This document shows, in pieces, positions 1 to 64,000 of a stretch of 64,000 nucleotides of DNA. A program made the translations under genes and the position numbers. The notes under the pieces were generated by a model. The model did not search any database. It saw only the letters and a list, made by a program, of their open reading frames with translations, and was not told where the DNA came from. Source of the DNA: a virus (taxonomy: Duplodnaviria > Caudoviricetes); the IMG/VR virus record IMGVR_UViG_3300013121_000019, positions 32,001-96,000 of that record. One strand, written 5' to 3'. Positions within the stretch are counted from its first letter, which is position 1, and every line of letters starts with the position of its first letter.

Positions 1-215
1 CTGTGGTTCCACAGCGTGACGGGGCTGGACGCGACGATGCTCCTGCCGGAGCAACATATCGCGAAGTTCGAGCGACGTAGGGGCATCTGGATGCAGATCT
101 TCGCGGCCAAGGGGATGGTGTTCTCGCCGCGGTACCTGGCGGCGGGCAGCAACTTCCAGAAGCCTGAGAAGATCGAGGCGGCGCTCGCGGCGGCGCGGCG
201 CGAACAGGAGGCAAC

Positions 216-599
216 GTGCTGACTCTACTCGATGCCATCATCACGATACTTGATGGTTTTCTGCTGCACACGCTGCAGAAGATCCTCCCTGCTTGCGACG
301 CCGCCACGATGGTGACGGACCGCGTGACGGGCAAGACGTACGGCCCGTTCCCCGAGTACGTCGATGGCGCGACGGGGGCGCCGGTCGAAGTGGTTATTCG
401 TGGCGGTAAGCTCGAGTGGCCAAGCGGTGCCGTCACGATCCTGCTGACCAAGCGGGAGCGTGCGGAGTTCGCTGTCGCACGGGCGACTCGCAATACCGAG
501 TCCATACGGTACTACCTCGGGTTCGCCCGTAACCGTGTGGTGACCTGGCACAAGGAGCAGACTCTTGGTGGGGTCAACCCGCCGTGGGTGCCGCTCTAG
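216..599 (+). CDS. hypothetical phage protein
   Basis: 127-aa ORF overlapping the stop of the upstream ORF; protein-like composition. Confidence 0.55.
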   Translation: MLTLLDAIITILDGFLLHTLQKILPACDAATMVTDRVTGKTYGPFPEYVDGATGAPVEVVIRGGKLEWPSGAVTILLTKRERAEFAVARATRNTESIRYYLGFARNRVVTWHKEQTLGGVNPPWVPL

Positions 600-632
600 C
601 AGTCAACTGAGACGTCCAACTCGGAGGGTAAC

Positions 633-971
633 ATGAAGAAGATCGTGATCGTGGTTATTGGCAGCGTGGTGTGGTTTGGCGGGTGCTACCTGATGGGCAC
701 CCTGATCGGCAAGTGGAAGGCCAACCGAGACATGCAGTCCCCCAGCGAGGAGGAGCTGATCGAAGCGGCCGAGGCGTGCATGCCGGTCAACATCGAGGGC
801 CTGCTCGCGCACCTGCGCGAGCTCCCGCCGGTCGCGCGGCGCGAGTTCGTCGCCATGATGCTCGAGGGCGATGGCAGCTGGGACACGGCCGCCCGCCACG
901 CCAGCCAGATCGGGGCCTGCCGCGTCATCGGCCCGTTCTGCGAGTACGACAACGGAGAGGAGGTGAAGTGA
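633..971 (+). CDS. hypothetical protein with N-terminal membrane anchor
   Basis: GGAGG RBS before ATG; MKKIVIVVIGSVVWFGGCYLMGTLIG hydrophobic N-terminus. Confidence 0.7.
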   Translation: MKKIVIVVIGSVVWFGGCYLMGTLIGKWKANRDMQSPSEEELIEAAEACMPVNIEGLLAHLRELPPVARREFVAMMLEGDGSWDTAARHASQIGACRVIGPFCEYDNGEEVK

Positions 972-1113
972 TGCGAATGTCCGTGGGCCCCGCAGGGGGC
1001 TGGGCCCACACGTCTCAGGTCTGAGTACAAGACGAATGACGTGGTGCGGTGACGAGGCCGGCTCCCCTAGGGTGAGCCCTTCTTCACTAGCTACTGCAAA
1101 CCAGTGGCGATCG

Positions 1114-1122
1114 CGGAATAAG
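1114..1122 (+). promoter_or_regulatory. putative phage promoter element CGGAATAAG
   Basis: Intergenic and upstream of the 1185 gene; the same or near-identical motif recurs upstream of many genes in the window. Confidence 0.6.
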
Positions 1123-1184
1123 TACAGCGTAGAGGATTAGCCACTCTACAGACATCACGCACCTACCAAAGGACGTGCACGACG

Positions 1185-3257
1185 ATGAGTACCGACAACT
1201 TCCCGCAGTTCGCCAACATCGTGGCGCGATCGTTCCAGCACATGGTCAAAGACCCGGTCTTCGTGGCCAACATCGACGGCGACGCACTCTACCAGGCGTA
1301 CCTCGAGGCGTTTCCGGAGGGGACCAATCCCATCTTCAAGAAGGCCACGGAGCACGACTGCAGCTGCTGCCGGCACTTCATCAAGCGAGTCGGCACGGTG
1401 GTGACGATCGAGGGCCGTGAGGTCCGCACGATCTGGGACCACGCCACCCTGCAGGCTCCTGGTGTCTACGCCCACGTGGCAACCGTCCTGCGGAACCTCG
1501 TGCGTAGTGCTCGCATCCGCGACATCTTCCGCGTGGGTGCGCGAGAAACCCGGTTCGGGGCGAGGGTTTCGCGCTCCCTGGATCCCGAGACGCAACGGGC
1601 CATCACGTGGAACCACTTCTACACCGGGGAGATCCCCAGCAACCTGCGGACCGACCAGGTCGACACCGTGCGGGGCGACTACCGCACGACCGTGCAAGTC
1701 TTCGAGCGTGGTCTCGTCGAGCTCAAGCCCGACGCGATCGAGACCGTTCTCTCCCTCATCCAGGCCAACAACCTGTACCGGGGGGAAGAGCACAAGACGG
1801 CGGTCATGGGCTTCCAGAGGCTCCAGCGCGAGTTCAACGCCAAGAGCGCGGCCGACCGTAACCTCTTCGTGTGGGCGAACGCCAACAGCCCCGGTGCGCG
1901 GTTCCGCAACACCGTGATCGGCACGCTGGTGCAGGATCTCTCCGAGGGCATGGATCTCGAGGCGGCCGTCCGGTCCTTCGAGACCAAGGTAGCCCCGCAG
2001 AACTACAAGCGTACGACGGCGCTGATCACACCCATGATGGTGAAGAAGGCGATGGAGACGATCGAGTCCCTCGGTCTCGAGTCGGCTCTCGAGCGTCGCT
2101 TCGCGGTCATCGGCGACGTCTCGGTCAACGACGTCAAGTGGGTCGACGGCACGGTGAAGCCCCTGATGAAGGGCGGCATCGGCGACAGGCTGATGCAACA
2201 CGCCACCACGGGTCGCGTTTCTAGCAAGAGCGACGAGGAACGCGCCGAGGACATCAACATCGACGACTTCATGACGAAGGTCTTGCCGGAGACCCAGGGC
2301 ATGGAGATCCTGTTCAAGAACGAGCACGCAGGCAACCTGATGTCGCTCACGGCGCCCGTACACCCGGAACCCCGACAGCTCTTCCGATGGACCAACGACT
2401 TCGCCTGGTCGTACGGCGGGAACGTTGCCGACTCCATCAAGGAACGGGTCAAGAAGGCGGGAGGCCGGGTGACCGGCGTCCTGCGGGTCTCGCTCAGCTG
2501 GTTCAACTACGACGACCTGGACCTCCACATCGAGCAGCCGTCGGGCCGCGGTATGAACGCGGCGATCAACCGCATCTACTTCGGCAACAAGCACGGGTGG
2601 ACCGGCGGTACCCTCGACGTCGACATGAACGCGGGTCACGGGGCCACCCGTGAGCCGGTGGAGAACGTCATCTGGCCCGGCAAGATCCCCGATGGGTCTT
2701 ACAAGGTCGTGGTCAACAACTACTGCTTCCGCGAGTCCAGCAACCCTGGCTTCGTCATCGAGGTCGAGAACGGCGGCAAGGTCTCGCACTTCTCGTACAA
2801 CAAAAGCGTGAGGAGCGGGCAGGACATCCGCGTCTGCACGCTACACATGAAGGATGGCCTCATCGTCCAGGTCGACCCTGGTGACCCGGGCATCACCGCG
2901 TCCGCCATCTCGCAGGAGAAGTGGGGCCTCAAGACCGAGACCTACGCCAAGGTCACGGCCGTGATGTTGAGCCCCAACTACTGGGGCGATAACGCCGTCG
3001 GTAACAAGCACACGTTCTTCGTCCTCGAGGGAGCAAAGAGCGACGAGGACACTCGTGGGTTCTACAACGAGTTCCTCCACCCCCGCCTCGAGCAGCACCG
3101 CAAGGTGTTCGAGGTCATCGCCGACAAGACCAAGTGCCGTCCCACCGAGGGGCAGCTATCGGGACTCGGCTTCTCCTCCACCAAGAAGGAGACCTTCGTC
3201 GTCCGCGTCCAGCAGGGCAAGAAGCAGCGCCTGTTCAACGTGCACGTAGGCACCTGA
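1185..3257 (+). CDS. conserved large phage protein with YfaP/DUF2135-like C-terminal domain
   Basis: 690 aa; HDCSCC motif; SLSWFNYDDLDLH...LDVDMNAG...PVENVIW...GSYKVVVNNY resembles the YfaP-like beta-sandwich signature. Confidence 0.7.
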   Translation: MSTDNFPQFANIVARSFQHMVKDPVFVANIDGDALYQAYLEAFPEGTNPIFKKATEHDCSCCRHFIKRVGTVVTIEGREVRTIWDHATLQAPGVYAHVATVLRNLVRSARIRDIFRVGARETRFGARVSRSLDPETQRAITWNHFYTGEIPSNLRTDQVDTVRGDYRTTVQVFERGLVELKPDAIETVLSLIQANNLYRGEEHKTAVMGFQRLQREFNAKSAADRNLFVWANANSPGARFRNTVIGTLVQDLSEGMDLEAAVRSFETKVAPQNYKRTTALITPMMVKKAMETIESLGLESALERRFAVIGDVSVNDVKWVDGTVKPLMKGGIGDRLMQHATTGRVSSKSDEERAEDINIDDFMTKVLPETQGMEILFKNEHAGNLMSLTAPVHPEPRQLFRWTNDFAWSYGGNVADSIKERVKKAGGRVTGVLRVSLSWFNYDDLDLHIEQPSGRGMNAAINRIYFGNKHGWTGGTLDVDMNAGHGATREPVENVIWPGKIPDGSYKVVVNNYCFRESSNPGFVIEVENGGKVSHFSYNKSVRSGQDIRVCTLHMKDGLIVQVDPGDPGITASAISQEKWGLKTETYAKVTAVMLSPNYWGDNAVGNKHTFFVLEGAKSDEDTRGFYNEFLHPRLEQHRKVFEVIADKTKCRPTEGQLSGLGFSSTKKETFVVRVQQGKKQRLFNVHVGT

Positions 3258-3325
3258 TGTGGCGGATGTTTCTGAATAAGGAAGTCTGGGAAGAAATACT
3301 ACTGGGATTCTACCAAGGAGACACA

Positions 3326-3736
3326 ATGAGCATCGACAGCATCTTCCTGTACGCCACCCGCAACAAGATCCGCTTCGCGTCGTCCCGAGGAGCCCTCACG
3401 GTCGAGCAGCTCTGGGACGTTCCGCTGCGCTCTGCCGATCAGTTCAACCTCGACGTCATCGCCAAGGGCATCAACAAGACCGTCAAGGAGGCGGCCGAGG
3501 AGAGCTTCGTCTCTACCAAGAAGACCACGGCACAGACGCAGCTCGAGACCGCGCTCGAGATCGTCAAGACCATCATCGCAGCCAAGCTCGCCGACGAGGA
3601 CGCGGCCAAGAAGCGCGCAAGCAACAAGCTCGAGAAGGAGAAGCTCCTGAAGATCCTCGCCGAGAAGCAGGACGGCAAGCTCTCGGCGCTCACCGAGAAG
3701 GAGCTCCAGGACCGAATCGCGGCTCTCGAGGAGTGA
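3326..3736 (+). CDS. conserved phage hypothetical coiled-coil protein
   Basis: AAGGAG RBS then ATG 3326 (MSIDSIFLYATRNKIRF...LTVEQLWDVPL); helical C-terminus. Confidence 0.75.
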   Translation: MSIDSIFLYATRNKIRFASSRGALTVEQLWDVPLRSADQFNLDVIAKGINKTVKEAAEESFVSTKKTTAQTQLETALEIVKTIIAAKLADEDAAKKRASNKLEKEKLLKILAEKQDGKLSALTEKELQDRIAALEE

Positions 3737-3757
3737 GCTGCTGATCGAGCAGTAGCC

Positions 3758-3796
3758 GGGACAGGCGTCTCCCGAAAGGGGGATGCCTGTTCTTTT
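3758..3796 (+). terminator. intrinsic terminator
   Basis: GACAGGCGTCTCCC-GAAA-GGGGGATGCCTGTT hairpin followed by CTTTTAGCTAC. Confidence 0.85.
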
Positions 3797-3850
3797 AGCT
3801 ACACCTACGCAAACATAGGCATAGTCACGAGATAACAGTCGTAAGGAGGG

Positions 3851-4666
3851 ATGATGGCCGACATCAGCTTACTTGTTAGCGACGACGACGCAACGAACGC
3901 CAAACCCTGGCGACAACATGACCTAACCGGACAGGTCATTCACGAAGTGGTGGTGGAGGCATGCATCGCCACCACGATAGACAAGCAGAAGAAGTGGAGA
4001 GTTCGCTGTCTGTCTTGTGGAGGTGCGTTCGCGCGTACGACCTACGAGATCAATCAGTACCGACGTGACCGCACCACGTTTTCTTGTCGGACGTGCTTCG
4101 AGGAGCTTCGCGACGGCACGCGCAGTGAGCGTCGAAGCTACTGGCACATGCGCCTGAAGCAGTTCTGGGACCAGTACGGCATCCTGTACGGTGCCAGCTA
4201 CCATCACGCAGAGATCGAAGCCCTACGTGAGGCGTTCTTCGCCGACGAGGGACCGCCGATGGAGCATTTGCGACCGGAAGACCTGACGGTGGCAGTAGCT
4301 GGACGGAAACAGCCACACACTGCCCGTATTCAGAACGTCTTCGAGCTGTACCCGGTGAGGGCCGGCAAATCCGAGGCGTTCAATTGCGAGTACTGTAGCC
4401 GACTGCACACGAAGGGGTTCGCGTGCACGTGCTGCCGCACGGTGGTGTGCTGCGCGTGCGTGGAAAACGAAACGCATGCCTGCGAGGGCAGCGGGCACGA
4501 GCACGACGAGTCCGCTGGATGGGTGACCGATCGGCACGGGCAGCTGGTATACGACTGGTACGCCGGTAGTCAGCCGGAGTTCCTCAAGCGCATCGCGCAG
4601 TCCTGCCTGCTCTCCAAGGTCAAGGTGACCAAAGACGGTGGGCTGGCGACATTCCGACGAGCATAA
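3851..4666 (+). CDS. hypothetical Cys-rich (zinc-binding) protein
   Basis: AAGGAGG RBS; several CxxC motifs (CLSC, CRTC, CEYC, CTCC, CCAC). Confidence 0.7.
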   Translation: MMADISLLVSDDDATNAKPWRQHDLTGQVIHEVVVEACIATTIDKQKKWRVRCLSCGGAFARTTYEINQYRRDRTTFSCRTCFEELRDGTRSERRSYWHMRLKQFWDQYGILYGASYHHAEIEALREAFFADEGPPMEHLRPEDLTVAVAGRKQPHTARIQNVFELYPVRAGKSEAFNCEYCSRLHTKGFACTCCRTVVCCACVENETHACEGSGHEHDESAGWVTDRHGQLVYDWYAGSQPEFLKRIAQSCLLSKVKVTKDGGLATFRRA

Positions 4667-4671
4667 GCGGT

Positions 4672-4709
4672 GAAACGTGCATCCCGGCGTGGGGCGCGCG
4701 TTTCACTAG
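4672..4709 (+). terminator. probable terminator hairpin separating the upstream gene from the RAMP-like unit
   Basis: GAAACGTGC...GCGCGTTTC inverted repeat followed by ACTAG, like the other terminators here. Confidence 0.55.
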
Positions 4710-4732
4710 GTACTACAAATCGCGCTAAACAA

Positions 4733-4741
4733 CGGAATAAG
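4733..4741 (+). promoter_or_regulatory. putative phage promoter CGGAATAAG driving the RAMP-like gene and array
   Basis: Identical to the 1114-1122 motif and the same 29 nt from an upstream CACTAG; followed by GAGGAGG RBS. Confidence 0.65.
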
Positions 4742-4762
4742 CACTATGAGGAGGTTACCTTC

Positions 4763-5419
4763 ATGACCGATAAGAAGACCGCAGATGATGCTGGTTCCGA
4801 GGCCAAGGGCCAGATCCCGCCGCCGAAGTTCGCGATCGCCGAGTTCATCCTGACCGGGAATGCCCCGTACGTCAGCAACAAGTTCTCCCAGGAGGCCCGC
4901 GAGATGATGCGGGCCAAGCAGGCAGCCGGCTCCACGGCTCGCAAGGGCGCCAAGCGCGAGCCCAAGGACTTCGACAAGTGCTTCAAGCAGTCGATGCACG
5001 CGACCGAGGACGGCAAGTACGGCGTGCCGGCGTCGTGCTTCAGGCAGGCCCTCGTCAGCGCTTGCCGCATCGTCGGGTTCAAGATGACGCTGGCGAAGCT
5101 CGCGCTGTTCGTGGTCGCCGACGGCATCGACGCGGACGACGCCAGCCCACTGGTGTTGTTCACGAAGGGGGAACCGCAGCACTTCGAGAGCGCCACCCGC
5201 AACGAGACCGGCGTGGCCGACATCCGCGCGCGTGGCAAGTGGGATACCGGATGGCAGATCCGTCTGCGCGTCCGGTACGACTCCGACATGTTCACGAAGT
5301 CCGATGTCACCAACCTGCTGGCGCGCGTCGGCGTGCAGGTCGGGATCGGCGCCGGAAGACCCGACTCCAAGACCTCCTGCGGTCAGGGATGGGGTACGTT
5401 CGATATCGAGGCGGTCTAG
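4763..5419 (+). CDS. stand-alone RAMP/Cas7-like RNA-binding protein (candidate effector of the adjacent 5-nt-period array)
   Basis: GAGGAGG RBS, ATG 4763, 218 aa. N-terminal strand EFILTGNAPY; YGVPASCFRQALVSA resembles the RAMP 'IPGSSLKGALR' helix; C-terminal Gly-rich loop GIGAGRP...GQGWGTF. No other cas genes in the window. Confidence 0.75.
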   Translation: MTDKKTADDAGSEAKGQIPPPKFAIAEFILTGNAPYVSNKFSQEAREMMRAKQAAGSTARKGAKREPKDFDKCFKQSMHATEDGKYGVPASCFRQALVSACRIVGFKMTLAKLALFVVADGIDADDASPLVLFTKGEPQHFESATRNETGVADIRARGKWDTGWQIRLRVRYDSDMFTKSDVTNLLARVGVQVGIGAGRPDSKTSCGQGWGTFDIEAV

Positions 5420-5420
5420 C

Positions 5421-6001
5421 GGCCAAGCTGGCTGAGCTAAGAATGGTGTGGCCCAGCATGCCTGAGCATGGCGAAGCGGGCAGGGCGTAGCTAGGAATGG
5501 CTAGTCAACGCACAGCGGGCATGGCATGGCTTGGCAACGCCAAGCAAGGCCAAGCAGGCTAGGTGGAGCAATCACGGGCTTGGATTGGCGAATCGTGGCA
5601 AAGCAGAGCGAGTCCAAGCAGGCTCAGCGCGGCGTGGCTTGGTCAGGCCAGGCAGGCGTGGCAGTGGAGGTGGAGCATGGAATAGACGAGTTCGGTCAGG
5701 CAACGCAGAGCCGGCGTGGCATGGCACCGCTGCGAGCAGCTCGGTAAAGCAAAGCCGGCGAGGCTTAGCTACACCAGGAAGGACAAGGCAAAGCAGGCGT
5801 GGCGGAGCGGAGCGGGGTGTGGCAAAGATGCGCGAAGCAGCGCAGGCCGCGCTGGGCATGGCAACACCGAGTAAGGAGGTGAATGGCCAGGCAGGCTGAG
5901 CAAGGTGTGGCGAGGCGGCGCAACGCGCAGCAGAGCTGAGCAGCACCATGCTGGCGTAGCTGAGCTTGGCGTCGCCCGGCGCGACGGGGCTTAGTGAAGC
6001 C
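5421..6001 (+). ncRNA. array of about 12 putative guide-like RNA units built from (RGC-NN)n pentamers
   Basis: Strict 5-nt periodicity from just after the stop codon to the terminator; phase resets at NGC-N-GGC junctions give units of 34-64 nt. Confidence 0.8.
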
Positions 6002-6040
6002 AGGAACGAACACCCTCTTCGGAGAGTGTTCGTTCCTTTT
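6002..6040 (+). terminator. intrinsic terminator closing the RAMP-like gene/array unit
   Basis: AGGAACGAACAC.CTC-TTCG-GAG.GTGTTCGTTCCT stem with cUUCGg loop, then TTTTAGCTAC. Confidence 0.9.
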
Positions 6041-6045
6041 AGCTA

Positions 6046-6408
6046 CTACTTCACTCGCGGATCGACCTTCGGAACGTGGCCAGACGGGTTGGCCTTCGGG
6101 ACGTCGGCCCGCGGATCCGCCTTGGCGACCAGCGTCTTGGCGGCCTTCTCGGCAGAAGGGTCTTTGGGCTCGCGCTTCTTCCGCGGGGCACCCGACAGCT
6201 CCGGCGTCGCCTTGTCCCGCTTCCGACGGAGCTCATCGATCAGCGTGTTGACCTGCTGACGGCAGGCCCCGCAGAGATCCTGGAACTCGAACGTCAGCGG
6301 CCACTTGACCTCGAGGGCAGGTCTGTGGGCGATCTGCTCTACCTTCGGCTGGTACTCGACGCGGGGGCACCGGTCGCACTGGATCTTGACGACCTCTTCA
6401 CGCGCCAC
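6046..6408 (-). CDS. hypothetical zinc-binding protein with basic tail
   Basis: CDRC...DLCGAC motifs; Lys/Pro-rich C-terminus. Confidence 0.65.
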   Translation of the reverse strand: MAREEVVKIQCDRCPRVEYQPKVEQIAHRPALEVKWPLTFEFQDLCGACRQQVNTLIDELRRKRDKATPELSGAPRKKREPKDPSAEKAAKTLVAKADPRADVPKANPSGHVPKVDPRVK

Positions 6409-6554
6409 GGACCTTACCCCGCAGCTTGTAGAAGAGGTACGTCTTGATCGCCGCCTTCTCGGACCTCACCAGGGGGTCGTTCGGCAGCGACTGGAACCAG
6501 GCGTCGAAGGCCGCGATGTCCGCGTCTACTTCCGCTTCGATCGCGGCCTTCTGG

Positions 6555-6776
6555 TCAGTTTCGGCTTCGACCTTGAGCACGGTACACCTCATTCGGGACG
6601 ATCGGCCGACGAAGCTCCCTCGAAAGGCTACGCCGCACGGCAGCGAAGTCGACACGCTGGCTGCCGTCCACCGGCTGTACCTCCAGCTCGTCGCCCATCA
6701 TCTGCACCAGCACCGACACCGCATCACCGTTGGCGTCGAGCGCGACCACCGCAGCACCATTTCGAATGTTCGTCAT
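6555..6776 (-). CDS. hypothetical protein
   Basis: AAGGAG RBS upstream of ATG; 73 aa. Confidence 0.55.
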   Translation of the reverse strand: MTNIRNGAAVVALDANGDAVSVLVQMMGDELEVQPVDGSQRVDFAAVRRSLSRELRRPIVPNEVYRAQGRSRN

Positions 6777-6878
6777 GACCGTTCTCCTTGTTCAGCTGAA
6801 GCCCACAGAGCCTCCTGGAGCGTTTGCTCAAGAGACACTATGTGACATGACACTCAGCTGATCAAGGGGAAAACCTCA

Positions 6879-7298
6879 TCAGGCGGCCATCTTGGCATCT
6901 CTTCCCATCACGATACCGTCGACGCTGCCGTGGTAGTAGGCGGGTAGCATCCCCATCGGAAGGAAACCGAAACGACGGTACAGCGCCTTCGCTGGCTCGT
7001 TGTCGGCGCGGACCATCAGGGTCTGGAACCGCACGGGTGACCGCTCGATGACCGCGCGCAGTAGATCCTCGCCGAGCCCCCGACGCCTGGCCGACTCCAG
7101 GACGCCGATGCGGACGAGCTCGTCGTAAGCCTCCTGGCGGTGCACCAGGCAGTAGCCCTGGCGGTCATCTGTCATGAGGCCGAAGCCGAGCTCGCGCACC
7201 CTGCTGACCGCCTCGAAGGACCAGCGGTCCCGCTCGAACACCTGGCAGTCCAGCCGGTGCACAGCCAACACATCGAGGTCGGTCATCATATCGATCAC
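6879..7298 (-). CDS. GNAT/RimI-like acetyltransferase
   Basis: IGVLESARRRGLGEDLL acetyl-CoA motif A; VRADNEPAKALYRRFGF motif B; YY..DGIVM tail; GTG start overlaps the upstream stop. Confidence 0.85.
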   Translation of the reverse strand: MIDMMTDLDVLAVHRLDCQVFERDRWSFEAVSRVRELGFGLMTDDRQGYCLVHRQEAYDELVRIGVLESARRRGLGEDLLRAVIERSPVRFQTLMVRADNEPAKALYRRFGFLPMGMLPAYYHGSVDGIVMGRDAKMAA

Positions 7299-7486
7299 AG
7301 CGTGGAACTCCCGAATACGCAGCCGCAGCCGCACTTGTACTCCGACGTCCCGTTGGTCTTCTTGACCTCGGAGACGAACTGGCTCTTGCACTTCGGGCAG
7401 GCCATCTTGCGGGGCCCGCCCTTGGCGCCCTGGTGAACTACGGTGGACTGCTGACCGGCCGGGATGATCGTTACCTTACGCGACAT
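7295..7486 (-). CDS. small zinc-ribbon protein
   Basis: GGAGG RBS; CPKC...CGCG motifs. Confidence 0.65.
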   Translation of the reverse strand: MSRKVTIIPAGQQSTVVHQGAKGGPRKMACPKCKSQFVSEVKKTNGTSEYKCGCGCVFGSSTL

Positions 7487-7496
7487 GGTGCCTCCT

Positions 7497-8219
7497 TCAG
7501 TCGCCGAAGATGACGGCGCCCTCCTCGGGATCGAACTCCTTCGGTGCCGAGGAGCTCTCAGAGTATCCGACCGGCTCGACCGGTGGCTCCTTCGTCGGCT
7601 GCTCGAGCCACGCTCGATGACCGGCGCAGAAGGCGGCCAACCCAAGTGCCGCCACGTACTCTCCGCGGTAGCGCGCCCAGTCGATCGGTCGCTGGCCGTT
7701 CTCGAAGGTCTCGCCCTCGACGCCATTGAGCCAGCCGAGGTACGGCATGCCGACCCACATGTCGTTGAAGGCCCGTTGGTAGATCGCCATGTTCTCGTCT
7801 GCGCCACCGAGGGCATCACGGAGCGCCATGTCGTTCTGGTACAGCTGCTGCAGATGGTGGTTCAGCGTGGCGGTGGTCTGATCCATCGATGTCTGAACCG
7901 CGCTCACTACGGAACTGGTGACATCCTCGTGTCGCTCCAGCGTCATCTGCTGGTTCAGGATCATCTCGTAAATGCCGTCGAGGCCATCAAGAAGATGACC
8001 CATCAGCTGCTTCAGGTGTGCCCACTTGACGAGACTTCCGTCGAGCTGACGACCCATCATGCTTCGCAGGCGATCGGTGAGCTTTTCCCTCGGCTGGCTT
8101 GGCATCTCGTGCAGATCCCTTGCCACCTTGCCGAGTTCCTCGACCTCTCGACGGTGCTGGTCCATCAGCATCTCGGTTTTCACCGCTTGCCTTCCCGCCT
8201 TCAGCTCCTGCTCGCTCAT
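7497..8219 (-). CDS. hypothetical coiled-coil protein
   Basis: 240-aa helical ORF in the minus-strand gene run. Confidence 0.7.
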   Translation of the reverse strand: MSEQELKAGRQAVKTEMLMDQHRREVEELGKVARDLHEMPSQPREKLTDRLRSMMGRQLDGSLVKWAHLKQLMGHLLDGLDGIYEMILNQQMTLERHEDVTSSVVSAVQTSMDQTTATLNHHLQQLYQNDMALRDALGGADENMAIYQRAFNDMWVGMPYLGWLNGVEGETFENGQRPIDWARYRGEYVAALGLAAFCAGHRAWLEQPTKEPPVEPVGYSESSSAPKEFDPEEGAVIFGD

Positions 8220-8469
8220 CGATCTTCCTCACTTCGTACTTGGACAGCTCATCCAGCAGCTCGACCTCGAACTGCTCCAACCTCTGCAAGATGTCGCGGA
8301 GCACTGCCTGCGGGACAATCCGCTCCGCGTAGGGGGCCTCCTCGCAGGTCAGCTGCTTGCGCGGAGGTGTGTCGAGCTCGACGTAGTCCTCGGACAGCGC
8401 ACGACCCAGATGGGCCCAGACGGTTCTACGGTACTGCAGCTCGAGCTGCTGCTCACGCGCGCCCATCAC
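7987..8469 (-). CDS. hypothetical protein (3' part overlaps the next gene)
   Basis: First ~85 aa are protein-like; start overlaps the upstream stop. Confidence 0.5.
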   Translation of the reverse strand: MMGAREQQLELQYRRTVWAHLGRALSEDYVELDTPPRKQLTCEEAPYAERIVPQAVLRDILQRLEQFEVELLDELSKYEVRKIDERAGAEGGKASGENRDADGPAPSRGRGTRQGGKGSARDAKPAEGKAHRSPAKHDGSSARRKSRQVGTPEAADGSSS

Positions 8470-9122
8470 GCCACCAGGAACGCGTAGAAGCGCTTGTCGA
8501 TGCTAGCTCCCGCGGCGCTGTCCTTGATGATGTTGCGCAGCGGGTAGATGTGCTTGCCACGATCCTGACGTGCCTTGTTGAGCAGGTTGCCCTGACTTGG
8601 CTTGCCGATCTCCAGGGCCGACGTCACCCGGATGTCCGTCGGGTGGTACTTCAGGTAGATGTCGGCGTTGAACTGCAAGTCGCGGAAAAGGTTGTAGGTA
8701 GCCTCGGCCCACTTCTGCATGGGCAGCTTGAAGAACAACTCGCCGATTGTTTCGGCTTCGGTCCACCGTGACTGGCACACGGGACAGATACGGAATCCGA
8801 ACCCACTGTGGCTAGCACAGATCGGGGCCTGGCAGGTGTTCTTGCCCAGACGACGACCAGGACACAGGTAGACCTTCTCGTCGCCACCGCCGTTGAGCTT
8901 CGTGCCAGACTCGTAGAACGACATGACGCCGACCGTGAGTCCGTTGATGCGACGTTGCGTGCCGAACAGGATCTCGATTTTGTACTTGGCGATCTGCTTC
9001 CGCGCCAACAGCTTGTCGAGGTTGTCCTGCCGGGCCTTGAGGGCAAGCTGCTCGTCTTCCGACAGTGCCCGAACATCGACGGAATCGCGAATGGAACTCG
9101 CCTGTGTCTGCTGAACGCTCAC
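8466..9122 (-). CDS. hypothetical zinc-finger protein
   Basis: 218 aa; CPG...C, CPVC motifs; overlapping start/stop junctions on both sides. Confidence 0.7.
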   Translation of the reverse strand: MSVQQTQASSIRDSVDVRALSEDEQLALKARQDNLDKLLARKQIAKYKIEILFGTQRRINGLTVGVMSFYESGTKLNGGGDEKVYLCPGRRLGKNTCQAPICASHSGFGFRICPVCQSRWTEAETIGELFFKLPMQKWAEATYNLFRDLQFNADIYLKYHPTDIRVTSALEIGKPSQGNLLNKARQDRGKHIYPLRNIIKDSAAGASIDKRFYAFLVA

Positions 9123-9577
9123 TTCGACCTCCGCGGACTGTACGGTGCTTCGCCGCGCTTGCGCACAAGAGGCATCGGACGAACACCGGCGCCGTACTGC
9201 CCCGGAAGTCGTGCGACGTCTTCGACGTATCCTCGTGTTACTGGCGCTGAACGGATAGCCGACACGATAGAGGTTGCGGCGCCCTCGATCGACGCCGCAT
9301 CGATGATGAAGCGCCAGCCAAAGACTTGCTGACCGAGACGACCTTCATCGTCCTTCAGCGTGAAGTACTGCTTGGATGTGTCGATGGCCCACCCGTTGGC
9401 GCAGTCACGAAAGTGCTTCAGGAACGGCAGCCACTCCTGCATCGACACACCCGCATCGACCTTGCCGAGCAGGCGCAGCTTGGTGGGCTTCACCATACGA
9501 CTCCGCACGATGAACCCGCGGTCGCTCAGCGCCTGTTCGATACGGCCAACCGCCTCGTATAGCGTTTCCTCGCTCAT
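9119..9577 (-). CDS. hypothetical protein
   Basis: 152 aa, translationally coupled to its neighbours. Confidence 0.65.
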   Translation of the reverse strand: MSEETLYEAVGRIEQALSDRGFIVRSRMVKPTKLRLLGKVDAGVSMQEWLPFLKHFRDCANGWAIDTSKQYFTLKDDEGRLGQQVFGWRFIIDAASIEGAATSIVSAIRSAPVTRGYVEDVARLPGQYGAGVRPMPLVRKRGEAPYSPRRSK

Positions 9578-9849
9578 TCTGTGATCTCGATGGCATCACC
9601 CGGAGACAGCCGGTTTCGAAGAGCAAGGAGCTCCTCGCGCCGATGTTCGATGGCCGTCAACGCCAAGGTCAACGACCCCATGACGGCGTCCGTGCCGGCC
9701 CACCCGATGAGCGAGATCGGACCATCGTTGCCCGCGTCGCTGGACTCCGTGATCCGCCGCTGCAGCGTGTTGAATGCGGTGCGGAAGACCATCAAGTCTT
9801 TGGTGGTCTCCTCGAGCGCCGTTGAGATGTCGGTGTACGTGAACTTCAC
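9574..9849 (-). CDS. hypothetical protein
   Basis: 91 aa, coupled start/stop overlaps. Confidence 0.6.
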   Translation of the reverse strand: MKFTYTDISTALEETTKDLMVFRTAFNTLQRRITESSDAGNDGPISLIGWAGTDAVMGSLTLALTAIEHRREELLALRNRLSPGDAIEITE

Positions 9850-10358
9850 GTCGGCTTCTCAGCGGGCTTGAACGCGACGAACACCATCGCGTCACCCAGG
9901 TAGAGCGGCACCGCCGACACCGGGTAGATCGGATCCTCGAAGATGCGCTGCGTGTGCCCTTCCGGATGCGGCGGCACGCAGAAGCGAACGTACGACTCGC
10001 CGCTCGTCAGCACGTCGATGATCGAAGAATCGTTGTACGGCAGCAGGTACTCGCCGAGTGCATTGCGACCGATCTCCGCCATGATGGTGAGCTCCTGCAG
10101 CTCGTACTGCAGGTGCAGCTGCGCCGGACGCGCGGTCTTCTTGTACCGAGCGATCACGTCGGGGTCGGTCAGCACCACCGGCCCCTGATCGGTCGCCTCA
10201 GCGGCCTGCTGTAGCGCCAACACGGCGGCCTCCGCGGTCTTAGGCGGTTCGACGGGACCATCCGGCACCTCGATCGGCGACTTCCAGCGCTGGAACTCAC
10301 CCAGCATGTCGGGGGTGATGACGCCGGTCTGAATGGTAGCTAGAGACAAGTCTTTCAC
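9846..10358 (-). CDS. hypothetical protein
   Basis: 170 aa, GAGGAGG RBS, coupled overlaps. Confidence 0.65.
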   Translation of the reverse strand: MKDLSLATIQTGVITPDMLGEFQRWKSPIEVPDGPVEPPKTAEAAVLALQQAAEATDQGPVVLTDPDVIARYKKTARPAQLHLQYELQELTIMAEIGRNALGEYLLPYNDSSIIDVLTSGESYVRFCVPPHPEGHTQRIFEDPIYPVSAVPLYLGDAMVFVAFKPAEKPT

Positions 10359-10903
10359 TGGTCCTCCTCTCCGCGCGGGATGGTGAGCTTGAACGTCATG
10401 TGCGTGTTGGCCAGGTTCGTGGAGCTACCGTATCCGGCCGACAGGAACAAGCTGTACGAGGTGATCTGAGGGTCCGTGTAGACGGGCAACCCGTACAGCT
10501 CCTCGTGGCTCACGAACGAGACCCGTGTCGTGTCCTTGAACCAGCTCCAGAACGAGGTGGGTCGTCCCAGCACGAACGCGATCGGCTGAAGCCGCGCCTG
10601 CTGAATCGCATCGAACAGCCATGCCAGGCAGACCGCCGCGTTGTCCTGCAGCGTCGGTGTCTCGAGCTCCACGATCTCCCCGGCCACTCGGATCATCTCC
10701 CAGGGGCTCACCGTCTCGAGCGTGATCTCGGCAGGCGCATCCGACTCGCCTTCATCGACCACGCGGGTGAAGTGCACACCTTGACGGTCGAGCGTCACTG
10801 GGTACTGCACACGCGGAATCTTGATCAACGCTTCCATCGCCTCGACGATGGCGCGCTTGCCCAGCCCCTGCGGAAGACGGATGGTCTGTCGAATCTCTTT
10901 CAT
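10355..10903 (-). CDS. hypothetical protein
   Basis: 182 aa, coupled overlaps. Confidence 0.65.
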   Translation of the reverse strand: MKEIRQTIRLPQGLGKRAIVEAMEALIKIPRVQYPVTLDRQGVHFTRVVDEGESDAPAEITLETVSPWEMIRVAGEIVELETPTLQDNAAVCLAWLFDAIQQARLQPIAFVLGRPTSFWSWFKDTTRVSFVSHEELYGLPVYTDPQITSYSLFLSAGYGSSTNLANTHMTFKLTIPRGEEDQ

Positions 10904-11097
10904 CAGATGGACTCCGCGTCGTACGGTGTCGTGTCCTTGGACTCTTCGGCCTCCAGGATAGCTCGAAAGTGATCCTCTACGATGCTCGTTAGGGTCACAT
11001 CGCGCGCTTCTGCGAAGGCGTGCATCTTCGTGAGCAGCCGCTGGCTGATGCGCAAACTCAAGCGGCCGCGCTTGCCGGATGCGGCCTTCTGGCTCAC
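10903..11097 (-). CDS. ribbon-helix-helix DNA-binding protein
   Basis: RLSLRISQRLLTKMHAFAEARDVTLTSIVEDHFRAIL fits the RHH strand-helix-helix pattern. Confidence 0.7.
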   Translation of the reverse strand: MSQKAASGKRGRLSLRISQRLLTKMHAFAEARDVTLTSIVEDHFRAILEAEESKDTTPYDAESI

Positions 11098-11357
11098 GGG
11101 GTCCTCACGAACTTGATCGCATCGAGGTAGTCGTCGAGGCCCTTGAAGTGCGGGAACATGGCGACGATCTCCTTGACCACCAGATCGTGCGCCAACTTGA
11201 GGTTCTCTTCGGTCATCGCCTTACCGACGAGGTGCTCGGACACGACCTTATCCAACTTCTCGAGCGTATTCCTGTTGAACGTCAGCCAGGACGGCAGCCA
11301 CATGAAGTTGATCTCGACGGTCGCTTTATCAGTTGGGACGACCAGCAGCACGGGCAC
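11094..11357 (-). CDS. hypothetical protein
   Basis: 87 aa with AGGAG RBS. Confidence 0.6.
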   Translation of the reverse strand: MPVLLVVPTDKATVEINFMWLPSWLTFNRNTLEKLDKVVSEHLVGKAMTEENLKLAHDLVVKEIVAMFPHFKGLDDYLDAIKFVRTP

Positions 11358-11513
11358 CTCCTACATGGTTCTTGACGTACTCCATGATGGTCCGACGAAG
11401 CCACCGGCCGGTCCAGGCAGCGACGTCACGAAGGATCTCGTTGATCTCTTGTTGCTCTGCAGGAGTCAACTCTAGAACGACCTTCTGGGTCGACGCGGGC
11501 GGTTGACGACGCT

Positions 11514-11864
11514 TCACTTGGGAAGCTCCGCAGACCGCACGGTACCGGCCTCGCCGAGGATGCTCTCGAGGTTTGATCGGAACTCCTCGACGGCGTTCGA
11601 GATGCCGACGATCGTGTCGTCAGCATAGATGGTAAAGCTGATCGGCTGTGCCCCGTAACAAGACATCTGGCCCGTCAGCAGCTGGCACTTCACCGTCAGT
11701 GGCGCGGGGCTGTTCTCCATCAGTGTGTGGGCGACCTCGAACCAGGGCGCGCGCTCGTCCTCTGGAAGATACTGCCACTGTAGCGCCGGTTCACCTTGCC
11801 TGGCGGCGCAGTACGCGCGGTACGCCTTCTCGGCCAGCAGCTGCTTGAGCTCCTCGATGATCAT
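11514..11864 (-). CDS. hypothetical protein
   Basis: ATG 11864 (MIIEELKQLLAEKAYRAY...WQYLPEDERAPW). Confidence 0.55.
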   Translation of the reverse strand: MIIEELKQLLAEKAYRAYCAARQGEPALQWQYLPEDERAPWFEVAHTLMENSPAPLTVKCQLLTGQMSCYGAQPISFTIYADDTIVGISNAVEEFRSNLESILGEAGTVRSAELPK

Positions 11865-11988
11865 GTCGACCCCTTGTTGCGCCGCTTGGCAGCATCGCGG
11901 TCCGACTTCCACGACGCGAACCCGATGAACAGGATGACGAACCCCAGGCAGAGCGCCGTGAGGATGTCGTTCGGCGTGATGACGATCG

Positions 11989-12258
11989 TCACGGCACTTC
12001 CTCCCAATCCTCCGACAGCAGATCCGTTTGGCTAGCCAGCCACCCTACCACCAGCGGACCGTGTGCTGGCTTCATACAGATGAACTGACTGTCGGCATTC
12101 AACATGTCCGTGCCCGGTCCGTTGCCTACGATCTCATTCGGGGAGCAGCTCGCCAGGAAGATGAACATCCCCTTCCCGTTCCAGCCAGTACGAGCAACGC
12201 GTCCGCCGGCCTTTAGTAGCTGAAGCGCCACATCAAAGCCGAACAGCTCAGTCGCCAT
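11989..12258 (-). CDS. DUF2829 / Thoeris anti-defence 2 (Tad2)-like protein
   Basis: FGFDVALQLLKAGGRVARTGWNGKGMFIFL...GWLASQTDLLSEDW is the canonical family signature. Confidence 0.85.
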   Translation of the reverse strand: MATELFGFDVALQLLKAGGRVARTGWNGKGMFIFLASCSPNEIVGNGPGTDMLNADSQFICMKPAHGPLVVGWLASQTDLLSEDWEEVP

Positions 12259-12556
12259 CGTGCACCTCACTCCAGTCCTCGGCGAAGACGTCGGCTTGCT
12301 CGGGCTCCCACGACGGAACAATGCGGCCCCGTCGATTCACCAGGAAGATGTGGCACCGCATGTCACCGGTCGGCATGGCCGGCGGGTGAAACACTGCCTT
12401 CTGCAGCTCCTCGACCGACACCGTCAGGAGGTCTGCACCGCACTGGCGGCCGCAGAACAAGTACTGACCCGGCAGTTCGCCGCGTGTGACCTTCTTGCCC
12501 TTCTTGAGCAGCTGGATGGCGACATCGAACCCGAAACGTTCACTCTTGTGGCTCAC
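12248..12556 (-). CDS. DUF2829 / Tad2-like protein (divergent paralog)
   Basis: FGFDVAIQLLKKGKKVTR...WEPEQADVFAEDW; GTG start after AAGGAGG. Confidence 0.75.
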   Translation of the reverse strand: MSHKSERFGFDVAIQLLKKGKKVTRGELPGQYLFCGRQCGADLLTVSVEELQKAVFHPPAMPTGDMRCHIFLVNRRGRIVPSWEPEQADVFAEDWSEVHDGD

Positions 12557-12881
12557 TGCGCGCCTCCTTCTTGAGAATGCTGATGTGAAGTTGCCTGTAG
12601 AGCTCATCCGGCACCGCCACGCGGTACAGGTCACCAAGCGGACCGAAGACTGTGATGTGCTTGTCGGTGAAGCCGCGCACCCACAGCTTCGGGTCTTGCT
12701 CCCCGAACTGCGTGTACTGGGCAGACTCGCCGATGGCCACACCCATCAGCGTGAACAACGCGTCGTTGCCCACGAGCTTGTCGGTCAGACGAAGCAGCTC
12801 GTCAGACACCAACCCGCCTTGGCACTCATCGACGAGCTGCTTGAGACGTTCCTTCTCCGCAAGCGTCAGAAGCGCCATCAC
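12540..12881 (-). CDS. hypothetical protein
   Basis: 113 aa; C-terminus resembles the N-terminal domain of the upstream gene. Confidence 0.6.
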   Translation of the reverse strand: MMALLTLAEKERLKQLVDECQGGLVSDELLRLTDKLVGNDALFTLMGVAIGESAQYTQFGEQDPKLWVRGFTDKHITVFGPLGDLYRVAVPDELYRQLHISILKKEARSEPQE

Positions 12882-13966
12882 GAACCTCCGTTGTAGATCA
12901 ACCAGTCCTCGGCCAGTAGGTCAGCCTCGCTGAACTGGTGGTTCATGCGGCATGTGCCATCGCCGTAGTACGCCACGAAGCAGGGGCGAATGGCAGCACG
13001 CAGAACTGACACACCTGGGTCTGCGAAGTGGACGCGTGCGTGCATCTTGCTGTCCCAGGCAGCCCGCCGCATGGCCTTACCCTCCTTCAGCAAGTAAAGG
13101 GCACCACTGAAGTCGAAGCGAATTGGCAACCCCACGGACCCTTCGATGCCCTTGCGCATGATGCCTGCGATCTGATCCTGGATCTTTTCCCTGTGGGACT
13201 GCAACGGCTTCTTCTCGACCGGTGTCTCCATGGAGGGGGCATCGACGAGATGCGCCACTACAGCCTCCAGCTCCGTAGCAGGCAGCACGCTCGAGATGAA
13301 CTTCGGGTAGACGGTCATGTCGATGCTGGTGAACGGTGTCACGCAGACCGGCAAGACTCGCACGCCACCTGTACTAATCATGTACAGCGACTGGCAGTTC
13401 GAGATCGGAGGAGTCGGAATCACGCGAAGCTCCTCCGCCGTCAGCGTCTCGTGCTGCGTGCCGTACCAGACACCATTGATGGCGAATCGGTACGGGGGCG
13501 GCACCTTGATGGTGTAGTCGCTGTCCTGCCGATCCAGCTGCTCCGTCACTTCCTTCACCACGTGTGCCATCGGCAGCGGCACCTGCTGGGACGAGTTCTT
13601 GAACGCGTTGACGATCTCCTCCGCGCTGAACATGTCGCTGTTCAGGTTTGCCGGTGTGGCGATGAGCGGAGGGTGTTCGATGGCCTCCTTTAGGGCCAGG
13701 TCAGCCTTCTCGTTGTACAGCGGGGTCTCGAGCTTCGGCGGCATACCGGGCTGAGAGAACTCCGCCAGCTCGCAGACTTCCTTGTACAGCTCTTCCGGCA
13801 CAGTGATGTCGTAAGTCTTGCCGCCAGGGCTCACGACCACTAGCCGGAACCCGTCCATTGTCGTCTCTTCGATGTGGCCGACAACGCCTAGCTTCGCGAA
13901 GGCATTGTCCATCGTCAGCCGCAGATCTTGAAGAGACTTCGTCTTTGCCTCGGTCGTGGCCTGCAT
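12878..13966 (-). CDS. multidomain protein with possible ubiquitin-like domain and C-terminal DUF2829/Tad2-like domain
   Basis: C-terminal FDFSGALYLLKEGKAMRRAAW...FSEADLLAEDW; central YRFAINGVWYGTQHETLTAEEL...LYMISTGG...IDM segment. Confidence 0.7.
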   Translation of the reverse strand: MQATTEAKTKSLQDLRLTMDNAFAKLGVVGHIEETTMDGFRLVVVSPGGKTYDITVPEELYKEVCELAEFSQPGMPPKLETPLYNEKADLALKEAIEHPPLIATPANLNSDMFSAEEIVNAFKNSSQQVPLPMAHVVKEVTEQLDRQDSDYTIKVPPPYRFAINGVWYGTQHETLTAEELRVIPTPPISNCQSLYMISTGGVRVLPVCVTPFTSIDMTVYPKFISSVLPATELEAVVAHLVDAPSMETPVEKKPLQSHREKIQDQIAGIMRKGIEGSVGLPIRFDFSGALYLLKEGKAMRRAAWDSKMHARVHFADPGVSVLRAAIRPCFVAYYGDGTCRMNHQFSEADLLAEDWLIYNGGS

Positions 13967-13968
13967 GG

Positions 13969-14448
13969 TCAGTTGAACTCCAACAGCTGGTCTGCCGGGT
14001 AACAGCAGAGGATGTCGCACTCGCGCAGCAGCATGTGGTCCTGCCCCAGCAGGTGCGTGAGCTTCTTCCCCTGGGTGTGCTCCTGGTGCCAGCGGAGGAA
14101 CGCGACCCGCTCGCCGACCTGCGCGTCCACCGGAACCCGCACGCCGGTGTCGGTGCGACGACCAGGACCGACCGCCACGATGGTGCCGGTCCGGACGTGC
14201 TCGGTCTCCCGATTGCCCGTCAGGATGATGCCGTTCTTCTCCTCACGGAACGGATCGACGCGAACCAGCAGGTAGTCCGCGTACGGCTTGGTCTTCAGGG
14301 GATCGACCGGTTCGTCAGCGCGGCCAGACCACTCCGGATCTCGCGCAAGACTGTCGGACATGGCGTCGTACTCGTGCTGACTCATGAAGTTGACCGGCTC
14401 GTCCACGCTGATCGAGTCCGCCGGTACGCCTCGGATGGGCTTCCGCAT
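13969..14448 (-). CDS. groES: GroES/Cpn10-like co-chaperonin with N-terminal extension
   Basis: KPYADYLLVR...NGIILT...GTIVAVGPGR..DTG.RVPVDAQVGERVAF...LLRECDIL matches the Cpn10 pattern. Confidence 0.85.
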   Translation of the reverse strand: MRKPIRGVPADSISVDEPVNFMSQHEYDAMSDSLARDPEWSGRADEPVDPLKTKPYADYLLVRVDPFREEKNGIILTGNRETEHVRTGTIVAVGPGRRTDTGVRVPVDAQVGERVAFLRWHQEHTQGKKLTHLLGQDHMLLRECDILCCYPADQLLEFN

Positions 14449-14621
14449 CACTCGCCTTCCTTCTGCTGGCCGCTGAGATCCAGCGGCTCATCCGTGAGCT
14501 CGACCTTGACGCCTGCCTCGAGGGGCTGCTTCGCGGAAGTGTCCTTTGTGACCTCCAGAAAGAAGCGGCTGATGTCGTCCCACTGCTGCTGGGTAAAGCG
14601 CAACACCTGGGGTCGCGGCAT
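14448..14621 (-). CDS. small hypothetical protein (57 aa, below the ORF-track cutoff)
   Basis: MPRPQVLRFTQQQWDDISRFFLEV...; fills the gap with TGATG overlaps at both ends. Confidence 0.55.
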   Translation of the reverse strand: MPRPQVLRFTQQQWDDISRFFLEVTKDTSAKQPLEAGVKVELTDEPLDLSGQQKEGE

Positions 14622-14977
14622 CACTGCTCTCCCGTGACGTCGACGTCATCGTCGGAGGGCGGGGCCCCTGCAGACTTCGTCACGGTGCGCTCGGCCAGCT
14701 TCGCCTTCATGGCGGTCTGCAGCCAGTCGCTCGGGATCTGCAGGCTCTTGGCTTCGCGCTCGTCGCCGATGAAGTAGAACGACTGACCGTCGTACCCGAC
14801 GATCCGCGGATGAACGGTGCCCTGATCATCCGAGAAGAAGACGCTGAACAGCTGCATAGGCGCCATCGCCAGCAGCTGCTTCGGGGCCGCGATCTCGGGC
14901 CGCTTGCTGCGCTCGGAACGACCACCCATGATGCGAACGGAACGCGAACGGGAGTTGTTGGGACCTACGATGCTCAT
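14621..14977 (-). CDS. hypothetical protein
   Basis: AAGGAG RBS, ATG 14977. Confidence 0.6.
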   Translation of the reverse strand: MSIVGPNNSRSRSVRIMGGRSERSKRPEIAAPKQLLAMAPMQLFSVFFSDDQGTVHPRIVGYDGQSFYFIGDEREAKSLQIPSDWLQTAMKAKLAERTVTKSAGAPPSDDDVDVTGEQ

Positions 14978-15633
14978 GTCGACTCCTTGATCTGCTGCCA
15001 CTTACGGTTGAGCTCCTCGAGGTCGTGGCGGGACATCCAGGGGCTGTTGGGATTCCACTTCTCTGTGATGTAGAAACGATCGAACGGCTTTGACAGAAGC
15101 TCAAGCGCGTCAAAGGTCGCCATGTGCGGGCCGAGCTCTAGCACTCGGAAGAGTGCCAGGCACTTCTTCCTACAGACGAACACGCGGTCAACATCGTAGA
15201 CCGTCGACCACATGCCGCAGCCAGGGCACTCGATGTCGCCGTTGCGGCGGCCGTAGTGAACTGTGCCGTGAAAGTGGTCGGTCATCGGGTCCACCGGGCG
15301 CTGCACCGGTAGCGGCCGACGTAGCGCGTCAGCGAGCGGGTTCTTCTCCGTCAGATGGTCGGGCTCGTACGTCAGCGACTTGATAGCCCGAACCGGATCG
15401 GTACGGAGCATCTCGACGAACTCGGGCTCCATCTCAATCGGAACCAGGCCGGGTCGATCATCACGATGAAAGAGCAGACGGTCACCCGGCTGCAGCTGCA
15501 AGTGGACCAACCGCATCATGCGGCTGAAGCCCTCCTGCCCGAAGGCCATCGGCGGGTGACCCTCGACCGTGATGCTGCCCGACGACAGAATCGAATCTCC
15601 TTCACGGTGGTACTTCAGGGTGACGGTTCGCAC
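14974..15633 (-). CDS. hypothetical protein with C-terminal zinc ribbon
   Basis: CPGC...CRKKC; probable GTG start 15633. Confidence 0.6.
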   Translation of the reverse strand: MRTVTLKYHREGDSILSSGSITVEGHPPMAFGQEGFSRMMRLVHLQLQPGDRLLFHRDDRPGLVPIEMEPEFVEMLRTDPVRAIKSLTYEPDHLTEKNPLADALRRPLPVQRPVDPMTDHFHGTVHYGRRNGDIECPGCGMWSTVYDVDRVFVCRKKCLALFRVLELGPHMATFDALELLSKPFDRFYITEKWNPNSPWMSRHDLEELNRKWQQIKEST

Positions 15634-16055
15634 TTCGGCTCCTTGGGCTCGACGATCTTGTAGACGATGGCGCCGTGTGTCGACGCCCCGAAGTACATCC
15701 TGTGTCCGCTGTCGAACTCGATCCACTCGAGGCAGAAGCGCGTGTCGGACACGCTGTGACCGCCGATCAGGTGGATCTGCTTGTTACGAAGAAGAGACTC
15801 GACCGCATCACGAGAACACGCACGCTCTGACGGAAGTCCCTGGCCAGAGCATGCCCGACACGTCTCGGCGTACGTGAGCTCGCGGGTGCCGCTGTGTAGA
15901 AGACCGCGCTCCACCGCTGCGAGCTCCGACAGCGTAACCGCTCGACCTCCACAGCCCCAGCACTGCAACTCCGTGCGGCTGAGCGTCATAGCCTGCTGCT
16001 CGGTGCAGATGACGCGCGCGGCCTCCGAGCAAATTGAGCACTGCACGACGATCAT
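15615..16055 (-). CDS. hypothetical zinc-binding protein
   Basis: CSIC, CWGC motifs. Confidence 0.6.
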   Translation of the reverse strand: MIVVQCSICSEAARVICTEQQAMTLSRTELQCWGCGGRAVTLSELAAVERGLLHSGTRELTYAETCRACSGQGLPSERACSRDAVESLLRNKQIHLIGGHSVSDTRFCLEWIEFDSGHRMYFGASTHGAIVYKIVEPKEPKCEPSP

Positions 16056-16576
16056 ACGGACGGCACCCCGTCTTCGTCGCCATCGAACTGCTGGCGTGGC
16101 CTGCGTCCGGCCACCTGCGGGTTGCCAGCATCATCCTTTTGGATCGTGCGGACCGGTGGAGGCCCCTGACGAGGATCCCACGCCGGCCGTTGCGGCGGAG
16201 CCTGTGACGCCCACGGGGTCGCCTCTGCGGCGGCAGCCGGTGGACGGCTGTAATCGTCCGCCTCTTCCGGCACATGAGCCTCGAAGTCACCGCCAAAGAC
16301 CGGCGCCTCGGCCTCGAGGGTGAACGACTCTCGAGGTGCCTGGGGTGCCTGAGGCGTGGGCGCTCGAGGTGCAGGCGGCGTCGGCCGCGCAGGCTCCGCC
16401 GTCATGGTGTTCTGGATGATGTAGGACGCGATGTCGGGCGAGATGTTCGCCCGTAGCTCGGTCCCGTCCGGCAGCTGAAGCACCGCCACCAGGGTCTCGG
16501 CCTTGGTGCCAAGGTCGATGCGGTTCTCGATGCCTGTGATCTTGGCGTGCATCACTTGCTGTCTTTCTGGGGGCAC
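16052..16576 (-). CDS. hypothetical protein with Pro-rich disordered tail
   Basis: Small beta-rich N-terminus followed by a Pro/Ala-rich region. Confidence 0.6.
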   Translation of the reverse strand: MPPERQQVMHAKITGIENRIDLGTKAETLVAVLQLPDGTELRANISPDIASYIIQNTMTAEPARPTPPAPRAPTPQAPQAPRESFTLEAEAPVFGGDFEAHVPEEADDYSRPPAAAAEATPWASQAPPQRPAWDPRQGPPPVRTIQKDDAGNPQVAGRRPRQQFDGDEDGVPSV

Positions 16577-16975
16577 CAGTAGACGACCCGGTACTGCCTA
16601 CAGTGGTAGAGCAGACCGCTCGACTGACACATGAGACCCACCGGTTGACCGCCAGCGCACGGCTGCTCGGGAACGAACGGCTTCGAACCGTCATCCGACA
16701 GTACGAACCACACGCCCAACATCAACAGGCCGAATACCGACATGGCCATAGCGACGAGATTGGGGGTGCGATCCGGCGGCATGGCAAAGTGATTCATCGT
16801 GTACCCTCCTCACAGGTGCAGCACTTGTACGGGTTTGGCGGAGCTAACGCCGCGATAATCACTCCACCTGCCACAACCGCAACGAACAGCATGACCATCA
16901 GCAGCATGGAGCCAGCGTCTCGCTCATCGGCGATTGCCCTGTGCTCCACAGGTGGCTGTGCCCGGTACGGGGCGT

Positions 16976-17275
16976 TCATCGCGGCACCATCGGAAGTCGA
17001 CGATGCGCGTCGGCTTCACGGGCATCTTCTCGTTTGTTCCACCTGATGAGCTCGAGGGCGATGATGTTGACGTGCTTGGCCTCGCGGTACCCGTTGACCA
17101 GCTCGAGGCAACGAGCCCAGGGCTGCCCGATGTGCTCCTTCGATGGGGTCACAAGGAACGCGATGCAGTCAGGACCGCAGACGCGCTCCATGGAACGGTG
17201 ACACATCAAGTTGTCGCCAGGCGGTACCGGGTTGGTCTCGACCGGCAACTCGTCGTTGTCAGGGTACTCGGCCAC
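16976..17275 (-). CDS. hypothetical protein
   Basis: 99 aa; CHRS...CGPDCIAF...C motif. Confidence 0.55.
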   Translation of the reverse strand: MAEYPDNDELPVETNPVPPGDNLMCHRSMERVCGPDCIAFLVTPSKEHIGQPWARCLELVNGYREAKHVNIIALELIRWNKREDAREADAHRRLPMVPR

Positions 17276-17669
17276 GGCGTGCCTCCTCTGCTACGTGCTT
17301 CTTGCGAACGTCATCGGAGTACGTCAGCACGATGGCGTTCATCACACTCTTGAGTACCGCGATCAGGTACGTCGACAAGAGAGCCTTGTCGGTGGCCTGC
17401 ACAAAGCCGAACTTCACCAGCAGACGCCCGAGAGGAAGCGACAGATGCTGCGCCAGCGTGACCTGCACTTCCTTGACGAACGCCTTGAGCATTAGCTCGG
17501 CATTGGCCTGGCTGGCGCCAAGCGTTGCGATGAGCTCCTTCTCCAGTCCGGTCCAACCGCACTCGCCACACGACGCGGTACCGGCAACCGCCTGAACATC
17601 GACGTGCTGCCCGTTCATGCACTTCGGGCACAGCCGAATGAGTTCCTTTTCCTTGATCAACGTTTCCAT
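17259..17669 (-). CDS. hypothetical zinc-ribbon protein
   Basis: CPKC...CGECGW motifs. Confidence 0.65.
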   Translation of the reverse strand: METLIKEKELIRLCPKCMNGQHVDVQAVAGTASCGECGWTGLEKELIATLGASQANAELMLKAFVKEVQVTLAQHLSLPLGRLLVKFGFVQATDKALLSTYLIAVLKSVMNAIVLTYSDDVRKKHVAEEARRGRVP

Positions 17670-18100
17670 GGGATGGATGGCCCCATCTTCTGCAGAAGGC
17701 TCGGACTGACCGAGCCAACGGGTTCCGGCGCGGCCGCAACGCGCTTGGCGCGCTTCAGCCGACTATCGATGGTCTTCTCATGCTTCTTGGTGATCACCAA
17801 CGGGCCGATCTCTGCCTCGCGGCGCATGACCTCCACGATCGCGCTGACCTCACGGCTCTTGACTGTCTTGAGGTACGGGAATGCGATCTCCATGTACTCT
17901 TGGAAGGCTTTCATACCTTCGGTCTTGTCCACCAGAATCTGAGCAAGGGCCCTTAGCTGTGCGTGCTGAATGTTGTCTTGCATCATCACGAACAGAAGCA
18001 GCGCAGACTCCCGAACCGACCCTCTCTTGGGCGGCCCCTGCAGGGTGTGAAAGAGCAGCTTGGCTCTAGCCCACCCTTCGGGAGTCTTCAGCCATTTCCC
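17657..18100 (-). CDS. frameshift-extension (GT-like) segment of a putative tail assembly chaperone
   Basis: Lies in the -1 frame of 18088..19284, entered at slippery GGGAAAT; no convincing own RBS or start. Confidence 0.6.
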   Translation of the reverse strand, partial: GKWLKTPEGWARAKLLFHTLQGPPKRGSVRESALLLFVMMQDNIQHAQLRALAQILVDKTEGMKAFQEYMEIAFPYLKTVKSREVSAIVEVMRREAEIGPLVITKKHEKTIDSRLKRAKRVAAAPEPVGSVSPSLLQKMGPSIPWKR

Positions 18101-19284
18101 ACCTTCTCCGTCACCACGAGCTTGCGGCATCGGATGTCGAACCAGAAGAAGTGGACGCCGAGGCTGGCCATCATGAAGATCGGCTTACGCGCCAGCGCGT
18201 TGAACTTCTGCCAGAAGCGGTCGTCGTCGAACACCGGAATGCCGTTGGCGCCAACGATCGTGTGCTCCGGTAGCCGCATGTTGTTGATCGCCACGGTTCC
18301 GGCGACAACCGTCATGACGGCGTACTTGTCCAGCAGGTAGTGCTCTTGGATCTTGAGCTTCTGCGCTTCGAGCATCAGAAGACGCTTCAGCGCGAGCTCC
18401 TCCTCGGCGGAGATCGTACGGAACGTGGGCTCGAACTTTCCCGGGATGATCGGGACACGCTGCTCGAGGTAGTCGTTGATGATCGCGTCCTCGATGTTGA
18501 GCTTCTCGCACCGAGACTCGATGATCTGACGCTGTTCCTCGTTGTTGATGAGGTCGCGCTGCATCATCTGCCGGAAGACATCGAAGTCGAAGTCGTCCAG
18601 GTTCTTCTTGGCCAGCGCCTCTACGTCCTCCGCGGTCGCCGGAGACGTACGGGTGTCGCCCGGGGCATTCCCCAGACGAGCGGCCGCACCGGAGGCCGAC
18701 TTCGTGGCGTCCTCTTCGACTTGCTTGTCGGACGCGTGCTCGGTGTGCTGCGCCTGCTGCTGGTTGAACTCGGCCAGCGCCTTGACGGCCTCGATGGTCT
18801 CCGGCTTGAACCTCGCCTTGTTGTCGTTGTCGGCCAGCGCGGTCGGCGGGATGAACTGCCCGTTGCGCACGACGCCGTACTTCTTGGCCAGATGCGGCTG
18901 GCTCAGCGCCTGCATCGACCCCATGCCCTGCTGGAACTGTGGATCGGCCATCGCCGTGTTGGGCAGCATGTCCATCGGCAGGATGCGCTCCTTGCCCATC
19001 GGGGGAGCCATCGGCGGAGGCGGAGCGCCCATCGTGAGCTCACCCGCCTCGGCAAGCGCCTGCTGGGCCGCATTCTGCGCCATCGTCATGCCCTCGCTGA
19101 AGTTGCGAGCGTCCAGCCGGGGCATCGGGGTGCGCTGCTCCTTCTGCGCCGCCTGCCGCCGAGCAGCGAGCTGCGCCTGGTACTGGGCGGCTGCCGAGTT
19201 GGCCAGCCGCGGGTCAACGTACGGCACGGCACTGCGCGGTGTCGTGTCCGGTAGCTGCATTTCGACCTTCTTCTTCTCCACCAT
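18088..19284 (-). CDS. putative tail assembly chaperone (G-like) with long low-complexity N-terminus
   Basis: GGAGG RBS; ends ...GTG GGA AAT GGC TGA with an in-frame slippery heptamer one codon before the stop; the function is inferred from this architecture. Confidence 0.55.
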   Translation of the reverse strand: MVEKKKVEMQLPDTTPRSAVPYVDPRLANSAAAQYQAQLAARRQAAQKEQRTPMPRLDARNFSEGMTMAQNAAQQALAEAGELTMGAPPPPMAPPMGKERILPMDMLPNTAMADPQFQQGMGSMQALSQPHLAKKYGVVRNGQFIPPTALADNDNKARFKPETIEAVKALAEFNQQQAQHTEHASDKQVEEDATKSASGAAARLGNAPGDTRTSPATAEDVEALAKKNLDDFDFDVFRQMMQRDLINNEEQRQIIESRCEKLNIEDAIINDYLEQRVPIIPGKFEPTFRTISAEEELALKRLLMLEAQKLKIQEHYLLDKYAVMTVVAGTVAINNMRLPEHTIVGANGIPVFDDDRFWQKFNALARKPIFMMASLGVHFFWFDIRCRKLVVTEKVGNG

Positions 19285-19359
19285 GACCTCCAACGGAGGA
19301 CGTACGTTGTACGTCCACCTAGTAGCTACGAAAAACGGATGCGCGTCAAGAGGTGACTG

Positions 19360-19737
19360 TCACGTTGGCAACTTTTCGAGAAACTCCCCTAGAAGTTGCT
19401 GATGCGGGGTGCCCTTGTCGAACTCATCGACGCGCACGAACCAGAAGTCCTTGAGCGACGCCGGCACGATGCCGGGCTTCGAGAGCTCCCCACGCAGGTA
19501 GTGGAACGGGCCAGTGCTGACGACCTGCCCCCCGATCCAGATCGAGCCGCTGAACAGCGCATCGATCGGTTGGCCGCTGAAGATGACCGTCATCGCCAGC
19601 TTGGTCAGATGCGCGAGGTGACTGCTGAACAGCGCACCCCGCGCGTGGTCGGTCACGATCGCGAGCTTGATGGAGTACTCCGACATCTTCAGGAGCGCCC
19701 TGCCATCAAGCCCTCGCAGCTCGCATAGTTCGCTCAT
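19360..19737 (-). CDS. hypothetical protein
   Basis: ATG 19737 overlapping the upstream stop. Confidence 0.5.
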   Translation of the reverse strand: MSELCELRGLDGRALLKMSEYSIKLAIVTDHARGALFSSHLAHLTKLAMTVIFSGQPIDALFSGSIWIGGQVVSTGPFHYLRGELSKPGIVPASLKDFWFVRVDEFDKGTPHQQLLGEFLEKLPT

Positions 19738-20006
19738 ACGGTCGGCAACCTCGAGAAGCCAGGGGTTTCCTCGACGACCGCACCGGAGTCCGGCACGGAC
19801 GTCACCTCGAGGACGTTTGAACGAGAGCAGCGACGACACCGGCCGTACCAGTAGTCGTCGCCGCCCACCTGAATCACATCGCCGATCTTCAGGCCACTCG
19901 TTACGCACTCGTGCAGTGTGCGGGTTGCCCCGCACACCTTGCACTTCAGCGCGTAGTCACCGTACAGGAGCTCGTTTACGTTGTTTGGGTCGAGTAGATC
20001 CGGCAT
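19734..20006 (-). CDS. small zinc-binding protein
   Basis: AAGGAG RBS; CKVC...CRRC. Confidence 0.6.
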   Translation of the reverse strand: MPDLLDPNNVNELLYGDYALKCKVCGATRTLHECVTSGLKIGDVIQVGGDDYWYGRCRRCSRSNVLEVTSVPDSGAVVEETPGFSRLPTV

Positions 20007-20436
20007 GCTTCATCTCCTTCGCCTTCCGGAGAACGCGGCTAGCGTACTCCTTCGAGCGTGGATTGTAGATGCCGATCGGCCCCTTGGGGCACTTCCCACG
20101 ATTGACGTAACAGTAGCGCCTGCCGGCCAGCATGATGCCCACGCCGCGGCGGATGTTGACCGCCGGGTCCTGCAGCTCGGCCATCAGCGCCTCGGAGCAG
20201 TCCTTGATGTTGACCTGCATCAGCCCGACCGAGCAGGTACCGTCGCGCTCGTGCCGAACGACCGAGCGGTGAAAGCGGCTTTCCGTCTGGATGATCCCCA
20301 GCACCATCCACGGGTCGATCTCGTTGTCGCGCGTGGCCTGGTGGACGAGGTCCGCGTACTGGCGCGACTGCCGCTCCGGGAGTCCGGCGACCAGATGGAT
20401 CGCCAGCGCGAGAGACTCAACTAACGGCATAAGCAC
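19957..20436 (-). CDS. lytic transglycosylase (SLT domain)
   Basis: IDPWMVLGIIQTESRF (catalytic Glu), GLMQVN, DPAVNI, YN motifs. Confidence 0.85.
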   Translation of the reverse strand: MLMPLVESLALAIHLVAGLPERQSRQYADLVHQATRDNEIDPWMVLGIIQTESRFHRSVVRHERDGTCSVGLMQVNIKDCSEALMAELQDPAVNIRRGVGIMLAGRRYCYVNRGKCPKGPIGIYNPRSKEYASRVLRKAKEMKHAGSTRPKQRKRAPVR

Positions 20437-21278
20437 CTTTCTGCTGTGAAGTGGTTATTTTGCGTCCTTGATAGCCTGCTGGCAGGCCAGACACAGGATG
20501 AGCCCGGTCCAGCCACCAACGCGCAGACGCACGATCCTTGTCGGAAGATGGCCACAGCCGCGGCATTGCTGCCCCGCCGCTGCCTCGAACGTGGCAACTC
20601 GATACGGGTCGGCCACCGCAGCGCACTCTTCCGCAGAATCCGATGCGTTGAGGCGCGGCTCAGCAGGGCACATCTTTGATTTCCCCAACGATTGGCACTG
20701 GCTGTCCCGTCACCTTGATGCACCCCGGGCACACCCAACCGTGGTCTTTCAGTTTCTTCCATCCGCCCTCTCGCCACTTGCGGATCGCCAGGCTCTTGGA
20801 GCACTCTTTCGATCCCAGTCCATACAGCGGCCACACCAGACGACGAACTCTGTCGAGATGGAACCAACACCGTCAGTCATGACCCTTCACTCCGTTGTGG
20901 CGACGTCTGTTCTTCCAGTTACCAAGCGCATCCAGCATCTTGCTGGTGTCTCCAGCCATCTCGGCCTCGAGCACCGCGGTTGGCAAGATGAAGCACTCGT
21001 GGGCCACCGGCTTACCATCACGTAGCCGATGACCCTGGTTACAGAAGCTCGTCTGGTAGATCTTGTCCTTAGCCATTGTTCTCCGTGACTTTGTGCCGAT
21101 CGCTCAACCACGTCAGCGCCCCAGACAGGTCGTCGGGCATGCCCTGGGCGCGCAACCCGTCGACCAGTGCTGCGACTGCATCCCTCGTGACGTCACCGTA
21201 CGGCTCGTATAGCCGCCTGTGCTCGGGCGGATAGGCCACTGAAACAGACCGAAGACTACCCAACGTGCGGGCGGCCAT

Positions 21279-21545
21279 CTACTTGAACCCCAGCTGCAGC
21301 TCGACCGCGACACAGCCCTCGTCGGCTTCATCGAACTCAACCGCCTGGGACTTCAGGTAGGCGTCGTGGAACACGATGTCGCCATCCTGTAGCTCGCTGT
21401 CGTCGTGGACCCAACAGAGCAGGTGGGCCTTACCGTGGATGGCCGTGATGATGTAGGGGCCGTCTTCGTCATTGAAGAGACCGGGCGGATGGTCCGCGGG
21501 CTCGATGGGTCGCAGCACCATCGTGGTGGAGATCTTGTCGCTCAT
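21279..21545 (-). CDS. hypothetical protein
   Basis: GGAGGTG RBS, ATG 21545. Confidence 0.55.
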   Translation of the reverse strand: MSDKISTTMVLRPIEPADHPPGLFNDEDGPYIITAIHGKAHLLCWVHDDSELQDGDIVFHDAYLKSQAVEFDEADEGCVAVELQLGFK

Positions 21546-21895
21546 GTCACCTCCGATACGTTGCAGAACTGCGCCACCAACCCGTGGGTGGCGCAGAACA
21601 TCGCCTTGGAGCCGCCGACCTGGCGGACCTGTAGCGTTGCCCGGCACTGCGGACATGTTTCGTCGTTGAGGGCAGCCACCGCGGCCAACATCTCCGCACG
21701 GTCCTTCGCCACATCCTCTTCTGTGGCCGCCTGGTACTTCGAACACCGGCAATCCGGGGTCTTGTTCGTCTCCGCCAGGAAGCCGGTCAGACACGGCAAG
21801 TTGTACCGTGGAGTGGCGAGATCGTGGTAGTCGACGCCGGCCTCGCACAGCTTGTTCTGGATGCCGTTGAAGTGGATGCAGTCACCGAGCTTCAT
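21542..21895 (-). CDS. Cys-rich hypothetical protein
   Basis: CIHFNG...CEAG; CPQC...CATHG. Confidence 0.6.
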   Translation of the reverse strand: MKLGDCIHFNGIQNKLCEAGVDYHDLATPRYNLPCLTGFLAETNKTPDCRCSKYQAATEEDVAKDRAEMLAAVAALNDETCPQCRATLQVRQVGGSKAMFCATHGLVAQFCNVSEVT

Positions 21896-22379
21896 GTTCC
21901 TCCGTGGTGTCGTTCAGAAAGTCGTAGGCGTCCTGCACTGTTGCCTCTGCGAGGTGCAGACGCGTCCGCGCGTACTTGAAGAACCGCCATCGTTCTCTCC
22001 CGTTCACGTGAGTGAAACCGACGGCGGCCAACTGTTCACGATACTTCTCGACGCAGCGCCACAGAAGATGGCGAAGCGCCGACTTACTTAGCTCCCGCGG
22101 CTTCCGCATCACCTCTCCGTCGGGGTCTCTACGTAGTGGCGATCGCGGGGGTCCGCCGGCAGCTTCAAGTAGATCTCTACGTTTAACATCGTGTACGGCG
22201 CAGACGACACAGGGAGCATCTGGCGCACCGGGTACACCACGTCGATCACCCTGTACACGGTCGGCGCGTGCTCCTGCCCCCAATGCTGAAAGCGGATGTG
22301 CTCGCCTACGCGTGGGACATGCTCGACCTCGAGAAAGACTCGATCTCTGTTCGGTAGCTGAAACATGGCTCTAAGCATG

Positions 22380-22805
22380 CTACGCATCCTTCTTGTCTGA
22401 TGAGATGAGCTTCTTCATTCGACGCACCAGCTCCGGAGCGTAGAACCCCATGACGGCTTCGTTGTAACTGCGCCACGGAAATGACTTTTGGTAGTGGCAG
22501 TTGCCGATTGCGTGCTCTGCCGCGTGAACAAACGCCTCGTCGGTCAGGTGCGGCAGGATGTGCTCCCACTCGTAGGAGTTGCACTTGAGCGCCTGGTACT
22601 CCTCGAACGTGACGTTGCCACGCTTGGCGAGATCCTGGATCTCCTGACGGACATGCTCGAGTCGGTTGTTGGGCAGAAGAATCTTGAACGGCATAGACCT
22701 GCTGTGCTCCTTGGCAATCTCGTGAAGCAGCTTCACGAGGTTTGGATTGATCGGCTTGTGCGGACCAGGCTTCAAAAGCCCGATGTAGTCGATGTAGCGA
22801 AACAC
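22380..22805 (-). CDS. hypothetical protein
   Basis: 141 aa, first gene after the minus-strand promoter motif at 22838-22846. Confidence 0.6.
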   Translation of the reverse strand: MFRYIDYIGLLKPGPHKPINPNLVKLLHEIAKEHSRSMPFKILLPNNRLEHVRQEIQDLAKRGNVTFEEYQALKCNSYEWEHILPHLTDEAFVHAAEHAIGNCHYQKSFPWRSYNEAVMGFYAPELVRRMKKLISSDKKDA

Positions 22806-22837
22806 GGCTTTCTCCGATGGTGGCTGCCTACATTGGT

Positions 22838-22893
22838 GTTATGCCGCAGAAGGCCCGCGTTGTGCGTAAAGAACAAGCAACAGCCGGCATAAC
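22838..22893. promoter_or_regulatory. divergent pair of putative promoters (CGGCATAAC on both strands)
   Basis: GTTATGCCG at 22838-22846 and CGGCATAAC at 22885-22893, between divergent genes. Confidence 0.65.
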
Positions 22894-22931
22894 AACTATG
22901 AAGACTGAGATTCGTCTTCAGGAGGCCGACC

Positions 22932-23636
22932 ATGCACGAGATCAGCAGGTTGATCTACAACGAGGTTCGAAAGAAGGCCAAGACTCTGCCGGAGGCCGCG
23001 AAGCTGCTAGGCGTTGGCGAGGCGGCCACGCGTCTGCTTCTGAGCGGTGAGCACGGTCTGAAGAGGACGACCTGGAACAGGATCGAGCCTCATCTTCCGG
23101 GGTTCAGCGCACTGATCCATTTCCCCACCAAAGCGCCGCATGGACCACGGTCCGCAGAGCTCACCGACGAGGGCATCAAACGGTACAACGAGCTGCAGCT
23201 CCACGGGTCGTTGCCGTTGTACTGGGAGGAGCCGCTGCAGGTGAGTCCGATGGGCGTACCATCTCAACAACGCTATCTGGAGCGTATGCGACGCCTCGCA
23301 CAGGAGAGCGGCCCTGCACACCGAAGGACCACCGAGAAGAAGGCGGCAACCAACAAGAAGGCGAAGACGCCGATGAAGAGCAAAGCCGCGAAGAAGCCCA
23401 AGCAGGCCAAGGCGCCCACCGTGGTGGCCAACCCCATCGAGGCCAACATCGGCGCCGGTAAGGAGAAGATCCGAAGTGCGCCGGGCGGAAAGGTGTCGAA
23501 GGGCATCGGCTACTGTGGCGCGCTTCTGGCGCGGCTGGTCAGGATCCCCGGAATGCGGGAGGACATCACCATGCTGGATGAGACGCTCCGCAACGATGGC
23601 AGCTCGATTGCGGAGGCCCTGAAGATGATTCCGTGA
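22932..23636 (+). CDS. HTH-domain regulator with Lys/Ala-rich segment
   Basis: AGGAGG RBS; TLPEAAKLLGVGEAATRLLLSG HTH-like; KKAATNKKAKTPMKSKAAKK. Confidence 0.65.
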   Translation: MHEISRLIYNEVRKKAKTLPEAAKLLGVGEAATRLLLSGEHGLKRTTWNRIEPHLPGFSALIHFPTKAPHGPRSAELTDEGIKRYNELQLHGSLPLYWEEPLQVSPMGVPSQQRYLERMRRLAQESGPAHRRTTEKKAATNKKAKTPMKSKAAKKPKQAKAPTVVANPIEANIGAGKEKIRSAPGGKVSKGIGYCGALLARLVRIPGMREDITMLDETLRNDGSSIAEALKMIP

Positions 23637-23692
23637 GCTAGTGAAAAGCGAGCCGAGCCCAGACGGGCACCCGGACCGCTTTTCACTAGCTC
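23635..23692. terminator. bidirectional terminator between convergent genes
   Basis: Perfect 16-bp inverted repeat GAGCTAGTGAAAAGCG / CGCTTTTCACTAGCTC. Confidence 0.75.
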
Positions 23693-24208
23693 CTAGAGGC
23701 CGACGTTCGTCAGCTGGACCGTCAGGACGGTCTGCACCACGACGCCGCACCCGAAGGCGACGAAGGTCTCGACGGCGTGGTCGATGGTGTGGACCAGGAA
23801 CTTGGTGCCGTTGACCGTCATGGTCTCCCCGATCGACGGGGAGAAGACGATATCGTCGTTGCCATGGAACAGAACGTGGCGAGTACCGTTGGGCATCACG
23901 ATGATGATCTGCATGTTGAGACTCCTAGCTGTTGTCGCTGTAGACCTGTAGAGATGCGTACACGGAGGTGGCGAACGAACATCCCCAGATGAACGCCCAC
24001 ATTGCTGCTTCGATGCTGCCCCAGCTGGAGGCGAGACGCTCCATGGACACAGCGATGAACGGTTGAAACGCCATTGCCAGAACGATCGTGCGTAACGCTC
24101 GAAAGCGCGTCAGCTTTGGCTTCACCTCGACGTTGAGGCTCACCGCACTACTGTCTTCGATCCTGCTGACCGTGGCGGTCGGCTCACTCGGCTGCTGTAG
24201 CGGGCGCA

Positions 24209-24694
24209 TCAGTATCCCTCGTTCAGCCAATCGGGTTGGTAACCAGGCTCGGTCCAGCGCGCCAGGTGCGGCTTCATCTTGATCTTGTACCGGTAGTAGC
24301 GGCGATACGCCTCGACCGCGTCGGGTCCTCTGAGCTCTTCCGGCATACTCTGCACGAACGGGGTACGGGCGCGAGACGGGAAGTTCACTGTTCTGTGGCC
24401 CGCATCAACCAGCACGAGCCGTGATGCGTGCACACGCCCGTAACGGCGCTCGTACTCGTTGCACAGCTCACGGGCATGGGTGAACAACCAATCGAAGTTG
24501 CTGGCGGCGCTGCCGGCCCAGCGGACCACCGGATGGTTGCGGTGCGTCGGGCGGTACTGCAGGTCCTTCACACCCAGGTCGTGCAACACCGTGCAGATGA
24601 TCTGAGTGCTCTCGAGCGGCATCTTGACGATGTGCTTGTCGAAAAGGGCTCTGGCGGCTTGTTCGGGATCTGAATCGACGATGAAGATGTTCAT
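24209..24694 (-). CDS. pyrimidine-dimer DNA glycosylase / endonuclease V-like protein
   Basis: MNIF..D.DP...A..L.DKHIVKMPLES.Q...YRPTH.NHP...W...EY..RYG..H...AYR.YY signature. Confidence 0.85.
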   Translation of the reverse strand: MNIFIVDSDPEQAARALFDKHIVKMPLESTQIICTVLHDLGVKDLQYRPTHRNHPVVRWAGSAASNFDWLFTHARELCNEYERRYGRVHASRLVLVDAGHRTVNFPSRARTPFVQSMPEELRGPDAVEAYRRYYRYKIKMKPHLARWTEPGYQPDWLNEGY

Positions 24695-24830
24695 TGGCGT
24701 TTACTCCAGCGCACTTCAACAAACTGCGCCACCAGCACGACGCATACCAGCAACACCGCGATGCACGCCGTCACCACGCACGGGAATGCCAGGATGGTGA
24801 ACAGTACCGGATGTAGCTCGATGAACTGAC

Positions 24831-25202
24831 TCATTTTTCCTCTAGAATAGCGAACACATCGAGAAGCGGGCGCAGCACCTTGTTGGACTTGGTGGTAGAG
24901 AAGTTCCGCTGCTTGAGCTCCTTCTTGAGGAGCTTATGAAGAGCCACCACGGCCTTCGCCACTCCTAGAAGCCGCTCCATGTCAGTTCGAGAGTGGGCGA
25001 TGAAGGTGGCGTTGCGTGCAGCTGCAGTTCTGCTGATGATCTGGCTAGGGCCCACAACGGAGGCGAGGGAACCCTCACAGCAGTCCGCAACCGCCGCGAT
25101 AGCCCGCACCTCCTGACCACGCGATGTCCACGGACCCTTGGTGGCACCGGTAAGCCGCCGATCCATGGCCGCGATGTTGTCGTCGATCTTTTTGAGGTTC
25201 AT
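24831..25202 (-). CDS. Ead/Ea22-like phage protein
   Basis: ATKGPW...NATFIAHSR motif. Confidence 0.55.
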   Translation of the reverse strand: MNLKKIDDNIAAMDRRLTGATKGPWTSRGQEVRAIAAVADCCEGSLASVVGPSQIISRTAAARNATFIAHSRTDMERLLGVAKAVVALHKLLKKELKQRNFSTTKSNKVLRPLLDVFAILEEK

Positions 25203-25483
25203 CGGCTATCTCGTTGCTCCTGTAGCTGAAGGATGGTTCTGAGAACTTCCTGGACCGACGGTTCCGGTTGAGTGCCATCCGGATCGGGTGGTGGCGGCTG
25301 TAGACGACCGTTGACGATGTCGTCGCGTAGTTGTTCGGCTCCAAGCCGCACGATCCAGTTGGCCTGCTGCTGCAGCCCCTCGAGGAACCGGTTGGCGAAG
25401 AGCCCGCAGGTGCTGCACAGCATCATCCCCTGGTGGAAGACCGGCTCTGCTGTTGGTTCACGACAGTTCAAACAAGTGGACAT
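25199..25483 (-). CDS. small zinc-binding protein
   Basis: CLNC...LCSTC. Confidence 0.55.
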   Translation of the reverse strand: MSTCLNCREPTAEPVFHQGMMLCSTCGLFANRFLEGLQQQANWIVRLGAEQLRDDIVNGRLQPPPPDPDGTQPEPSVQEVLRTILQLQEQRDSR

Positions 25484-25572
25484 CGCTGCCTCATGGTTCT
25501 TTTGCCCGATTTGACGAGCGGATTGCAGTAGCTAAGAGGACGGCCCCGCAGGGGGCCGCCACTCTCAAAGCC

Positions 25573-25806
25573 TCACTGTGGCTTCGTCCATCGGAGCTCG
25601 CCGTCTACCTGAACCAACGCGATGGTCCTGACCTTCAGGATCAGCACGGCCTGGCTCACGTTGGTCAGCACGAGGTTCTCGTACTGCAGTCGGTCTACCT
25701 CCAACTGAACCAACATCGAGCGGACAGCCTGCTGCTGCATCGCCGGAAACCGGTAGACGTCGCCGAGGCTTGTGGTGACTTCGATTGTGGATAGCGGTTC
25801 AGGCAT
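25573..25806 (-). CDS. hypothetical protein
   Basis: MPEPLSTIEVTT...; followed by a hairpin terminator. Confidence 0.5.
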   Translation of the reverse strand: MPEPLSTIEVTTSLGDVYRFPAMQQQAVRSMLVQLEVDRLQYENLVLTNVSQAVLILKVRTIALVQVDGELRWTKPQ

Positions 25807-26221
25807 CGGTACCCACCACGGCATCTAGCACGTTGTACGGGATGGAGTAGCTCTCCAGGTAGAGCGGCATCCCCTGTGCTGTGCGGGGCTCGAACCGCGC
25901 AACGATGTAGAACTCATCCTGTCCCACGCACACCCGGCCATTGTCCGCCATACGCCCAGCCGGAAGCGCCCCACGATGGTAGACGTAGCCAGCGTCCAGG
26001 TTGACGTGCGACTCCCGCACCAACGCGAACGGAAGGGCCGTGTGTCGGCGAACACGGCATTCACTCGAAACAGCGCCGTCGTCGGACAACTGAGTCAGCG
26101 AGCGACGCACCGCGCGAAGCCGACGGATGTTGCCAACAGCCTCCGTGGTCAAGGCCAGGCTCAGGATGTACTTGCTCGAGTTGATGCACTCGAGGAACAG
26201 CACATGGTCCTTGCTGCCCAT
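25799..26221 (-). CDS. hypothetical protein
   Basis: Probable start MGSKDHVLF at 26221. Confidence 0.5.
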   Translation of the reverse strand: MGSKDHVLFLECINSSKYILSLALTTEAVGNIRRLRAVRRSLTQLSDDGAVSSECRVRRHTALPFALVRESHVNLDAGYVYHRGALPAGRMADNGRVCVGQDEFYIVARFEPRTAQGMPLYLESYSIPYNVLDAVVGTDA

Positions 26222-26321
26222 CACAGAACCACCGGCTTGGGCTGGGTCGTGGCGTCGATCGCAGGGCACAACGCGGGCCACGTCCACGAGATGCACGACA
26301 GAACGAACATACGGGTGCGCT

Positions 26322-26951
26322 TCACGATGTCTTCTCCTCGGCCGCCGGAGCCGGCGGGATGATGGTCGTCTGGGCAACTGGGGCCGGAACCTCCTGGGGT
26401 TTCGGCTCGGCGGGCTTCTGTTCCTTCATCTGGGCGAGCCTCTTCTTCTCTTGCTCACGCCGACGGATCTCCTCCTTCTGCTTATCCGTCAGGCTGGCCT
26501 CGAGACGCTCTTTGAGCCCCTGGGTCTCGAACGTCGAGGCTTCCTTGGCCACTTCCTGGTAGGCGCGGACGAACGCGCTCTTGACCGACGTTGCGATGAA
26601 CTCGTCGACGTTCGCGTCCGCCAGATGAGCGTGGCTCGCGCACAGCTCCTTCTTGGCGATCTTCTCGTCCGGAACCTCTCGTCGGTAGCTGGGCGGCATC
26701 ATCAGATGGTCGCGCAAGACACCGAACGCAGAGCGACTACGACGGAGAAGCGGATAGGGCTCGACAGCAGGCTCACCGCAGAAACACTTCGGCTGATCTT
26801 CCGGCAGAGCCAGCAGAGACGGCTGCTGAGCCGGCGAAACAGCCGCGGAGGGCTTCCGCATGAGGGCCGCGATGACCTTCGGGATCAGGATCACGATGAT
26901 CCCGAGGATCACGAACCCATACAGGATGTACTGGGGGTCTCGTTCGTTCAT
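26322..26951 (-). CDS. membrane-anchored protein with Zn-binding and coiled-coil regions
   Basis: ILYGFVILGIIVILIP TM segment; CFCG...CASH. Confidence 0.7.
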   Translation of the reverse strand: MNERDPQYILYGFVILGIIVILIPKVIAALMRKPSAAVSPAQQPSLLALPEDQPKCFCGEPAVEPYPLLRRSRSAFGVLRDHLMMPPSYRREVPDEKIAKKELCASHAHLADANVDEFIATSVKSAFVRAYQEVAKEASTFETQGLKERLEASLTDKQKEEIRRREQEKKRLAQMKEQKPAEPKPQEVPAPVAQTTIIPPAPAAEEKTS

Positions 26952-28780
26952 CCGACAGAATCTCCTGTTGATTGGAAAGGAAACCGCCTAGGGTGGTACC
27001 GCAGCCGGTTGAGCAGGTCCCAGTCGATCTCCTGTTGGTTCTGTTCTCTGGTCGGGGCAAACCAGTACAGGGTCGGGACATCGACCAGGACCGTGTTGAT
27101 CATCGCCCAGACAGGACGATCTTCTGTCCCTGGTTGATGCTGCGACAGCCACTGGCGGCACCGAGCCACGTTGTCGCGGAACTCGAAGAACGTCGCCCGC
27201 AGACGCCCGTGGAGCGACGGAACGACCCGGACCGTCATGGGGTCGACTACCCGGTAGATGGACGAATCTGTGCCGGTTGGTACCGCTTCAACCACCGGAG
27301 CCGTCGGCTGTTCGAGTAGCCGCTGCTTCAGCCACTGCATCTCCTCCCGTACTTGGTCGGCCTGTTGGTCCTTCAGCTTCAGTAGCCGCTGAAGCTGATG
27401 GTTCTCCGACAAGTACCGCTCGGTATCGGAAACCGCCAGGTCGAGTGCAGCCTTGGTGACCCCCATCTTCACCTGAAGCTGCTCGAGCTGAGTGGTGAAC
27501 CGACCCTTGTCCTGGACCCACTGGGCCTGCTGGGTTGAGTGCTGATGTTCCTGATCATCGATGCGCTTGAGCAGCTGCTCCTTCTCGGACCGCAGGGCAT
27601 CACGGTCCGACGTGATGATCACGATGTCCTGACGCAGGCTCTCGATGGTCGCGCAGTGGCTGCTGGCTTGCGCCTCGAGCGCACTCTCCACATTCTGAAC
27701 ATGCAGGTCATGCGCATCATTGAGGAACTTGATCTCCTTGTGGGCGGTGGCGAGCTCCTCTTCGAGCTTCGTGGTCTTCTGCTCGAGCAGCTCCTTGTTC
27801 GTCCTGAGCTCGACGTTGATCCCATCGAGGGTCTGCATGCCCTCGTTGAGCGCGTCGTTACGCCGCGAGAGGACCACGTTGTCCTCCCGCATGGTTGCGA
27901 TCTGGTCGTCACGCTGACCCAGGGCGTCGTTCAGCTTGTTCAGCTGCCCTGCGAGCCCATCGATCTGCAGACGTTGCTGATCGAGACTCTTGTCACACCC
28001 CTCGGTGCACTCCTTGAGCTGCCGCTGCAGGTCCGACACCCGAACGGCCAGGCTGGATTTTGTCACCGACAGCGCGTGCTTGTCGGAGTGTAGCCCTTCG
28101 ATTTGCAGATTCAACGATTTGATGGTCGTGCGGTCATGCCCCGCTTGGTCCTTCAGCTGCCGCAGCTCGCCTTCGAGCCCGGCGATCTTGTGCCCTCGGG
28201 CATCGCACTCCGCCTGGAGCTCGTCGTACCAGCCTCTGAGGGACTTGATCTCGTCGTTGTCCGCCTGGGTGGCGATCTGCTCCTCGGCGAACGCCTCTGC
28301 GGCCCGCTCGAGGTGACCGGTCAGCTCACCGATGCGGGCATCCTTCTGGTTGATGGTGGCCTGCAGGGCGCTGACCTTCTCTTCGAGATCCCGGTACTGC
28401 TTGCCGACGCACACACCCGCCGTCCGCAGGGCGTTGTGCTCACGCTTCTCGTCAGCCAGCTCGCGCTCCAGCGCCTTGATTCGGTCGGCCGCCTCGGTCG
28501 GCATCACCGTGGCATCAGGGTCGAACGGATCACTGGTGATGTTGATCTTGCCATCGGCGATCTTGTGGAGCGCCGTGGCGATCTCGTCTTGTGCGTCGAC
28601 TTGTGCCCGCTGCGTCTCCAGCTGCTCCCGCAGGGACAGCTGACGGATCAGCTGGTCACGCACCGGCAAGAGGTTCTTGGCCTTCTCGACGTCGGTGGTG
28701 AACTCGGCGTTGATCTTCTCCAGCAGCTTCTCGGACTGCTCGAACGCGTCTTCGAGTGATCGGCAGATCTTGGTGATCAT
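26948..28780 (-). CDS. long coiled-coil protein
   Basis: 610 aa, heptad-rich, no ATPase motifs seen. Confidence 0.75.
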   Translation of the reverse strand: MITKICRSLEDAFEQSEKLLEKINAEFTTDVEKAKNLLPVRDQLIRQLSLREQLETQRAQVDAQDEIATALHKIADGKINITSDPFDPDATVMPTEAADRIKALERELADEKREHNALRTAGVCVGKQYRDLEEKVSALQATINQKDARIGELTGHLERAAEAFAEEQIATQADNDEIKSLRGWYDELQAECDARGHKIAGLEGELRQLKDQAGHDRTTIKSLNLQIEGLHSDKHALSVTKSSLAVRVSDLQRQLKECTEGCDKSLDQQRLQIDGLAGQLNKLNDALGQRDDQIATMREDNVVLSRRNDALNEGMQTLDGINVELRTNKELLEQKTTKLEEELATAHKEIKFLNDAHDLHVQNVESALEAQASSHCATIESLRQDIVIITSDRDALRSEKEQLLKRIDDQEHQHSTQQAQWVQDKGRFTTQLEQLQVKMGVTKAALDLAVSDTERYLSENHQLQRLLKLKDQQADQVREEMQWLKQRLLEQPTAPVVEAVPTGTDSSIYRVVDPMTVRVVPSLHGRLRATFFEFRDNVARCRQWLSQHQPGTEDRPVWAMINTVLVDVPTLYWFAPTREQNQQEIDWDLLNRLRYHPRRFPFQSTGDSVG

Positions 28781-28789
28781 TGTGCCCCT

Positions 28790-29302
28790 TCAGGTGTTGG
28801 TGTTGCCGACGGCCAGTGCGCGTAGCTCATGCTGAAGAGACGCGACCTGCTGTTCCAGTGCCGTGATGCGCTCCTCGTTGGCTCTCGTCTGCGCAAGAGA
28901 GCGGGCGATGTCGACGGCGTGGCCCTCCAGGGTGCCCTGCATGGCCTTCAGGAGCGCGATGATCCGATGGATGTTCTTCCGATGCTTGGTCATCGTGTCT
29001 TTGGCCAGATTGAGCGCCGTGACGACGTCATCCAGCGTGGACTCGTGCGCATCGGCCATCTCGTTGGCCCGCGACGCCACCGCAGTGGTGACGAGTGTCA
29101 TGAGCCGCCACATGCCGGTCTGGGGACCAGCAGGATTCTTCTTGACCTTCTCGAACGCCTTGACCACCAGCGGCATGGTGCCGTCGGCGAAGTCGTACAG
29201 CGCCTGAACGTTGTCGGCGCTCATCGCCCGGTCGAACATCTCGAACAGCAGTGCGTCGGTGAACTGATCCACCATCACGATCGGCTTCTTGTTGACCTTC
29301 AC
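28790..29302 (-). CDS. hypothetical coiled-coil protein
   Basis: 170 aa, AGGAG RBS. Confidence 0.65.
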   Translation of the reverse strand: MKVNKKPIVMVDQFTDALLFEMFDRAMSADNVQALYDFADGTMPLVVKAFEKVKKNPAGPQTGMWRLMTLVTTAVASRANEMADAHESTLDDVVTALNLAKDTMTKHRKNIHRIIALLKAMQGTLEGHAVDIARSLAQTRANEERITALEQQVASLQHELRALAVGNTNT

Positions 29303-29303
29303 G

Positions 29304-29582
29304 TCAGTTCTCCTCGGATTCGTTGGTGACTTCGATGTACGCCCACACGGGGTGCTCTGCTGGAAAGATCCCGCTCAGCAGTTGGTGCACCTCGTTCCCC
29401 TCGACGTTGTCCATCCGGATCTCGGCGTAGTTCCCCTTGAGGATCGCGCCCAGCAGGTAGACCATCATGGTGCCGAGCGGCCCTTCGAACGTATCGGTGG
29501 CCTCGAGTGCCTCCTGGTAGACGCGGCGGGCCAGCTGTGCCCGACGAAGGAACGCCCAATCGACTCTGTTACGACCTGTCAC
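29304..29582 (-). CDS. hypothetical protein
   Basis: GGAGG RBS then GTG 29582; the longer track ORF is an out-of-frame shadow of the upstream gene. Confidence 0.5.
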   Translation of the reverse strand: MTGRNRVDWAFLRRAQLARRVYQEALEATDTFEGPLGTMMVYLLGAILKGNYAEIRMDNVEGNEVHQLLSGIFPAEHPVWAYIEVTNESEEN

Positions 29583-29600
29583 ATAGACCTCCAAAACGCA

Positions 29601-29630
29601 GAAGGGCGGCCCCCGTGGGGACCGCCCTTC
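29601..29630 (-). terminator. probable terminator hairpin
   Basis: GAAGGGCGG...CCGCCCTTC inverted repeat downstream of the basic protein gene. Confidence 0.6.
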
Positions 29631-29650
29631 AGTACTGCCTCGAGGGAGTG

Positions 29651-29902
29651 CTACGCCTGGAGCGCAGACTGCACCGCCTTGAGGGCCTTGTCGACGCGCT
29701 TGCCCGTGTCCTTGTCGCCCTTGATCTCGGCGCGCCCCTGGATGCGGGTGAGCTTGTCGGCGATGCCGTTGAGCATCTTCTGCGCCGTCACGAACTGGTT
29801 CGCCGGCGTGCGCTCCGCCTTGCGGCCGACGCCCTCGCCCGTCTTCGCAGCCTTCTTCGCCGTCTTCTTCGCGGCCTTCTTCGCCCCGGTCTTGCCTGCC
29901 AT
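29651..29902 (-). CDS. small Lys/Ala-rich (histone H1-like) basic protein
   Basis: AAGGAG RBS; MAGKTGAKKAAKKTAKKAAKTG. Confidence 0.7.
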   Translation of the reverse strand: MAGKTGAKKAAKKTAKKAAKTGEGVGRKAERTPANQFVTAQKMLNGIADKLTRIQGRAEIKGDKDTGKRVDKALKAVQSALQA

Positions 29903-29991
29903 GAGAGTGCTCCTTGTGAGTCGTTGCAACCGAATTGGTCGCTGCAGAAGTGACCATAACCGCAAGGATCGACCTCTGCAAGAAAGATTTG

Positions 29992-30663
29992 TCATCGGGA
30001 CGAACTATTTTTCGTGAGCCGGTAGGACCGGCGATGGATCGGGCAGGGTCCGAGCTTCTCCAACCCCTCGTAGTGCTCCTTCGACCCGTAGCCCATGTTT
30101 CGCTCGAACCCGTAACCAGGGTACCGCTGGCTGAACTGGATCATCAGCGCGTCGCGTCGGTCCTTGGCCAGGATCGAAGCCAGCATGATGGCCGGCACGA
30201 ACGTGTCGCCCTCGATGATCGACTTGATGTCGTGGCCGAGCTCCAGGTCGCCATCGGCCATGAGCTCCACGGCGGGCGGCGGAGACCCGACGTACTGTTT
30301 GAGACGCCTGTGCACGTCCTTCAGCACGTCCACGTGCATGTCGCCTATCAGCTTGTGCGGATTGCGTATGATGTCGATTTGCTTCGAATCCGCCAACGTG
30401 AAGCACGTCAACGGGTTCGGTTCGAACTCGACGAACGCGTCCATGATGGCTCGACGCTTCGGGATGGCGACCTTGGGTGCTCCAAAGCCCTTGGAGTCCC
30501 GGAGGGCAGCCCACTCCCAGTCCTCCGGTACCGCCACGGCCGCCACGCAGTAGGGGCCCGCCAGGGCCCCGTACCCGACCTCATCGGAGCCGATGACCCA
30601 GTGGTGGTCCTGGGATGAGAACTTCCTGCTAGGGCTCGGTAGGGGTTTGGGCTGGCGGGCCAA
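29992..30663 (-). CDS. rnhB: ribonuclease HII
   Basis: GSDEVGYGALAGP, LRDSK, ADG, GD...AIMLASILAK..RD, YPGYGF..NMGYGSKEH, GPCPIHRRSY; exact start uncertain. Confidence 0.9.
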   Translation of the reverse strand: MARQPKPLPSPSRKFSSQDHHWVIGSDEVGYGALAGPYCVAAVAVPEDWEWAALRDSKGFGAPKVAIPKRRAIMDAFVEFEPNPLTCFTLADSKQIDIIRNPHKLIGDMHVDVLKDVHRRLKQYVGSPPPAVELMADGDLELGHDIKSIIEGDTFVPAIMLASILAKDRRDALMIQFSQRYPGYGFERNMGYGSKEHYEGLEKLGPCPIHRRSYRLTKNSSSR

Positions 30664-30824
30664 AGGTCTGCCTGATCTTGTCGGCGAGCTCGAGTAGCTC
30701 TTCGCGTGTCAGCACGTTCAGCACCTCGAGGTCGTACACCGGCTCGAGTGTGTGCCTGGACCGAAACTCATCCAGCCGAATGCTGGCGGCTTCACTCTCT
30801 AGTTGGATCAACGCCATCGTCACC

Positions 30825-31196
30825 TCATCCGAAGTACGCACCGTAGGGGGTCCAGCCGACCAGCTGCCCGGGGTCGGCCGTCACCAGGACCGTCACGGGC
30901 CTGCGGGCGACGCGAGCCAGCAGGGCGTCGACGTCGCTCTTGATGATGGGCCGATCGAGCTCGAGCAGCTCACGGAGCTCGGGCGGCCACTTCTCGGGGA
31001 AGTTGGTCGAGGGCGGCAACGGTGTCCCTGCCTCCTGCCACTGCACCCACAGGGTGTAGCGGTGGATGCCGTTGCGATCCTCGATTGCGCGGATGTACGT
31101 GTCGATGGCCCTGGCTCGGTCGGGTGTGTCGGCACCAAACCGAGCCATCGAGGCCATCGCACGAAACTCGTCAGGGGTCAGCTGGATGTTGGGCAT
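30825..31196 (-). CDS. hypothetical protein
   Basis: 123 aa, protein-like. Confidence 0.6.
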   Translation of the reverse strand: MPNIQLTPDEFRAMASMARFGADTPDRARAIDTYIRAIEDRNGIHRYTLWVQWQEAGTPLPPSTNFPEKWPPELRELLELDRPIIKSDVDALLARVARRPVTVLVTADPGQLVGWTPYGAYFG

Positions 31197-31271
31197 CCGC
31201 TGAGGTTACTTCGCTAGGTCGCTCTCGGGAATAGACCGCTACTTTTGACGCTTCCACGGTGGAACGTCCGC

Positions 31272-32123
31272 CTAGGCATCATCGTACGGCCGCAGATTGC
31301 CCTGATCGATATCCCGCTGGACTTCCTTCTTCAGCTCCTCGATCCGCATCAGGCGGTCCACCTGCGCGTGCAGCACCTCGATCGTGGACGTGTTGCTGAT
31401 GAGTCGCTGGAACGTGCTGTCGGGGCAATCCAGACCCTTCTCGGAGGTATGCTGGGCCGCCTGGCCCTCGAGACCACCGCGCCCCTGCACCCACCAGAGC
31501 TGCCCGCCTGCTGCGCGGATGGCCTGGCCCTCGTTGCCAGCTGGCCAACGAACGTCGGCGATCACCACGCCCTTGACCGACGGGTAACCGGGCACCAGCC
31601 CCTCCCGCTGGTTGTACCGGCAGCCGCCCGCCAGCAGCTTCTTGGCGGTGCTGACGGCCAGCCGTGTCCAGGTGTCTGGGTAGATCAGACGCCCGACCTC
31701 GGTCCCGATGATCTGGAACGCGTGGCGTGGCGTCAGGAAGGGCTGCTCTAGGTCTAGGTTCTCGAGCGAGCACGCCACCAAGACGTCGTAGTCTCCATCG
31801 AACAGAACGTGTGCCATCGGATGCTTTCTGTTCTCCAACAGCATCTCACGGATGGTGCCGTGGTGCTCGTGCAGATGCCCCTTCGGGCCGCGACGATAGA
31901 TGACCCGCTCACCCACCAGACCCCGCACACCCACCGGGTAGCGCTCGTCGGGCTTGTCCTTGTCCTGCCCCCAGACCTGCTCGTCGGTGAACCCGTACCA
32001 CGCCTGTGCTGCCCGCTTGATCGGGTCGGCGAGGTTGACCTTCACGAACTCGTAGTTCTTGACCAGGTGGTCGGCGACCGTGTCTTTACCGGATCTGGCG
32101 ACTCCTGCGATCCCGATGATCAT
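31272..32123 (-). CDS. deoxynucleoside monophosphate kinase
   Basis: MIIGIAGVARSGKDTVA P-loop; LADPIK; TPR..FQ.IGTEVGR; IADVRW..NE; HTSE. Confidence 0.85.
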   Translation of the reverse strand: MIIGIAGVARSGKDTVADHLVKNYEFVKVNLADPIKRAAQAWYGFTDEQVWGQDKDKPDERYPVGVRGLVGERVIYRRGPKGHLHEHHGTIREMLLENRKHPMAHVLFDGDYDVLVACSLENLDLEQPFLTPRHAFQIIGTEVGRLIYPDTWTRLAVSTAKKLLAGGCRYNQREGLVPGYPSVKGVVIADVRWPAGNEGQAIRAAGGQLWWVQGRGGLEGQAAQHTSEKGLDCPDSTFQRLISNTSTIEVLHAQVDRLMRIEELKKEVQRDIDQGNLRPYDDA

Positions 32124-32298
32124 GTGTCCTCCCGGGCGTCGATGATGCCGTACTCCGTGACGACCGCACCTAGCTCGCCCTCTTCCTTGGTGACGTGCTC
32201 GACGCGAAAGTCGGTATTGGTGTTACCCAGACAGAGCCCACTGACTTCGGTGTCGTCGGGTACCTGCACGTGTAGCTCGACCGTCATGATGACTTTCT

Positions 32299-32586
32299 TC
32301 ACCTCTGCTCCCCTGTGTCGAACCGATACTCGGCCGCGACCTCGCCATTCTGCAGAATTGCGAAGCCTCCGTCGGTGGCACGGAACTTCGCCTTGCTGAG
32401 CGGCAAGAAGCTCTCGGCTCCCTTGTGCACGTGATCCGGGTCTTCGACGCGCAGCACAATGCCGCCGTTACGTGGACGTTGGATCGTCCTGAGGCTCGGG
32501 TTGCACGGACCGAGCATGTTGCGGATCAGGTACAGCCTGGTACCGATCGGTAGGCGCTTCAGATCCGCAATGTTCTTGACCTGCAT
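32299..32586 (-). CDS. hypothetical protein
   Basis: GGAGG RBS; 95 aa. Confidence 0.55.
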   Translation of the reverse strand: MQVKNIADLKRLPIGTRLYLIRNMLGPCNPSLRTIQRPRNGGIVLRVEDPDHVHKGAESFLPLSKAKFRATDGGFAILQNGEVAAEYRFDTGEQR

Positions 32587-32957
32587 GTCGTTCCTCCGGT
32601 GGCTTGTCGGCCGCCACCAACTTGCTCAGATCGTTGATCGTCATGAAGCCTAGAGCCCACAGGGCTCCGTGCACGAAACCAGTCCACGCCCTGGCCTTGG
32701 CCACGCTGCCGTCCTTGAGCAGTTCCTGCAGCATCCAGACGAGATGGCGAAGGCGTCGAGACAGAGGCATGTCGAGCTCGCCTGGGTCTGCGCGCTGCCC
32801 AATATCCCAGCCACTATCGGCAAACTGTCTGAGCAGCGCGCGTACCAGCAGCATTGCCTGTGTCTTATCGGATGTCATCCCATGCAGCACAGGCGGATGT
32901 ACACCATGGTGGCCAGCACCAAGATCGTCACCAGCACGAGCTCCCACTCATGTCGTG

Positions 32958-33284
32958 CTACTCGTGCCATTTTGCGAAACCCAGGCTAGTGAGTCGATTG
33001 TCGAGCGCAGCAAGCCCGTCGTCGTCCTCGATGGCCAGCAGCTCCGCCACACGGGACTTGAGATCCTCAAAAGACCAATCGCAGCAGTAGACTACACCAA
33101 CGTCGTCCAGCTCCACCCGACGCTCGTCTCCGTTGCTGTCGCGGATGACCGCGCAGATGTAGACATGGTCGTCAGCGTCGTCGACGTCCAGCGACTGCGC
33201 TATGCACGTCTGTAGGCCGACTCGCTTGATGATGTCGCTGCCAAACTCTCCGATGAACAGGTTCTGGTAGTGCTTTCGGCTCAT
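32958..33284 (-). CDS. hypothetical protein
   Basis: 108 aa, TGATG-coupled to the upstream gene. Confidence 0.55.
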   Translation of the reverse strand: MSRKHYQNLFIGEFGSDIIKRVGLQTCIAQSLDVDDADDHVYICAVIRDSNGDERRVELDDVGVVYCCDWSFEDLKSRVAELLAIEDDDGLAALDNRLTSLGFAKWHE

Positions 33285-34240
33285 CAGTCCACCTTCGCTC
33301 TCTTGCCATCGGCGGTCGGCATGCCCCAGCTGCCGTCGGCGAGGTTGCGGACCACACGATGCCAGACCTTGCCTAGCTGCAAGGTACCGTGGTCAGAATC
33401 ACGGATCGGACCACGCACGTACACACGCCCCTGCCAGAGCACCATCCGGTGCGCCACATGTCGACGCTCACGGCCAGCGAGCGGCGCGGTTGCCTGATAC
33501 TCGGCTGTGTCGCTGAGGATCGGCAGGCTGCTCATCATCGCTGCCTTGCTGGTGAAGTTCTCCGCTACCGGCACGAAGAACCACTCACCCTGTCGAGGCG
33601 TGTCGGCCGGCACATCCTTGGGCCGCAGAGCAGCCAAGGCCGCATCGACCGTACGGGGCTTTCGATGTTTCGGCAGACGCGCAAGGTAGAAGTTGCGCCG
33701 CGCAGGGTCATCGTTGCGGTCGAGCCCGCACACGTACATGCGGTCCTGGTAGCGGAACAGCGTCTCACCGAGGAAGTGCACCTGATACGGGTACGGGACC
33801 TTGGTGTACTTGGACTTGCGGTACTTCGTGATCTCGCGGTCCGGCGTCGTGTTGACGACCTCGATGTTCTGCAGATCGCGATCCGGGATTCCGGCCAGGT
33901 TGAGTGCAGCGAACGGCACCGTGAAGTGCCTGATGCCGCCGCTTCGTAGCTCCATCCGCAGCGCCCAGGTATGCTCACGCGTCGACTTGGTGGGCCCTTC
34001 GTCGCCGTTCAGCAGCACCACGGTCTTCCCCTTGTAGAGCTGTCGCACGGCCACCGGCCACGTCTCGTACGACAGCATGGTGCCGACGCCACTGTCCAGT
34101 CGGTAGCTCAGCCGTAGCGCGCCAGGGCGAGTCAGCGTGCCCCACGCACCACGTCCGTTCTTGCGTGTCTTGGTGCACATGTTGATCGGCAGATCGGCAC
34201 CGAGAATGAATGCTGTGCAGATGAACCTGTCGTTCTTCAT
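33284..34240 (-). CDS. hypothetical phage protein (RQGEWFF motif)
   Basis: 318 aa downstream of the promoter motif at 34265-34273 and an AAGGAG RBS. Confidence 0.7.
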   Translation of the reverse strand: MKNDRFICTAFILGADLPINMCTKTRKNGRGAWGTLTRPGALRLSYRLDSGVGTMLSYETWPVAVRQLYKGKTVVLLNGDEGPTKSTREHTWALRMELRSGGIRHFTVPFAALNLAGIPDRDLQNIEVVNTTPDREITKYRKSKYTKVPYPYQVHFLGETLFRYQDRMYVCGLDRNDDPARRNFYLARLPKHRKPRTVDAALAALRPKDVPADTPRQGEWFFVPVAENFTSKAAMMSSLPILSDTAEYQATAPLAGRERRHVAHRMVLWQGRVYVRGPIRDSDHGTLQLGKVWHRVVRNLADGSWGMPTADGKRAKVD

Positions 34241-34264
34241 GAGATAGGAGTCTCCTTCAAGGTG

Positions 34265-34273
34265 CTTATGCCG
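34265..34273 (-). promoter_or_regulatory. putative phage promoter CGGCATAAG
   Basis: Recurring intergenic motif, just downstream of a hairpin plus CACTAG. Confidence 0.6.
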
Positions 34274-34327
34274 TGAAACCCAACGAAGTTGGTGCTAGTG
34301 GAAAGGGGACGTCCCCCTTCCACGGCA

Positions 34328-34615
34328 CTACTGATCGTTGACCCAGATTTCGATGATGTCGGCCACGGCCTGGTAATGGCCAGCGGACCCTAACGTCGGC
34401 TCCGGGCCTTTGCCAGCGGCACACGCGGCCGCACACTCGGATGCGATTCTGGCCAGTCTGCGCAGCATGCTGAAGTTTCCTTCGGTCGCGTACACCGTGG
34501 CACGCTCACGAAACCACATCAGAGGCTGCGTAGAATCTGGGTCCGTGTCGGCTGCCTGCTCGACGCGCTCGATGAGCTGCGTGTCGAGCTCTTCCACCGC
34601 GGCCGACAACCGCAT
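34328..34615 (-). CDS. hypothetical protein
   Basis: 95 aa, abuts the upstream stop. Confidence 0.55.
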   Translation of the reverse strand: MRLSAAVEELDTQLIERVEQAADTDPDSTQPLMWFRERATVYATEGNFSMLRRLARIASECAAACAAGKGPEPTLGSAGHYQAVADIIEIWVNDQ

Positions 34616-35311
34616 CTACTCGTCCTCCTCGTGCAGATCGCAGAGCGCCTCTGCCTCTTTTCGTGCATTCTCATAGTTCTGTGCGTGGACCGGATCGGAC
34701 ATCTCGTCCAGGTTCTTGAACACGCCGAACGACCCCAGCTGGATGCCCTTTTCGCGCGCGCGAGCGGCGCAATCCCGGTGATGCACGGGGTGGGACTTGT
34801 GTGCGGCGCACAGGGCCTCGCGCACGATGTCACCCGTGACGAACTTCTTCTGGCACACACGGCAGGACTCGTCGCGGCTCTCGACCGTCACCGTGTCCCT
34901 GGCCGGAACCGGCGCACGCACAGCGGTAAGAGACTCGTTCTCGGGCGGGATCAGTCGCTGCAGCACCCCGTTGTAGTCCGTCTCGATGACGGCGAAGACG
35001 CCTGCGTGCAGGAAATCGACGACGTAGTAGCTGCCAGGCTTATCCCCGCTCAGCACCATCATCTTGAGCACGGTGTCGCGCACGATGGTGCTGATGGCCA
35101 TGATGGACCCCATGTCGGGCCCCTGCGGACTCAGCGCGAACTCGTGCAGGATCCCGAAGATCACTGTCTCGATGCCACGATGACGCGACATCGCCTCGAG
35201 CTCACCGTCGGCGGCCAGTCGTACGCGAACGGCCGGCTTATCGGTTGACTTCTTCAGGTACTCGAGATCCTCGACGTCCCACGGATGAATATCGATCGGC
35301 TGTACGAGCAT
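34616..35311 (-). CDS. hypothetical protein with C-terminal Zn finger
   Basis: AGGAG RBS; CRVC...C..H...HHRDC. Confidence 0.65.
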   Translation of the reverse strand: MLVQPIDIHPWDVEDLEYLKKSTDKPAVRVRLAADGELEAMSRHRGIETVIFGILHEFALSPQGPDMGSIMAISTIVRDTVLKMMVLSGDKPGSYYVVDFLHAGVFAVIETDYNGVLQRLIPPENESLTAVRAPVPARDTVTVESRDESCRVCQKKFVTGDIVREALCAAHKSHPVHHRDCAARAREKGIQLGSFGVFKNLDEMSDPVHAQNYENARKEAEALCDLHEEDE

Positions 35312-35376
35312 ACGGTCTCCTAAACGACGAAGGGGCGCCGACGGCGCCCCTTCAGTGAACGGTGGGTGCGTGCTGA

Positions 35377-35850
35377 TCAGGTCAGCCTGCAGGGCGCGAA
35401 CATGCGGTCCGCGTTGTGCGTGATCTTGCCCTGCTTGGTGAGCGCCAGGGTAGCGCGTCGAATCTGCTCGATCGGGCGACCTAGTCGCTCCGCGAGCAGT
35501 TGGTTGTTGTGCGCGTAGTCTGCGGACGACACGATGACGTCCAGAACCTGCACACGAAGCGACACTGCGGTCACCATGAGCTCACCCACCGTGGGGCCAT
35601 CCACCGGGTACGCTTCCACGGCAGCCGGCGGGGTACGGACGACCTTCAGGTGCGGCTCCGGCTTCTTCTGAGTGGGCTTCCCTGCGGCTTGCTCCTGCAG
35701 ACGGTGCAGGATGCGCCCGACGGCGCGATGGATCGTGACGAGCTCCGTCAGGATCGAACGATCCTCGAGAACGGTCTTCGGGACCGACTTGAGCACGATG
35801 CTGCGCACGTCCTCGATGAACTGCTCGTGCGATTTGGGAAAACTGGACAT
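35377..35850 (-). CDS. protein with C-terminal winged-HTH-like segment
   Basis: AAGGAG RBS; NQLLAERLGRPIEQIRRATLALTKQGKI. Confidence 0.6.
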   Translation of the reverse strand: MSSFPKSHEQFIEDVRSIVLKSVPKTVLEDRSILTELVTIHRAVGRILHRLQEQAAGKPTQKKPEPHLKVVRTPPAAVEAYPVDGPTVGELMVTAVSLRVQVLDVIVSSADYAHNNQLLAERLGRPIEQIRRATLALTKQGKITHNADRMFAPCRLT

Positions 35851-36414
35851 GGTGAGCTCCTTGCAGGTGGAGACCCCACTGTACGCGGAGTCGCTACTCT
35901 TGTGAAGTGAAAACTTTCGCCAGCGGATCCGGGTTGATGTAAAGATGGTCCTCCTTTTCCCGGGACCACGTGAAAGAGCACTTAGCTCCGGCTTTGTCGG
36001 CCGTGATGACGTAGCCGTCGCACTGACCGGCGCCGGTGTTGGGGTTCATGCTCCAGACATGGCTGCCACAGCGCGGACATGTGAAGTCTCCGATGAGCCA
36101 GCTAGCCATCACAACCTCCTCTCCAGCACCTTGGCGATCACGGTGCGCATCAGCTGGCACGCCGTCATGCGCGGTGTCGGATGAGAAGAGCGCTCCGACG
36201 TGCCGAACACCATCGCTGGACTTACACAGTACTGCGTACTCTCCTTTCTGTTATTCCACAAAACCTCTACGATGAACGCGTTGTTGAGCGCAGGCTTGAT
36301 CACCACGTCATCCGCGTACGTGGCCACCTTGATGCGCTGAGCACGCTGCTGCATCGACCGTTGTAGCTTCAGCATCTGCTCGCTGACCATGCTGCGCATG
36401 TTACTGCAAGCACG

Positions 36415-36423
36415 CGGTATAAG
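36415..36423 (+). promoter_or_regulatory. putative phage promoter CGGTATAAG
   Basis: Recurring motif, ~20 nt upstream of ATG 36443. Confidence 0.55.
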
Positions 36424-36442
36424 GACACTGAAGGGAGTCTAC

Positions 36443-36904
36443 ATGACCAGTCGATCTAGCAGCATCGTGGAGTACGTGTCGTCGGAGCAGTTCATCTCCG
36501 ATGGCATCCTTCGCAGGTCAGAAGCGGTGCTCGAGGTAGCGGTCGAGCAGTACAACCACGGCAACCGAGGCAGCTTCGCGCTGCTGTGGCCAGGACGGGA
36601 GATCAAGTCCGACGACGGAGGATCGATCAACGACGTGCTGATCTTCCCGCGCCCCGGCGGTGTCGATCCTGTGAGGTGGATCAAGGATCACCTGCGGGCT
36701 GCCATCAAGAGAACGGCAGCCTACGCATTTCTCGATGTACACCGTGGCGGAGATGGGATGACGGCCTTCTTCGAGTCGCCGCACATCCGGCGCACGTGGG
36801 TCTACCGTGCGCGACGTGAGGGCGACGTGATGCTGCTCGGCAGCCCCGAAGTGGAGAACGGTTGTATGTACCATCTAATCAAGTTGCGAGGTCAGAATGG
36901 CTAG
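36443..36904 (+). CDS. hypothetical protein
   Basis: GGGAG RBS, ATG 36443. Confidence 0.6.
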   Translation: MTSRSSSIVEYVSSEQFISDGILRRSEAVLEVAVEQYNHGNRGSFALLWPGREIKSDDGGSINDVLIFPRPGGVDPVRWIKDHLRAAIKRTAAYAFLDVHRGGDGMTAFFESPHIRRTWVYRARREGDVMLLGSPEVENGCMYHLIKLRGQNG

Positions 36905-37394
36905 ACGCGGCGACGTGTTGATCCCTCTGCGTGGCTTCGACGCACTCGGCAGCGGGTGGTCCGTGGTGCACGTGCAGGTCAAGACGATGCTGAACGACAA
37001 GCACATCCTCTGCGAGGCGATTCCTCGAGGGATGTACCCGCACCGTGAGCTGTGGCTGATGCACCACGAAGTGCACTACTTGGGCAACATGCTGATGCCA
37101 CGCTACCCTATCTGGGAGCAGATGAAGCTGCCGACCATCGGATGGGATCCCGCACGAGCGCAGAAGCTAGAAGAGTTGCCCGCCACGGTGTCCCGTCCGT
37201 ACGGGGACGAGGAGGCGTTGTGCAGCTTCCTAGAGCAGTCGCCGATACCGTGGTGGGAGCCGATGCGCACGTCGGACTTCGAGGCGATGCTGCGCCTCGT
37301 AGGGCTAGTGAAAACGAAGTTGACACGACCGCACCGACTACGATCTACTGACAATCGCCAAGCAGCGAGTCGGCGCGGCGACGGTGGGCAGTAG
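36897..37394 (+). CDS. hypothetical protein
   Basis: 165 aa, overlaps the upstream stop. Confidence 0.5.
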   Translation: MARRGDVLIPLRGFDALGSGWSVVHVQVKTMLNDKHILCEAIPRGMYPHRELWLMHHEVHYLGNMLMPRYPIWEQMKLPTIGWDPARAQKLEELPATVSRPYGDEEALCSFLEQSPIPWWEPMRTSDFEAMLRLVGLVKTKLTRPHRLRSTDNRQAASRRGDGGQ

Positions 37395-37402
37395 GTGGAG
37401 GG

Positions 37403-37445
37403 CAACGGCGGCAGGTAACTGCCGCCGTTGTTCTTTCTAGCTACT
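37403..37445. terminator. terminator hairpin between convergent genes
   Basis: CAACGGCGGCAG-GTAA-CTGCCGCCGTTG then TTCTTTCTAGCTACT. Confidence 0.75.
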
Positions 37446-38559
37446 GGATCGACCGCTGCACCAGCGCACCGGCCGCCCTCTCCAGATCGAGGCGTCGGTC
37501 ATCGTCGTCGGTCTGTTTGGCGAACCAGCTCAGCAGGTTGCTTGCAGACCACGTCGAGTGCCCGTTGGGGATGATCTCGGTCTGGTCATCTTGCGACGTC
37601 CAGATCTTCTCCGCCTGCTGCATCTCACTCTTCAGTAGCTGCTTGGCCAGACGCGGGCGCAGCTCCGTCCACGTGAGATTGTCCTCGCTGGCCTTCTTGA
37701 CCATCTGGAGAAACGAGGTGATGCGCTTCTCCGAGAACAGGGCCCGCGTGACATCGACCAACGCAGACCTCGTGCCGGCCGTGTCGAGTGCGTAGGTCTT
37801 CTTAGAGAGCTCGATGTCATCCGGCAGCTTGGCGCCGAGATGGATCTTGCCGAGAGTCTCCTCGAGGGTCGCGAAGTTGGTGCACCAGAGCCGCTCGATG
37901 AACGGTCGAATGCCGGTCTTGCCGCGACCATACTCGGAGTCGTACAGCTCGATCCCGTAGATCAGCACCTCGTCGTCGGTGGGCCGCAGCACCTCCGGGT
38001 ACGCCACCTTGATGACGTAGCGGACATCGGTGATGTTGACGGCGATCGGCTGAGCACCAAGGCGCTGTACGGCTTCCTCGATGAACGCCGTCAAGATCGC
38101 GCGGGTGTCGACCGGTCGGTACGTGTCGCTGAGGAAGCCGCGGACGCTTCCGTTGGTCACGCGCAGCAGCCGACGCTGCTGCAGCTCGGCCATGTGCCAG
38201 TTGAGCTCACCGGCCGCGTGGTAGCCGAACGCCCCGCCCTTCTTCAGCAGGTTCTGGGCGTACTCGTTGAACCCGTTGATCCCGACGGTTGCGGCCATCT
38301 GGGCGAACGCGTTGCTGTGCACGCCATTGAGTCCGATCTTCGGAATCTCGACTTCTAGACCATCCTCTTTGCTGTACCTGAACTTGAGCTTCTCGGAGGA
38401 CGTCAGGACATCGGTCGGCACCTCGTTCTGGATGCGGGTCAGGGCTGTCGAGATCAGCGACTTCCCCTTGTCGATCTGCTGTTGGAACTTGTCCGCCGTA
38501 CGCTGAACAGCATTCTTGGCGGCATCCTTGTAGTTCTGGTCGGAGTGGTGGATCAGCAT
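37441..38559 (-). CDS. DUF932-like phage protein
   Basis: RGFLSDTYRP.D...DSEYG.G....PFIERLWCTN...HLG pattern; AGGAG RBS before MLIHH. Confidence 0.7.
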   Translation of the reverse strand: MLIHHSDQNYKDAAKNAVQRTADKFQQQIDKGKSLISTALTRIQNEVPTDVLTSSEKLKFRYSKEDGLEVEIPKIGLNGVHSNAFAQMAATVGINGFNEYAQNLLKKGGAFGYHAAGELNWHMAELQQRRLLRVTNGSVRGFLSDTYRPVDTRAILTAFIEEAVQRLGAQPIAVNITDVRYVIKVAYPEVLRPTDDEVLIYGIELYDSEYGRGKTGIRPFIERLWCTNFATLEETLGKIHLGAKLPDDIELSKKTYALDTAGTRSALVDVTRALFSEKRITSFLQMVKKASEDNLTWTELRPRLAKQLLKSEMQQAEKIWTSQDDQTEIIPNGHSTWSASNLLSWFAKQTDDDDRRLDLERAAGALVQRSIQ

Positions 38560-38637
38560 GGTGGTGTCTCCTAAAAGAGAGAAGCCGGAGGCCACATGGC
38601 CCCCGGCTTCAGTTACGGCGAACGGCCAGCAGGACTG

Positions 38638-39255
38638 CTACTCGGCCTCGTCCTCTTCCGGCTCCTCGACCGGCGTCGGCGCCTTGCGGACACCGGACTG
38701 CAGACGACCGAGCGTCGTCTTGGCCTCCGGGACCGGCTTGGCCTCCTCGAAATCAGCGCACACAGCACGGTACGCATCGGCCATCTTGGACGACGCCTCC
38801 TCGAGCAGAGGCATCAGCACGTGGTCGATCACGCTGAGGTCGATGTCGGCGTGGCGGCTCTTCGCCTGGGTCAGCGTGTCGATGATGCCGGCCGCGCTCG
38901 TGGCGGCGTACGTGTGGAAGCTGTGGTCGAGGCTGTACCGCACGGCCGATGGGATCGCCTGCACCTGACCGCTGAACGGCAGCGGAAGCTGCTGGCTGAC
39001 CTTGCTCGTCTTCTCTGCGGTCGGCTTGTCCGCGGCCGCCTTGGCGGTCGGCTTGTCCGCGGGCTTAGCCGGCTTCGGGTCCACGGCAGCGTCACCGGCC
39101 TCCTCACCGGGGCCCTCGAAGTGCTTGACGATCATCGCGTCGTACTTCGCCTTGGTCTTGTCGTCGAGACCAAGGCGACCGAGCGACTTGCGCGCGCCGC
39201 CGACGCCGTTGAACCCGTTGCCCTTGAGCTTCTTCTCGAACTCTTTCGCGTCCAT
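38638..39255 (-). CDS. hypothetical protein
   Basis: 205 aa; ADKPT repeats. Confidence 0.65.
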   Translation of the reverse strand: MDAKEFEKKLKGNGFNGVGGARKSLGRLGLDDKTKAKYDAMIVKHFEGPGEEAGDAAVDPKPAKPADKPTAKAAADKPTAEKTSKVSQQLPLPFSGQVQAIPSAVRYSLDHSFHTYAATSAAGIIDTLTQAKSRHADIDLSVIDHVLMPLLEEASSKMADAYRAVCADFEEAKPVPEAKTTLGRLQSGVRKAPTPVEEPEEDEAE

Positions 39256-39270
39256 TCTTTTTCTTCCTCT

Positions 39271-40236
39271 CTAGGCGATGCCTAGCTCCTTCACGAGCTT
39301 CTTCTCGGAGATCTCTCCGACGATGTACTTGAGAACCAGGTAGGTGGTCTGAACCCTGATGTTCTTGCGGGTGCGGGCGTCGAACCCCTCACCCTCGGGA
39401 TCGAACAGCTTGTAGAGCCGCTTGACGTCTCGGATGCCGGGACGCACCACCTTGCCGGTTGCGCGGGCAGCCTCCTTCTTGGTGGTCTTCTTGGGCTTCG
39501 GCCCCTTCGACTTGGCCTCCGCTTCGGCCTCCTGACGTGTGATGCCGGGGCTGACGGCCTCGAGCTCCGCCATCGACTTGACCTCGGCGATGACGGGCTC
39601 GCTCAGCATCTTCTCCAGCGCCGGGAGCTGCTTGGACGGTGCCTCGTGGCAGATCCCCCACGCGATGCTGAACGACACTCGGTTCAGCTCGACGGCGGCA
39701 CGAAGCTCCGGAACGGCAATTCGGCCAACCATCGCGTGTTGGTTGACCCAGTCGACGGGCTTGCCGGTCTTCTCGGCGATCTGCTGCGCGGTGAACCCCT
39801 TGTCCTGTAGGCGCACGATCGTGTCACACACGTCGAGCACCGGCAGCTGATGACGCAGGTCCAGGTTGCCGACGAAGTTGTCGAACTGCAGCGACGGCAC
39901 GTCCTTGAGGTCGCGCACCACGCAGTTGAGCATGAACGAGGGGCTGATCGACATCGCGGCCGCGCGACGACGGAATCCCTCGATGATGTAGTAGCGGGTC
40001 CAGCGAGCTTCGCCGTTCAGGCCCTTGAGGGGCTGCGCCCCGCCGGGCAGCTTCTTCGAGACCACGATCAGCGGCTCGACCTGACCGGACTTGAGCGACT
40101 TGGCCAGCTCTTCGATGCCCTTGAGCTGGCTTCGGCTGTTCTTGAACTCGTCGGACGGTAGGTCCTCGAGCCAGCCGGCCGGCAGCTGCTGCACGGTGGC
40201 ACGAGAAACCTTGACGGTATCGATGTTGGTGGACAT
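39271..40236 (-). CDS. ParB/Srx N-terminal domain protein
   Basis: IEELAKSLKSGQVEPLIV...YIIEGFRRRAAA (ParB box); HTH-like FTAQQIAEKTGKPVDWV. Confidence 0.8.
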   Translation of the reverse strand: MSTNIDTVKVSRATVQQLPAGWLEDLPSDEFKNSRSQLKGIEELAKSLKSGQVEPLIVVSKKLPGGAQPLKGLNGEARWTRYYIIEGFRRRAAAMSISPSFMLNCVVRDLKDVPSLQFDNFVGNLDLRHQLPVLDVCDTIVRLQDKGFTAQQIAEKTGKPVDWVNQHAMVGRIAVPELRAAVELNRVSFSIAWGICHEAPSKQLPALEKMLSEPVIAEVKSMAELEAVSPGITRQEAEAEAKSKGPKPKKTTKKEAARATGKVVRPGIRDVKRLYKLFDPEGEGFDARTRKNIRVQTTYLVLKYIVGEISEKKLVKELGIA

Positions 40237-40330
40237 GGGGTGGTTCTCCTTGATCCGGTGGAGGATCTAGTTGTTCATGCCGCAAATCTTCTAAAGATGG
40301 AAGAGAAGATCGACAGCATGACGATGTTTG

Positions 40331-40870
40331 TCAGGTCGGCATGCCGGTCTCGGGGTACTTGACCCAGTCGCGCTTACCGACCTCGTTCCAGGTGTCCTGC
40401 GCGATCTCCTGTAGCGACCAGCCACGAGACGCACAGAAGTCTGCCAGTGCCTCGAACATGTGGACCAAGTGGCAGCGAACTGTTATGGGGTCGGCACCGT
40501 TTGCTACAGCGTCTAGCGCCGTCGCGGCGAATAGCGCGATCTTTGACAACGGTGTTGTGTATACACTTTGGCGCGAACTCTGTAGATCGTAGAAGGAGCT
40601 ACAACGAAGCGCGAAACCTAGCTCGATGTCCAGTAGCGAGGCGGTACCGAGCCCGTAGATCACGAGGTCACCGATGGCGTCCTTGGCCTTCGCATCGTGC
40701 TGTTCCGGTGTGCCTCGGATGCCCTGTTCCTTCTTGAGCATGGCATGGCACAGCTCACCGGATTCCTCCACGAGCCCCATCAGATGATGCCGCAAGCCGT
40801 TGGGCTTGTTGCCGAAGTTGTACGTGCACCAGCTGTTGTGCTGGCTCTGCAAATCGGTAATGCTGATCAT
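40331..40870 (-). CDS. MazG-like nucleotide pyrophosphohydrolase
   Basis: GLVEESGELC...DAIGDLVIY; W.EV.KRDW tail. Confidence 0.8.
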   Translation of the reverse strand: MISITDLQSQHNSWCTYNFGNKPNGLRHHLMGLVEESGELCHAMLKKEQGIRGTPEQHDAKAKDAIGDLVIYGLGTASLLDIELGFALRCSSFYDLQSSRQSVYTTPLSKIALFAATALDAVANGADPITVRCHLVHMFEALADFCASRGWSLQEIAQDTWNEVGKRDWVKYPETGMPT

Positions 40871-40872
40871 CG

Positions 40873-41430
40873 CTACCTCAGTTCGCTGGGGCCAACACCA
40901 TGCCCGGCCGGCGCCGGATCATCGTGCAGCACTTGAGTTTGGTCAATTGCACGAGAGCCGAGGATGCGATCTGCGTCCTCCTCGGTGTAGACGATCACGG
41001 GACCAGAAGATGTTTGCGCGATCAGCTGAACGCGCGCATCGTGGGCCGCCTGGATGATGCGAGTGTCGCGGTAGAACTCCTCGAACACAACCGTCGTGAT
41101 GCCGGCGTTGACGATGAGTTTGAAGCACGGCCAACACGGGCTGGCTGTACAGTAGATCGTACTGTTCCGCGTTGCATGGCCATTGCGGGCAGCTTGCGCG
41201 ATCGCGTTGACCTCCGCATGGACGGTGCGGACGCAGTGTCCGTTCTCCATCATGCAGCCAACCCCTTGGTCGTCACAGTGCGCTGTTCCGGGAAGGCTAC
41301 CGTTGTAACCGGTCGAAATGATGGTTCTGTCGATGACGATCACGGCTCCGACCTTCTTGCGAAGGCAGGTAGCGCGTGTCGACACCGTGGAAGCCATCGA
41401 CAAGAAGTAATCGTGCCAGCTAGCTCTCAT
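40873..41430 (-). CDS. dCMP deaminase
   Basis: RATC.RKKVGAVIV...GYNG; HAEVNAI and PCWPC zinc motifs. Confidence 0.9.
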   Translation of the reverse strand: MRASWHDYFLSMASTVSTRATCLRKKVGAVIVIDRTIISTGYNGSLPGTAHCDDQGVGCMMENGHCVRTVHAEVNAIAQAARNGHATRNSTIYCTASPCWPCFKLIVNAGITTVVFEEFYRDTRIIQAAHDARVQLIAQTSSGPVIVYTEEDADRILGSRAIDQTQVLHDDPAPAGHGVGPSELR

Positions 41431-42479
41431 GCTGCTCCTGGACGTGTCAACGCCTGCAGGCGCTGAACGGTGTGATGGTCGAACAGGCCGTTGATGGTCA
41501 TGCGCTGCTGAGACTGGAACGTCATGATCGCGTCGGTGGTCTTACGGCCAACAACGCCGTCTGCACCCGCTGGCCCGAGGTCGAAGCCCAGCACCAACAG
41601 CATCTCCTGAAGCCGCACGATGGATGGCGTGTGCGCGGGGACGCGTAGCTCTGCGGCGAAGTCAGGAAGGTCCACGCCGTAGCAGCGTTCCAACACCGGA
41701 CGGATCTTGTTGTAGCGATCCGGGTAGATGGCGATTCCCGAATGGAATGTGAGCCTACGTAGCACGTCCACAAGGAAGCCGGGCTCAGTGGGCTGATAGC
41801 CGGTGGCCATCAGCGAGCGTTGCGCGATCGTCGGATTGTTGGCTGCGAAGCTGACGTAGGCGGCACGTGCCGCCTGCAGCTCCGGCGTCTCGCTGAGCTC
41901 ATCGCTGAACAGCATCTTCTTGGCTGCTGGCATCACGAAGCCCATCAGATGATCGACGGTGAACAGCTTCTGCGCCGCAAGTGCCCGCGGATGTTGCAGA
42001 TCGGTAGCGATGGCGGCGGCCCACTGTCTGGCGGTCTGCCGCTGCACGCTGTCCCAGGCGTCCGTGCGACCGGAAGAGCCCCCAAGGAATAGCTGCTGCT
42101 GCTCCTTGATGGTATCGACGACGAGTTCACCCAGACGAAATCTCCACTTGTCGCTGTCGACCAGCTCGAAGGTGCACCCATTGCGCCGGCACTCCGCCTT
42201 GAACCTGTCCATGGGTGCCCCGGCTTTGCGACACGCTCCGAGCAGCTGGCTGGCCATGAACTGCCCTGCCTCGGCGAACTGGATCAGTCCGATCGACAGG
42301 ATCATGCGATCGTACATGTTGATCGCGTCGTACCGTCCGCCCTCGGTTGCCGTGACGACCGCCAGGATCTTCTCATCCTCGGTCGGATCATCCGGTAGCT
42401 CGAACGAAATGGTGCCGGAGTACCACGGCCCGGAGAACTCACGGTAGCTACCCCACCTGATGTTGACTGAGTCGGTCAT
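41427..42479 (-). CDS. lysozyme-like cell-wall hydrolase with C-terminal peptidoglycan-binding domain
   Basis: TEGG.YDAINMYD...SIGLIQF catalytic-like region; LQEML..LGFD.G..GADGVVG.KT..AI..FQ......NG PG_binding_1 pattern. Confidence 0.8.
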   Translation of the reverse strand: MTDSVNIRWGSYREFSGPWYSGTISFELPDDPTEDEKILAVVTATEGGRYDAINMYDRMILSIGLIQFAEAGQFMASQLLGACRKAGAPMDRFKAECRRNGCTFELVDSDKWRFRLGELVVDTIKEQQQLFLGGSSGRTDAWDSVQRQTARQWAAAIATDLQHPRALAAQKLFTVDHLMGFVMPAAKKMLFSDELSETPELQAARAAYVSFAANNPTIAQRSLMATGYQPTEPGFLVDVLRRLTFHSGIAIYPDRYNKIRPVLERCYGVDLPDFAAELRVPAHTPSIVRLQEMLLVLGFDLGPAGADGVVGRKTTDAIMTFQSQQRMTINGLFDHHTVQRLQALTRPGAA

Positions 42480-42976
42480 CGGTTGCCTGCCCTCTGTGAA
42501 CGCGCTCGAAGCCGTTCGATGTCCTCTTTCGATAGTTCCTTGTACCGGTTCCACGATGAAGTCGACGCCGGATCCGTGATGCTCTTGTTTGCGAGCAGCG
42601 TCTTACGAAGCTCGCGGTACCAAGCCTCCCCGACGTTGCTCGGTACCTCCCTGGTCTCCATCGCCCAACGGGCCATCGGACCATCAGGCCACAAGCCGAT
42701 CGTGACCGCATTGAAGTAGAGCTCAGCCTGCTCGCCAACGTTGTGGCAGAAGTTGACCTCACGGCGACTGAGGGTCGCACAGCCTACCACTGCGTTGTCG
42801 ATGACGAACCACAGCTTGTCGCCGGGCTTGGCTCCCTCGTACTCATCTTCGCTGGCTGGTACGAACAGATCCGTTTCCGTCGTCTCTACACCTAGCTTGT
42901 AGCAGTACAGCCAACGACCCGCCGGACCGTCCGGCGAACGCCCGTCACTGCGAAGTGAGTACGCCCAGTGCTTCAT
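42476..42976 (-). CDS. hypothetical protein (PUA/ASCH-like)
   Basis: AKPGDKLWFV...VVGCATL pattern; GGAGG RBS. Confidence 0.5.
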   Translation of the reverse strand: MKHWAYSLRSDGRSPDGPAGRWLYCYKLGVETTETDLFVPASEDEYEGAKPGDKLWFVIDNAVVGCATLSRREVNFCHNVGEQAELYFNAVTIGLWPDGPMARWAMETREVPSNVGEAWYRELRKTLLANKSITDPASTSSWNRYKELSKEDIERLRARSQRAGNR

Positions 42977-43494
42977 GCGTCCTCCGTAGGGCCCGCTTGG
43001 CAACAGCCCTGACTTTGCGTTGTCGTCGATTCTTCGTCTTTGACCACGCGTGCCTCTGAGACCTGGACATCAGCATGGTGTCCTTCCAGTGCTGGCAGCG
43101 CATGCCGTGCCTGGTCTTTTCTGAACGACTCATCGGGGCTCTCGAGTGCAAGGGTTGTAGCTCTGTCGAGCAACCGCTTCAGTAGCGGTTGCAGTTCATT
43201 CTGGCTCCGCGCCGACATGACTTCGTTGATCTCGTCGACGGGCCATCTCTCTGGAAACGTGACCTGCACCAGGTGCATGGTTGGTGCGCCTTGTGCACGC
43301 CACTGTGCACGGCGTTCCCTCATCGTCTCGTCTACGACTTCTTTGACACCGTGCGCAACCATGCTGAAGGTGCCGCTGTCAAAGACAATAGAGACCTGGG
43401 TGCCCGTGCCCAGTACGTGGGCATGGGCGCCTGTGAGGCCCCAGAGCACGTAAAGTCCTCCTTGTTGCAGCTCGTACTTGCAGCTGACGATCAT
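42973..43494 (-). CDS. hypothetical protein
   Basis: Probable ATG 43494. Confidence 0.5.
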   Translation of the reverse strand: MIVSCKYELQQGGLYVLWGLTGAHAHVLGTGTQVSIVFDSGTFSMVAHGVKEVVDETMRERRAQWRAQGAPTMHLVQVTFPERWPVDEINEVMSARSQNELQPLLKRLLDRATTLALESPDESFRKDQARHALPALEGHHADVQVSEARVVKDEESTTTQSQGCCQAGPTEDA

Positions 43495-43657
43495 GGTACC
43501 CGCACATGCCCGTTGCATCGACGAAGATGCCGCTCCGTTCGCCATACGCGAAAACGAAGCACCGTGCGTCGAAGCGCGTGCAGTACCGCCACCAGCGCAT
43601 CGTACCCGTGCGCGACGACAACCTGCATGGCCTGTAGCTCATCTGCGCAGAAGTGGA

Positions 43658-44119
43658 TCATCGAAAGAACTCCATGTAGAGGTTGACAGGATGAACCTGC
43701 AGCCCGAGAAGGTTTCCCTGGTAGTACGAGAACGTCACAGTGGCGGGCGTGCCTGGAGCCATGCCGAAGCCGTTGCACCAGGCCCTGTACGGGTCGTGGT
43801 TCAGCTCGGGATCGAACTTCGGCCTCCACATGACGGTGAACTCACACGTCAAGACATCCTTACCACGAGTCAGGTGCAGTACGAAGGCTTGACGATGCGA
43901 GTGGCGCTGCACGGACAGTTTTGTGTCCGAAGCCCCTGACCAGTTACCAAGCAGCGTCTCGGTCGATGTTGTTGCCGGTACCGCGGAGCTGCCGATCATC
44001 GGCACACGGCAGGTCGGCGCAGGCGGTGCCGACGTCACTGAGCTAGGTCGCCGCAACTGGTAGAAGACGGCGCAACCCGCAATGAACGCAGAGATCCAGA
44101 TACTACTGCGTACTTTCAC
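43658..44119 (-). CDS. membrane-anchored or secreted protein
   Basis: AGGAGG RBS; hydrophobic N-terminus, Pro/Thr linker. Confidence 0.6.
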   Translation of the reverse strand: MKVRSSIWISAFIAGCAVFYQLRRPSSVTSAPPAPTCRVPMIGSSAVPATTSTETLLGNWSGASDTKLSVQRHSHRQAFVLHLTRGKDVLTCEFTVMWRPKFDPELNHDPYRAWCNGFGMAPGTPATVTFSYYQGNLLGLQVHPVNLYMEFFR

Positions 44120-44162
44120 GTTCCCTCCTATGCTGAGAGTTCAGCTGGTTGTCTTCGGACTG

Positions 44163-44171
44163 CTTATACCG
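44163..44171 (-). promoter_or_regulatory. putative phage promoter CGGTATAAG
   Basis: Recurring motif upstream of the 44119 gene. Confidence 0.55.
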
Positions 44172-44178
44172 TGATTAG

Positions 44179-44217
44179 TAGCTAAATGGCATCCGCCCCC
44201 TTTCGGGGGCGGGTACC
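44179..44217 (-). terminator. terminator hairpin
   Basis: CCGCCCCC-GAAA-GGGGGCGG followed by ATTTAGCTACT on the minus strand. Confidence 0.7.
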
Positions 44218-44219
44218 TA

Positions 44220-44605
44220 TCACGTTGAACGTGCAGATAAGCGTAAGCTACCAGTGAAGGTTGGAAGCAGGACCTCGAGACCTGTGACCAAGTAAACTGC
44301 CCTCGGCCGGGTGGAGACTGCGGTGTGGAGCACACTGCTCCGCATCGTAGTGGGCATCCGGTAACCCTTCGCGTAACGACTCCTGGGATGGGAGTCGTAA
44401 CTGTTGCGTACGTTCGGCGGGCACTTAACCGACGCGATCAACAGCTTAGTTGAAGCAACGAACCACAGACAGAAACCGAAACTACCTCCTTTGCTGGCGC
44501 ATCGACGTCATTGTCATGCGCACGCTACACGCCCTACCGCAGGTTCCCTTGCGCTACTGTGGGCGGAGTAGAAGACGAGGATGGTCGGCAACACCCTCTT
44601 CTTGA
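44220..44605. ncRNA. candidate structured non-coding RNA
   Basis: ~400 nt with no convincing ORF, at least six stem-loops, bracketed by a promoter-like motif and a terminator. Confidence 0.5.
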
Positions 44606-44626
44606 TTCTTATACCTTGATTGTCCG

Positions 44627-45079
44627 CTACTTGGACAATTCAAGGTTCGTCATGTACTCGGCGATCGGGACCTTCTGATCTGGCACCGTGATGATGGCCT
44701 CTTGACTGAAGTAGTCGAACTCGTACGAGGCATCGTCACCAGCCTTCTCCACTTCTCTGCGGATCCGCCTCGAGCCGGCGTCGGTTACGTTGATCGTGAG
44801 ACCGTGGCCAACGCGCACAGCTACACGAAACCGCTTCACCTCGCGGCGTGTAACGACAACGATCTCCTCAGGATTAGTGATGGTCCGATGGGGCTTGTCG
44901 GCGGCACGCCACGTCGGCTTGGTCGCGGGCTCTCCATCCTCGCGTTTGGCTGGTGTGGACCACGAGAGCTCTGGATGTGACAGATCGATGGACTTCCAGA
45001 CCGCTACGCCGCCACGGTAGCCGAGCCAGTCCCACATACGCTCTGCATCTTCTGGACGGCACTCGTGTAGCTCAACCAC
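44627..45079 (-). CDS. hypothetical protein
   Basis: 150 aa, protein-like. Confidence 0.6.
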   Translation of the reverse strand: MVELHECRPEDAERMWDWLGYRGGVAVWKSIDLSHPELSWSTPAKREDGEPATKPTWRAADKPHRTITNPEEIVVVTRREVKRFRVAVRVGHGLTINVTDAGSRRIRREVEKAGDDASYEFDYFSQEAIITVPDQKVPIAEYMTNLELSK

Positions 45080-45824
45080 CTTCTTTGTCCTTCTTCGGCA
45101 CCGTGATCGGATAGCTGGCGTGTGCTTCGAGTACCTTATGCAACGGTGGATCCTGCCTGGGCTTCTGCAGGAAGTCCCACAGTTGGTGCGGCCTCTCTTC
45201 GGGTACCTTCAGTGAGTGCACCTTGACGGAGTCCCGCAGTGACGGCTCCACTGCAAGAGCCTGTTGAGCCGTCTCTGAAAACTGCAATTGGTTTAGCCGA
45301 TCTACGGATGCAACCATGGCCTCCTGCGACTTCAACGCAGCGGGCATCGCAGCGTTACGGCTCTTGATGACGGTAACCGTCTTGCTGACCCAGTCACACG
45401 TAGTGAACCAATCGGCAGAAGTAGCCGTCACCACCACGGCCCCACCACCGAAAGCGTCGAGCAGCGGCGTGCTGCACGTGGTGGCCCACTCGACCGCGAA
45501 GATACCATCGGGCTTGAACTTGCGAAAGAAGCCCTGGACGATCGTCACCAGATTGTTGAGATCGGCCTGGTCTTCGCAGTACACCCATAGGTGCTGACGA
45601 TCGTCCTCGATCAACCATTCGAAGCCAGGCCATCCAAACTCCGTGACGAAGTCGTCTTCGAGCTGCAGGCCGAGCTCGCGCATCAGGTGGACGAAGACCG
45701 TCGGGTCCTCATCCTCGTCGCGGTCAGCCAGCACCTGCGCGAGCCAATCGGCCTGACGGCTGAACTCGTCGGGGTCTTCCGCCATCGGCAGCGCGGCCGA
45801 CCAGTGGTCGTACGAATCACTCAT
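45072..45824 (-). CDS. hypothetical protein
   Basis: 250 aa; WATTCS....DAFGGGAVVVT. Confidence 0.65.
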   Translation of the reverse strand: MSDSYDHWSAALPMAEDPDEFSRQADWLAQVLADRDEDEDPTVFVHLMRELGLQLEDDFVTEFGWPGFEWLIEDDRQHLWVYCEDQADLNNLVTIVQGFFRKFKPDGIFAVEWATTCSTPLLDAFGGGAVVVTATSADWFTTCDWVSKTVTVIKSRNAAMPAALKSQEAMVASVDRLNQLQFSETAQQALAVEPSLRDSVKVHSLKVPEERPHQLWDFLQKPRQDPPLHKVLEAHASYPITVPKKDKEGG

Positions 45825-46031
45825 CTTCGTTCTCCTCCAGCCCGTCGCGCAGCTCGATCACCGGAAGATCCGGCTTGCTGTTGAACAGAACGGCGCAGCT
45901 ATCGCCAATGAGCGAAGTCAGATGTGCCAGGTCGTCGACCTCGACCGTCCACCCCTGTAGCTCCTTGTCGAACACGGCCGCAGGGTGTGGCTGCTCCATG
46001 AAGTTGAAGAATCGGTGGTAGATCTGGAACT

Positions 46032-46508
46032 TCACAGGGACTTCCTTAGAGTGGCCAGCTCATCGGCCATCTTGCGAAGTTGCTGCTCCAGCGCGTCGAG
46101 CCTGGCGATCTGCTCCTTGGTCGTCAGCCGGTCGGCGGCAGGCTTCTTCAGCGAAAGCTCCAGCTGTGCCGTCGGGAGCTTGATACGTCGGATCTCCGGG
46201 CACCGGTCGATCGCCTCGGCGCGGGCCGCGTCCCTTGCCTTCTTCTGGCCGCTCGGCAGCATCTCCCTGTAGACCTGCACGATATTTTCTGCGGATTGCT
46301 TGCTGACGAGCTTGTTGCGCTTCAGCAGCACGTAGTCCGCCTTGACGCTACGTCCCTTCTTGTCGCCCTCTTCGTAGAAGAGGTTGTGCAGGATCACGTC
46401 GCCGTTGAGTCTAGTCGACTTCACCACACCAATGATGAGGTCACCATTCTTGTTGCCATCGACCTTGACGGCCCAGTACTGTCCTTTGCGAATCGGGGAT
46501 ACCGGCAT
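46032..46508 (-). CDS. hypothetical protein
   Basis: 158 aa. Confidence 0.6.
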   Translation of the reverse strand: MPVSPIRKGQYWAVKVDGNKNGDLIIGVVKSTRLNGDVILHNLFYEEGDKKGRSVKADYVLLKRNKLVSKQSAENIVQVYREMLPSGQKKARDAARAEAIDRCPEIRRIKLPTAQLELSLKKPAADRLTTKEQIARLDALEQQLRKMADELATLRKSL

Positions 46509-46511
46509 AGC

Positions 46512-46925
46512 TCACACCCTCTTCTTCGGAACCGTGAAGTCCCACTTGTCACCGTTGGGAGCGCGCACCACCATGATGCCGTTCTCCTCGCCGTCGTCGA
46601 CGATCGCGAAGTCGTACTTCAGAAGCGCGATCCGCACGATTGCGCCAACATCGTGCGGTGTGCTCATGACCTTGTCGATCGTGGCGTTGACGGCACGAAC
46701 CTGCTGGGTGTACCAGAGCATGCACAGACCGTGCGCTTTCTCGAAGTCCGGCCACTCCACTCCAGAGGCGAACGACTTGACGTCTTCGGACGCCGCGTGC
46801 TGAAGAAGCGACAGCGCGTTGACGAGGTTGGCCATGATGTCGTCGCGTTCCGCGTACTCGTCGGATGCCGCACTCAGTAGCGCCACGATCTTGGGAATGA
46901 GAGTTCCTCGGTCATCTTCGCTCAT
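46512..46925 (-). CDS. hypothetical protein
   Basis: AGGAG RBS, ATG 46925. Confidence 0.55.
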   Translation of the reverse strand: MSEDDRGTLIPKIVALLSAASDEYAERDDIMANLVNALSLLQHAASEDVKSFASGVEWPDFEKAHGLCMLWYTQQVRAVNATIDKVMSTPHDVGAIVRIALLKYDFAIVDDGEENGIMVVRAPNGDKWDFTVPKKRV

Positions 46926-47328
46926 CGATGTACTCCTGCGCCAGTTTGAGAATCTCTTTGATGTCGTGCTCGTAGACCGATCCAGTTGGTGCGTGGGGCT
47001 TCCACGAAACAACCTCGCGATACCGGCCTGGTCGCTGCTCGAGGATCTGGACTGGATCGAATCCGAACTGCTCGCCCGTAACATCGAGCACCCAACCATC
47101 GAGCTCAACCCAGCAGTGCCAGTCGCGGCTATCTAGCATGCCGGCCAGCAACTCTGACTTGTGCCCATGCCGCTCCAGCAAGGTGTGCAGCGCCTCGGAT
47201 GCGACCCCACAGGCTCCGCAAAGGTTGGGCTGCACGTAGGGAAAGAACAGGTTCTGATCATTGAGCGCCCGCACCGAACGGTACAGGCACTCAACGATCA
47301 GACGCACATCCTCAGGTAGAGGGCTCAC
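46912..47328 (-). CDS. transglutaminase-like (Cys-His-Asp) protein
   Basis: GACGVASEAL...HCWVELDGWVLDVT gives the C, H, D triad pattern. Confidence 0.6.
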   Translation of the reverse strand: MSPLPEDVRLIVECLYRSVRALNDQNLFFPYVQPNLCGACGVASEALHTLLERHGHKSELLAGMLDSRDWHCWVELDGWVLDVTGEQFGFDPVQILEQRPGRYREVVSWKPHAPTGSVYEHDIKEILKLAQEYIDERR

Positions 47329-48025
47329 CCTGGATGACCTCGACTTCAGCCTCGCAGGTGATGGTCGACGTGCCGGTACGATCGAACAGCACAGTCGGCA
47401 AGTCGCGCGGATCGACGTGTATGATGGTCCCCGTGTCGCCGGACTTGGCGTGGATGTAGCGCTTGTCCGGAAACACGGCAGCCTCGTCGGGCCTGTAGTC
47501 GAACCCGCCCTCGGTGATGGTGCACTTTGCGCGCACACGGGCACCGACCACCAGACCCGCTGCCAGCAGCGACTCGCTGACGTGGGGGTACCGCTTGACC
47601 ATCTCCTTGTAGCAGGGCGAGCCCGCCGCACGCAGCGCACGAAGCATCGTCTTGAGGTCCGACAGGATGACGGCCTCGATGTCCTCGCCGGTGGCGATCA
47701 TCCCGTCGTAGGCCAGAGCCCAACATCCGTCGGACCCACCGCCGTAGAACACCAGGTAGCTGCCGGGCTCCACCGACTCGGCGATCGCGGACATAACGTT
47801 GTCGATGTCGGCGGAGTAGTTGCTGGCACTGAGGCTGATGTCGATGACGTTGCCGTTTTTGTCCACCGTGCACTCGAGTCCGAAGTTCGACAGCGCCTGA
47901 CCGAACTCGTCATCCTCGTGTACGAAGCTGCTGATCTCGGCGATCGCCTTGACGGCCTTCGGAATGTTCTCCTTCTTGAGTAGGAACATTCCGTGATTGG
48001 TGTTGTAGGTCCAGTCGCTCATCAC
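47312..48025 (-). CDS. hypothetical protein
   Basis: 237 aa, AAGGAG RBS. Confidence 0.6.
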   Translation of the reverse strand: MMSDWTYNTNHGMFLLKKENIPKAVKAIAEISSFVHEDDEFGQALSNFGLECTVDKNGNVIDISLSASNYSADIDNVMSAIAESVEPGSYLVFYGGGSDGCWALAYDGMIATGEDIEAVILSDLKTMLRALRAAGSPCYKEMVKRYPHVSESLLAAGLVVGARVRAKCTITEGGFDYRPDEAAVFPDKRYIHAKSGDTGTIIHVDPRDLPTVLFDRTGTSTITCEAEVEVIQGEPST

Positions 48026-48801
48026 TACTCCTTATCGAGGCCCGCCATGTAGTCGAACCATCGGTTGTACAGCTTCTGTAGCTGCTTGCTAGCCCGGGCG
48101 ATGGGATCCTTGAGTGCCTCCTCATCGGCAGCTGACTGAAACTCGATGGTGAACCCGGATGCGTCCATCCACAGGGTCAGCACGCGCTGATCGAGCGTCA
48201 TCAGCTGCTGGTACGTCGTTTGAAAGCAGTCCTGGCTGTACGCGCCATGATTACACACATGAAGGTCCAGGAATTTGTCCTTCTGAATAAGCTTGACGTA
48301 CAGCTCACTGAAAAGACAATCGAACACTTCGCTGAATACGTCGCGCACGAACCCGTTGAGATCCACGACGTACCAACGCCAGTACGGGCTACCGAGCCAA
48401 TCCGGTAGCTTGACGATCGTCAGACCGGCATCGGCTACCTCTTTGAGCACCGACTCGTTGTCGATCTCGCGCTCGGTGCGGGAGTCGTCAACCATCTCGA
48501 CGTCACAGGCGCACCCATCATCATACAGCAGATGGATCTGCTGGAATGCGGCCACATCGCGAACTACGTCATCGCATGTATCGCCATGTACGGCGAAGAC
48601 CTCCCAGTCACGAATGAACTTGCCGTCGGCGAGAGCAGACGGAAGAGCCTCGGGATTGACCCGCGCCTTGGGCCTGCGGATCTCGAACGGTGGCAACTGT
48701 TCACGTAGACGCGCAGAGAGAGGTGTGTGGCCGACTTCGTCTACGGTCAGTGCATGCAGCAAGATGCCGATTTCGTCTGCACCCAGGTCAACCAGCATCA
48801 T
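48025..48801 (-). CDS. hypothetical protein
   Basis: 258 aa. Confidence 0.6.
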   Translation of the reverse strand: MMLVDLGADEIGILLHALTVDEVGHTPLSARLREQLPPFEIRRPKARVNPEALPSALADGKFIRDWEVFAVHGDTCDDVVRDVAAFQQIHLLYDDGCACDVEMVDDSRTEREIDNESVLKEVADAGLTIVKLPDWLGSPYWRWYVVDLNGFVRDVFSEVFDCLFSELYVKLIQKDKFLDLHVCNHGAYSQDCFQTTYQQLMTLDQRVLTLWMDASGFTIEFQSAADEEALKDPIARASKQLQKLYNRWFDYMAGLDKE

Positions 48802-49426
48802 TCCCCTCTTCCGCGGGCTGGCGCTCGAGCCAGTCTTCGCAGATGCGGGCCAGCAGGTAGCCGGTGGTCTTGGGGTCGTCGCTGCGCCGACCGGCCAGCC
48901 GGTCGATGGCTGACTTGATCACGAGGTAGTCGGACTTGGTGCAGCGGGAAGAGAAGCTGCGGTAGCCCTCATGCGGAAGACCATGCACAGCGCGGTCGAC
49001 CGCATCGGTCAGGTCGCAGCACGACAGCGTACGGCCACGATTCAACCATGCCGTGACGGTGCGCTGATTGGAGCCGGGCCCGAGAACACGGATCAGCTGG
49101 ATCATCTTGGTGATCGGTAGCAGCTGATCCATAGTCCACATGCCGTTCAGTTGAACCCCGAACAGGCGGTAGACCTTGATGTAGCTGCGTGACGTCGTGA
49201 TGTGCAGCCCGAGCTCGTGCTCCGCCCACTGGGCCGCGCTGGTGTAGCCCCAGGACTCGACCACCAAGGTATCGACGTCTTCGCCGTCGACCTGCAGGAC
49301 GACGAAGTCCGTATCGGCGTGGTACAGGCAGCGCGCCAGCTCGAACTGATGGGCAGCGGTCTTACGGGACAACGACACGGCTTCAGCGCGGAGCTTCGCG
49401 GATGCAGCGGTAGTGATGGTGGGCAT
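48788..49426 (-). CDS. hypothetical protein
   Basis: GGAGG RBS; downstream of the promoter motif at 49485-49493. Confidence 0.65.
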   Translation of the reverse strand: MPTITTAASAKLRAEAVSLSRKTAAHQFELARCLYHADTDFVVLQVDGEDVDTLVVESWGYTSAAQWAEHELGLHITTSRSYIKVYRLFGVQLNGMWTMDQLLPITKMIQLIRVLGPGSNQRTVTAWLNRGRTLSCCDLTDAVDRAVHGLPHEGYRSFSSRCTKSDYLVIKSAIDRLAGRRSDDPKTTGYLLARICEDWLERQPAEEGNDAG

Positions 49427-49484
49427 TGTGCCTCCAAAGATGTGGATGTCGGCAGGACGCAGAAGAGGCGTCCCTTACGCTGTT

Positions 49485-49493
49485 GTTATGCCG
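49485..49493 (-). promoter_or_regulatory. putative phage promoter CGGCATAAC
   Basis: Recurring motif in a divergent intergenic region. Confidence 0.55.
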
Positions 49494-49524
49494 CGTTTTT
49501 GCTACCATCTGCGCAGGAGGATTC

Positions 49525-49806
49525 ATGAACAAGTTGGTACTGCTGCTAGCTCTCACGACGTGCGGACCGACACCGCCGCCGAATGTGCCGCCGGATCCCG
49601 CAGACCCTGCTGCACGCCAGGCCAACTGCGCGGCCGCGCAGAAACGGCTCAACGAGCTTGGGTGCCGTGAGCGGGCAACACCCGCTGGCAAGCCCTACGA
49701 GCGCTTCTGCATCGAGCAGATCAACAAGGGCAACACGATGAACGCTGCCTGCGTGGCAACGATCAAAGACTGCGACGAGATCAACACCTGTACGGGGTCG
49801 CGATGA
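49525..49806 (+). CDS. putative Cys-rich lipoprotein
   Basis: AGGAGG RBS; MNKLVLLLALTTC signal peptide with lipobox-like Cys. Confidence 0.7.
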   Translation: MNKLVLLLALTTCGPTPPPNVPPDPADPAARQANCAAAQKRLNELGCRERATPAGKPYERFCIEQINKGNTMNAACVATIKDCDEINTCTGSR

Positions 49807-50612
49807 TGCACGAAGTCAATATGGGGTACAGGCTCGATGGACTTCTGGTATCCCCGGAGCATCCGTCGGACACCACCTTCCAGAAGTACGCAGCCGCGTT
49901 CAGCGTCGTGTCGGCGTACGAGCCTGGCATGACGAACGAGGTGCGGCTGCTGGAGTACACCCCGATCTCCGTCCAGGGCAACCTACCGTTCTGTGTAGCC
50001 AACGCTGGCTGCGACGCGATCGAGACGGTGCTGGGCCACAACGACTACCAGGTCGTGCAGCTAAGCCGGAACTTCAGCCACTACAACGCGCGCCTCGAAG
50101 ACGGCACTGCTGACCAACTTGTCGGTACCTACATTCGAAGCTTCTTCAAGGGCGTGGAGAAGTTCGGCGTGTGCCCGGAAGACACGTGGCCCTACGAGGA
50201 ACGCACAGCTCTACTGCACCCGTCGGTGGAGGCGTACCAGCAGGCGGACTGCAACCTCGACGTCAGGGCATACCGGATCGAGGACGGCATCAGCAGCGAC
50301 AGCATCGAGCACAAGACGCTGGTGGCACTTCACTCAGGTCTACCGATGATCATCGGGATCGACGTCGGACAGGCGTTCCTCGAGTACGGATCGAGTCAAG
50401 AGTTCACGTTCGATCCGCCGGAGGTCTCGAGAGGGCGACATGCGGTGGTGGTGACCGGCTACGACCCGAAGCGACAGCGAGCCCTCTTGCGCAACTCCTG
50501 GGGCCGTCTATGGGGGTTCGGAGGCTACTGCTGGATCTCCTTGGCGTACCTGACGGCGGCGAAGGATCGATGGGTCGTCACTTCTTCTGGACGGGTGGTC
50601 GGCCGTGAGTGA
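49803..50612 (+). CDS. papain-like (C1) cysteine peptidase
   Basis: QGNLPFCVANA (Q, C), HAVVVTGYD (H), RNSWG..WG..GY (N). Confidence 0.9.
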   Translation: MMHEVNMGYRLDGLLVSPEHPSDTTFQKYAAAFSVVSAYEPGMTNEVRLLEYTPISVQGNLPFCVANAGCDAIETVLGHNDYQVVQLSRNFSHYNARLEDGTADQLVGTYIRSFFKGVEKFGVCPEDTWPYEERTALLHPSVEAYQQADCNLDVRAYRIEDGISSDSIEHKTLVALHSGLPMIIGIDVGQAFLEYGSSQEFTFDPPEVSRGRHAVVVTGYDPKRQRALLRNSWGRLWGFGGYCWISLAYLTAAKDRWVVTSSGRVVGRE

Positions 50613-51213
50613 CCGCGACATCGACATGCTGCTGGAGATCGCGCACCAGCAGGTGGGTCATTCCGCGGACCCGGCGGACCCGTCCTCGAGGGACCACTTC
50701 CTCAACCTGATCGGGTACGGAGAGCCGAAGTACAAGCAGGACGCCATGGCGAGCTCCATGTCGACCTGTGGTCTTGTGGCTGCCGGCATCCTGTGGATGT
50801 GGGGCATCCGAAGTCGCAGGATCTCACCCCCGTACCGGTCGACCACGGCGATCAGCCGGATGTACGCCCTGGGCGCCGACAGCAACGCTCTTCGATGGCC
50901 GAAGGTTCTGAACGGGGAGATCGTCGAGTGGCCCGAGGGCGGAGACATCCTGCTGATCGGGGACAACGGTCTCGGGGGCAGTGAGCACATGTACATGTCG
51001 ATGGAGGTGAAGCCAGAACAGGGCGAGATCATCTCTGTCGACGGTGGGCAGAAGAACGTACGGGGTCACCAGGCGGTCCACCGACGGCATCGTCGGTGGA
51101 GCGTCCGGGATGGCCGGGTGATCGACCAGGTGTTCCGTAACGACACCACCGGAAGCACCACCCTTGGTTCGCCACGCGTCGTGCAGTGGTGGATCAAACC
51201 CCTTCTTCTGTAG
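50605..51213 (+). CDS. CHAP/NlpC-P60-like amidase or peptidase
   Basis: STCGLVA...GDILLIG...EHMY...SVDGGQ has Cys/His spacing like CHAP. Confidence 0.5.
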   Translation: MSDRDIDMLLEIAHQQVGHSADPADPSSRDHFLNLIGYGEPKYKQDAMASSMSTCGLVAAGILWMWGIRSRRISPPYRSTTAISRMYALGADSNALRWPKVLNGEIVEWPEGGDILLIGDNGLGGSEHMYMSMEVKPEQGEIISVDGGQKNVRGHQAVHRRHRRWSVRDGRVIDQVFRNDTTGSTTLGSPRVVQWWIKPLLL

Positions 51214-51252
51214 GGATTGGTGTTGGTTTTGTAGTTTCAGAGAAGTTCATAC

Positions 51253-51336
51253 GTAGTCGTCGAGGAGGTAGAGAAAAAAAGTATGAGAGAGCGAGAGAGC
51301 CTGCCGTAGTTTTTTCCGACCCTCCTCGACGACTAC
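51253..51336. repeat. perfect 16-bp inverted repeat in an AT-rich intergenic region
   Basis: GTAGTCGTCGAGGAGG (51253-51268) / CCTCCTCGACGACTAC (51321-51336). Confidence 0.8.
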
Positions 51337-51342
51337 AAACCC

Positions 51343-52009
51343 ATGCTGATCGATCTACGACTCGACCCCGATCTACGCGATGAGATCAAGCGAATCCGAT
51401 ATGCGGTACGCCGATCTTGTCGAATGAGACAGCTACCCCCTCCGTCGACATCGACCATCGTCAAGGCGATCATCAAGTCCTACCTTCGCTCGATCGGAGA
51501 CCTCCACAGTGCACCGAAGAACCCCAGACCCGTCCGACACGACCGTTGGGTCCGTGCTGTCGTCGCTCTTTCAGGAGTGGCAGGAGGCAAAGAGTACCTC
51601 CAGCAGCTTGGGCTCGGTGACCTTCCCGAGCTTCATCGAGTTGCTGAATACCGAGAGCATCACGCCGAGCGAGACCAGGTCAGGCAACTTCGCCGAGCTC
51701 TTGGGCGAGGATCCTGCTGTCCTGTGGATGGACTTCTCCGAACATCCGGAATGCTACGACCAGGTCGCCGAGGCGCTGTTGCGAAGGCTCATGGAAGGAG
51801 CAACGTCCGTTGCACAGCTGACCGAGGAGGAACGCCGTGTACTCGACCGTGCCACGATCGAGCTGGCGATCCGTCGCAACAACCCACCGCCGACCCCTAG
51901 GGTGGTGCGACGACCGGTCCCTATGGGAACTGCCCCCAAGGTGTCGTCGGTACCGAAACCGACAAGACCGCCGGCTTCCGTGCCGGCTGATCGTTGGTGG
52001 GAGCAGTAG
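51343..52009 (+). CDS. probable single gene split by a frameshift near 51520 (RHH-like N-terminus)
   Basis: Protein-like sequence moves from the 51343 frame to the 51509 frame. Confidence 0.45.
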
Positions 52010-52011
52010 GC

Positions 52012-52878
52012 TCAGCATTCAGGCAGCGGTCTCGGCACCCCGCGCTTTCGCATGTACTCACTGCATGCGCCGCATTGGCCTCTCCTCAGGACCTTGCGGG
52101 GTCTTCCACAGTGTGCGCAAGGAATTGGCGGCTTAGGTGCCCATCCAGCAGCCTTGCGCGCCTCCCATCTGACTGACGCAGCTTTGGCTTGCTTGGATTT
52201 TGTCGCCGCGGTGCGCGTGTACGACTGTTGACCTCTTTTGGCGGCAGATATCTTAGCACGCACCTCTGGGCCGAATATTCGGCCTTTGTTCACACTTGGC
52301 CGCCCCTTTCGGCTCTTGCTCATCGCTGCTCGGTGTGCTGCGGATTTGGCTTTGCCGGTCAGTGCTTTCGATATCTTGGCCTTTGTCTCAGCTGTTGCTT
52401 TACGACCAGTGTTTGCGACAGAGATTTTTTGTGAGGTCTCTTTGCTGATACGCCGACCAAGCGCCGCGGCAGACTGCCTAGTCTTTGTCTCTTCGGAGTG
52501 TCTGAACCCCTTCTTGCCGGGTCGTCCCTTACGCGCAACTGACACACGTTTTCGTTGATCAGCTGTCCAACGAAAACCTGCGTTACTAGCCGATACAACT
52601 CTGAGGTTGTAAACACCCTCGTTAGCACGCGCAGCTACGACATACCCATTTTCACACTCAGCGAGCTCCTGGTTGCTTGCCTCCAAAGAGGCCAGAACCT
52701 CAAACACAAAGAAGTCAGACCCGTACTTGTCCCATGCGCGTTGTAGATGGCTGTTGTCGTGGTTGCCCGCACGTAAGTGCCGCCAGTGCGTCTTGCGCCG
52801 CGCGTCGACGTTTCGCGTGCTTCCGATGTACACGCGACCAGATTCAACGTTCCTTATCCTGTAGACGTGACCGAGCAT
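52012..52878 (-). CDS. GIY-YIG homing endonuclease with NUMOD3 repeats
   Basis: HVYRIRN..SGRVYIGST...H...LQRAWDKYG..F.FEVL...E...YN; HSEETK, ETKAKISKAL.G repeats. Confidence 0.9.
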   Translation of the reverse strand: MLGHVYRIRNVESGRVYIGSTRNVDARRKTHWRHLRAGNHDNSHLQRAWDKYGSDFFVFEVLASLEASNQELAECENGYVVAARANEGVYNLRVVSASNAGFRWTADQRKRVSVARKGRPGKKGFRHSEETKTRQSAAALGRRISKETSQKISVANTGRKATAETKAKISKALTGKAKSAAHRAAMSKSRKGRPSVNKGRIFGPEVRAKISAAKRGQQSYTRTAATKSKQAKAASVRWEARKAAGWAPKPPIPCAHCGRPRKVLRRGQCGACSEYMRKRGVPRPLPEC

Positions 52879-53398
52879 GCTTTCGCCTTCGAGCCTCCGC
52901 GCTCGTTTTAGCGCGATGGCATGGAAGGCACAGCGTTTGAAAGTTCGAAAGCGGCGCTAGCCCGCCGCCCTCGCAGACCGGCTGGATGTGGTCGGCCTCC
53001 CAGAGCGAGAGCCTGGCCATGTCGCTCTGTCGGAACCCGTGGTCCTCGAGGAGCTCCAATCGTGCCTGAAGGTCACCACCGCGGAGCCGACTGGCGACCT
53101 TCTGGAGCTCCAGGCAGTCGAGCCCGCAGAGCCGGCAGACCCCTTGGTCACGGACCCGTACGTGGCGCCTGGCGTACTCCGGTCGGGACCGCAAGAGGAA
53201 CTCGTGGACGCAGCCGGTCCCGGGCACCACGATGGCCCCCCGGCGGAACACGGCCGCCTTGCCCGAGCAGAACGTCTGGCGGCCCCTGGGGACCTCCTTG
53301 GAGCACCAACGGCAGAGGCGGCGCCCATTGGCCCCACGGTCGACCTTCTGTGGTCCCTGGGCCCGCGCCGCCTCGCCGATGGTCCTGAACCGGCTCAC
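52844..53398 (-). CDS. HNH endonuclease
   Basis: RDQGVCRLCG...WEADHIQPVCEGGG...SNFQTLCLPCHRAKT. Confidence 0.9.
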   Translation of the reverse strand: MSRFRTIGEAARAQGPQKVDRGANGRRLCRWCSKEVPRGRQTFCSGKAAVFRRGAIVVPGTGCVHEFLLRSRPEYARRHVRVRDQGVCRLCGLDCLELQKVASRLRGGDLQARLELLEDHGFRQSDMARLSLWEADHIQPVCEGGGLAPLSNFQTLCLPCHRAKTSAEARRRKHARSRLQDKER

Positions 53399-53412
53399 CC
53401 GGTTGTTCTACC

Positions 53413-55014
53413 TCAGTAGGGAACGGCCGCCATCCCGGAACCGTAGAACGCCGGCCCACCGTGGCCGCCACCGAAGCCGGCCGCGGCGCCGCCGATGATC
53501 CGGCCGGTCATCTCCATGCCCTTGCCGGTCACGTAGCCTCCGGCCAGCAGAACGAGCAGTGCGGCGGCAGCGCCCGGCGACAGCCCCAAGGTATCCTGCA
53601 GAAGACTCGTCTTCTGTTCCGGAGTCTTGGTCTGGTCATTGGCGATGTTCTTCACAGCCTCCTGATGCTGTGCAGGGATGTTCTTCAGGGCCTGTGCCTG
53701 CCCCATCGCCTTTGCGTTGGCCTGTTGCTCCGCGCTGGCCACCGGGATGTTCCCGAGAGCTGCAGCTTGCTGAACAGCCGGATTCAGCTGACCGGCCGAC
53801 GGTTGTGCTGTCGAAGCCGGGGCCAGGACGCCGGACGGCGGACCACTGACTGTCGTGGCAGGACCGGACGAAGGCGGCGCCCCGACCTGGCCCACAGGAC
53901 CAGCAGCGCCGGCCGCCGGCGTCACCTGACCCGGCTTGCTGGCCGGTGCCGCTTGACCGACACGCCCGGTTTGATTCTGCTGCGGTTGACCAGGAACGTA
54001 CGGCTTGTTCCCAGGATCTAGAGGACCGGCTGCCATCGGCTTGGGTTGCGCACCGCCCATGAAGCGCTGAACAGTGGCGTCATCCACTGGGCGAACTTGA
54101 CCGACAGGCACAGCAGTGGGAGCCAGCTGGCCAGGGTCGTTGATCGTCGGTGCTACCGGCTTCGGCGACTGAGCAGGGTACTCATCGCGTGCCGGAGCGA
54201 GATGGCCTGCCGCAGGGCGAAGGTCTGGCTGTTGGCCCATGATGGGCGCGCGCTGCAGTGCAGGATCGCCGACAGTCGACGGAACCGCGGACGTCGGAGC
54301 ACGGCTCACCGGATCCCTGACCGACCTGGGATCCCACGACGGAGCCGGAGCACCATACGAGCTGGCCGGTGCAGGGCTTCGACTCGAGGCTGCTGTGGAA
54401 GGCGCACTAGCCGGCGCATTCACCACTTTGCCGATAACGCTGGCCTCACCGGACATCGGCGGCTTCGAGGAGTTGGCGCGCTGTACCTCGCCCAACGAGA
54501 TGTACTTCTCGACATCGATGCCGTTGTTGCGCGCATGCTGAAACGCACGGGCACGGTCACGTGCCGCCGGCATCGCCATCGAGTCGGGGTTCATGTACGG
54601 GCTCTGCCGTGCCAGCGTCGGGGCCCCGGAACCAGAGCTCGGCTCGCGCACCGAGACCGACGGCGCCGCACGCTGAACCGCGCCAGGAGATGCCGGGGAC
54701 TGAATGGTCTTCGGGCCCGCTACCGACCCAGCTGGCTTCGACGGAATCAGCTCGCTCGAGTTGACCGGCGCGTAGGAGTCGGGGCGCGCCGTTGCGTGTG
54801 CGTCCGACGCGACCGTCAGTCCACCGCGGTTGGTCACAGGACGAACCGATGCCGAGACCGGACCAGAACCAGGCTGCACACCGCGGAAGGTGTTGATCGC
54901 CAGAGGCTGGGCAGCGCTGACCATCGTGGTGGCCCTGGCGATCTTCATCAGGGCACCGCGCATCATCTCGCGCTCGTTACCGTACTCGGTCATCAACTGC
55001 TGGCTGGTCTGCAT
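53413..55014 (-). CDS. Pro/Ala-rich low-complexity protein with C-terminal hydrophobic/Gly-rich segment
   Basis: 533 aa; ends GAAAALLVLLAGG...IIGGAAAGFGGG. Confidence 0.7.
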   Translation of the reverse strand: MQTSQQLMTEYGNEREMMRGALMKIARATTMVSAAQPLAINTFRGVQPGSGPVSASVRPVTNRGGLTVASDAHATARPDSYAPVNSSELIPSKPAGSVAGPKTIQSPASPGAVQRAAPSVSVREPSSGSGAPTLARQSPYMNPDSMAMPAARDRARAFQHARNNGIDVEKYISLGEVQRANSSKPPMSGEASVIGKVVNAPASAPSTAASSRSPAPASSYGAPAPSWDPRSVRDPVSRAPTSAVPSTVGDPALQRAPIMGQQPDLRPAAGHLAPARDEYPAQSPKPVAPTINDPGQLAPTAVPVGQVRPVDDATVQRFMGGAQPKPMAAGPLDPGNKPYVPGQPQQNQTGRVGQAAPASKPGQVTPAAGAAGPVGQVGAPPSSGPATTVSGPPSGVLAPASTAQPSAGQLNPAVQQAAALGNIPVASAEQQANAKAMGQAQALKNIPAQHQEAVKNIANDQTKTPEQKTSLLQDTLGLSPGAAAALLVLLAGGYVTGKGMEMTGRIIGGAAAGFGGGHGGPAFYGSGMAAVPY

Positions 55015-55050
55015 TTCGACATCCTACCGATCTGTCGGTTCCGGGGGAAG

Positions 55051-55593
55051 CTAGGGGGTCTTGATGATCGGCTTCTTGGCCTTCAGCTTCGTGGGGCAGT
55101 TGTCCTGGGTGCACCCCTCCACTTCGCCGACGAACTTGTCCAAGGTGGTTTCGATGTTCTCCACCTTGGTCTTCGTGACCGTGAGGCTCTTGTCGATGCT
55201 CGAGTGAGAGTCGTGGACGGCCCCGATGATGCGGGCCGCGATCGCATCGGTGGACCGGCGAAGCTCCAACAGCACCTCGCCATGCCGCTGCGAGTTGTCC
55301 GTCTTGAGCTCCCCATGGCGGGTTGCTGCCGCGACCTCGTTGGCACTCAACGTGTCGTTCAACTTGCCGAGTACCTCGGCCAGCTTGTCGTTGGATGTCG
55401 ACATGGCGTTGGCCAGCTTGTCGTTGGACAGCGCCCAACGGCTGATCGCCTTCCATGCAAGGACTGCCGCAGCGACCAGTGTCAAGCATACGACGACGGA
55501 TAGTAGTCCGAGCGCGCCTTTGGTTTCGATCAACGAGATCGACTTGTCGATCGTAGCGTCCGCGTCAGGACCAATGAGTGCCAGCAGTGTCAT
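55051..55593 (-). CDS. membrane protein with coiled coil (holin-like candidate)
   Basis: GALGLLSVVVCLTLVAAAVLAW TM segment then heptads. Confidence 0.6.
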   Translation of the reverse strand: MTLLALIGPDADATIDKSISLIETKGALGLLSVVVCLTLVAAAVLAWKAISRWALSNDKLANAMSTSNDKLAEVLGKLNDTLSANEVAAATRHGELKTDNSQRHGEVLLELRRSTDAIAARIIGAVHDSHSSIDKSLTVTKTKVENIETTLDKFVGEVEGCTQDNCPTKLKAKKPIIKTP

Positions 55594-56096
55594 GTTCGCT
55601 CCGCATAGTCAGCCGTGAGAGGTTGTCCAAGCGTCGGTGCGGCTACCCCGACGAGAGTGACGGTGTCGTAGCCCTGATCGGCGATCGACTCAGACAGCAG
55701 ATACTGCGAAGCACTGTCGAGACGGATGCCGTTCAGGTAGATGGCGATCGTTACGCCACCCTCGTTGATGAACTTCTGCGGCGTCGTGAACGTCATGTTG
55801 ACGCCGTTCTTGGTACCAAGCAGCGCTACACCGATGCGCTGCTTGGAGGCCCCTGTCGCGTCTAGGTACTGCTTGAGGTTCAGGTAGATCTCGCTGCCTA
55901 CCGCGATGGCGATCGTCTTGGCGATCGTCTCATCGATCTCCGGCTTCTTCGAGGTGCCGCCGATCAGCACCTGACCGTCCGACTCCTTGATGGTCTCGAC
56001 CATCAGGACCGATGGGGCGTTGTCGTCGAAAGCCTTCCGCAGTCCTTGCAGAAGGCTCTCTTGGATTGCTGATTCGGACAGTGCAGGTGTAGTCAT
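55590..56096 (-). CDS. putative virion structural protein
   Basis: C-terminal GTKNGVN.TFT...IYLNG.RL...Y...TVT....AP..G..L.ADY beta-domain typical of phage tail proteins. Confidence 0.55.
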   Translation of the reverse strand: MTTPALSESAIQESLLQGLRKAFDDNAPSVLMVETIKESDGQVLIGGTSKKPEIDETIAKTIAIAVGSEIYLNLKQYLDATGASKQRIGVALLGTKNGVNMTFTTPQKFINEGGVTIAIYLNGIRLDSASQYLLSESIADQGYDTVTLVGVAAPTLGQPLTADYAERT

Positions 56097-56098
56097 CT

Positions 56099-59000
56099 TT
56101 ACTTGATCACGTGCTGCTTGGTCTTGACCTCTTCCACGGTTTTGCCACGGAGCAGATCGCGTAGTTGCTCGTCCGTGAAGTTCGAACGAGTCCGGGCGCC
56201 AGATCTCTGAACCTCATACCTCGGGTCCACATGGTGTGCCCGGTACAGCTTGCCGGATCCAACGGCTACCAGGGCGGCTGCCGGCAAACCGCTTAGTGCA
56301 GCTGCGGGTGACCTCGTTGCGATGGCCGGTAGCGCGGTCATGAGGCCACCGCCAATTAGACCGCTCATTGCGATGCGTGCCTTGCTGAAGCGCTTGGCGC
56401 CGTCTGTGTTGGCTTCTGGTCGCTTGGCTCGCTCGTAGAATGCACGAAGCCCATCGACGAACTTCTTCTCATCCACAGGATCGAGAGCAGCATCGGTGCC
56501 ATCGCGCTCTAGCTCTCCGCCGAAGCGCTCCCAGTACTTGTTGAACAGGTCCTTCTCGCGGATGTTCTGCTGGTCGCCGACAATACTGCGGAGCTCGTCA
56601 GGTACCTTGCTGACCGGTGCGAACGCTACGTCCATCAGACCCTGTCCGGCGTGGGGCCCAAACACAGCTCCGAGCACCGGTGTGTACAGGGCTCCGATGT
56701 TCGGAATGCCGTGCGTGATGCCGCTGGTGACCGCGCCAAGACCAGCACCACCCGCGGCACCTCCGAGGATTGACCCAATTCGTCGGCGAATCCCATACCC
56801 GGGATCTTCCTCACGCTGACGCTTGCTCTTGGGTTGCTCGATCGGCAACAGCGCACCGTACAGTGCACCGATGGCGGCTCCGCCCATTGCCCTTTGAACG
56901 CTACCGGTCTTGACGGTGCTGTGCAGGGCCTTGTTCAGTTGTTCCTTGCTGTGCGCCACCCCGTAGACCCACTGATCGGGGCTCTTGTCCTTGTGGAACG
57001 GGTTGTAGAACACCGGCGCCGACGGATCCTGTAGCCGGTGCAGGATCGCGCTGGGGCTGATGTTGTCCCAGATACCAGCGGCGATCTCGCTGAGCCGCTC
57101 CTTGCTGGTCGACGGCAGCACCGACACGTAGCGGCGCACCACCACGTTGCGGTCCTCCGGCGCACGATGGCTGAGACCGCCAGCACGGATGCCCCGTGCT
57201 TCCGCCTGGTTGATCCGCTCCGGATTGAAGTGGCCGTCGAGCATTGCCATCATCGTGGTGTTCGGCAGGTCAAGACCCTCAGACCCAGCTGCCGAGATCA
57301 CGATCACCTTCTTCTTGCCGGCTCGGAAGTCCTGCACACCTTGTTGACGGGCGCCCTCGGTGACGCCCTCATTGCCCTTGCCGATGAACACCGCGTGGTC
57401 GATTCCACGTTGTTTCAGACCGGCCTGCAATACGTCAACACCTCCGTGGATGAGGTTCGTGTGGATCACGACCTGCCCGTCAGACGTCTCACCAAGGTGC
57501 TCCTCTACGTCATCGAGAAGTCGCTTGATCTTGGGAGTCTCGATGGCGGAGCGCTCGACCGACACGTTCTTGTCGATCGTATGGACGGAGTTCGACAGTT
57601 GCCGCATCCGGATGATCTTGCTGAACAGGTCGTTGACCTCAGCTCCGTTGAGCGAGCTCGAGTTCAGCCGGTACTTCAGTGCGGTGATCGGATCGAGCTT
57701 CTTGACGATGAACTTGTAGAGCGCCGCCTGATGCGGAGACATCTCAACCGATACGGTCTCGACGACCTTCTTCGGCTGGTTCTTCTGCACGTCCTCTGGC
57801 GCCACGTAGTGGATGTACGGGGCGATCAGACTGCGTAGTACCTGCGGGTTGTGCAGAACCTTGTTGCCCTGATCGTCCATCTTGACGAAGCGGCTCTCGA
57901 ATGCCGACTTCGAGCCCAGCACGTGTTTGCCGTCGGTCATCGCATCGACCAGCGGTACGAGGTCCGCAGGGGTGTTGCTGACGATCGAGCCGGTCATGCC
58001 GATGAAGTTGCGGTGATGAGGTCGTGCCTGCTTGATGGCTTCTGTCGTCAGCACGCCCTCATTCTTCGCCTTGTGGAGCTCGTCGTAGATGACGGTGTCG
58101 GCTCCGGCAGCCCGTACGTACTGGATTGGGTCCTTGCGGAACATGTCGTACGAGACGACGTGGTACCGGGCATGCGGATCCGGCCGCTCGAGAGATACAT
58201 GCGTTCCAGCCGCAACCTCTTGGCTGTTGCCGAACACGGCGCCCTTGGCGGCCGTGAACTTCTGAATCCCGTTCTCCAGGTAGTTCGCACGTAGGCTCGC
58301 CGGGGTAACGACGAGGGCCCGGTCTGCCAGACCGAGCCCACGTAGACGCTCAAACCCAGCGATGCTGGTGATGGTGTTGTGCAGCAGTAGACCGCCTACG
58401 CCGGCGACATAGTTCTTCTCGTCGTACTCGTCGCTGTCCACTTCAAGGTCGTAAACGAAACCGCCACGAGCTGACTCGTCGACTAGCGTCACCAGCTCGT
58501 ACCGTACCGCCGGATCCAGCAGGGCCTGTAGCTTGCGTACGCACTCAGTCAGCAGGGCCCGCGACTCCTTGAGGCATTGCAACGTTCTGGCGCTGTAGCT
58601 GCCGGCTGTACCACGTAGCTTGGCCGCTGCCTGCTCGTAGCGCTGTACACCGTCTGGCGACGACAAGAACTTCAAACGATTGATCAGCTGCCAGCAGCTG
58701 TCGGTCGACAACGTCTGCAGATCGCTCTTTCGCGTTAGCTGTAGTGTCTCCCAGGTGAAACCAGCGTCGGTCAGCTGGTCCAAGATATGCCGAACCGGAA
58801 TACCGAAGTTTGGGTTACGGGTGCGGCTTGCCACAAGCGCCAACGCACGCTGCTTGTAGTCGGTAGCGAAACCAACCTGCAGAAACGCTTCCGCATCCTC
58901 GCCACTGAATGACAGACGCCAGTAAGTGCGTCGGATGCGCGTGCCATTCGTGGCCATGCCGGTCTTAGAGTGTAGCGACGCTCGAACACCGAAGCGTAGC

Positions 59001-59974
59001 AACGCGTACTGGATCTGGATGGCCAACTCAGGCGATTTGGTGGTCAACTCGACCGATCCCTCGCCGACCGATCCCTCGGCATCGAACACGATCCGCAGCG
59101 CATCGCGCAGCTGTCGGTTAGACAACTGAAGGAACCAAGCGGGGAATGCCTTGGCGGACGATAGCCTGCCCCATGTGTATCCAAGGCTCTCCAGTAGCCG
59201 ACGATACTCAACAGAAGAGAAGCGCAAGTACGGCGTCTTCATCACGCCTTTGCGGCTCATCTTTGCAGGGCACACACTGCCGGTCGTACCGCGCGGCACA
59301 ACGCGATGAAGACGTTCTTTCAGATCATGAAGCAACGGCAGATTATCCTGCGTGATGCAGCAGCTACCATTGTTTGGTTGCTCATGCCCCTCGGTGATCT
59401 GCCACGACATCAGTGCCAGAATGTCGTCGTCTACCTCGTACGGGTCGATCGGCTCTTCGATTGATCGTGGGACTACGGCGAAGTCGCCTTCTTGCACGTA
59501 GCCAGCCGCAACCCACACAGCAGCGCCGCCGCGTACGATAGGCAGCGGGTGCTGACGCGTAATGTCGACCATTCCACCGCGCAGCGTCCCGATGCCGATG
59601 GTGGTCTCGGAAGACCGTAGACGCTGTCGGTATAGAGTGCGTACCGGTGTCCACCGGAACGCGCCATCTCGGTAGGACAGCACCTGCAGACCGTCAGCTG
59701 GTAGCGTCAGCTCGTCCTCCGGCCCTTCACGGCGCGTACCGAACAGCGTTTCGATCGCCAGCAGACCTCGGTTAGTCAGCACCGGCGTGCCACCGCGGAC
59801 GCATTTCCCAGACCCAACAGGATGCGCAAGCAGCAACTGCCCGCCCTGACGGACGAGCTTGTTGATGGCCTCCTCCTGATGCTGGTGGAGTTGGACCGAC
59901 GGCTTCAGACCCGATTGCTCGTTGGCGATCTTGTCGAGCTCGTCGACGAAGCTGGCCAATGTTACGGAGTTCAT
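56099..59974 (-). CDS. SNF2-family helicase/ATPase, intein-containing, with C-terminal Gly-zipper hydrophobic region
   Basis: HPVGSGK/T (I), VTPASL (Ia), DELHK (II), MTGS..SN (III), GSEGLDL (V), QAEARGIR (VI); likely start ATG 59974 after GAGG. Confidence 0.9.
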   Translation of the reverse strand: MNSVTLASFVDELDKIANEQSGLKPSVQLHQHQEEAINKLVRQGGQLLLAHPVGSGKCVRGGTPVLTNRGLLAIETLFGTRREGPEDELTLPADGLQVLSYRDGAFRWTPVRTLYRQRLRSSETTIGIGTLRGGMVDITRQHPLPIVRGGAAVWVAAGYVQEGDFAVVPRSIEEPIDPYEVDDDILALMSWQITEGHEQPNNGSCCITQDNLPLLHDLKERLHRVVPRGTTGSVCPAKMSRKGVMKTPYLRFSSVEYRRLLESLGYTWGRLSSAKAFPAWFLQLSNRQLRDALRIVFDAEGSVGEGSVELTTKSPELAIQIQYALLRFGVRASLHSKTGMATNGTRIRRTYWRLSFSGEDAEAFLQVGFATDYKQRALALVASRTRNPNFGIPVRHILDQLTDAGFTWETLQLTRKSDLQTLSTDSCWQLINRLKFLSSPDGVQRYEQAAAKLRGTAGSYSARTLQCLKESRALLTECVRKLQALLDPAVRYELVTLVDESARGGFVYDLEVDSDEYDEKNYVAGVGGLLLHNTITSIAGFERLRGLGLADRALVVTPASLRANYLENGIQKFTAAKGAVFGNSQEVAAGTHVSLERPDPHARYHVVSYDMFRKDPIQYVRAAGADTVIYDELHKAKNEGVLTTEAIKQARPHHRNFIGMTGSIVSNTPADLVPLVDAMTDGKHVLGSKSAFESRFVKMDDQGNKVLHNPQVLRSLIAPYIHYVAPEDVQKNQPKKVVETVSVEMSPHQAALYKFIVKKLDPITALKYRLNSSSLNGAEVNDLFSKIIRMRQLSNSVHTIDKNVSVERSAIETPKIKRLLDDVEEHLGETSDGQVVIHTNLIHGGVDVLQAGLKQRGIDHAVFIGKGNEGVTEGARQQGVQDFRAGKKKVIVISAAGSEGLDLPNTTMMAMLDGHFNPERINQAEARGIRAGGLSHRAPEDRNVVVRRYVSVLPSTSKERLSEIAAGIWDNISPSAILHRLQDPSAPVFYNPFHKDKSPDQWVYGVAHSKEQLNKALHSTVKTGSVQRAMGGAAIGALYGALLPIEQPKSKRQREEDPGYGIRRRIGSILGGAAGGAGLGAVTSGITHGIPNIGALYTPVLGAVFGPHAGQGLMDVAFAPVSKVPDELRSIVGDQQNIREKDLFNKYWERFGGELERDGTDAALDPVDEKKFVDGLRAFYERAKRPEANTDGAKRFSKARIAMSGLIGGGLMTALPAIATRSPAAALSGLPAAALVAVGSGKLYRAHHVDPRYEVQRSGARTRSNFTDEQLRDLLRGKTVEEVKTKQHVIK
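58376..59803 (-). mobile_element. intein with LAGLIDADG homing endonuclease (476 aa)
   Basis: Begins CVRGGTPV after GSGK; TRQHP block B; LMSWQITEG and LRIVFDAEG motifs; ends VYDLEV...LLHN before T. Confidence 0.92.
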
Positions 59975-60044
59975 CCTCACCTCACTGGCCTGCTGGGGCC
60001 GCCACCACTTTACCAATGGCGGCCCCTCGTGTCACTTCAGCGTG

Positions 60045-60788
60045 TCACTTCGGAGACGGCGCGTTGGTGCCTCCAGCATTGCCGGCCGCCTTCGAGATCA
60101 CCGTCAGTGCCGACACGTTGACCGGCACGGCACGCTCGAACTGCAGCGCAACCGACTCCTGGACCAGCACCCCCTGCGCGTCCGTCGCCCACGTGTGGTT
60201 CGGCACGTAGCACGCCTCGAGAACCAGCGCACCCAGCGTGTCGAGGTTGTTGTCGCGCATGTAGACCAGAAGGCCCACGGGCTGACTGAAGAGATCGCTC
60301 GCGAGGTTCAGGTAGATGTTCTCGTACCCCGGCGGGACGATGACGTCGTGCGGGTTGGCCATCGTGGCGCTGCCCTGGTTGGGGAACAGCGCCGGCACCA
60401 TCGTCGGCGGCACCAGGTCCTGGTAGTACGCGTACATCATCCGGAGCATCGACGGCCCGTGGTAGTAGATGCGGCTCATGCCGACCTGACCGACCGTGCG
60501 GCCCGCGATGAAGTAGCTTCGATCGGACCCGATCTCGAAGATCCGACTGAACTGCCGATTCTGGCTCAGGCTGAAGTTCTGCACGATGCCGAGCGGCATC
60601 CACATCTGGTTCGCCTGCTGCCCGTTCTTGATGGCGCCCTCGACCGCCGCAATGCCACCGATCTGGGCGACACGCGGCGGACCTGCGGCGATCATCGTGA
60701 AGCCGGCGTTCGCGAATGCGCCGTCGACCATCCCGCCCTGTACGTAGTTCTGGTACGGGGCCCAATCACTGAACTGTCCACCAGCCAT
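60045..60788 (-). CDS. tail tube-like protein
   Basis: Downstream of the sheath; GIVQNFSLSQNRQ..RIFEIGS pattern; AGGAG RBS. Confidence 0.7.
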   Translation of the reverse strand: MAGGQFSDWAPYQNYVQGGMVDGAFANAGFTMIAAGPPRVAQIGGIAAVEGAIKNGQQANQMWMPLGIVQNFSLSQNRQFSRIFEIGSDRSYFIAGRTVGQVGMSRIYYHGPSMLRMMYAYYQDLVPPTMVPALFPNQGSATMANPHDVIVPPGYENIYLNLASDLFSQPVGLLVYMRDNNLDTLGALVLEACYVPNHTWATDAQGVLVQESVALQFERAVPVNVSALTVISKAAGNAGGTNAPSPK

Positions 60789-60803
60789 CGGCTTCTCCTG
60801 TCT

Positions 60804-61577
60804 TCAGAGACGTTGAACTAGACGACCGTACGCTTCAGGGTCGTTGTGACGAAGAGCCGCTAGCGCCTCCATGACGGTCTCCTCGGTGTGCTCGTGAGCT
60901 GGCGGATGGTCCCGCTGCGTCAAGAGAGTCAAATTCGAAGGGTCGTTGTTTCGTCGGTTGCCGTCAATGTGATGAACGACCTCGTGCGGCTGTAGGGGTC
61001 GACCGAGCTTCTGCGCCACCACAAGCCGGTGCTCGAGCACACGCCCCTGACGAGTCGGACCCGTGTAGTCGGCCGGCGGTCTCACGAGCACGTAGCCGGC
61101 GCCATCGTAGATCGGCCCATCCTTAGGGGTACGCCCGCGGTTGATCAACGGGCGCAGCTGTCGACCGTTCTCGTCGATGATTCCGGCCTCTCGCTGCTGC
61201 GCATGTTTGGAGCACATGAACCGCGAGACAGGACGACCAGTGCAGCCCTTGACGATGCAGGGTTCGCACTGGTACTTCGATACGCGCTCAATCTTGGCCT
61301 CGAGAGCTCCTGATTTTCGTGCTCGTTGGTAGTGGTACATGCACAGGCCCCTAGCCTTGGGCCGCCGTGTGCACCCTTTGAGTCCACACTGCGCGTCATC
61401 GCCGTAGGAAACAACGCGCAGCGGGTCTCGCAGCTCAGTGCCGTCATCGGCGCGAATGCCTGCGCAAAGCTGGGCATAGTGCGTGTTGCACATCCCCTTT
61501 GCGACAGTCACCGTTGCGCATCCGACCACTTTGCAGATCTCCTTCGTAGCCTTCTTGGGCCTACCAGTCCTGGGCAT
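60804..61577 (-). CDS. free-standing HNH homing endonuclease
   Basis: GYVLV...VLEHRLVVAQKLGRPL...EVVHHIDGNRRNNDPSNL; three N-terminal C...GC...C..H repeats. Confidence 0.88.
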   Translation of the reverse strand: MPRTGRPKKATKEICKVVGCATVTVAKGMCNTHYAQLCAGIRADDGTELRDPLRVVSYGDDAQCGLKGCTRRPKARGLCMYHYQRARKSGALEAKIERVSKYQCEPCIVKGCTGRPVSRFMCSKHAQQREAGIIDENGRQLRPLINRGRTPKDGPIYDGAGYVLVRPPADYTGPTRQGRVLEHRLVVAQKLGRPLQPHEVVHHIDGNRRNNDPSNLTLLTQRDHPPAHEHTEETVMEALAALRHNDPEAYGRLVQRL

Positions 61578-61597
61578 GAGTCACCTCCGGTGAGGGA

Positions 61598-61606
61598 CTT
61601 ATACCA
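61598..61606 (-). promoter_or_regulatory. putative phage promoter variant TGGTATAAG
   Basis: Between the sheath stop and the HNH RBS. Confidence 0.45.
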
Positions 61607-61616
61607 CAAGCTAGTT

Positions 61617-64000
61617 TCAAATGACCAAAGTGTGTCGGACGTAATTGCAGGGGAACGGAACATCGAGGGTGCTGTCGAGCAGCACCGCATCGGGCTCCGC
61701 TTCATCCTGCACGATGTTGTTGAGGCTCGCGCCGATCAGCACGCCAGCGTCCGTGAGGAACGTGAACAGGCCCTGGGTGACCTGACCGAGCGTGTCGAGG
61801 AAGCCCTGGTTGATGTTGTAGCGACCGATGAAGTTCTTGAGGCCACGCCGAACGAACTTCGCCGTGAAGTCGACCACCTTGGTGATCGAGTCCGTGCGGG
61901 CCTCGACCGACGTCATGTTGGTCGTCAGCGCCATGCGGGTCGTGATGGCCGCGCCAGGCGAGTCCTGGACGAGGATCCACACACCGCCGGCCGCGATGAT
62001 GTTGAGCTGCTTCTCCGTGAAGTAGCCGTTCGAACCGATGACCCGGGTGTAGCCGGTCAGCGGGAAGTTCGTGAACGACAGCTGCGGAGGCTGCTGCGAG
62101 ATCGCGCCCACGAGGCCGGCGTTCATGTAGAAGCCCTCGATGACCTGCTCGACGCCATCGATGATCGCTGCCGTCTTGTCCGGCATCGTCATCCACACAC
62201 GGCGGTTGCCGTAGGACTGGCCGATCTGCTGGTACGTCACGGCCATGTTGAGCTTGTCGGGATCGCCGTTCGTCAGCGTCAGGGCGGCGCCACGAATGCG
62301 GATCGCGAAGGTCTCATCGATCAGTGGATCCGTGAGTGTGTCGGTCGTGAAGAACTCGTCGTCGTTCTCACCCGTGGTGAACGTGTTGCGCAGCGTGATG
62401 ATCGGGCCATCGATGGACTCGATCGAGTACGCGTTGTCGTCGCTCGCCAGGTCGAGGAACAGCTGGTCCTCGACCGGGATCGTCGTCGTCGGATCGAGGC
62501 CAGCCGCCAGCACGAGCGCAGCGAGGTTCTGGATGCCGGTGTCGAACTCCAGCAGGCTCGGGTTGTTCGTCAGGTTGCCCTGCGCACCAGAGGCCACCAG
62601 CGTGTCGACGCGACGCACCGGCTGCTTCTGGTTCACCAGCACGATGCGCTCGAGCTTGTTGGTCGGCTCCGAGAGCGTCGTGACGTGCGTCCCGAAGACC
62701 TGGTGGACCACCGGGTTGTGCGTCAGCGGAGCGATGCCGTAGACGTCGAACTGCTCGAGGAACTCCGCAGCACGCGTGAAGCCCGCGACGGTGCCGAACG
62801 GCTCATCCGCAGAGATCTCATCGACGCCGATCGCGTTGATCGAAACGCCGGGAGCGTTCTGAAGTGCGAAGAACACGCCCAGCGGCATCGGGTTCTGCGT
62901 GTTGATGGGCGCGCAGATGTTGCCGAGCTGCGTCGTGTCGTCGAAGCTCAGCAGGGCAGCGTTCTTCGCACGCGCCGTCAGGTCGAGGCGAACCGCGTGG
63001 TACGCCAGGTAGATGCTGGCCTTGTTGGATGCCGGGGGGTTGCCGGTCGTGTCGCGAAGCAGGTCGTGCTTGATCGTCACGGTGCCGGTGGCGCTCACCC
63101 GGAGGTTCGGGAGCGGACGACCAGCCGCCGGGGGATCCTTGAGGTTCCGGGCGATGATGTAGAAGCGGCTGCCGGTGAACGTCAGCGGTAGCTGGCGGCT
63201 CAGCCGCACGTAGTTCGTGACGCCACCGGGCGCGACCTTGTTGATCAGGCCGTACGAGACACCATCGATGAACAGCTCATCACCCGCCTGTACCGGGTGC
63301 GGGCTACCGACGGTCGTCCCAACCGTCAGCCCCAGCAACGTCAGGGCTGTGCCGCCGAGGATCTTGATCTTGCCGTCGTAGCCTTCGGCCTGCGACGTCA
63401 GCCGCAGGTAGTTGGTGTTGACGAGATCCGCCACGATACCGTCACCGTCGTCCATCACGGCGTTGATGGCATCCACGACCGCATCACCATCCGCGACCGC
63501 GGGGAACACGATCGTCTGCGGCTGACGACCGTCGCTGATGATCAGGGTCGTGTCCTCGAGGTCCGTGAGCGTCTGGCTGACCGACAGATCACCAGAACCT
63601 TCGACGACCGCAGCCGTAGCCGCTGCCGTCAGGTTCTCGTTCGAGAGCAGCACCACCGGCGTCACGGCGTCGCCGTTGCCATCATCGACGGCCTGCACCG
63701 AGTAGGTGCCGGAAGCCGACAGGTTGCCGCCCGTGAAGCCCAGCGTGGCGGCCTTGGTACCGCCCGTGAGCGTCACGATGGCCGTCGGGCCGGTGTTGTC
63801 CGCGAGCGTCGAGATCGCGAGCTTGCCGCCGCTCAAGCTGGCGAGAGCCTTGGCCGCGAAACCAGTGAACGCCTGCACCTGGCTGACGACCTCATTGGCC
63901 GTCGTCGGGTAGCTGAACACCCCGTTGATGGTCGTGTTGACCCCACCCTTGGTGATGCGGATCGTCAGCGTGCCGTTCGAGAGATCACCGTTGACACCGC
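61617..64000 (-). CDS. contractile tail sheath protein (5' part outside the window)
   Basis: Frame open to the window edge; C-terminal QLNIIAAGGVWIL...TRMALTT...SITKVVDF..K.VR..L..FIG...VPFPCNY resembles the sheath C-domain. Confidence 0.8.
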   Translation of the reverse strand, partial: GVNGDLSNGTLTIRITKGGVNTTINGVFSYPTTANEVVSQVQAFTGFAAKALASLSGGKLAISTLADNTGPTAIVTLTGGTKAATLGFTGGNLSASGTYSVQAVDDGNGDAVTPVVLLSNENLTAAATAAVVEGSGDLSVSQTLTDLEDTTLIISDGRQPQTIVFPAVADGDAVVDAINAVMDDGDGIVADLVNTNYLRLTSQAEGYDGKIKILGGTALTLLGLTVGTTVGSPHPVQAGDELFIDGVSYGLINKVAPGGVTNYVRLSRQLPLTFTGSRFYIIARNLKDPPAAGRPLPNLRVSATGTVTIKHDLLRDTTGNPPASNKASIYLAYHAVRLDLTARAKNAALLSFDDTTQLGNICAPINTQNPMPLGVFFALQNAPGVSINAIGVDEISADEPFGTVAGFTRAAEFLEQFDVYGIAPLTHNPVVHQVFGTHVTTLSEPTNKLERIVLVNQKQPVRRVDTLVASGAQGNLTNNPSLLEFDTGIQNLAALVLAAGLDPTTTIPVEDQLFLDLASDDNAYSIESIDGPIITLRNTFTTGENDDEFFTTDTLTDPLIDETFAIRIRGAALTLTNGDPDKLNMAVTYQQIGQSYGNRRVWMTMPDKTAAIIDGVEQVIEGFYMNAGLVGAISQQPPQLSFTNFPLTGYTRVIGSNGYFTEKQLNIIAAGGVWILVQDSPGAAITTRMALTTNMTSVEARTDSITKVVDFTAKFVRRGLKNFIGRYNINQGFLDTLGQVTQGLFTFLTDAGVLIGASLNNIVQDEAEPDAVLLDSTLDVPFPCNYVRHTLVI

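Follow-up and report, generated by a model that had tools for sequence, protein, structure and literature searches.

A probable VIPR system with staggered guides and a relaxed repeat scaffold in a large uncultivated phage

The locus described here, a gene for a lone 218-amino-acid RAMP protein followed by a five-nucleotide-periodic array, is very probably a VIPR (Viral Interference Programmable Repeat) system that a large uncultivated phage carries as an accessory cassette and whose guides would act as they do in SUSP1. It lies in the window, a 64,000-nt stretch (positions 32,001 to 96,000) of the IMG/VR virus record IMGVR_UViG_3300013121_000019; the record is 132 kb long, about 72% complete and contains tape-measure, endolysin and helicase matches. 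The VIPR family, first described in 2026 preprints (10.64898/2026.04.26.720920, 10.64898/2026.04.26.720927, 10.64898/2026.10.15.759431), is a very recent addition to the RNA-guided systems, only type II of which has been studied at the bench, and the window locus is a compact example of it, with one protein, one array and no accessory gene. A sequence-only reading of this DNA had noted a resemblance to viral VIPR systems, and this is borne out: the preprints exist, the protein is homologous and the array matches. The novelty implied by that reading did not survive, as the family is published and the discovery preprint already mentions staggered arrays, the related consensus YNNNG and stand-alone vipr genes (10.64898/2026.04.26.720920). 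A vap-less subclade that uses RGC, together with a candidate protein determinant of scaffold specificity, constitutes a modest addition to what is known of VIPR.

The vipr gene is read on the plus strand from an ATG at 4763 to a stop codon at 5417-5419 (gene 4763-5419). The 5' limit of the unit is marked by a hairpin at 4670-4706 on the same strand, after the stop codon of a 271-aa upstream gene; the region 4664-4733 folds with -26.8 kcal/mol (z = -2.9) and without a U tract. At 4734-4751 lies a phage-specific promoter-like motif, GGAATAAG-N6-GAGG, its pattern GGNATAAS-N6-GARG matching six times in the window against 0.06 expected; a consensus scan of 4400-6500 found no sigma-70-like promoter. 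A ribosome-binding site, GAGGAGG (4747-4753), stands 9 nt before the ATG. Downstream, the vrRNA array (5421-6002) runs into an intrinsic terminator at 6002-6040, whose hairpin (6002-6037) has a 15-bp interrupted stem capped by a c(UUCG)g loop, with UUUU directly 3' of it. With -25.1 kcal/mol and z = -5.9, this fold was equalled in none of 200 shuffles, and the consensus scan overlooked it because it has only four U. Gene, ribosome-binding site, promoter motif and cUUCGg terminator are thus all present as the sequence-only reading had placed them. The VIPR module is an accessory cassette of this large uncultivated phage: the 690-aa and 144-aa genes upstream are syntenic in 21 related large phages, in all of which vipr, the 271-aa gene and the downstream genes are absent within 10 kb.

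On the evidence of three sequence methods, the window protein is a Vipr homolog. BLASTP aligned its C-terminal half with that of SUSP1 Vipr (E = 4e-5), hhalign matched a 93-sequence family profile to SUSP1 Vipr (93.5%, E = 2.3e-7, 174 columns, ~20% identity), and a profile search of the PDB returned a single significant chain, 36pp_D, 'SUSP1 Vipr protein'. Both proteins also belong to phrog_4652, which is defined by SUSP1 Vipr and which the window protein matches over residues 30-216. The reference SUSP1 Vipr (KT454805, L001 28477-29061, minus strand) has GGYNN tracts on its flanks, and its sequence fits the published numbering of H17, R138, D177, W178 and R179. Starting from the single sequence, Pfam assigned no family, the PDB search gave noise only and AF2 produced an unusable model (pLDDT 38). 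The window protein has a RAMP fold, with a single RRM core, a glycine-rich loop and a thumb, so that the 36pp_D match, the profile alignment and the fold together uphold its earlier description as RAMP/Cas7-like. The glycine-rich loop itself had been only partly well placed: a RAMP G-loop is present, the segment aligned with SUSP1 being GVQVGIGAGRP at residues 190-200 (with GIGAGRP at 194-200), and the C-terminal CGQGWG lies beyond it, within an extension specific to the clade. The open reading frame is intact and keeps every invariant residue of the family (G190, G198, R199, G207 and G211). This family is very large: a collection clustered at 90% contains 1,220 near-length relatives, and at 50% identity there are 2,072 clusters. 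The clade uses staggered guides and varies naturally in the scaffold base that its Vipr proteins accept; at least 486 relatives occur in viral contigs.

The claim that cas genes and a repeat-spacer array are missing also holds: the 132-kb record yielded no match to Cas1 or to a Pfam RAMP family, and there is no CRISPR-like tandem array (25-40-nt repeats) in the window, an absence of cas genes that is not absolute because the record is about 72% complete. Unlike class 1 CRISPR-Cas effectors, the locus has a lone RAMP without partner Cas proteins, repeat-spacer array or adaptation genes. The step also differs between the two kinds of system, since the class 1 subunits Csm3, Cmr4 and Cas7 advance by 6 nt with 5 paired bases, whereas VIPR advances by 5 nt with 2 paired.

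The array is strongly periodic. The lag-5 autocorrelation of 5421-6001 is 0.45 against 0.287 +/- 0.018 in shuffled sequence (z = 9.3), which is the period-5 peak that had been expected, with harmonics at 10, 15 and 20 and no elevation at lag 3; no other period-5 tract exists in the window or in the entire 132-kb contig. A phase tracker registered a shift every 35-80 nt, and a Viterbi parse that allowed 4-nt units resolved the full 582 nt 3' of vipr into 119 consecutive [G/A/C]-G-C-N-N units in 14 staggered blocks on the plus strand. Every block opens with GG[CT] and all except the last close with a 4-nt unit (AGCN, CGCA, GGCA or similar), so that the reading phase moves by -1 at intervals of 7-13 units. 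The idea of a fixed triplet plus a variable dinucleotide throughout is therefore supported by the complete five-nucleotide parse and needs amendment in that the phase is not single. The triplets comprise 45 GGC, 31 AGC and 10 CGC, with a central G in 109 of the 119 units and C or T at position 3 in 107; the earlier hand counts (about 44, 30 and 107 for GGC, AGC and central G) were accurate. Position 1 is G in 58%, A in 28% and C in 12% of units, and almost never T. The central G is missing from about 10% of units and the pyrimidine at position 3 from 10%, and some blocks are degenerate.

Guide length, 7-13 units, is reached by 12 of the 14 blocks, which are candidate guides. The exceptions are block 1 (5421-5429), a two-unit leader (GGCCA AGCT) directly after the stop codon, and block 7 (5655-5668), which has three units and is probably degenerate. 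Between these two lie block 2 (5430-5478, 10 units), block 3 (5479-5517, 8 units), block 4 (5518-5556, 8 units), which is the cleanest of all, block 5 (5557-5620, 13 units), with several degenerate units near its 5' end, and block 6 (5621-5654, 7 units). Blocks 8 (5669-5712) and 9 (5713-5756) have 9 units each, block 10 (5757-5795) has 8, blocks 11 (5796-5844) and 12 (5845-5893) have 10 each, block 13 (5894-5952) has 12, and block 14 (5953-6002), with 10, adjoins the terminator. The parse contains neither tails nor inter-block spacers, and an Rfam search of 4400-6400 at E <= 1 gave no match and thus no hammerhead or other known RNA. The fold of the array as a whole (z = -2.8) is uninformative.

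Comparable arrays accompany most relatives. We fetched 153 loci, including Cyanophage Cy-LDV1, Mycobacterium phage Donkeykong, 149 IMG/VR contigs and the window itself, gathered with alignments tighter than the 93-sequence one, and parsed all of them under a model without any base preference at the first position of the repeat, counting at least 20 good units as an array. Arrays were found in 126 loci (82%), in all 126 on the vipr strand and in none on the other. The 4-nt units recur in nearly all of them, block length peaks at 10 units, and the boundary signal A-N|GGCA|GGC is conserved across 598 boundaries; the GGC that opens a block keeps its G in 94-99% of cases, also in arrays that are relaxed at position 1 elsewhere. 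As in the staggered arrays described in the discovery preprint, the short unit can be read as xGC-N-[G]GC, a 1-nt overlap of adjacent guides. The scaffold carries 1.4-2.0 bits of information against about 0.05 bits at NN, and NN strings are hardly shared: only 20% are in common at 97-99.9% Vipr identity and none at 90-97% or below, with partial sharing between loci proceeding block by block. Guide turnover is far faster than protein change. This non-conservation between near-identical loci excludes a conserved protein product of the array, an outcome that would have spoken against guides, and the homologous downstream arrays with different NN for which a search had been suggested are present in abundance.

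In its overall design the locus closely resembles the staggered-array VIPR of the discovery preprint (10.64898/2026.04.26.720920, text and legend of Fig. S18). Both combine a single phage-borne Vipr RAMP with a same-strand array of five-base units, part constant and part variable, in which a 1-base offset makes the end of one guide the start of the next. Neither has a 3' tail, a ribozyme or a CRISPR repeat; NN is hypervariable in both, with no sign of self-targeting. The window locus differs in using G, A or C at position 1, in having no accessory gene, and in its slip unit, which is mostly AGCN compared with GGCA in the family. More distant is the type II VIPR of SUSP1 (KT454805; Vipr, vap1 and four vrRNAs; PDB 36pp), whose Vipr is homologous over nearly its full length and which likewise has 5-nt units, guides of ~10-12 units, phage carriage and long non-coding flanks. 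The SUSP1 vrRNAs are separate RNAs of ~100 nt, each with a conserved pseudoknotted tail, whereas the window guides are staggered, tailless and without an Rfam match; SUSP1 has vap1 (phrog_5926), for which no homolog was found for the window locus; and SUSP1 requires GGY, whereas 26% of the window units are AGC and 8% CGC. According to the discovery preprint, GGY>AGY was among the scaffold substitutions tested in SUSP1 and perturbation of GGY abolished silencing (10.64898/2026.04.26.720920), so that the natural use of AGC is a real difference from type II. As far as sequence can tell, the locus has the defining features of VIPR and lacks only the specifics of type II, with ~20% identity between the proteins, and an accessory gene that is typical rather than universal: same-strand five-nucleotide units, at least the four that the definition names, adjoin vipr, and G, A or C at position 1 fits the YNNNG class rather than strict GGY.

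The accessory gene of the clade deserves separate mention. Its copies in Cy-LDV1 (g33) and Donkeykong (gp50) are homologous to each other (E = 3e-19), fall in phrog_15946, a family of unknown function, and have no Pfam match; an HMM built from both located the gene on the vipr strand in 138 of the 153 loci (90%). The same HMM found nothing at E <= 10 on the whole contig of the window, which represents about 72% of the genome. The absence of a vap gene is compatible with membership in VIPR because stand-alone vipr genes are noted in the discovery preprint (10.64898/2026.04.26.720920). It also extends to the four closest relatives, which have 77-84% identical Vipr, all with S38, N39 and A197, and which sit in four unrelated gene neighbourhoods. 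Their arrays start at the stop codon with the same two-unit mini-block as in the window, have 15-46% A at position 1, end their blocks mostly with AGCA and comprise 22-46 guides each.

Based on these observations and on the results published for SUSP1, we propose the following mechanism. A single transcription unit, reaching from the phage-type promoter motif to the strong terminator, would provide the 218-aa Vipr and a 582-nt precursor of about 12 guide RNAs, each of 7-13 five-base units with a strict GGC start and a 4-nt end unit that is completed by the first G of the guide after it. By analogy with SUSP1, one Vipr protomer would occupy each unit, burying the constant xGC between thumb, helix 1 and G-loop and displaying the two variable bases; the resulting filament would pair with double-stranded DNA, skipping every third target base, and with a footprint of 20-38 bp it would keep a host gene or a rival mobile element from being transcribed. 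The protein would tolerate A, and some C, at position 1, still contacting G2 through R157 (R138 in SUSP1) and the pyrimidine through R199 (R179 in SUSP1), and would operate without the accessory gene of most clade members. That one subunit grips each triplet, displays NN and reads its target in gapped form, as the sequence-only reading had supposed, is established for SUSP1, where one protomer per repeat and the 1-nt skip rule are reported in the three preprints (10.64898/2026.04.26.720920, 10.64898/2026.04.26.720927, 10.64898/2026.10.15.759431), and would apply to the window locus by analogy.

Searches for targets with the NN strings, which the sequence-only reading had suggested, gave no match above chance in the phage's own genome, in related phages or in exact scans of public collections. 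With skips of 0-3, no self-target exceeded shuffled guides in the own genome, and an absence of self-targeting by VIPR guides is also published in the discovery preprint (10.64898/2026.04.26.720920). The window guides had no match in 433 kb of related large phages, and 246 guides compared all-against-all with 0.8 Mb of VIPR loci showed no excess under any skip rule. Public collections were scanned by exact pattern only: three full-length guides had no exact match in viral contigs, that of block 13 none in metagenome and genome contigs as well, and two 18-base patterns had 6 and 22 matches, about the number expected by chance, on which other guides did not converge. The sole 20/20 match was rejected as a chance event, because the bases that it skips fall on codon position 2 and the second guide is 12.7 kb distant. 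The NN positions have 39% GC compared with 62% in the genome. They fit codon positions 1-2 better than 2-3 or 3-1 by 21-45 log-likelihood units, and the codon 1-2 model is ahead of genomic dinucleotides by 15 units. Slightly ahead even of the codon model is a flat one, which makes this test non-discriminating.

A VIPR relative with a different code or substrate, one that binds RNA rather than DNA, skips a different number of bases or takes information from position 1, is an unlikely account of the locus. It would suit the nearest solved folds of the window Vipr, backbone subunits of types III and VII that target RNA, the ~20% identity to SUSP1 Vipr, a position 1 that is G in just 58% of units, and skip rules 0-3 that perform alike on all sequence scanned, with no target backing a 1-nt skip in the clade. 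However, 86% of units have G or A at position 1 and almost none has T, which points to relaxed recognition rather than free coding, and the position after strand 1 that is catalytic in Csm3 and Cmr4 has no conserved acidic residue, the family column being mostly T. In addition, the discovery preprint reports that the alternating motif, or a consensus related to it, is used by all seven VIPR types, and that the same rule led to targets of other types (10.64898/2026.04.26.720920).

We regard it as very unlikely that the cassette is a decaying remnant, inactive, stripped of its accessory gene and drifting in its array towards AGC, CGC and irregular units. The intact reading frame with all its invariant residues and the intact promoter motif, ribosome-binding site and terminator argue against such decay, even though the entire contig lacks a partner gene that 138 of 153 loci possess and the array has 12 guides, some units degenerate, compared with 22-46 in the closest relatives. 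That these four relatives likewise lack the accessory gene and use RGC, in large arrays and four different neighbourhoods, marks a stable design of the subclade; moreover, SUSP1 Vipr with a vrRNA represses without vap1, as the discovery preprint reports (10.64898/2026.04.26.720920). It is extremely improbable that the periodic tract is no guide RNA at all but either a low-complexity ORF that is translated or a repeat acting at the DNA level, for instance an array of binding sites. ORFs of 122 and 125 aa can indeed be drawn across it on either strand, but its period is 5 without elevation at lag 3, its sequence is unconserved even between near-identical loci, it is linked to the strand of vipr in 126 of 126 array loci, and it is bracketed on that strand by promoter motif and terminator; the homologous SUSP1 tracts, according to the same preprint, are sequenced RNAs that co-purify with Vipr. 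The preferred reading thus remains that of a VIPR system with guides acting as in SUSP1.

Within this VIPR reading, the heavy use of AGC and CGC, correctly remarked upon for the window copy, proves to be a trait of the subclade. In SUSP1 Vipr, H17 and D177 read G1 of the repeat, R138 and W178 read G2, and R179 is one of the residues that read the pyrimidine, as given in the preprints (10.64898/2026.04.26.720920, 10.64898/2026.04.26.720927, 10.64898/2026.10.15.759431). Alignment places R138 at R157 of the window Vipr (R in 90 of 93 family sequences) and R179 at R199, which is invariant in the family. The two G1-reading residues are both replaced, H17 by N39 and D177 by A197 (E197A within the clade), the stacking W178 corresponds to G198, which is invariant in the clade, and the window Vipr has an extra 8-residue insert before GWGTF. 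The tolerance of A and some C at position 1 in the subclade is likely due to the replacement of both G1-reading residues.

Of the 93 representatives, 48 have E and 39 have A at residue 197, which covaries with the strand-1 residue 38, Q occurring with E and S with A. In 77 loci remaining after 90% dereplication, the median fraction of A at position 1 is 0.016 with E197 (n = 44) and 0.127 with A197 (n = 32; Mann-Whitney p = 6e-9, uncorrected for relatedness); it reaches 0.38 with S38/A197 and 0.80 with M38/A197. Donkeykong has D at position 197 and only G at repeat position 1. On the best tree, residue 197 changes seven times and all seven A197 clades lie above their nearest E197 relatives in A use, one of them (13 loci, V/I38) barely so, with 0.06 compared with 0.05. 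A phylogenetically controlled sign test of residue 197 against AGC use was not significant, with 2-3 independent pairs on supported branches; these contrasts are too few, and we therefore treat the covariation of pocket and repeat as an association that is consistent and gives a lead on mechanism. For A at position 1, A197 appears to be permissive and not sufficient.

Tentatively, the family may contain natural pocket variants in which E or D197 with Q38 demands GGC, and A197 with S, G or M38 accepts AGC, which one clade would even prefer (~80% AGC). If this is true, scaffold recognition itself is evolving and the window system is an intermediate of relaxed specificity; a possible driver would be the insulation of a phage Vipr from hijacking by rival 'solo' vrRNAs, as satellites practise it on SUSP1, and residues 197 and 38 would offer mutually orthogonal Vipr-vrRNA pairs usable for multiplexed silencing. 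The pairing of pocket and repeat provides a direct and cheap experimental route to how Vipr recognises RNA. Non-canonical VIPR-like arrays obtained with a genomic language model (10.64898/2026.10.21.760802) are also period-5 arrays by Vipr-like folds with non-GGY trinucleotides, some degenerate at one position; their motifs are GAC, CAC, WGT and TGH, and the accessible part of that text does not mention RGC or a link to a residue.

Two public phage annotations need correction, as array DNA or its neighbourhood has been called there as protein genes.

Five loci of the set carrying Vipr relatives, L055 and its relatives L088, L089, L094 and L111, have arrays that are about 80% AGC-NN instead of GGC-NN, and the proteins of this clade combine A197 with M38 (Q38 in one; numbering of the window Vipr). 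This seems to reflect an almost complete replacement of the scaffold base and not a relaxation. At L043, a locus whose Vipr carries E197, approximately 280 units are found at 2572-4107; C opens 27% of these (CGC), and A opens hardly any. Position-1 usage is therefore not set by residue 197 alone.

Among the named phages with a Vipr homologue, cyanophage Cy-LDV1 (BK059895; L002) possesses two vrRNA arrays (4611-4801 and 5393-5559), one on each side of g33, the partner gene located just downstream of the Vipr homologue g34. The VIPR module is flanked by a cI-like repressor region on one side and an excisionase on the other, and neither the arrays nor the module are annotated in the record. In Mycobacterium phage Donkeykong (NC_051648; L003), a 64-unit GGC-NN array (3495-3808) lies upstream of the Vipr homologue gp49 and overlaps almost exactly with gp48 (3444-3830), a CDS annotated as 'hypothetical protein', which is probably a mis-called gene. 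This Vipr homologue occurs in about 27 mycobacteriophage records, none of which carries a VIPR annotation. A 19-nt tandem repeat of about ten copies at 7561-7748 of the Donkeykong locus has no relation to the VIPR array; it was detected by the period-5 parser on the opposite strand only.

Upstream of vipr, the window encodes a 690-aa protein (1185-3257) assigned to phrog_1735, a family of unknown function (E = 1e-235), which is kept at 65-74% identity across viral contigs of 130-390 kb and is followed in at least four of them by a 144-aa phrog_2018 gene. Together, the two genes make a good marker of the large-phage group to which the window phage belongs. The gene directly upstream of vipr (3851-4666) encodes a 271-aa cysteine-rich protein with several CxxC pairs; Pfam and PHROG give no match for it, and neither the 153 VIPR loci nor the 21 sister phages, which keep the 690-aa and 144-aa genes in synteny, contain a counterpart. 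The motif GGNATAAS-N6-GARG occurs six times in the window (4734, 22886, 34255, 36416, 44153 and 44598), against 0.06 copies expected, and is probably the phage's own promoter type. Downstream of the array, a convergent gene on the minus strand (6046-6408) encodes a 120-aa protein beginning with a CxxC...CxxC pattern, and its C-terminal part contains a 27-nt tandem repeat of 2.5 copies (6056-6123).

What the first reader, a model, noticed from the sequence alone, without database searches (positions are those of the whole stretch)
5426..6001. Array is segmented into about 12 units of length 5n+4 by NGC-N-GGC junctions
Seen in sequence: the 5-nt phase slips by exactly one base at AGCTGGC 5426, AGCGGGC 5475, AGCGGGC 5514, AGCAGGC 5553, AGCAGGC 5617, GGCAGGC 5651, AGCCGGC 5709, AGCCGGC 5753, AGCAGGC 5792, CGCAGGC 5841, GGCAGGC 5890 and TGCTGGC 5949. 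Unit lengths are 49, 39, 39, 64, 34, 58 (14+44, with an extra slip near 5665), 44, 39, 49, 49, 59 and ~49 nt. Every unit starts GGC, and the last dinucleotide always contains A (CA, AA, GA, AG, AC). The NN strings differ per unit, e.g. unit 1 TG TA AT GT CC AT TG AT GA; unit 2 AG GT TA AT TA AA AC; unit 3 AT AT TT AA CA AA CA; unit 4 TA GG AA CG TT TT GA GT AA AG GA CA. Units 2-4 are much more AT-rich than the genome. Inference: the junctions are processing or filament-boundary signals that release individual guides with 6-12 informative dinucleotides, playing the role CRISPR repeats do. AT-rich codes could point at promoters or at a lower-GC competitor.
Basis: partly seen in the sequence, partly recalled or inferred. 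Interest (0 to 1): 0.88.

Follow-up and report, generated by a model that had tools for sequence, protein, structure and literature searches.

The report
Phage VIPR staggered guide-RNA array
The five-base repeat tract cut into about 13 units by one-base register slips is real. It is the guide-RNA array of a VIPR system, a CRISPR-related RNA-guided DNA silencer of phages first described in 2026 preprints, so this is a new example of a known kind rather than a new system.

Summary
Window 5421-6000 is a non-coding RGC-NN pentamer array, and its 5-nt period is unique in the 64 kb. Unit lengths are all 5n+4.

The gene just upstream (4763-5419, 218 aa) folds as a minimal Cas7-type RAMP. Its only sequence match among solved structures is the SUSP1 Vipr protein, and that match is weak. 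Gene plus array is therefore a VIPR system (bioRxiv 10.64898/2026.04.26.720920). That preprint already sketches "staggered arrays with overlapping vrRNAs" with a 1-nt overlap (fig. S18 legend), but names only the ribozyme-interspersed and single-vrRNA architectures as confirmed by small-RNA sequencing.

In 74 related loci, 554 of 594 slips are -1 and 434 of 434 junction-to-junction distances are 5n+4, with a mode of 49. The junction consensus is GGC-A|GGC. Two mycobacteriophages differ by exactly two whole units.

I found no convincing target for this phage's guides, and RNA ends could not be tested.

Follow-up notes of this scan report VIPR loci in other genomes (63 notes in at least 57 genomes hold these terms), two of them with staggered arrays.

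Verdict: real, new member of a known kind, moderate interest.

The parts
4763..5419 (+). vipr gene: 218-aa minimal RAMP (Cas7-like). The open frame runs from GTG 4670; ATG 4763 is the start of the protein on record, P0001.
   Evidence: phrog_4652, no Pfam match. AF2 model pLDDT 86.4. Foldseek PDB hits are all Cas7/Csm3/Cmr4/type VII Cas7, E 2.5e-5 to 1e-3. VIA-align Z 10.9, rmsd 3.0 A over 151 residues to Cmr4. Weak match to SUSP1 Vipr over the G-loop region.
5421..5429 (+). 9-nt leader unit (GGCCA AGCT), ending in the first junction AGC-T|GGC
5430..5478 (+). unit 1, 49 nt, 9 full NN
5479..5517 (+). unit 2, 39 nt, 7 NN (21% G+C)
5518..5556 (+). unit 3, 39 nt, 7 NN (14% G+C)
5557..5620 (+). unit 4, 64 nt, 12 NN
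5621..5654 (+). unit 5, 34 nt, 6 NN
5655..5668 (+). mini-unit, 14 nt, ending in the atypical slip TGGA|GGT. Short units of 14-34 nt form a minor class across the family.
5669..5712 (+). unit 7, 44 nt, 8 NN. It has the most degenerate pentamers.
5713..5756 (+). unit 8, 44 nt, 8 NN
5757..5795 (+). unit 9, 39 nt, 7 NN
5796..5844 (+). unit 10, 49 nt, 9 NN
5845..5893 (+). unit 11, 49 nt, 9 NN
5894..5952 (+). unit 12, 59 nt, 11 NN
5953..6000 (+). last unit, about 48 nt. It runs into the terminator instead of a junction.
6001..6040 (+). intrinsic terminator: a 12-bp stem, then a 3-bp stem capped by a UUCG loop, followed by UUUU
   Evidence: -25.1 kcal/mol, z -5.45, none of 200 shuffles folds as well
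3851..4666 (+). 271-aa Cys-rich ORFan directly upstream of vipr. It may or may not be an accessory (vap) gene.
   Evidence: No Pfam or PHROG match. Only one near-identical relative among 5.8 billion proteins.

Best explanation
This is a VIPR (Viral Interference Programmable Repeat) locus of an uncultured 132-kb wastewater phage, with a 'staggered' vrRNA array.

Proposed mechanism:
- vipr and the array are transcribed together on the + strand and stop at the hairpin at 6001-6040.
- Vipr protomers bind one pentamer each. They sequester the R-G-C bases and expose the NN pairs.
- The exposed NN pairs read double-stranded DNA with one target base skipped per pentamer. This rule is published for type II VIPR.
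- At each GC-N|GGC junction the next GGC lies 4 nt away instead of 5, so a filament in one register cannot continue.
- Each 5n+4 unit, with 6-12 informative dinucleotides, therefore forms its own guide RNP. The register slip and its GGC start signal do the job that a pseudoknot tail, a ribozyme or a CRISPR repeat does elsewhere.

Shown here: the anatomy, the RAMP fold, the conservation of the protein-array pairing and of the junction grammar, and modular gain or loss of units.

Taken from the literature: the Vipr filament and the gapped code.

Inferred: filament termination at the slip, physical release of the units, and the targets.
For: Array: it is real, has a 5-nt period and is unique in the window.

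Protein:
- It has a RAMP/Cas7 fold.
- hhalign to SUSP1 Vipr aligns the G-loop region (probability 51%, E 1.5e-4).
- The only PDB sequence hit of the family profile is 'SUSP1 Vipr protein' 36pp (E 0.81).

Pairing of protein and array:
- Homologues sit next to same-strand pentamer arrays in a cyanophage and two Mycobacterium phages.
- The same holds in 74 of the 84 sequences scanned, which were 80 IMG/VR loci, the three phage loci above and the window.
- It also holds in a 140-kb relative and in a 3.9-kb contig.

Junction grammar:
- 554 of 594 slips are -1.
- 434 of 434 unit lengths are 5n+4, with a mode of 49 nt.
- The junction logo is GGC-A|GGC, with A at 81%.
- In L076 the internal pentamers are CGC but units still begin GGC after GCA.

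Modularity: the Donkeykong and Brocalys arrays are identical apart from a 113-nt indel, equal to two units of 59 + 54 nt, and one substitution in an NN position.

Guide turnover: relatives with 82-84% identical Vipr carry entirely different NN strings.

Oligomer model: three copies of Vipr are predicted head to tail. The score is 0.59 against a best control of 0.00. The mark was reached by 20 of 30 proteins solved as pairs of one chain and by 1 of 23 solved as single chains. The runs agree in at least 80% of contacts and partner pLDDT is at least 80. The pass may reflect memory of solved Cas7 filaments.

Literature:
- VIPR, its seven types and staggered arrays with a 1-nt overlap.
- One protomer per repeat, with two adjacent protomers holding each GGY.

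Expression hint: contigs from RNA libraries of sludge metatranscriptomes (three studies) cover 5634-6011 and parts of vipr at 99% identity or more.
Against: - No RNA 5' or 3' ends are available. The RNA-library pieces are assembled contigs and could come from contaminating DNA.
- The preprint's text names only the ribozyme and single-vrRNA architectures as confirmed by sRNA-seq, so staggered arrays appear unconfirmed.
- The window's pentamers are looser than the canonical GGY: many are AGC or CGC, and some are GGT or not GC at all.
- The junction base is A in only 6 of the 13 junctions, against 81% in the family.
- The accessory gene that accompanies vipr in relatives (phrog_15946) is absent from this 132-kb record, which is 72% complete.
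- No convincing DNA target was found for any unit.
- Sequence similarity to the characterised SUSP1 Vipr is marginal.
Confidence: 0.8

Rival explanations
1. It is a VIPR array, but the units are not released. The roughly 580-nt transcript stays whole and carries a string of short Vipr filaments joined at the register breaks, forming a tethered multi-guide particle.
For: - There is no ribozyme, tail or hairpin between units.
- A 1-nt 'overlap' cannot give both neighbours intact from one transcript.
- Only one terminator is present, at the end of the array.
Against: - The preprint's fig. S18 legend speaks of individual processed vrRNAs.
- Published VIPR guides are under 100 nt.
- The conserved junction A and the GGC start suggest a specific signal rather than a passive hinge.
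Confidence: 0.13
2. The array is a decoy or hijacking set of vrRNAs. It would load a competitor's Vipr or titrate it, as the solo vrRNAs of satellites do, rather than arm the phage's own Vipr.
For: - Solo vrRNAs that redirect another element's VIPR are published (abstract).
- The window's pentamers are unusually degenerate.
Against: - The array directly follows its own vipr gene on the same strand, under one terminator.
- This pairing is conserved in 74 loci.
- The array is 100% conserved in a second sample.
Confidence: 0.04
3. It is a DNA-level element and not an RNA: a protein-binding or recombination repeat with a 5-bp period.
For: GGC every 5 bp, which is half a helical turn, could phase a DNA-binding protein.
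Against: - The orientation relative to vipr is the same in every array checked.
- A terminator closes the array.
- The neighbouring protein has an RNA-binding RAMP fold.
- Published VIPR arrays are expressed RNAs.
Confidence: 0.02

Closest known systems
VIPR systems with staggered vrRNA arrays (bioRxiv 10.64898/2026.04.26.720920, main text and fig. S18 legend)
   Same: - A phage-encoded minimal RAMP sits next to GGY/NN pentamer arrays.
- Adjacent guides are offset so that the end of one marks the start of the next (1-nt overlap). This equals the 5n+4 spacing seen here.
   Different: - The preprint gives one representative locus and no quantification in the text held here, and does not name this architecture among those confirmed by sRNA-seq.
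- Here the first pentamer base is relaxed to R (often AGC).
- The junction base varies.
- No recognisable vap gene is present.
- Which of the seven types this clade belongs to cannot be told from the text held.
Type II VIPR of Escherichia phage SUSP1 (Vipr, vap1, four vrRNAs; PDB 36pp)
   Same: - A pentamer code with a small Vipr, and arrays on the gene strand beside the gene. I located the SUSP1 locus in KT454805 at about 27.5-29.5 kb, with 26 pattern matches where shuffles give none.
- The G-loop region aligns.
   Different: - SUSP1 guides are GGT-rich, separate units of about 100 nt, each capped by a conserved 40-nt pseudoknot tail.
- The window has no tails. Units abut with a -1 slip.
- Protein similarity is marginal.
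Class 1 CRISPR Cas7 backbone on crRNA
   Same: - The RAMP fold is shared (Z 8-11 to Csm3, Cmr4, gRAMP and Csf2).
- One protomer binds per fixed RNA step, and head-to-tail oligomers are predicted.
   Different: - The step is 5 nt with three bases sequestered, rather than 6 nt with one base flipped.
- There are no 25-40-nt repeats. TRF finds only 5- and 10-nt periods in the array itself.
- No Cas5 or Cas6 caps were seen next to the array. cas1, cas2, cas5 and cas6 were not searched for.
Hammerhead-ribozyme-interspersed VIPR arrays (same preprint, fig. S19)
   Same: Several guides are encoded head to tail in one transcript.
   Different: Those arrays delimit guides by self-cleaving ribozymes. No Rfam family matches window 5000-6500 at E up to 1.

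Membership tests
VIPR system | Vipr protein: a small single-RRM RAMP with a glycine-rich loop | tested here: met
   - The 218-aa AF2 model has pLDDT 86.4.
- All listed Foldseek hits are Cas7-class RAMPs.
- VIA-align gives Z 10.9, rmsd 3.0 A over 151 aligned residues to Cmr4, and 26 chains reach Z 8 or more, almost all RAMPs.
- An invariant G-x-G-x-G-R-P...G..W-G-x-F loop is seen in the alignment.
VIPR system | Sequence homology to an experimentally characterised Vipr (SUSP1) | tested here: inconclusive
   hhalign gives probability 51% and E 1.5e-4 over 53 columns. The family profile against PDB sequences has a single hit, 36pp 'SUSP1 Vipr protein', at E 0.81. The direction is right but the statistics are weak.
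VIPR system | An adjacent same-strand non-coding array of GGY-NN pentamers with a conserved trinucleotide and hypervariable NN | tested here: met
   See for the window. The family logo shows G 0.82-0.98, G 0.88-0.98 and C 0.70-0.93, against near-even NN positions. The window's first base is R rather than G. The preprint lists relaxed variants of this kind (YNNNG).
VIPR system | Encoded by a phage or provirus | tested here: met
   G000 is a virus record of 132 kb. The neighbouring genes match PHROG families. Relatives lie in isolated phages and in IMG/VR contigs.
VIPR system | An accessory vap gene beside vipr (typical, not universal) | tested here: inconclusive
   The accessory gene of related loci (phrog_15946) gives no match in the 132-kb record. 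An ORFan Cys-rich gene sits upstream instead.
VIPR system | vrRNAs are expressed and bound by Vipr | not testable with these tools
   The only hint is that RNA-library contigs cover parts of the array and of vipr.
VIPR system | Targets are read with the 1-nt-skip (NNx) code | tested here: inconclusive
   - There is no self-target.
- 304 family units scanned against 645 kb of DNA in hand gave 43 matches of about 85% or more (binned to the nearest 5%) with skip 1, against 20 with skip 0 and 25 with skip 2. The script machine was then lost, so these hits were not inspected.
- Exact scans of public collections gave only chance-level hits.
VIPR staggered array (fig. S18) | Neighbouring guides are offset by a 1-nt overlap, so start-to-start distance is 5n-1 | tested here: met
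   All 12 slips in the window are -1 and all units are 5n+4. The family gives 434 of 434.
CRISPR-Cas | An array of direct repeats of 20 nt or more separated by unique spacers | tested here: not met
   Within the array, TRF finds only 5- and 10-nt periods. No Rfam CRISPR repeat family matches. The cas1, cas2, cas5 and cas6 genes were not searched for.

The most novel reading that the evidence does not exclude
In this large VIPR clade, guide boundaries are encoded by nothing more than a one-base register slip with a GC-A|GGC signal. Vipr filaments stop themselves at the slip, so no tail, ribozyme or Cas6-like nuclease is needed. Whole guides are gained and lost as cassettes by recombination between junctions. 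That would be the most compact way known of packing many guides into one transcript, at 35-65 nt per guide with no spacer overhead.
Probability: 0.45. Interest if true: 0.55.

Novelty: new member of a known kind. Interest (0 to 1): 0.35.

Why it matters
VIPR is a very recent addition to the RNA-guided systems and is proposed to be older than CRISPR. The staggered architecture is, in the text held, the one array type the preprint does not name as confirmed by small-RNA sequencing.

This window and 74 related loci give it a quantitative grammar: strictly 5n+4 units with a mode of 10 pentamers, a GC-A|GGC junction, and a GGC start even where the internal pentamers differ. They also give a natural example of cassette-like gain or loss.

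That makes a simple question testable: can a register slip alone delimit guides? If it can, multi-guide VIPR constructs could be built without tails or ribozymes.

For genome annotation, these arrays are being called as protein genes, for example Donkeykong gp48.

Tried and rejected
Target search in this phage's own genome: the best NNx matches of the 13 units equal those of shuffled controls, for example 13/18 and 15/24.

Exact gapped-pattern scans of IMG/VR:
- Window units 4, 12 and 1 (9 NN each) gave 0 hits.
- Donkeykong units B and F (10 NN each) gave 0 hits.
- Window units 13 and 11 gave one hit each.
- Both hits lie in low-GC contigs. The skipped base falls on codon position 2 in one and position 1 in the other, not on the wobble base. 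The unit 13 hit does not extend cleanly to the 10th NN. I read both as chance.

Metagenome scan: unit 12 (9 NN) gave 11 hits, about the number I would expect by chance from a rough estimate of database size, and none extends to the 10th NN.

These scans need perfect matches. Published targets were accepted at 80% NN identity or more, so real targets may have been missed.

Script machine: it was lost. The best skip-1 hits could not be listed, and no mismatch-tolerant or codon-spelled search could be run.

Other negatives:
- Rfam found nothing.
- blastn of the array against phage genomes found nothing.
- The consensus promoter/terminator scan missed the real terminator and found no promoter.
- Folding the whole array gives z -2.77, but no defined structure dominates the ensemble.

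RNA-library contigs: parts of the stretch without cover say nothing.

Ideas considered from memory and dropped once the RAMP fold and the VIPR papers were found: a TRAP-like ring binding GAG-NN repeats, and a CsrB-like protein sponge.

Full report
**The observation**

Window 5421-6000 has no plausible coding frame. It shows a strong 5-nt period: identity is 0.449 at lag 5 and 0.406 at lag 10, against 0.226 at lag 5 in the gene upstream. The five best 300-nt windows of the whole 64 kb all lie here.

A five-phase Viterbi trace finds that the phase changes 12 times, always by -1.

After exact placement of the junctions, the units are 49, 39, 39, 64, 34, 14, 44, 44, 39, 49, 49 and 59 nt, then about 48 nt. 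A 9-nt leader precedes them, directly after the stop codon of the upstream gene. A strong hairpin with a U-run follows (-25.1 kcal/mol, z -5.45).

An independent assembly from another sequencing run carries the same 646 bases without a single difference. The array is therefore not an assembly artefact.

**What it is**

The upstream gene (4763-5419, 218 aa) has no Pfam match and hits only PHROG 4652, which has no known function.

Its AlphaFold model (pLDDT 86.4) matches only RAMP proteins of the Cas7 class:
- Foldseek gives E 2.5e-5 to 1e-3 against Cmr4, Csm3, type VII Cas7 and Cas7-11.
- An aligner that does not depend on Foldseek gives Z 10.9 (rmsd 3.0 A, 151 residues) to Cmr4, with nearly all of the 26 chains at Z 8 or more being RAMPs.

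A full-text search for pentanucleotide repeats in phages turned up bioRxiv 10.64898/2026.04.26.720920. It describes VIPR systems as follows:
- They consist of a minimal phage-encoded RAMP (Vipr) plus vrRNAs made of 9-16 GGY-NN repeats.
- The NN pairs read double-stranded DNA while skipping one target base per repeat.
- Seven types are defined.
- Listed array architectures include 'staggered arrays with overlapping vrRNAs'. The fig. S18 legend says the vrRNAs derive from 1-nt overlapping positions, so that the end of one marks the start of the next.

The text says the ribozyme and single-vrRNA architectures were confirmed by sRNA-seq. The staggered one is not named among them.

A companion cryo-EM preprint shows one Vipr protomer per repeat, with each GGY held jointly by two adjacent protomers and the SUSP1 filament capped by a 3' pseudoknot.

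I located the SUSP1 locus itself in KT454805. The window's family profile aligns with SUSP1 Vipr over the G-loop region (hhalign probability 51%, E 1.5e-4). SUSP1 Vipr (PDB 36pp) is the only hit of the profile among all PDB sequences, at a weak E of 0.81.

**Comparative evidence**

The protein family is large: 1249 proteins at E up to 1e-3. It is spread over many phyla, with the closest relatives in Planctomycetota, Omnitrophota and Verrucomicrobiota bins.

Homologues sit next to pentamer arrays in:
- Cyanophage Cy-LDV1, with two arrays;
- Mycobacterium phages Donkeykong and Brocalys;
- 74 of the 84 sequences scanned, namely 80 IMG/VR loci, the three phage loci above and the window.

The arrays lie on the gene's strand. 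One apparent exception, L076, turned out to use CGC-NN pentamers on the gene strand.

Over 103 distinct arrays:
- 554 of 594 phase changes are -1.
- All 434 distances between successive junctions are 5n+4. The peaks are at 49 (82 units), 54 (64), 44 (59), 59 (56) and 39 (34), with a minor class of 14-34 nt.
- The junction logo is GGC-A|GGC, with A at 81%.

In L076 the units still begin with GGC after GCA. In the window every regular unit begins GGC, although only about half of the internal pentamers start with G. The junction is therefore a signal of its own and not merely a short pentamer.

The Donkeykong and Brocalys arrays are identical except for one substitution in an NN position and a 113-nt indel equal to two whole units of 59 + 54 nt.

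Relatives whose Vipr is 82-84% identical to the window's have the same grammar but unrelated NN strings. One of them carries two arrays of about 1 kb each.

**Mechanism**

The best-supported reading is that each unit is one guide. A Vipr filament that reads GGC every 5 nt cannot cross a place where the next GGC comes after 4 nt, so each unit would nucleate its own filament.

A three-copy prediction of the window's Vipr gives a head-to-tail chain:
- The score is 0.59, and the best of 3 controls scores 0.00.
- The mark was reached by 20 of 30 proteins solved as pairs of one chain and by 1 of 23 solved as single chains.
- The runs agree in at least 80% of contacts, and partner pLDDT is at least 80.
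- Because Cas7 filaments are solved, the pass may be memory of those structures.

Whether the units are cut apart, and by what, is not shown. RNA-library contigs from sludge metatranscriptomes (three studies) cover 5634-6011 and parts of vipr at 99% identity or more. Contigs cannot show RNA ends, and contaminating DNA is not excluded.

**Targets**

- No unit matches the phage's own 132-kb genome better than shuffled controls do. The published systems likewise show no self-targeting.
- I scanned 304 family units against 645 kb of DNA in hand. Skip 1 gave 43 matches of about 85% or more (binned to the nearest 5%), against 20 for skip 0 and 25 for skip 2. The script machine failed before these hits could be inspected.
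- Exact gapped scans of IMG/VR and of JGI metagenomes gave nothing, or chance-level hits with the wrong codon phase.

The targets of this phage's guides remain unknown.

The AT-richness of units 2-4 (14-38% G+C against 62% for the window) needs no special explanation. NN positions are about 60% A+T across the family. The published code also reads codon positions 1-2, which are less GC-rich than the genome in high-GC organisms.

**How this locus differs from the described systems**

- The pentamers are relaxed to R-G-C, many of them AGC.
- The junction base is A in only 6 of the 13 junctions.
- There is no tail.
- The accessory gene that follows vipr in related loci is missing from the record. 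That gene is phrog_15946, with a conserved LH..FEW.D..AA...R.WQAR motif.
- The gene upstream is an ORFan.

None of these features defines the family.

**Verdict**

Its core interpretation agrees with a 2026 preprint and with the comparative data gathered here. The system is a new member of a known kind.

Follow-up notes of this scan report VIPR loci in other genomes (63 notes in at least 57 genomes hold these terms), two of them with staggered arrays. I reached the identification independently.

Noticed in passing
L002 3444-3830 (Mycobacterium phage Donkeykong gp48): The annotated 'hypothetical protein' CDS gp48 is the GGC-NN vrRNA array, with lag-5 identity up to 0.68. It is almost certainly not a protein gene. 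In Brocalys the same stretch is left unannotated.
   Followed up: partly
L007 3599-4054; L019 3564-4067; L001 4822-5403; L002 4558-5013: A conserved gene of 150-190 aa (phrog_15946, motif LH..FEW(N/D)D..AA...R.WQAR..I) follows vipr in the cyanophage, the mycobacteriophages and IMG/VR loci. It is probably this clade's vap accessory gene. It has no Pfam match and is absent from the window's genome.
   Followed up: partly
L076 2770-2880 and 3600-3710: A variant array has CGC-NN as its internal pentamers, but every unit still starts with GGC after a GCA junction.
   Followed up: partly
L001 4612-4802 and 5400-5560 (Cyanophage Cy-LDV1): Two short arrays flank the accessory gene, downstream of vipr and just before the excisionase. 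In the mycobacteriophages the locus also sits between the immunity region and xis.
   Followed up: no
window 6056-6123: A 27-nt tandem repeat (2.5 copies, 72% matches) lies inside the minus-strand 120-aa gene at 6046-6408. That gene encodes a CxxC...CxxC protein with a lysine- and proline-rich repeated tail.
   Followed up: no
window 1185-3257: A 690-aa protein matches phrog_1735 (E 1e-235), a widespread phage family of unknown function with no Pfam domain. It lies two genes upstream of the VIPR locus.
   Followed up: no
L127 1500-2480 and 3226-4200: A 140-kb relative (Vipr 84% identical) carries two arrays of about 1 kb on both sides of vipr. By eye this is roughly 40 units, about three times the window's complement. 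It sits next to a LexA-like gene and an integrase.
   Followed up: partly
(control genomes): Both PHROG 4652 (Vipr) and PHROG 15946 (the accessory gene) match in the Caulobacter vibrioides control genome. This suggests that a VIPR locus of this clade is present in a laboratory model organism.
   Followed up: no
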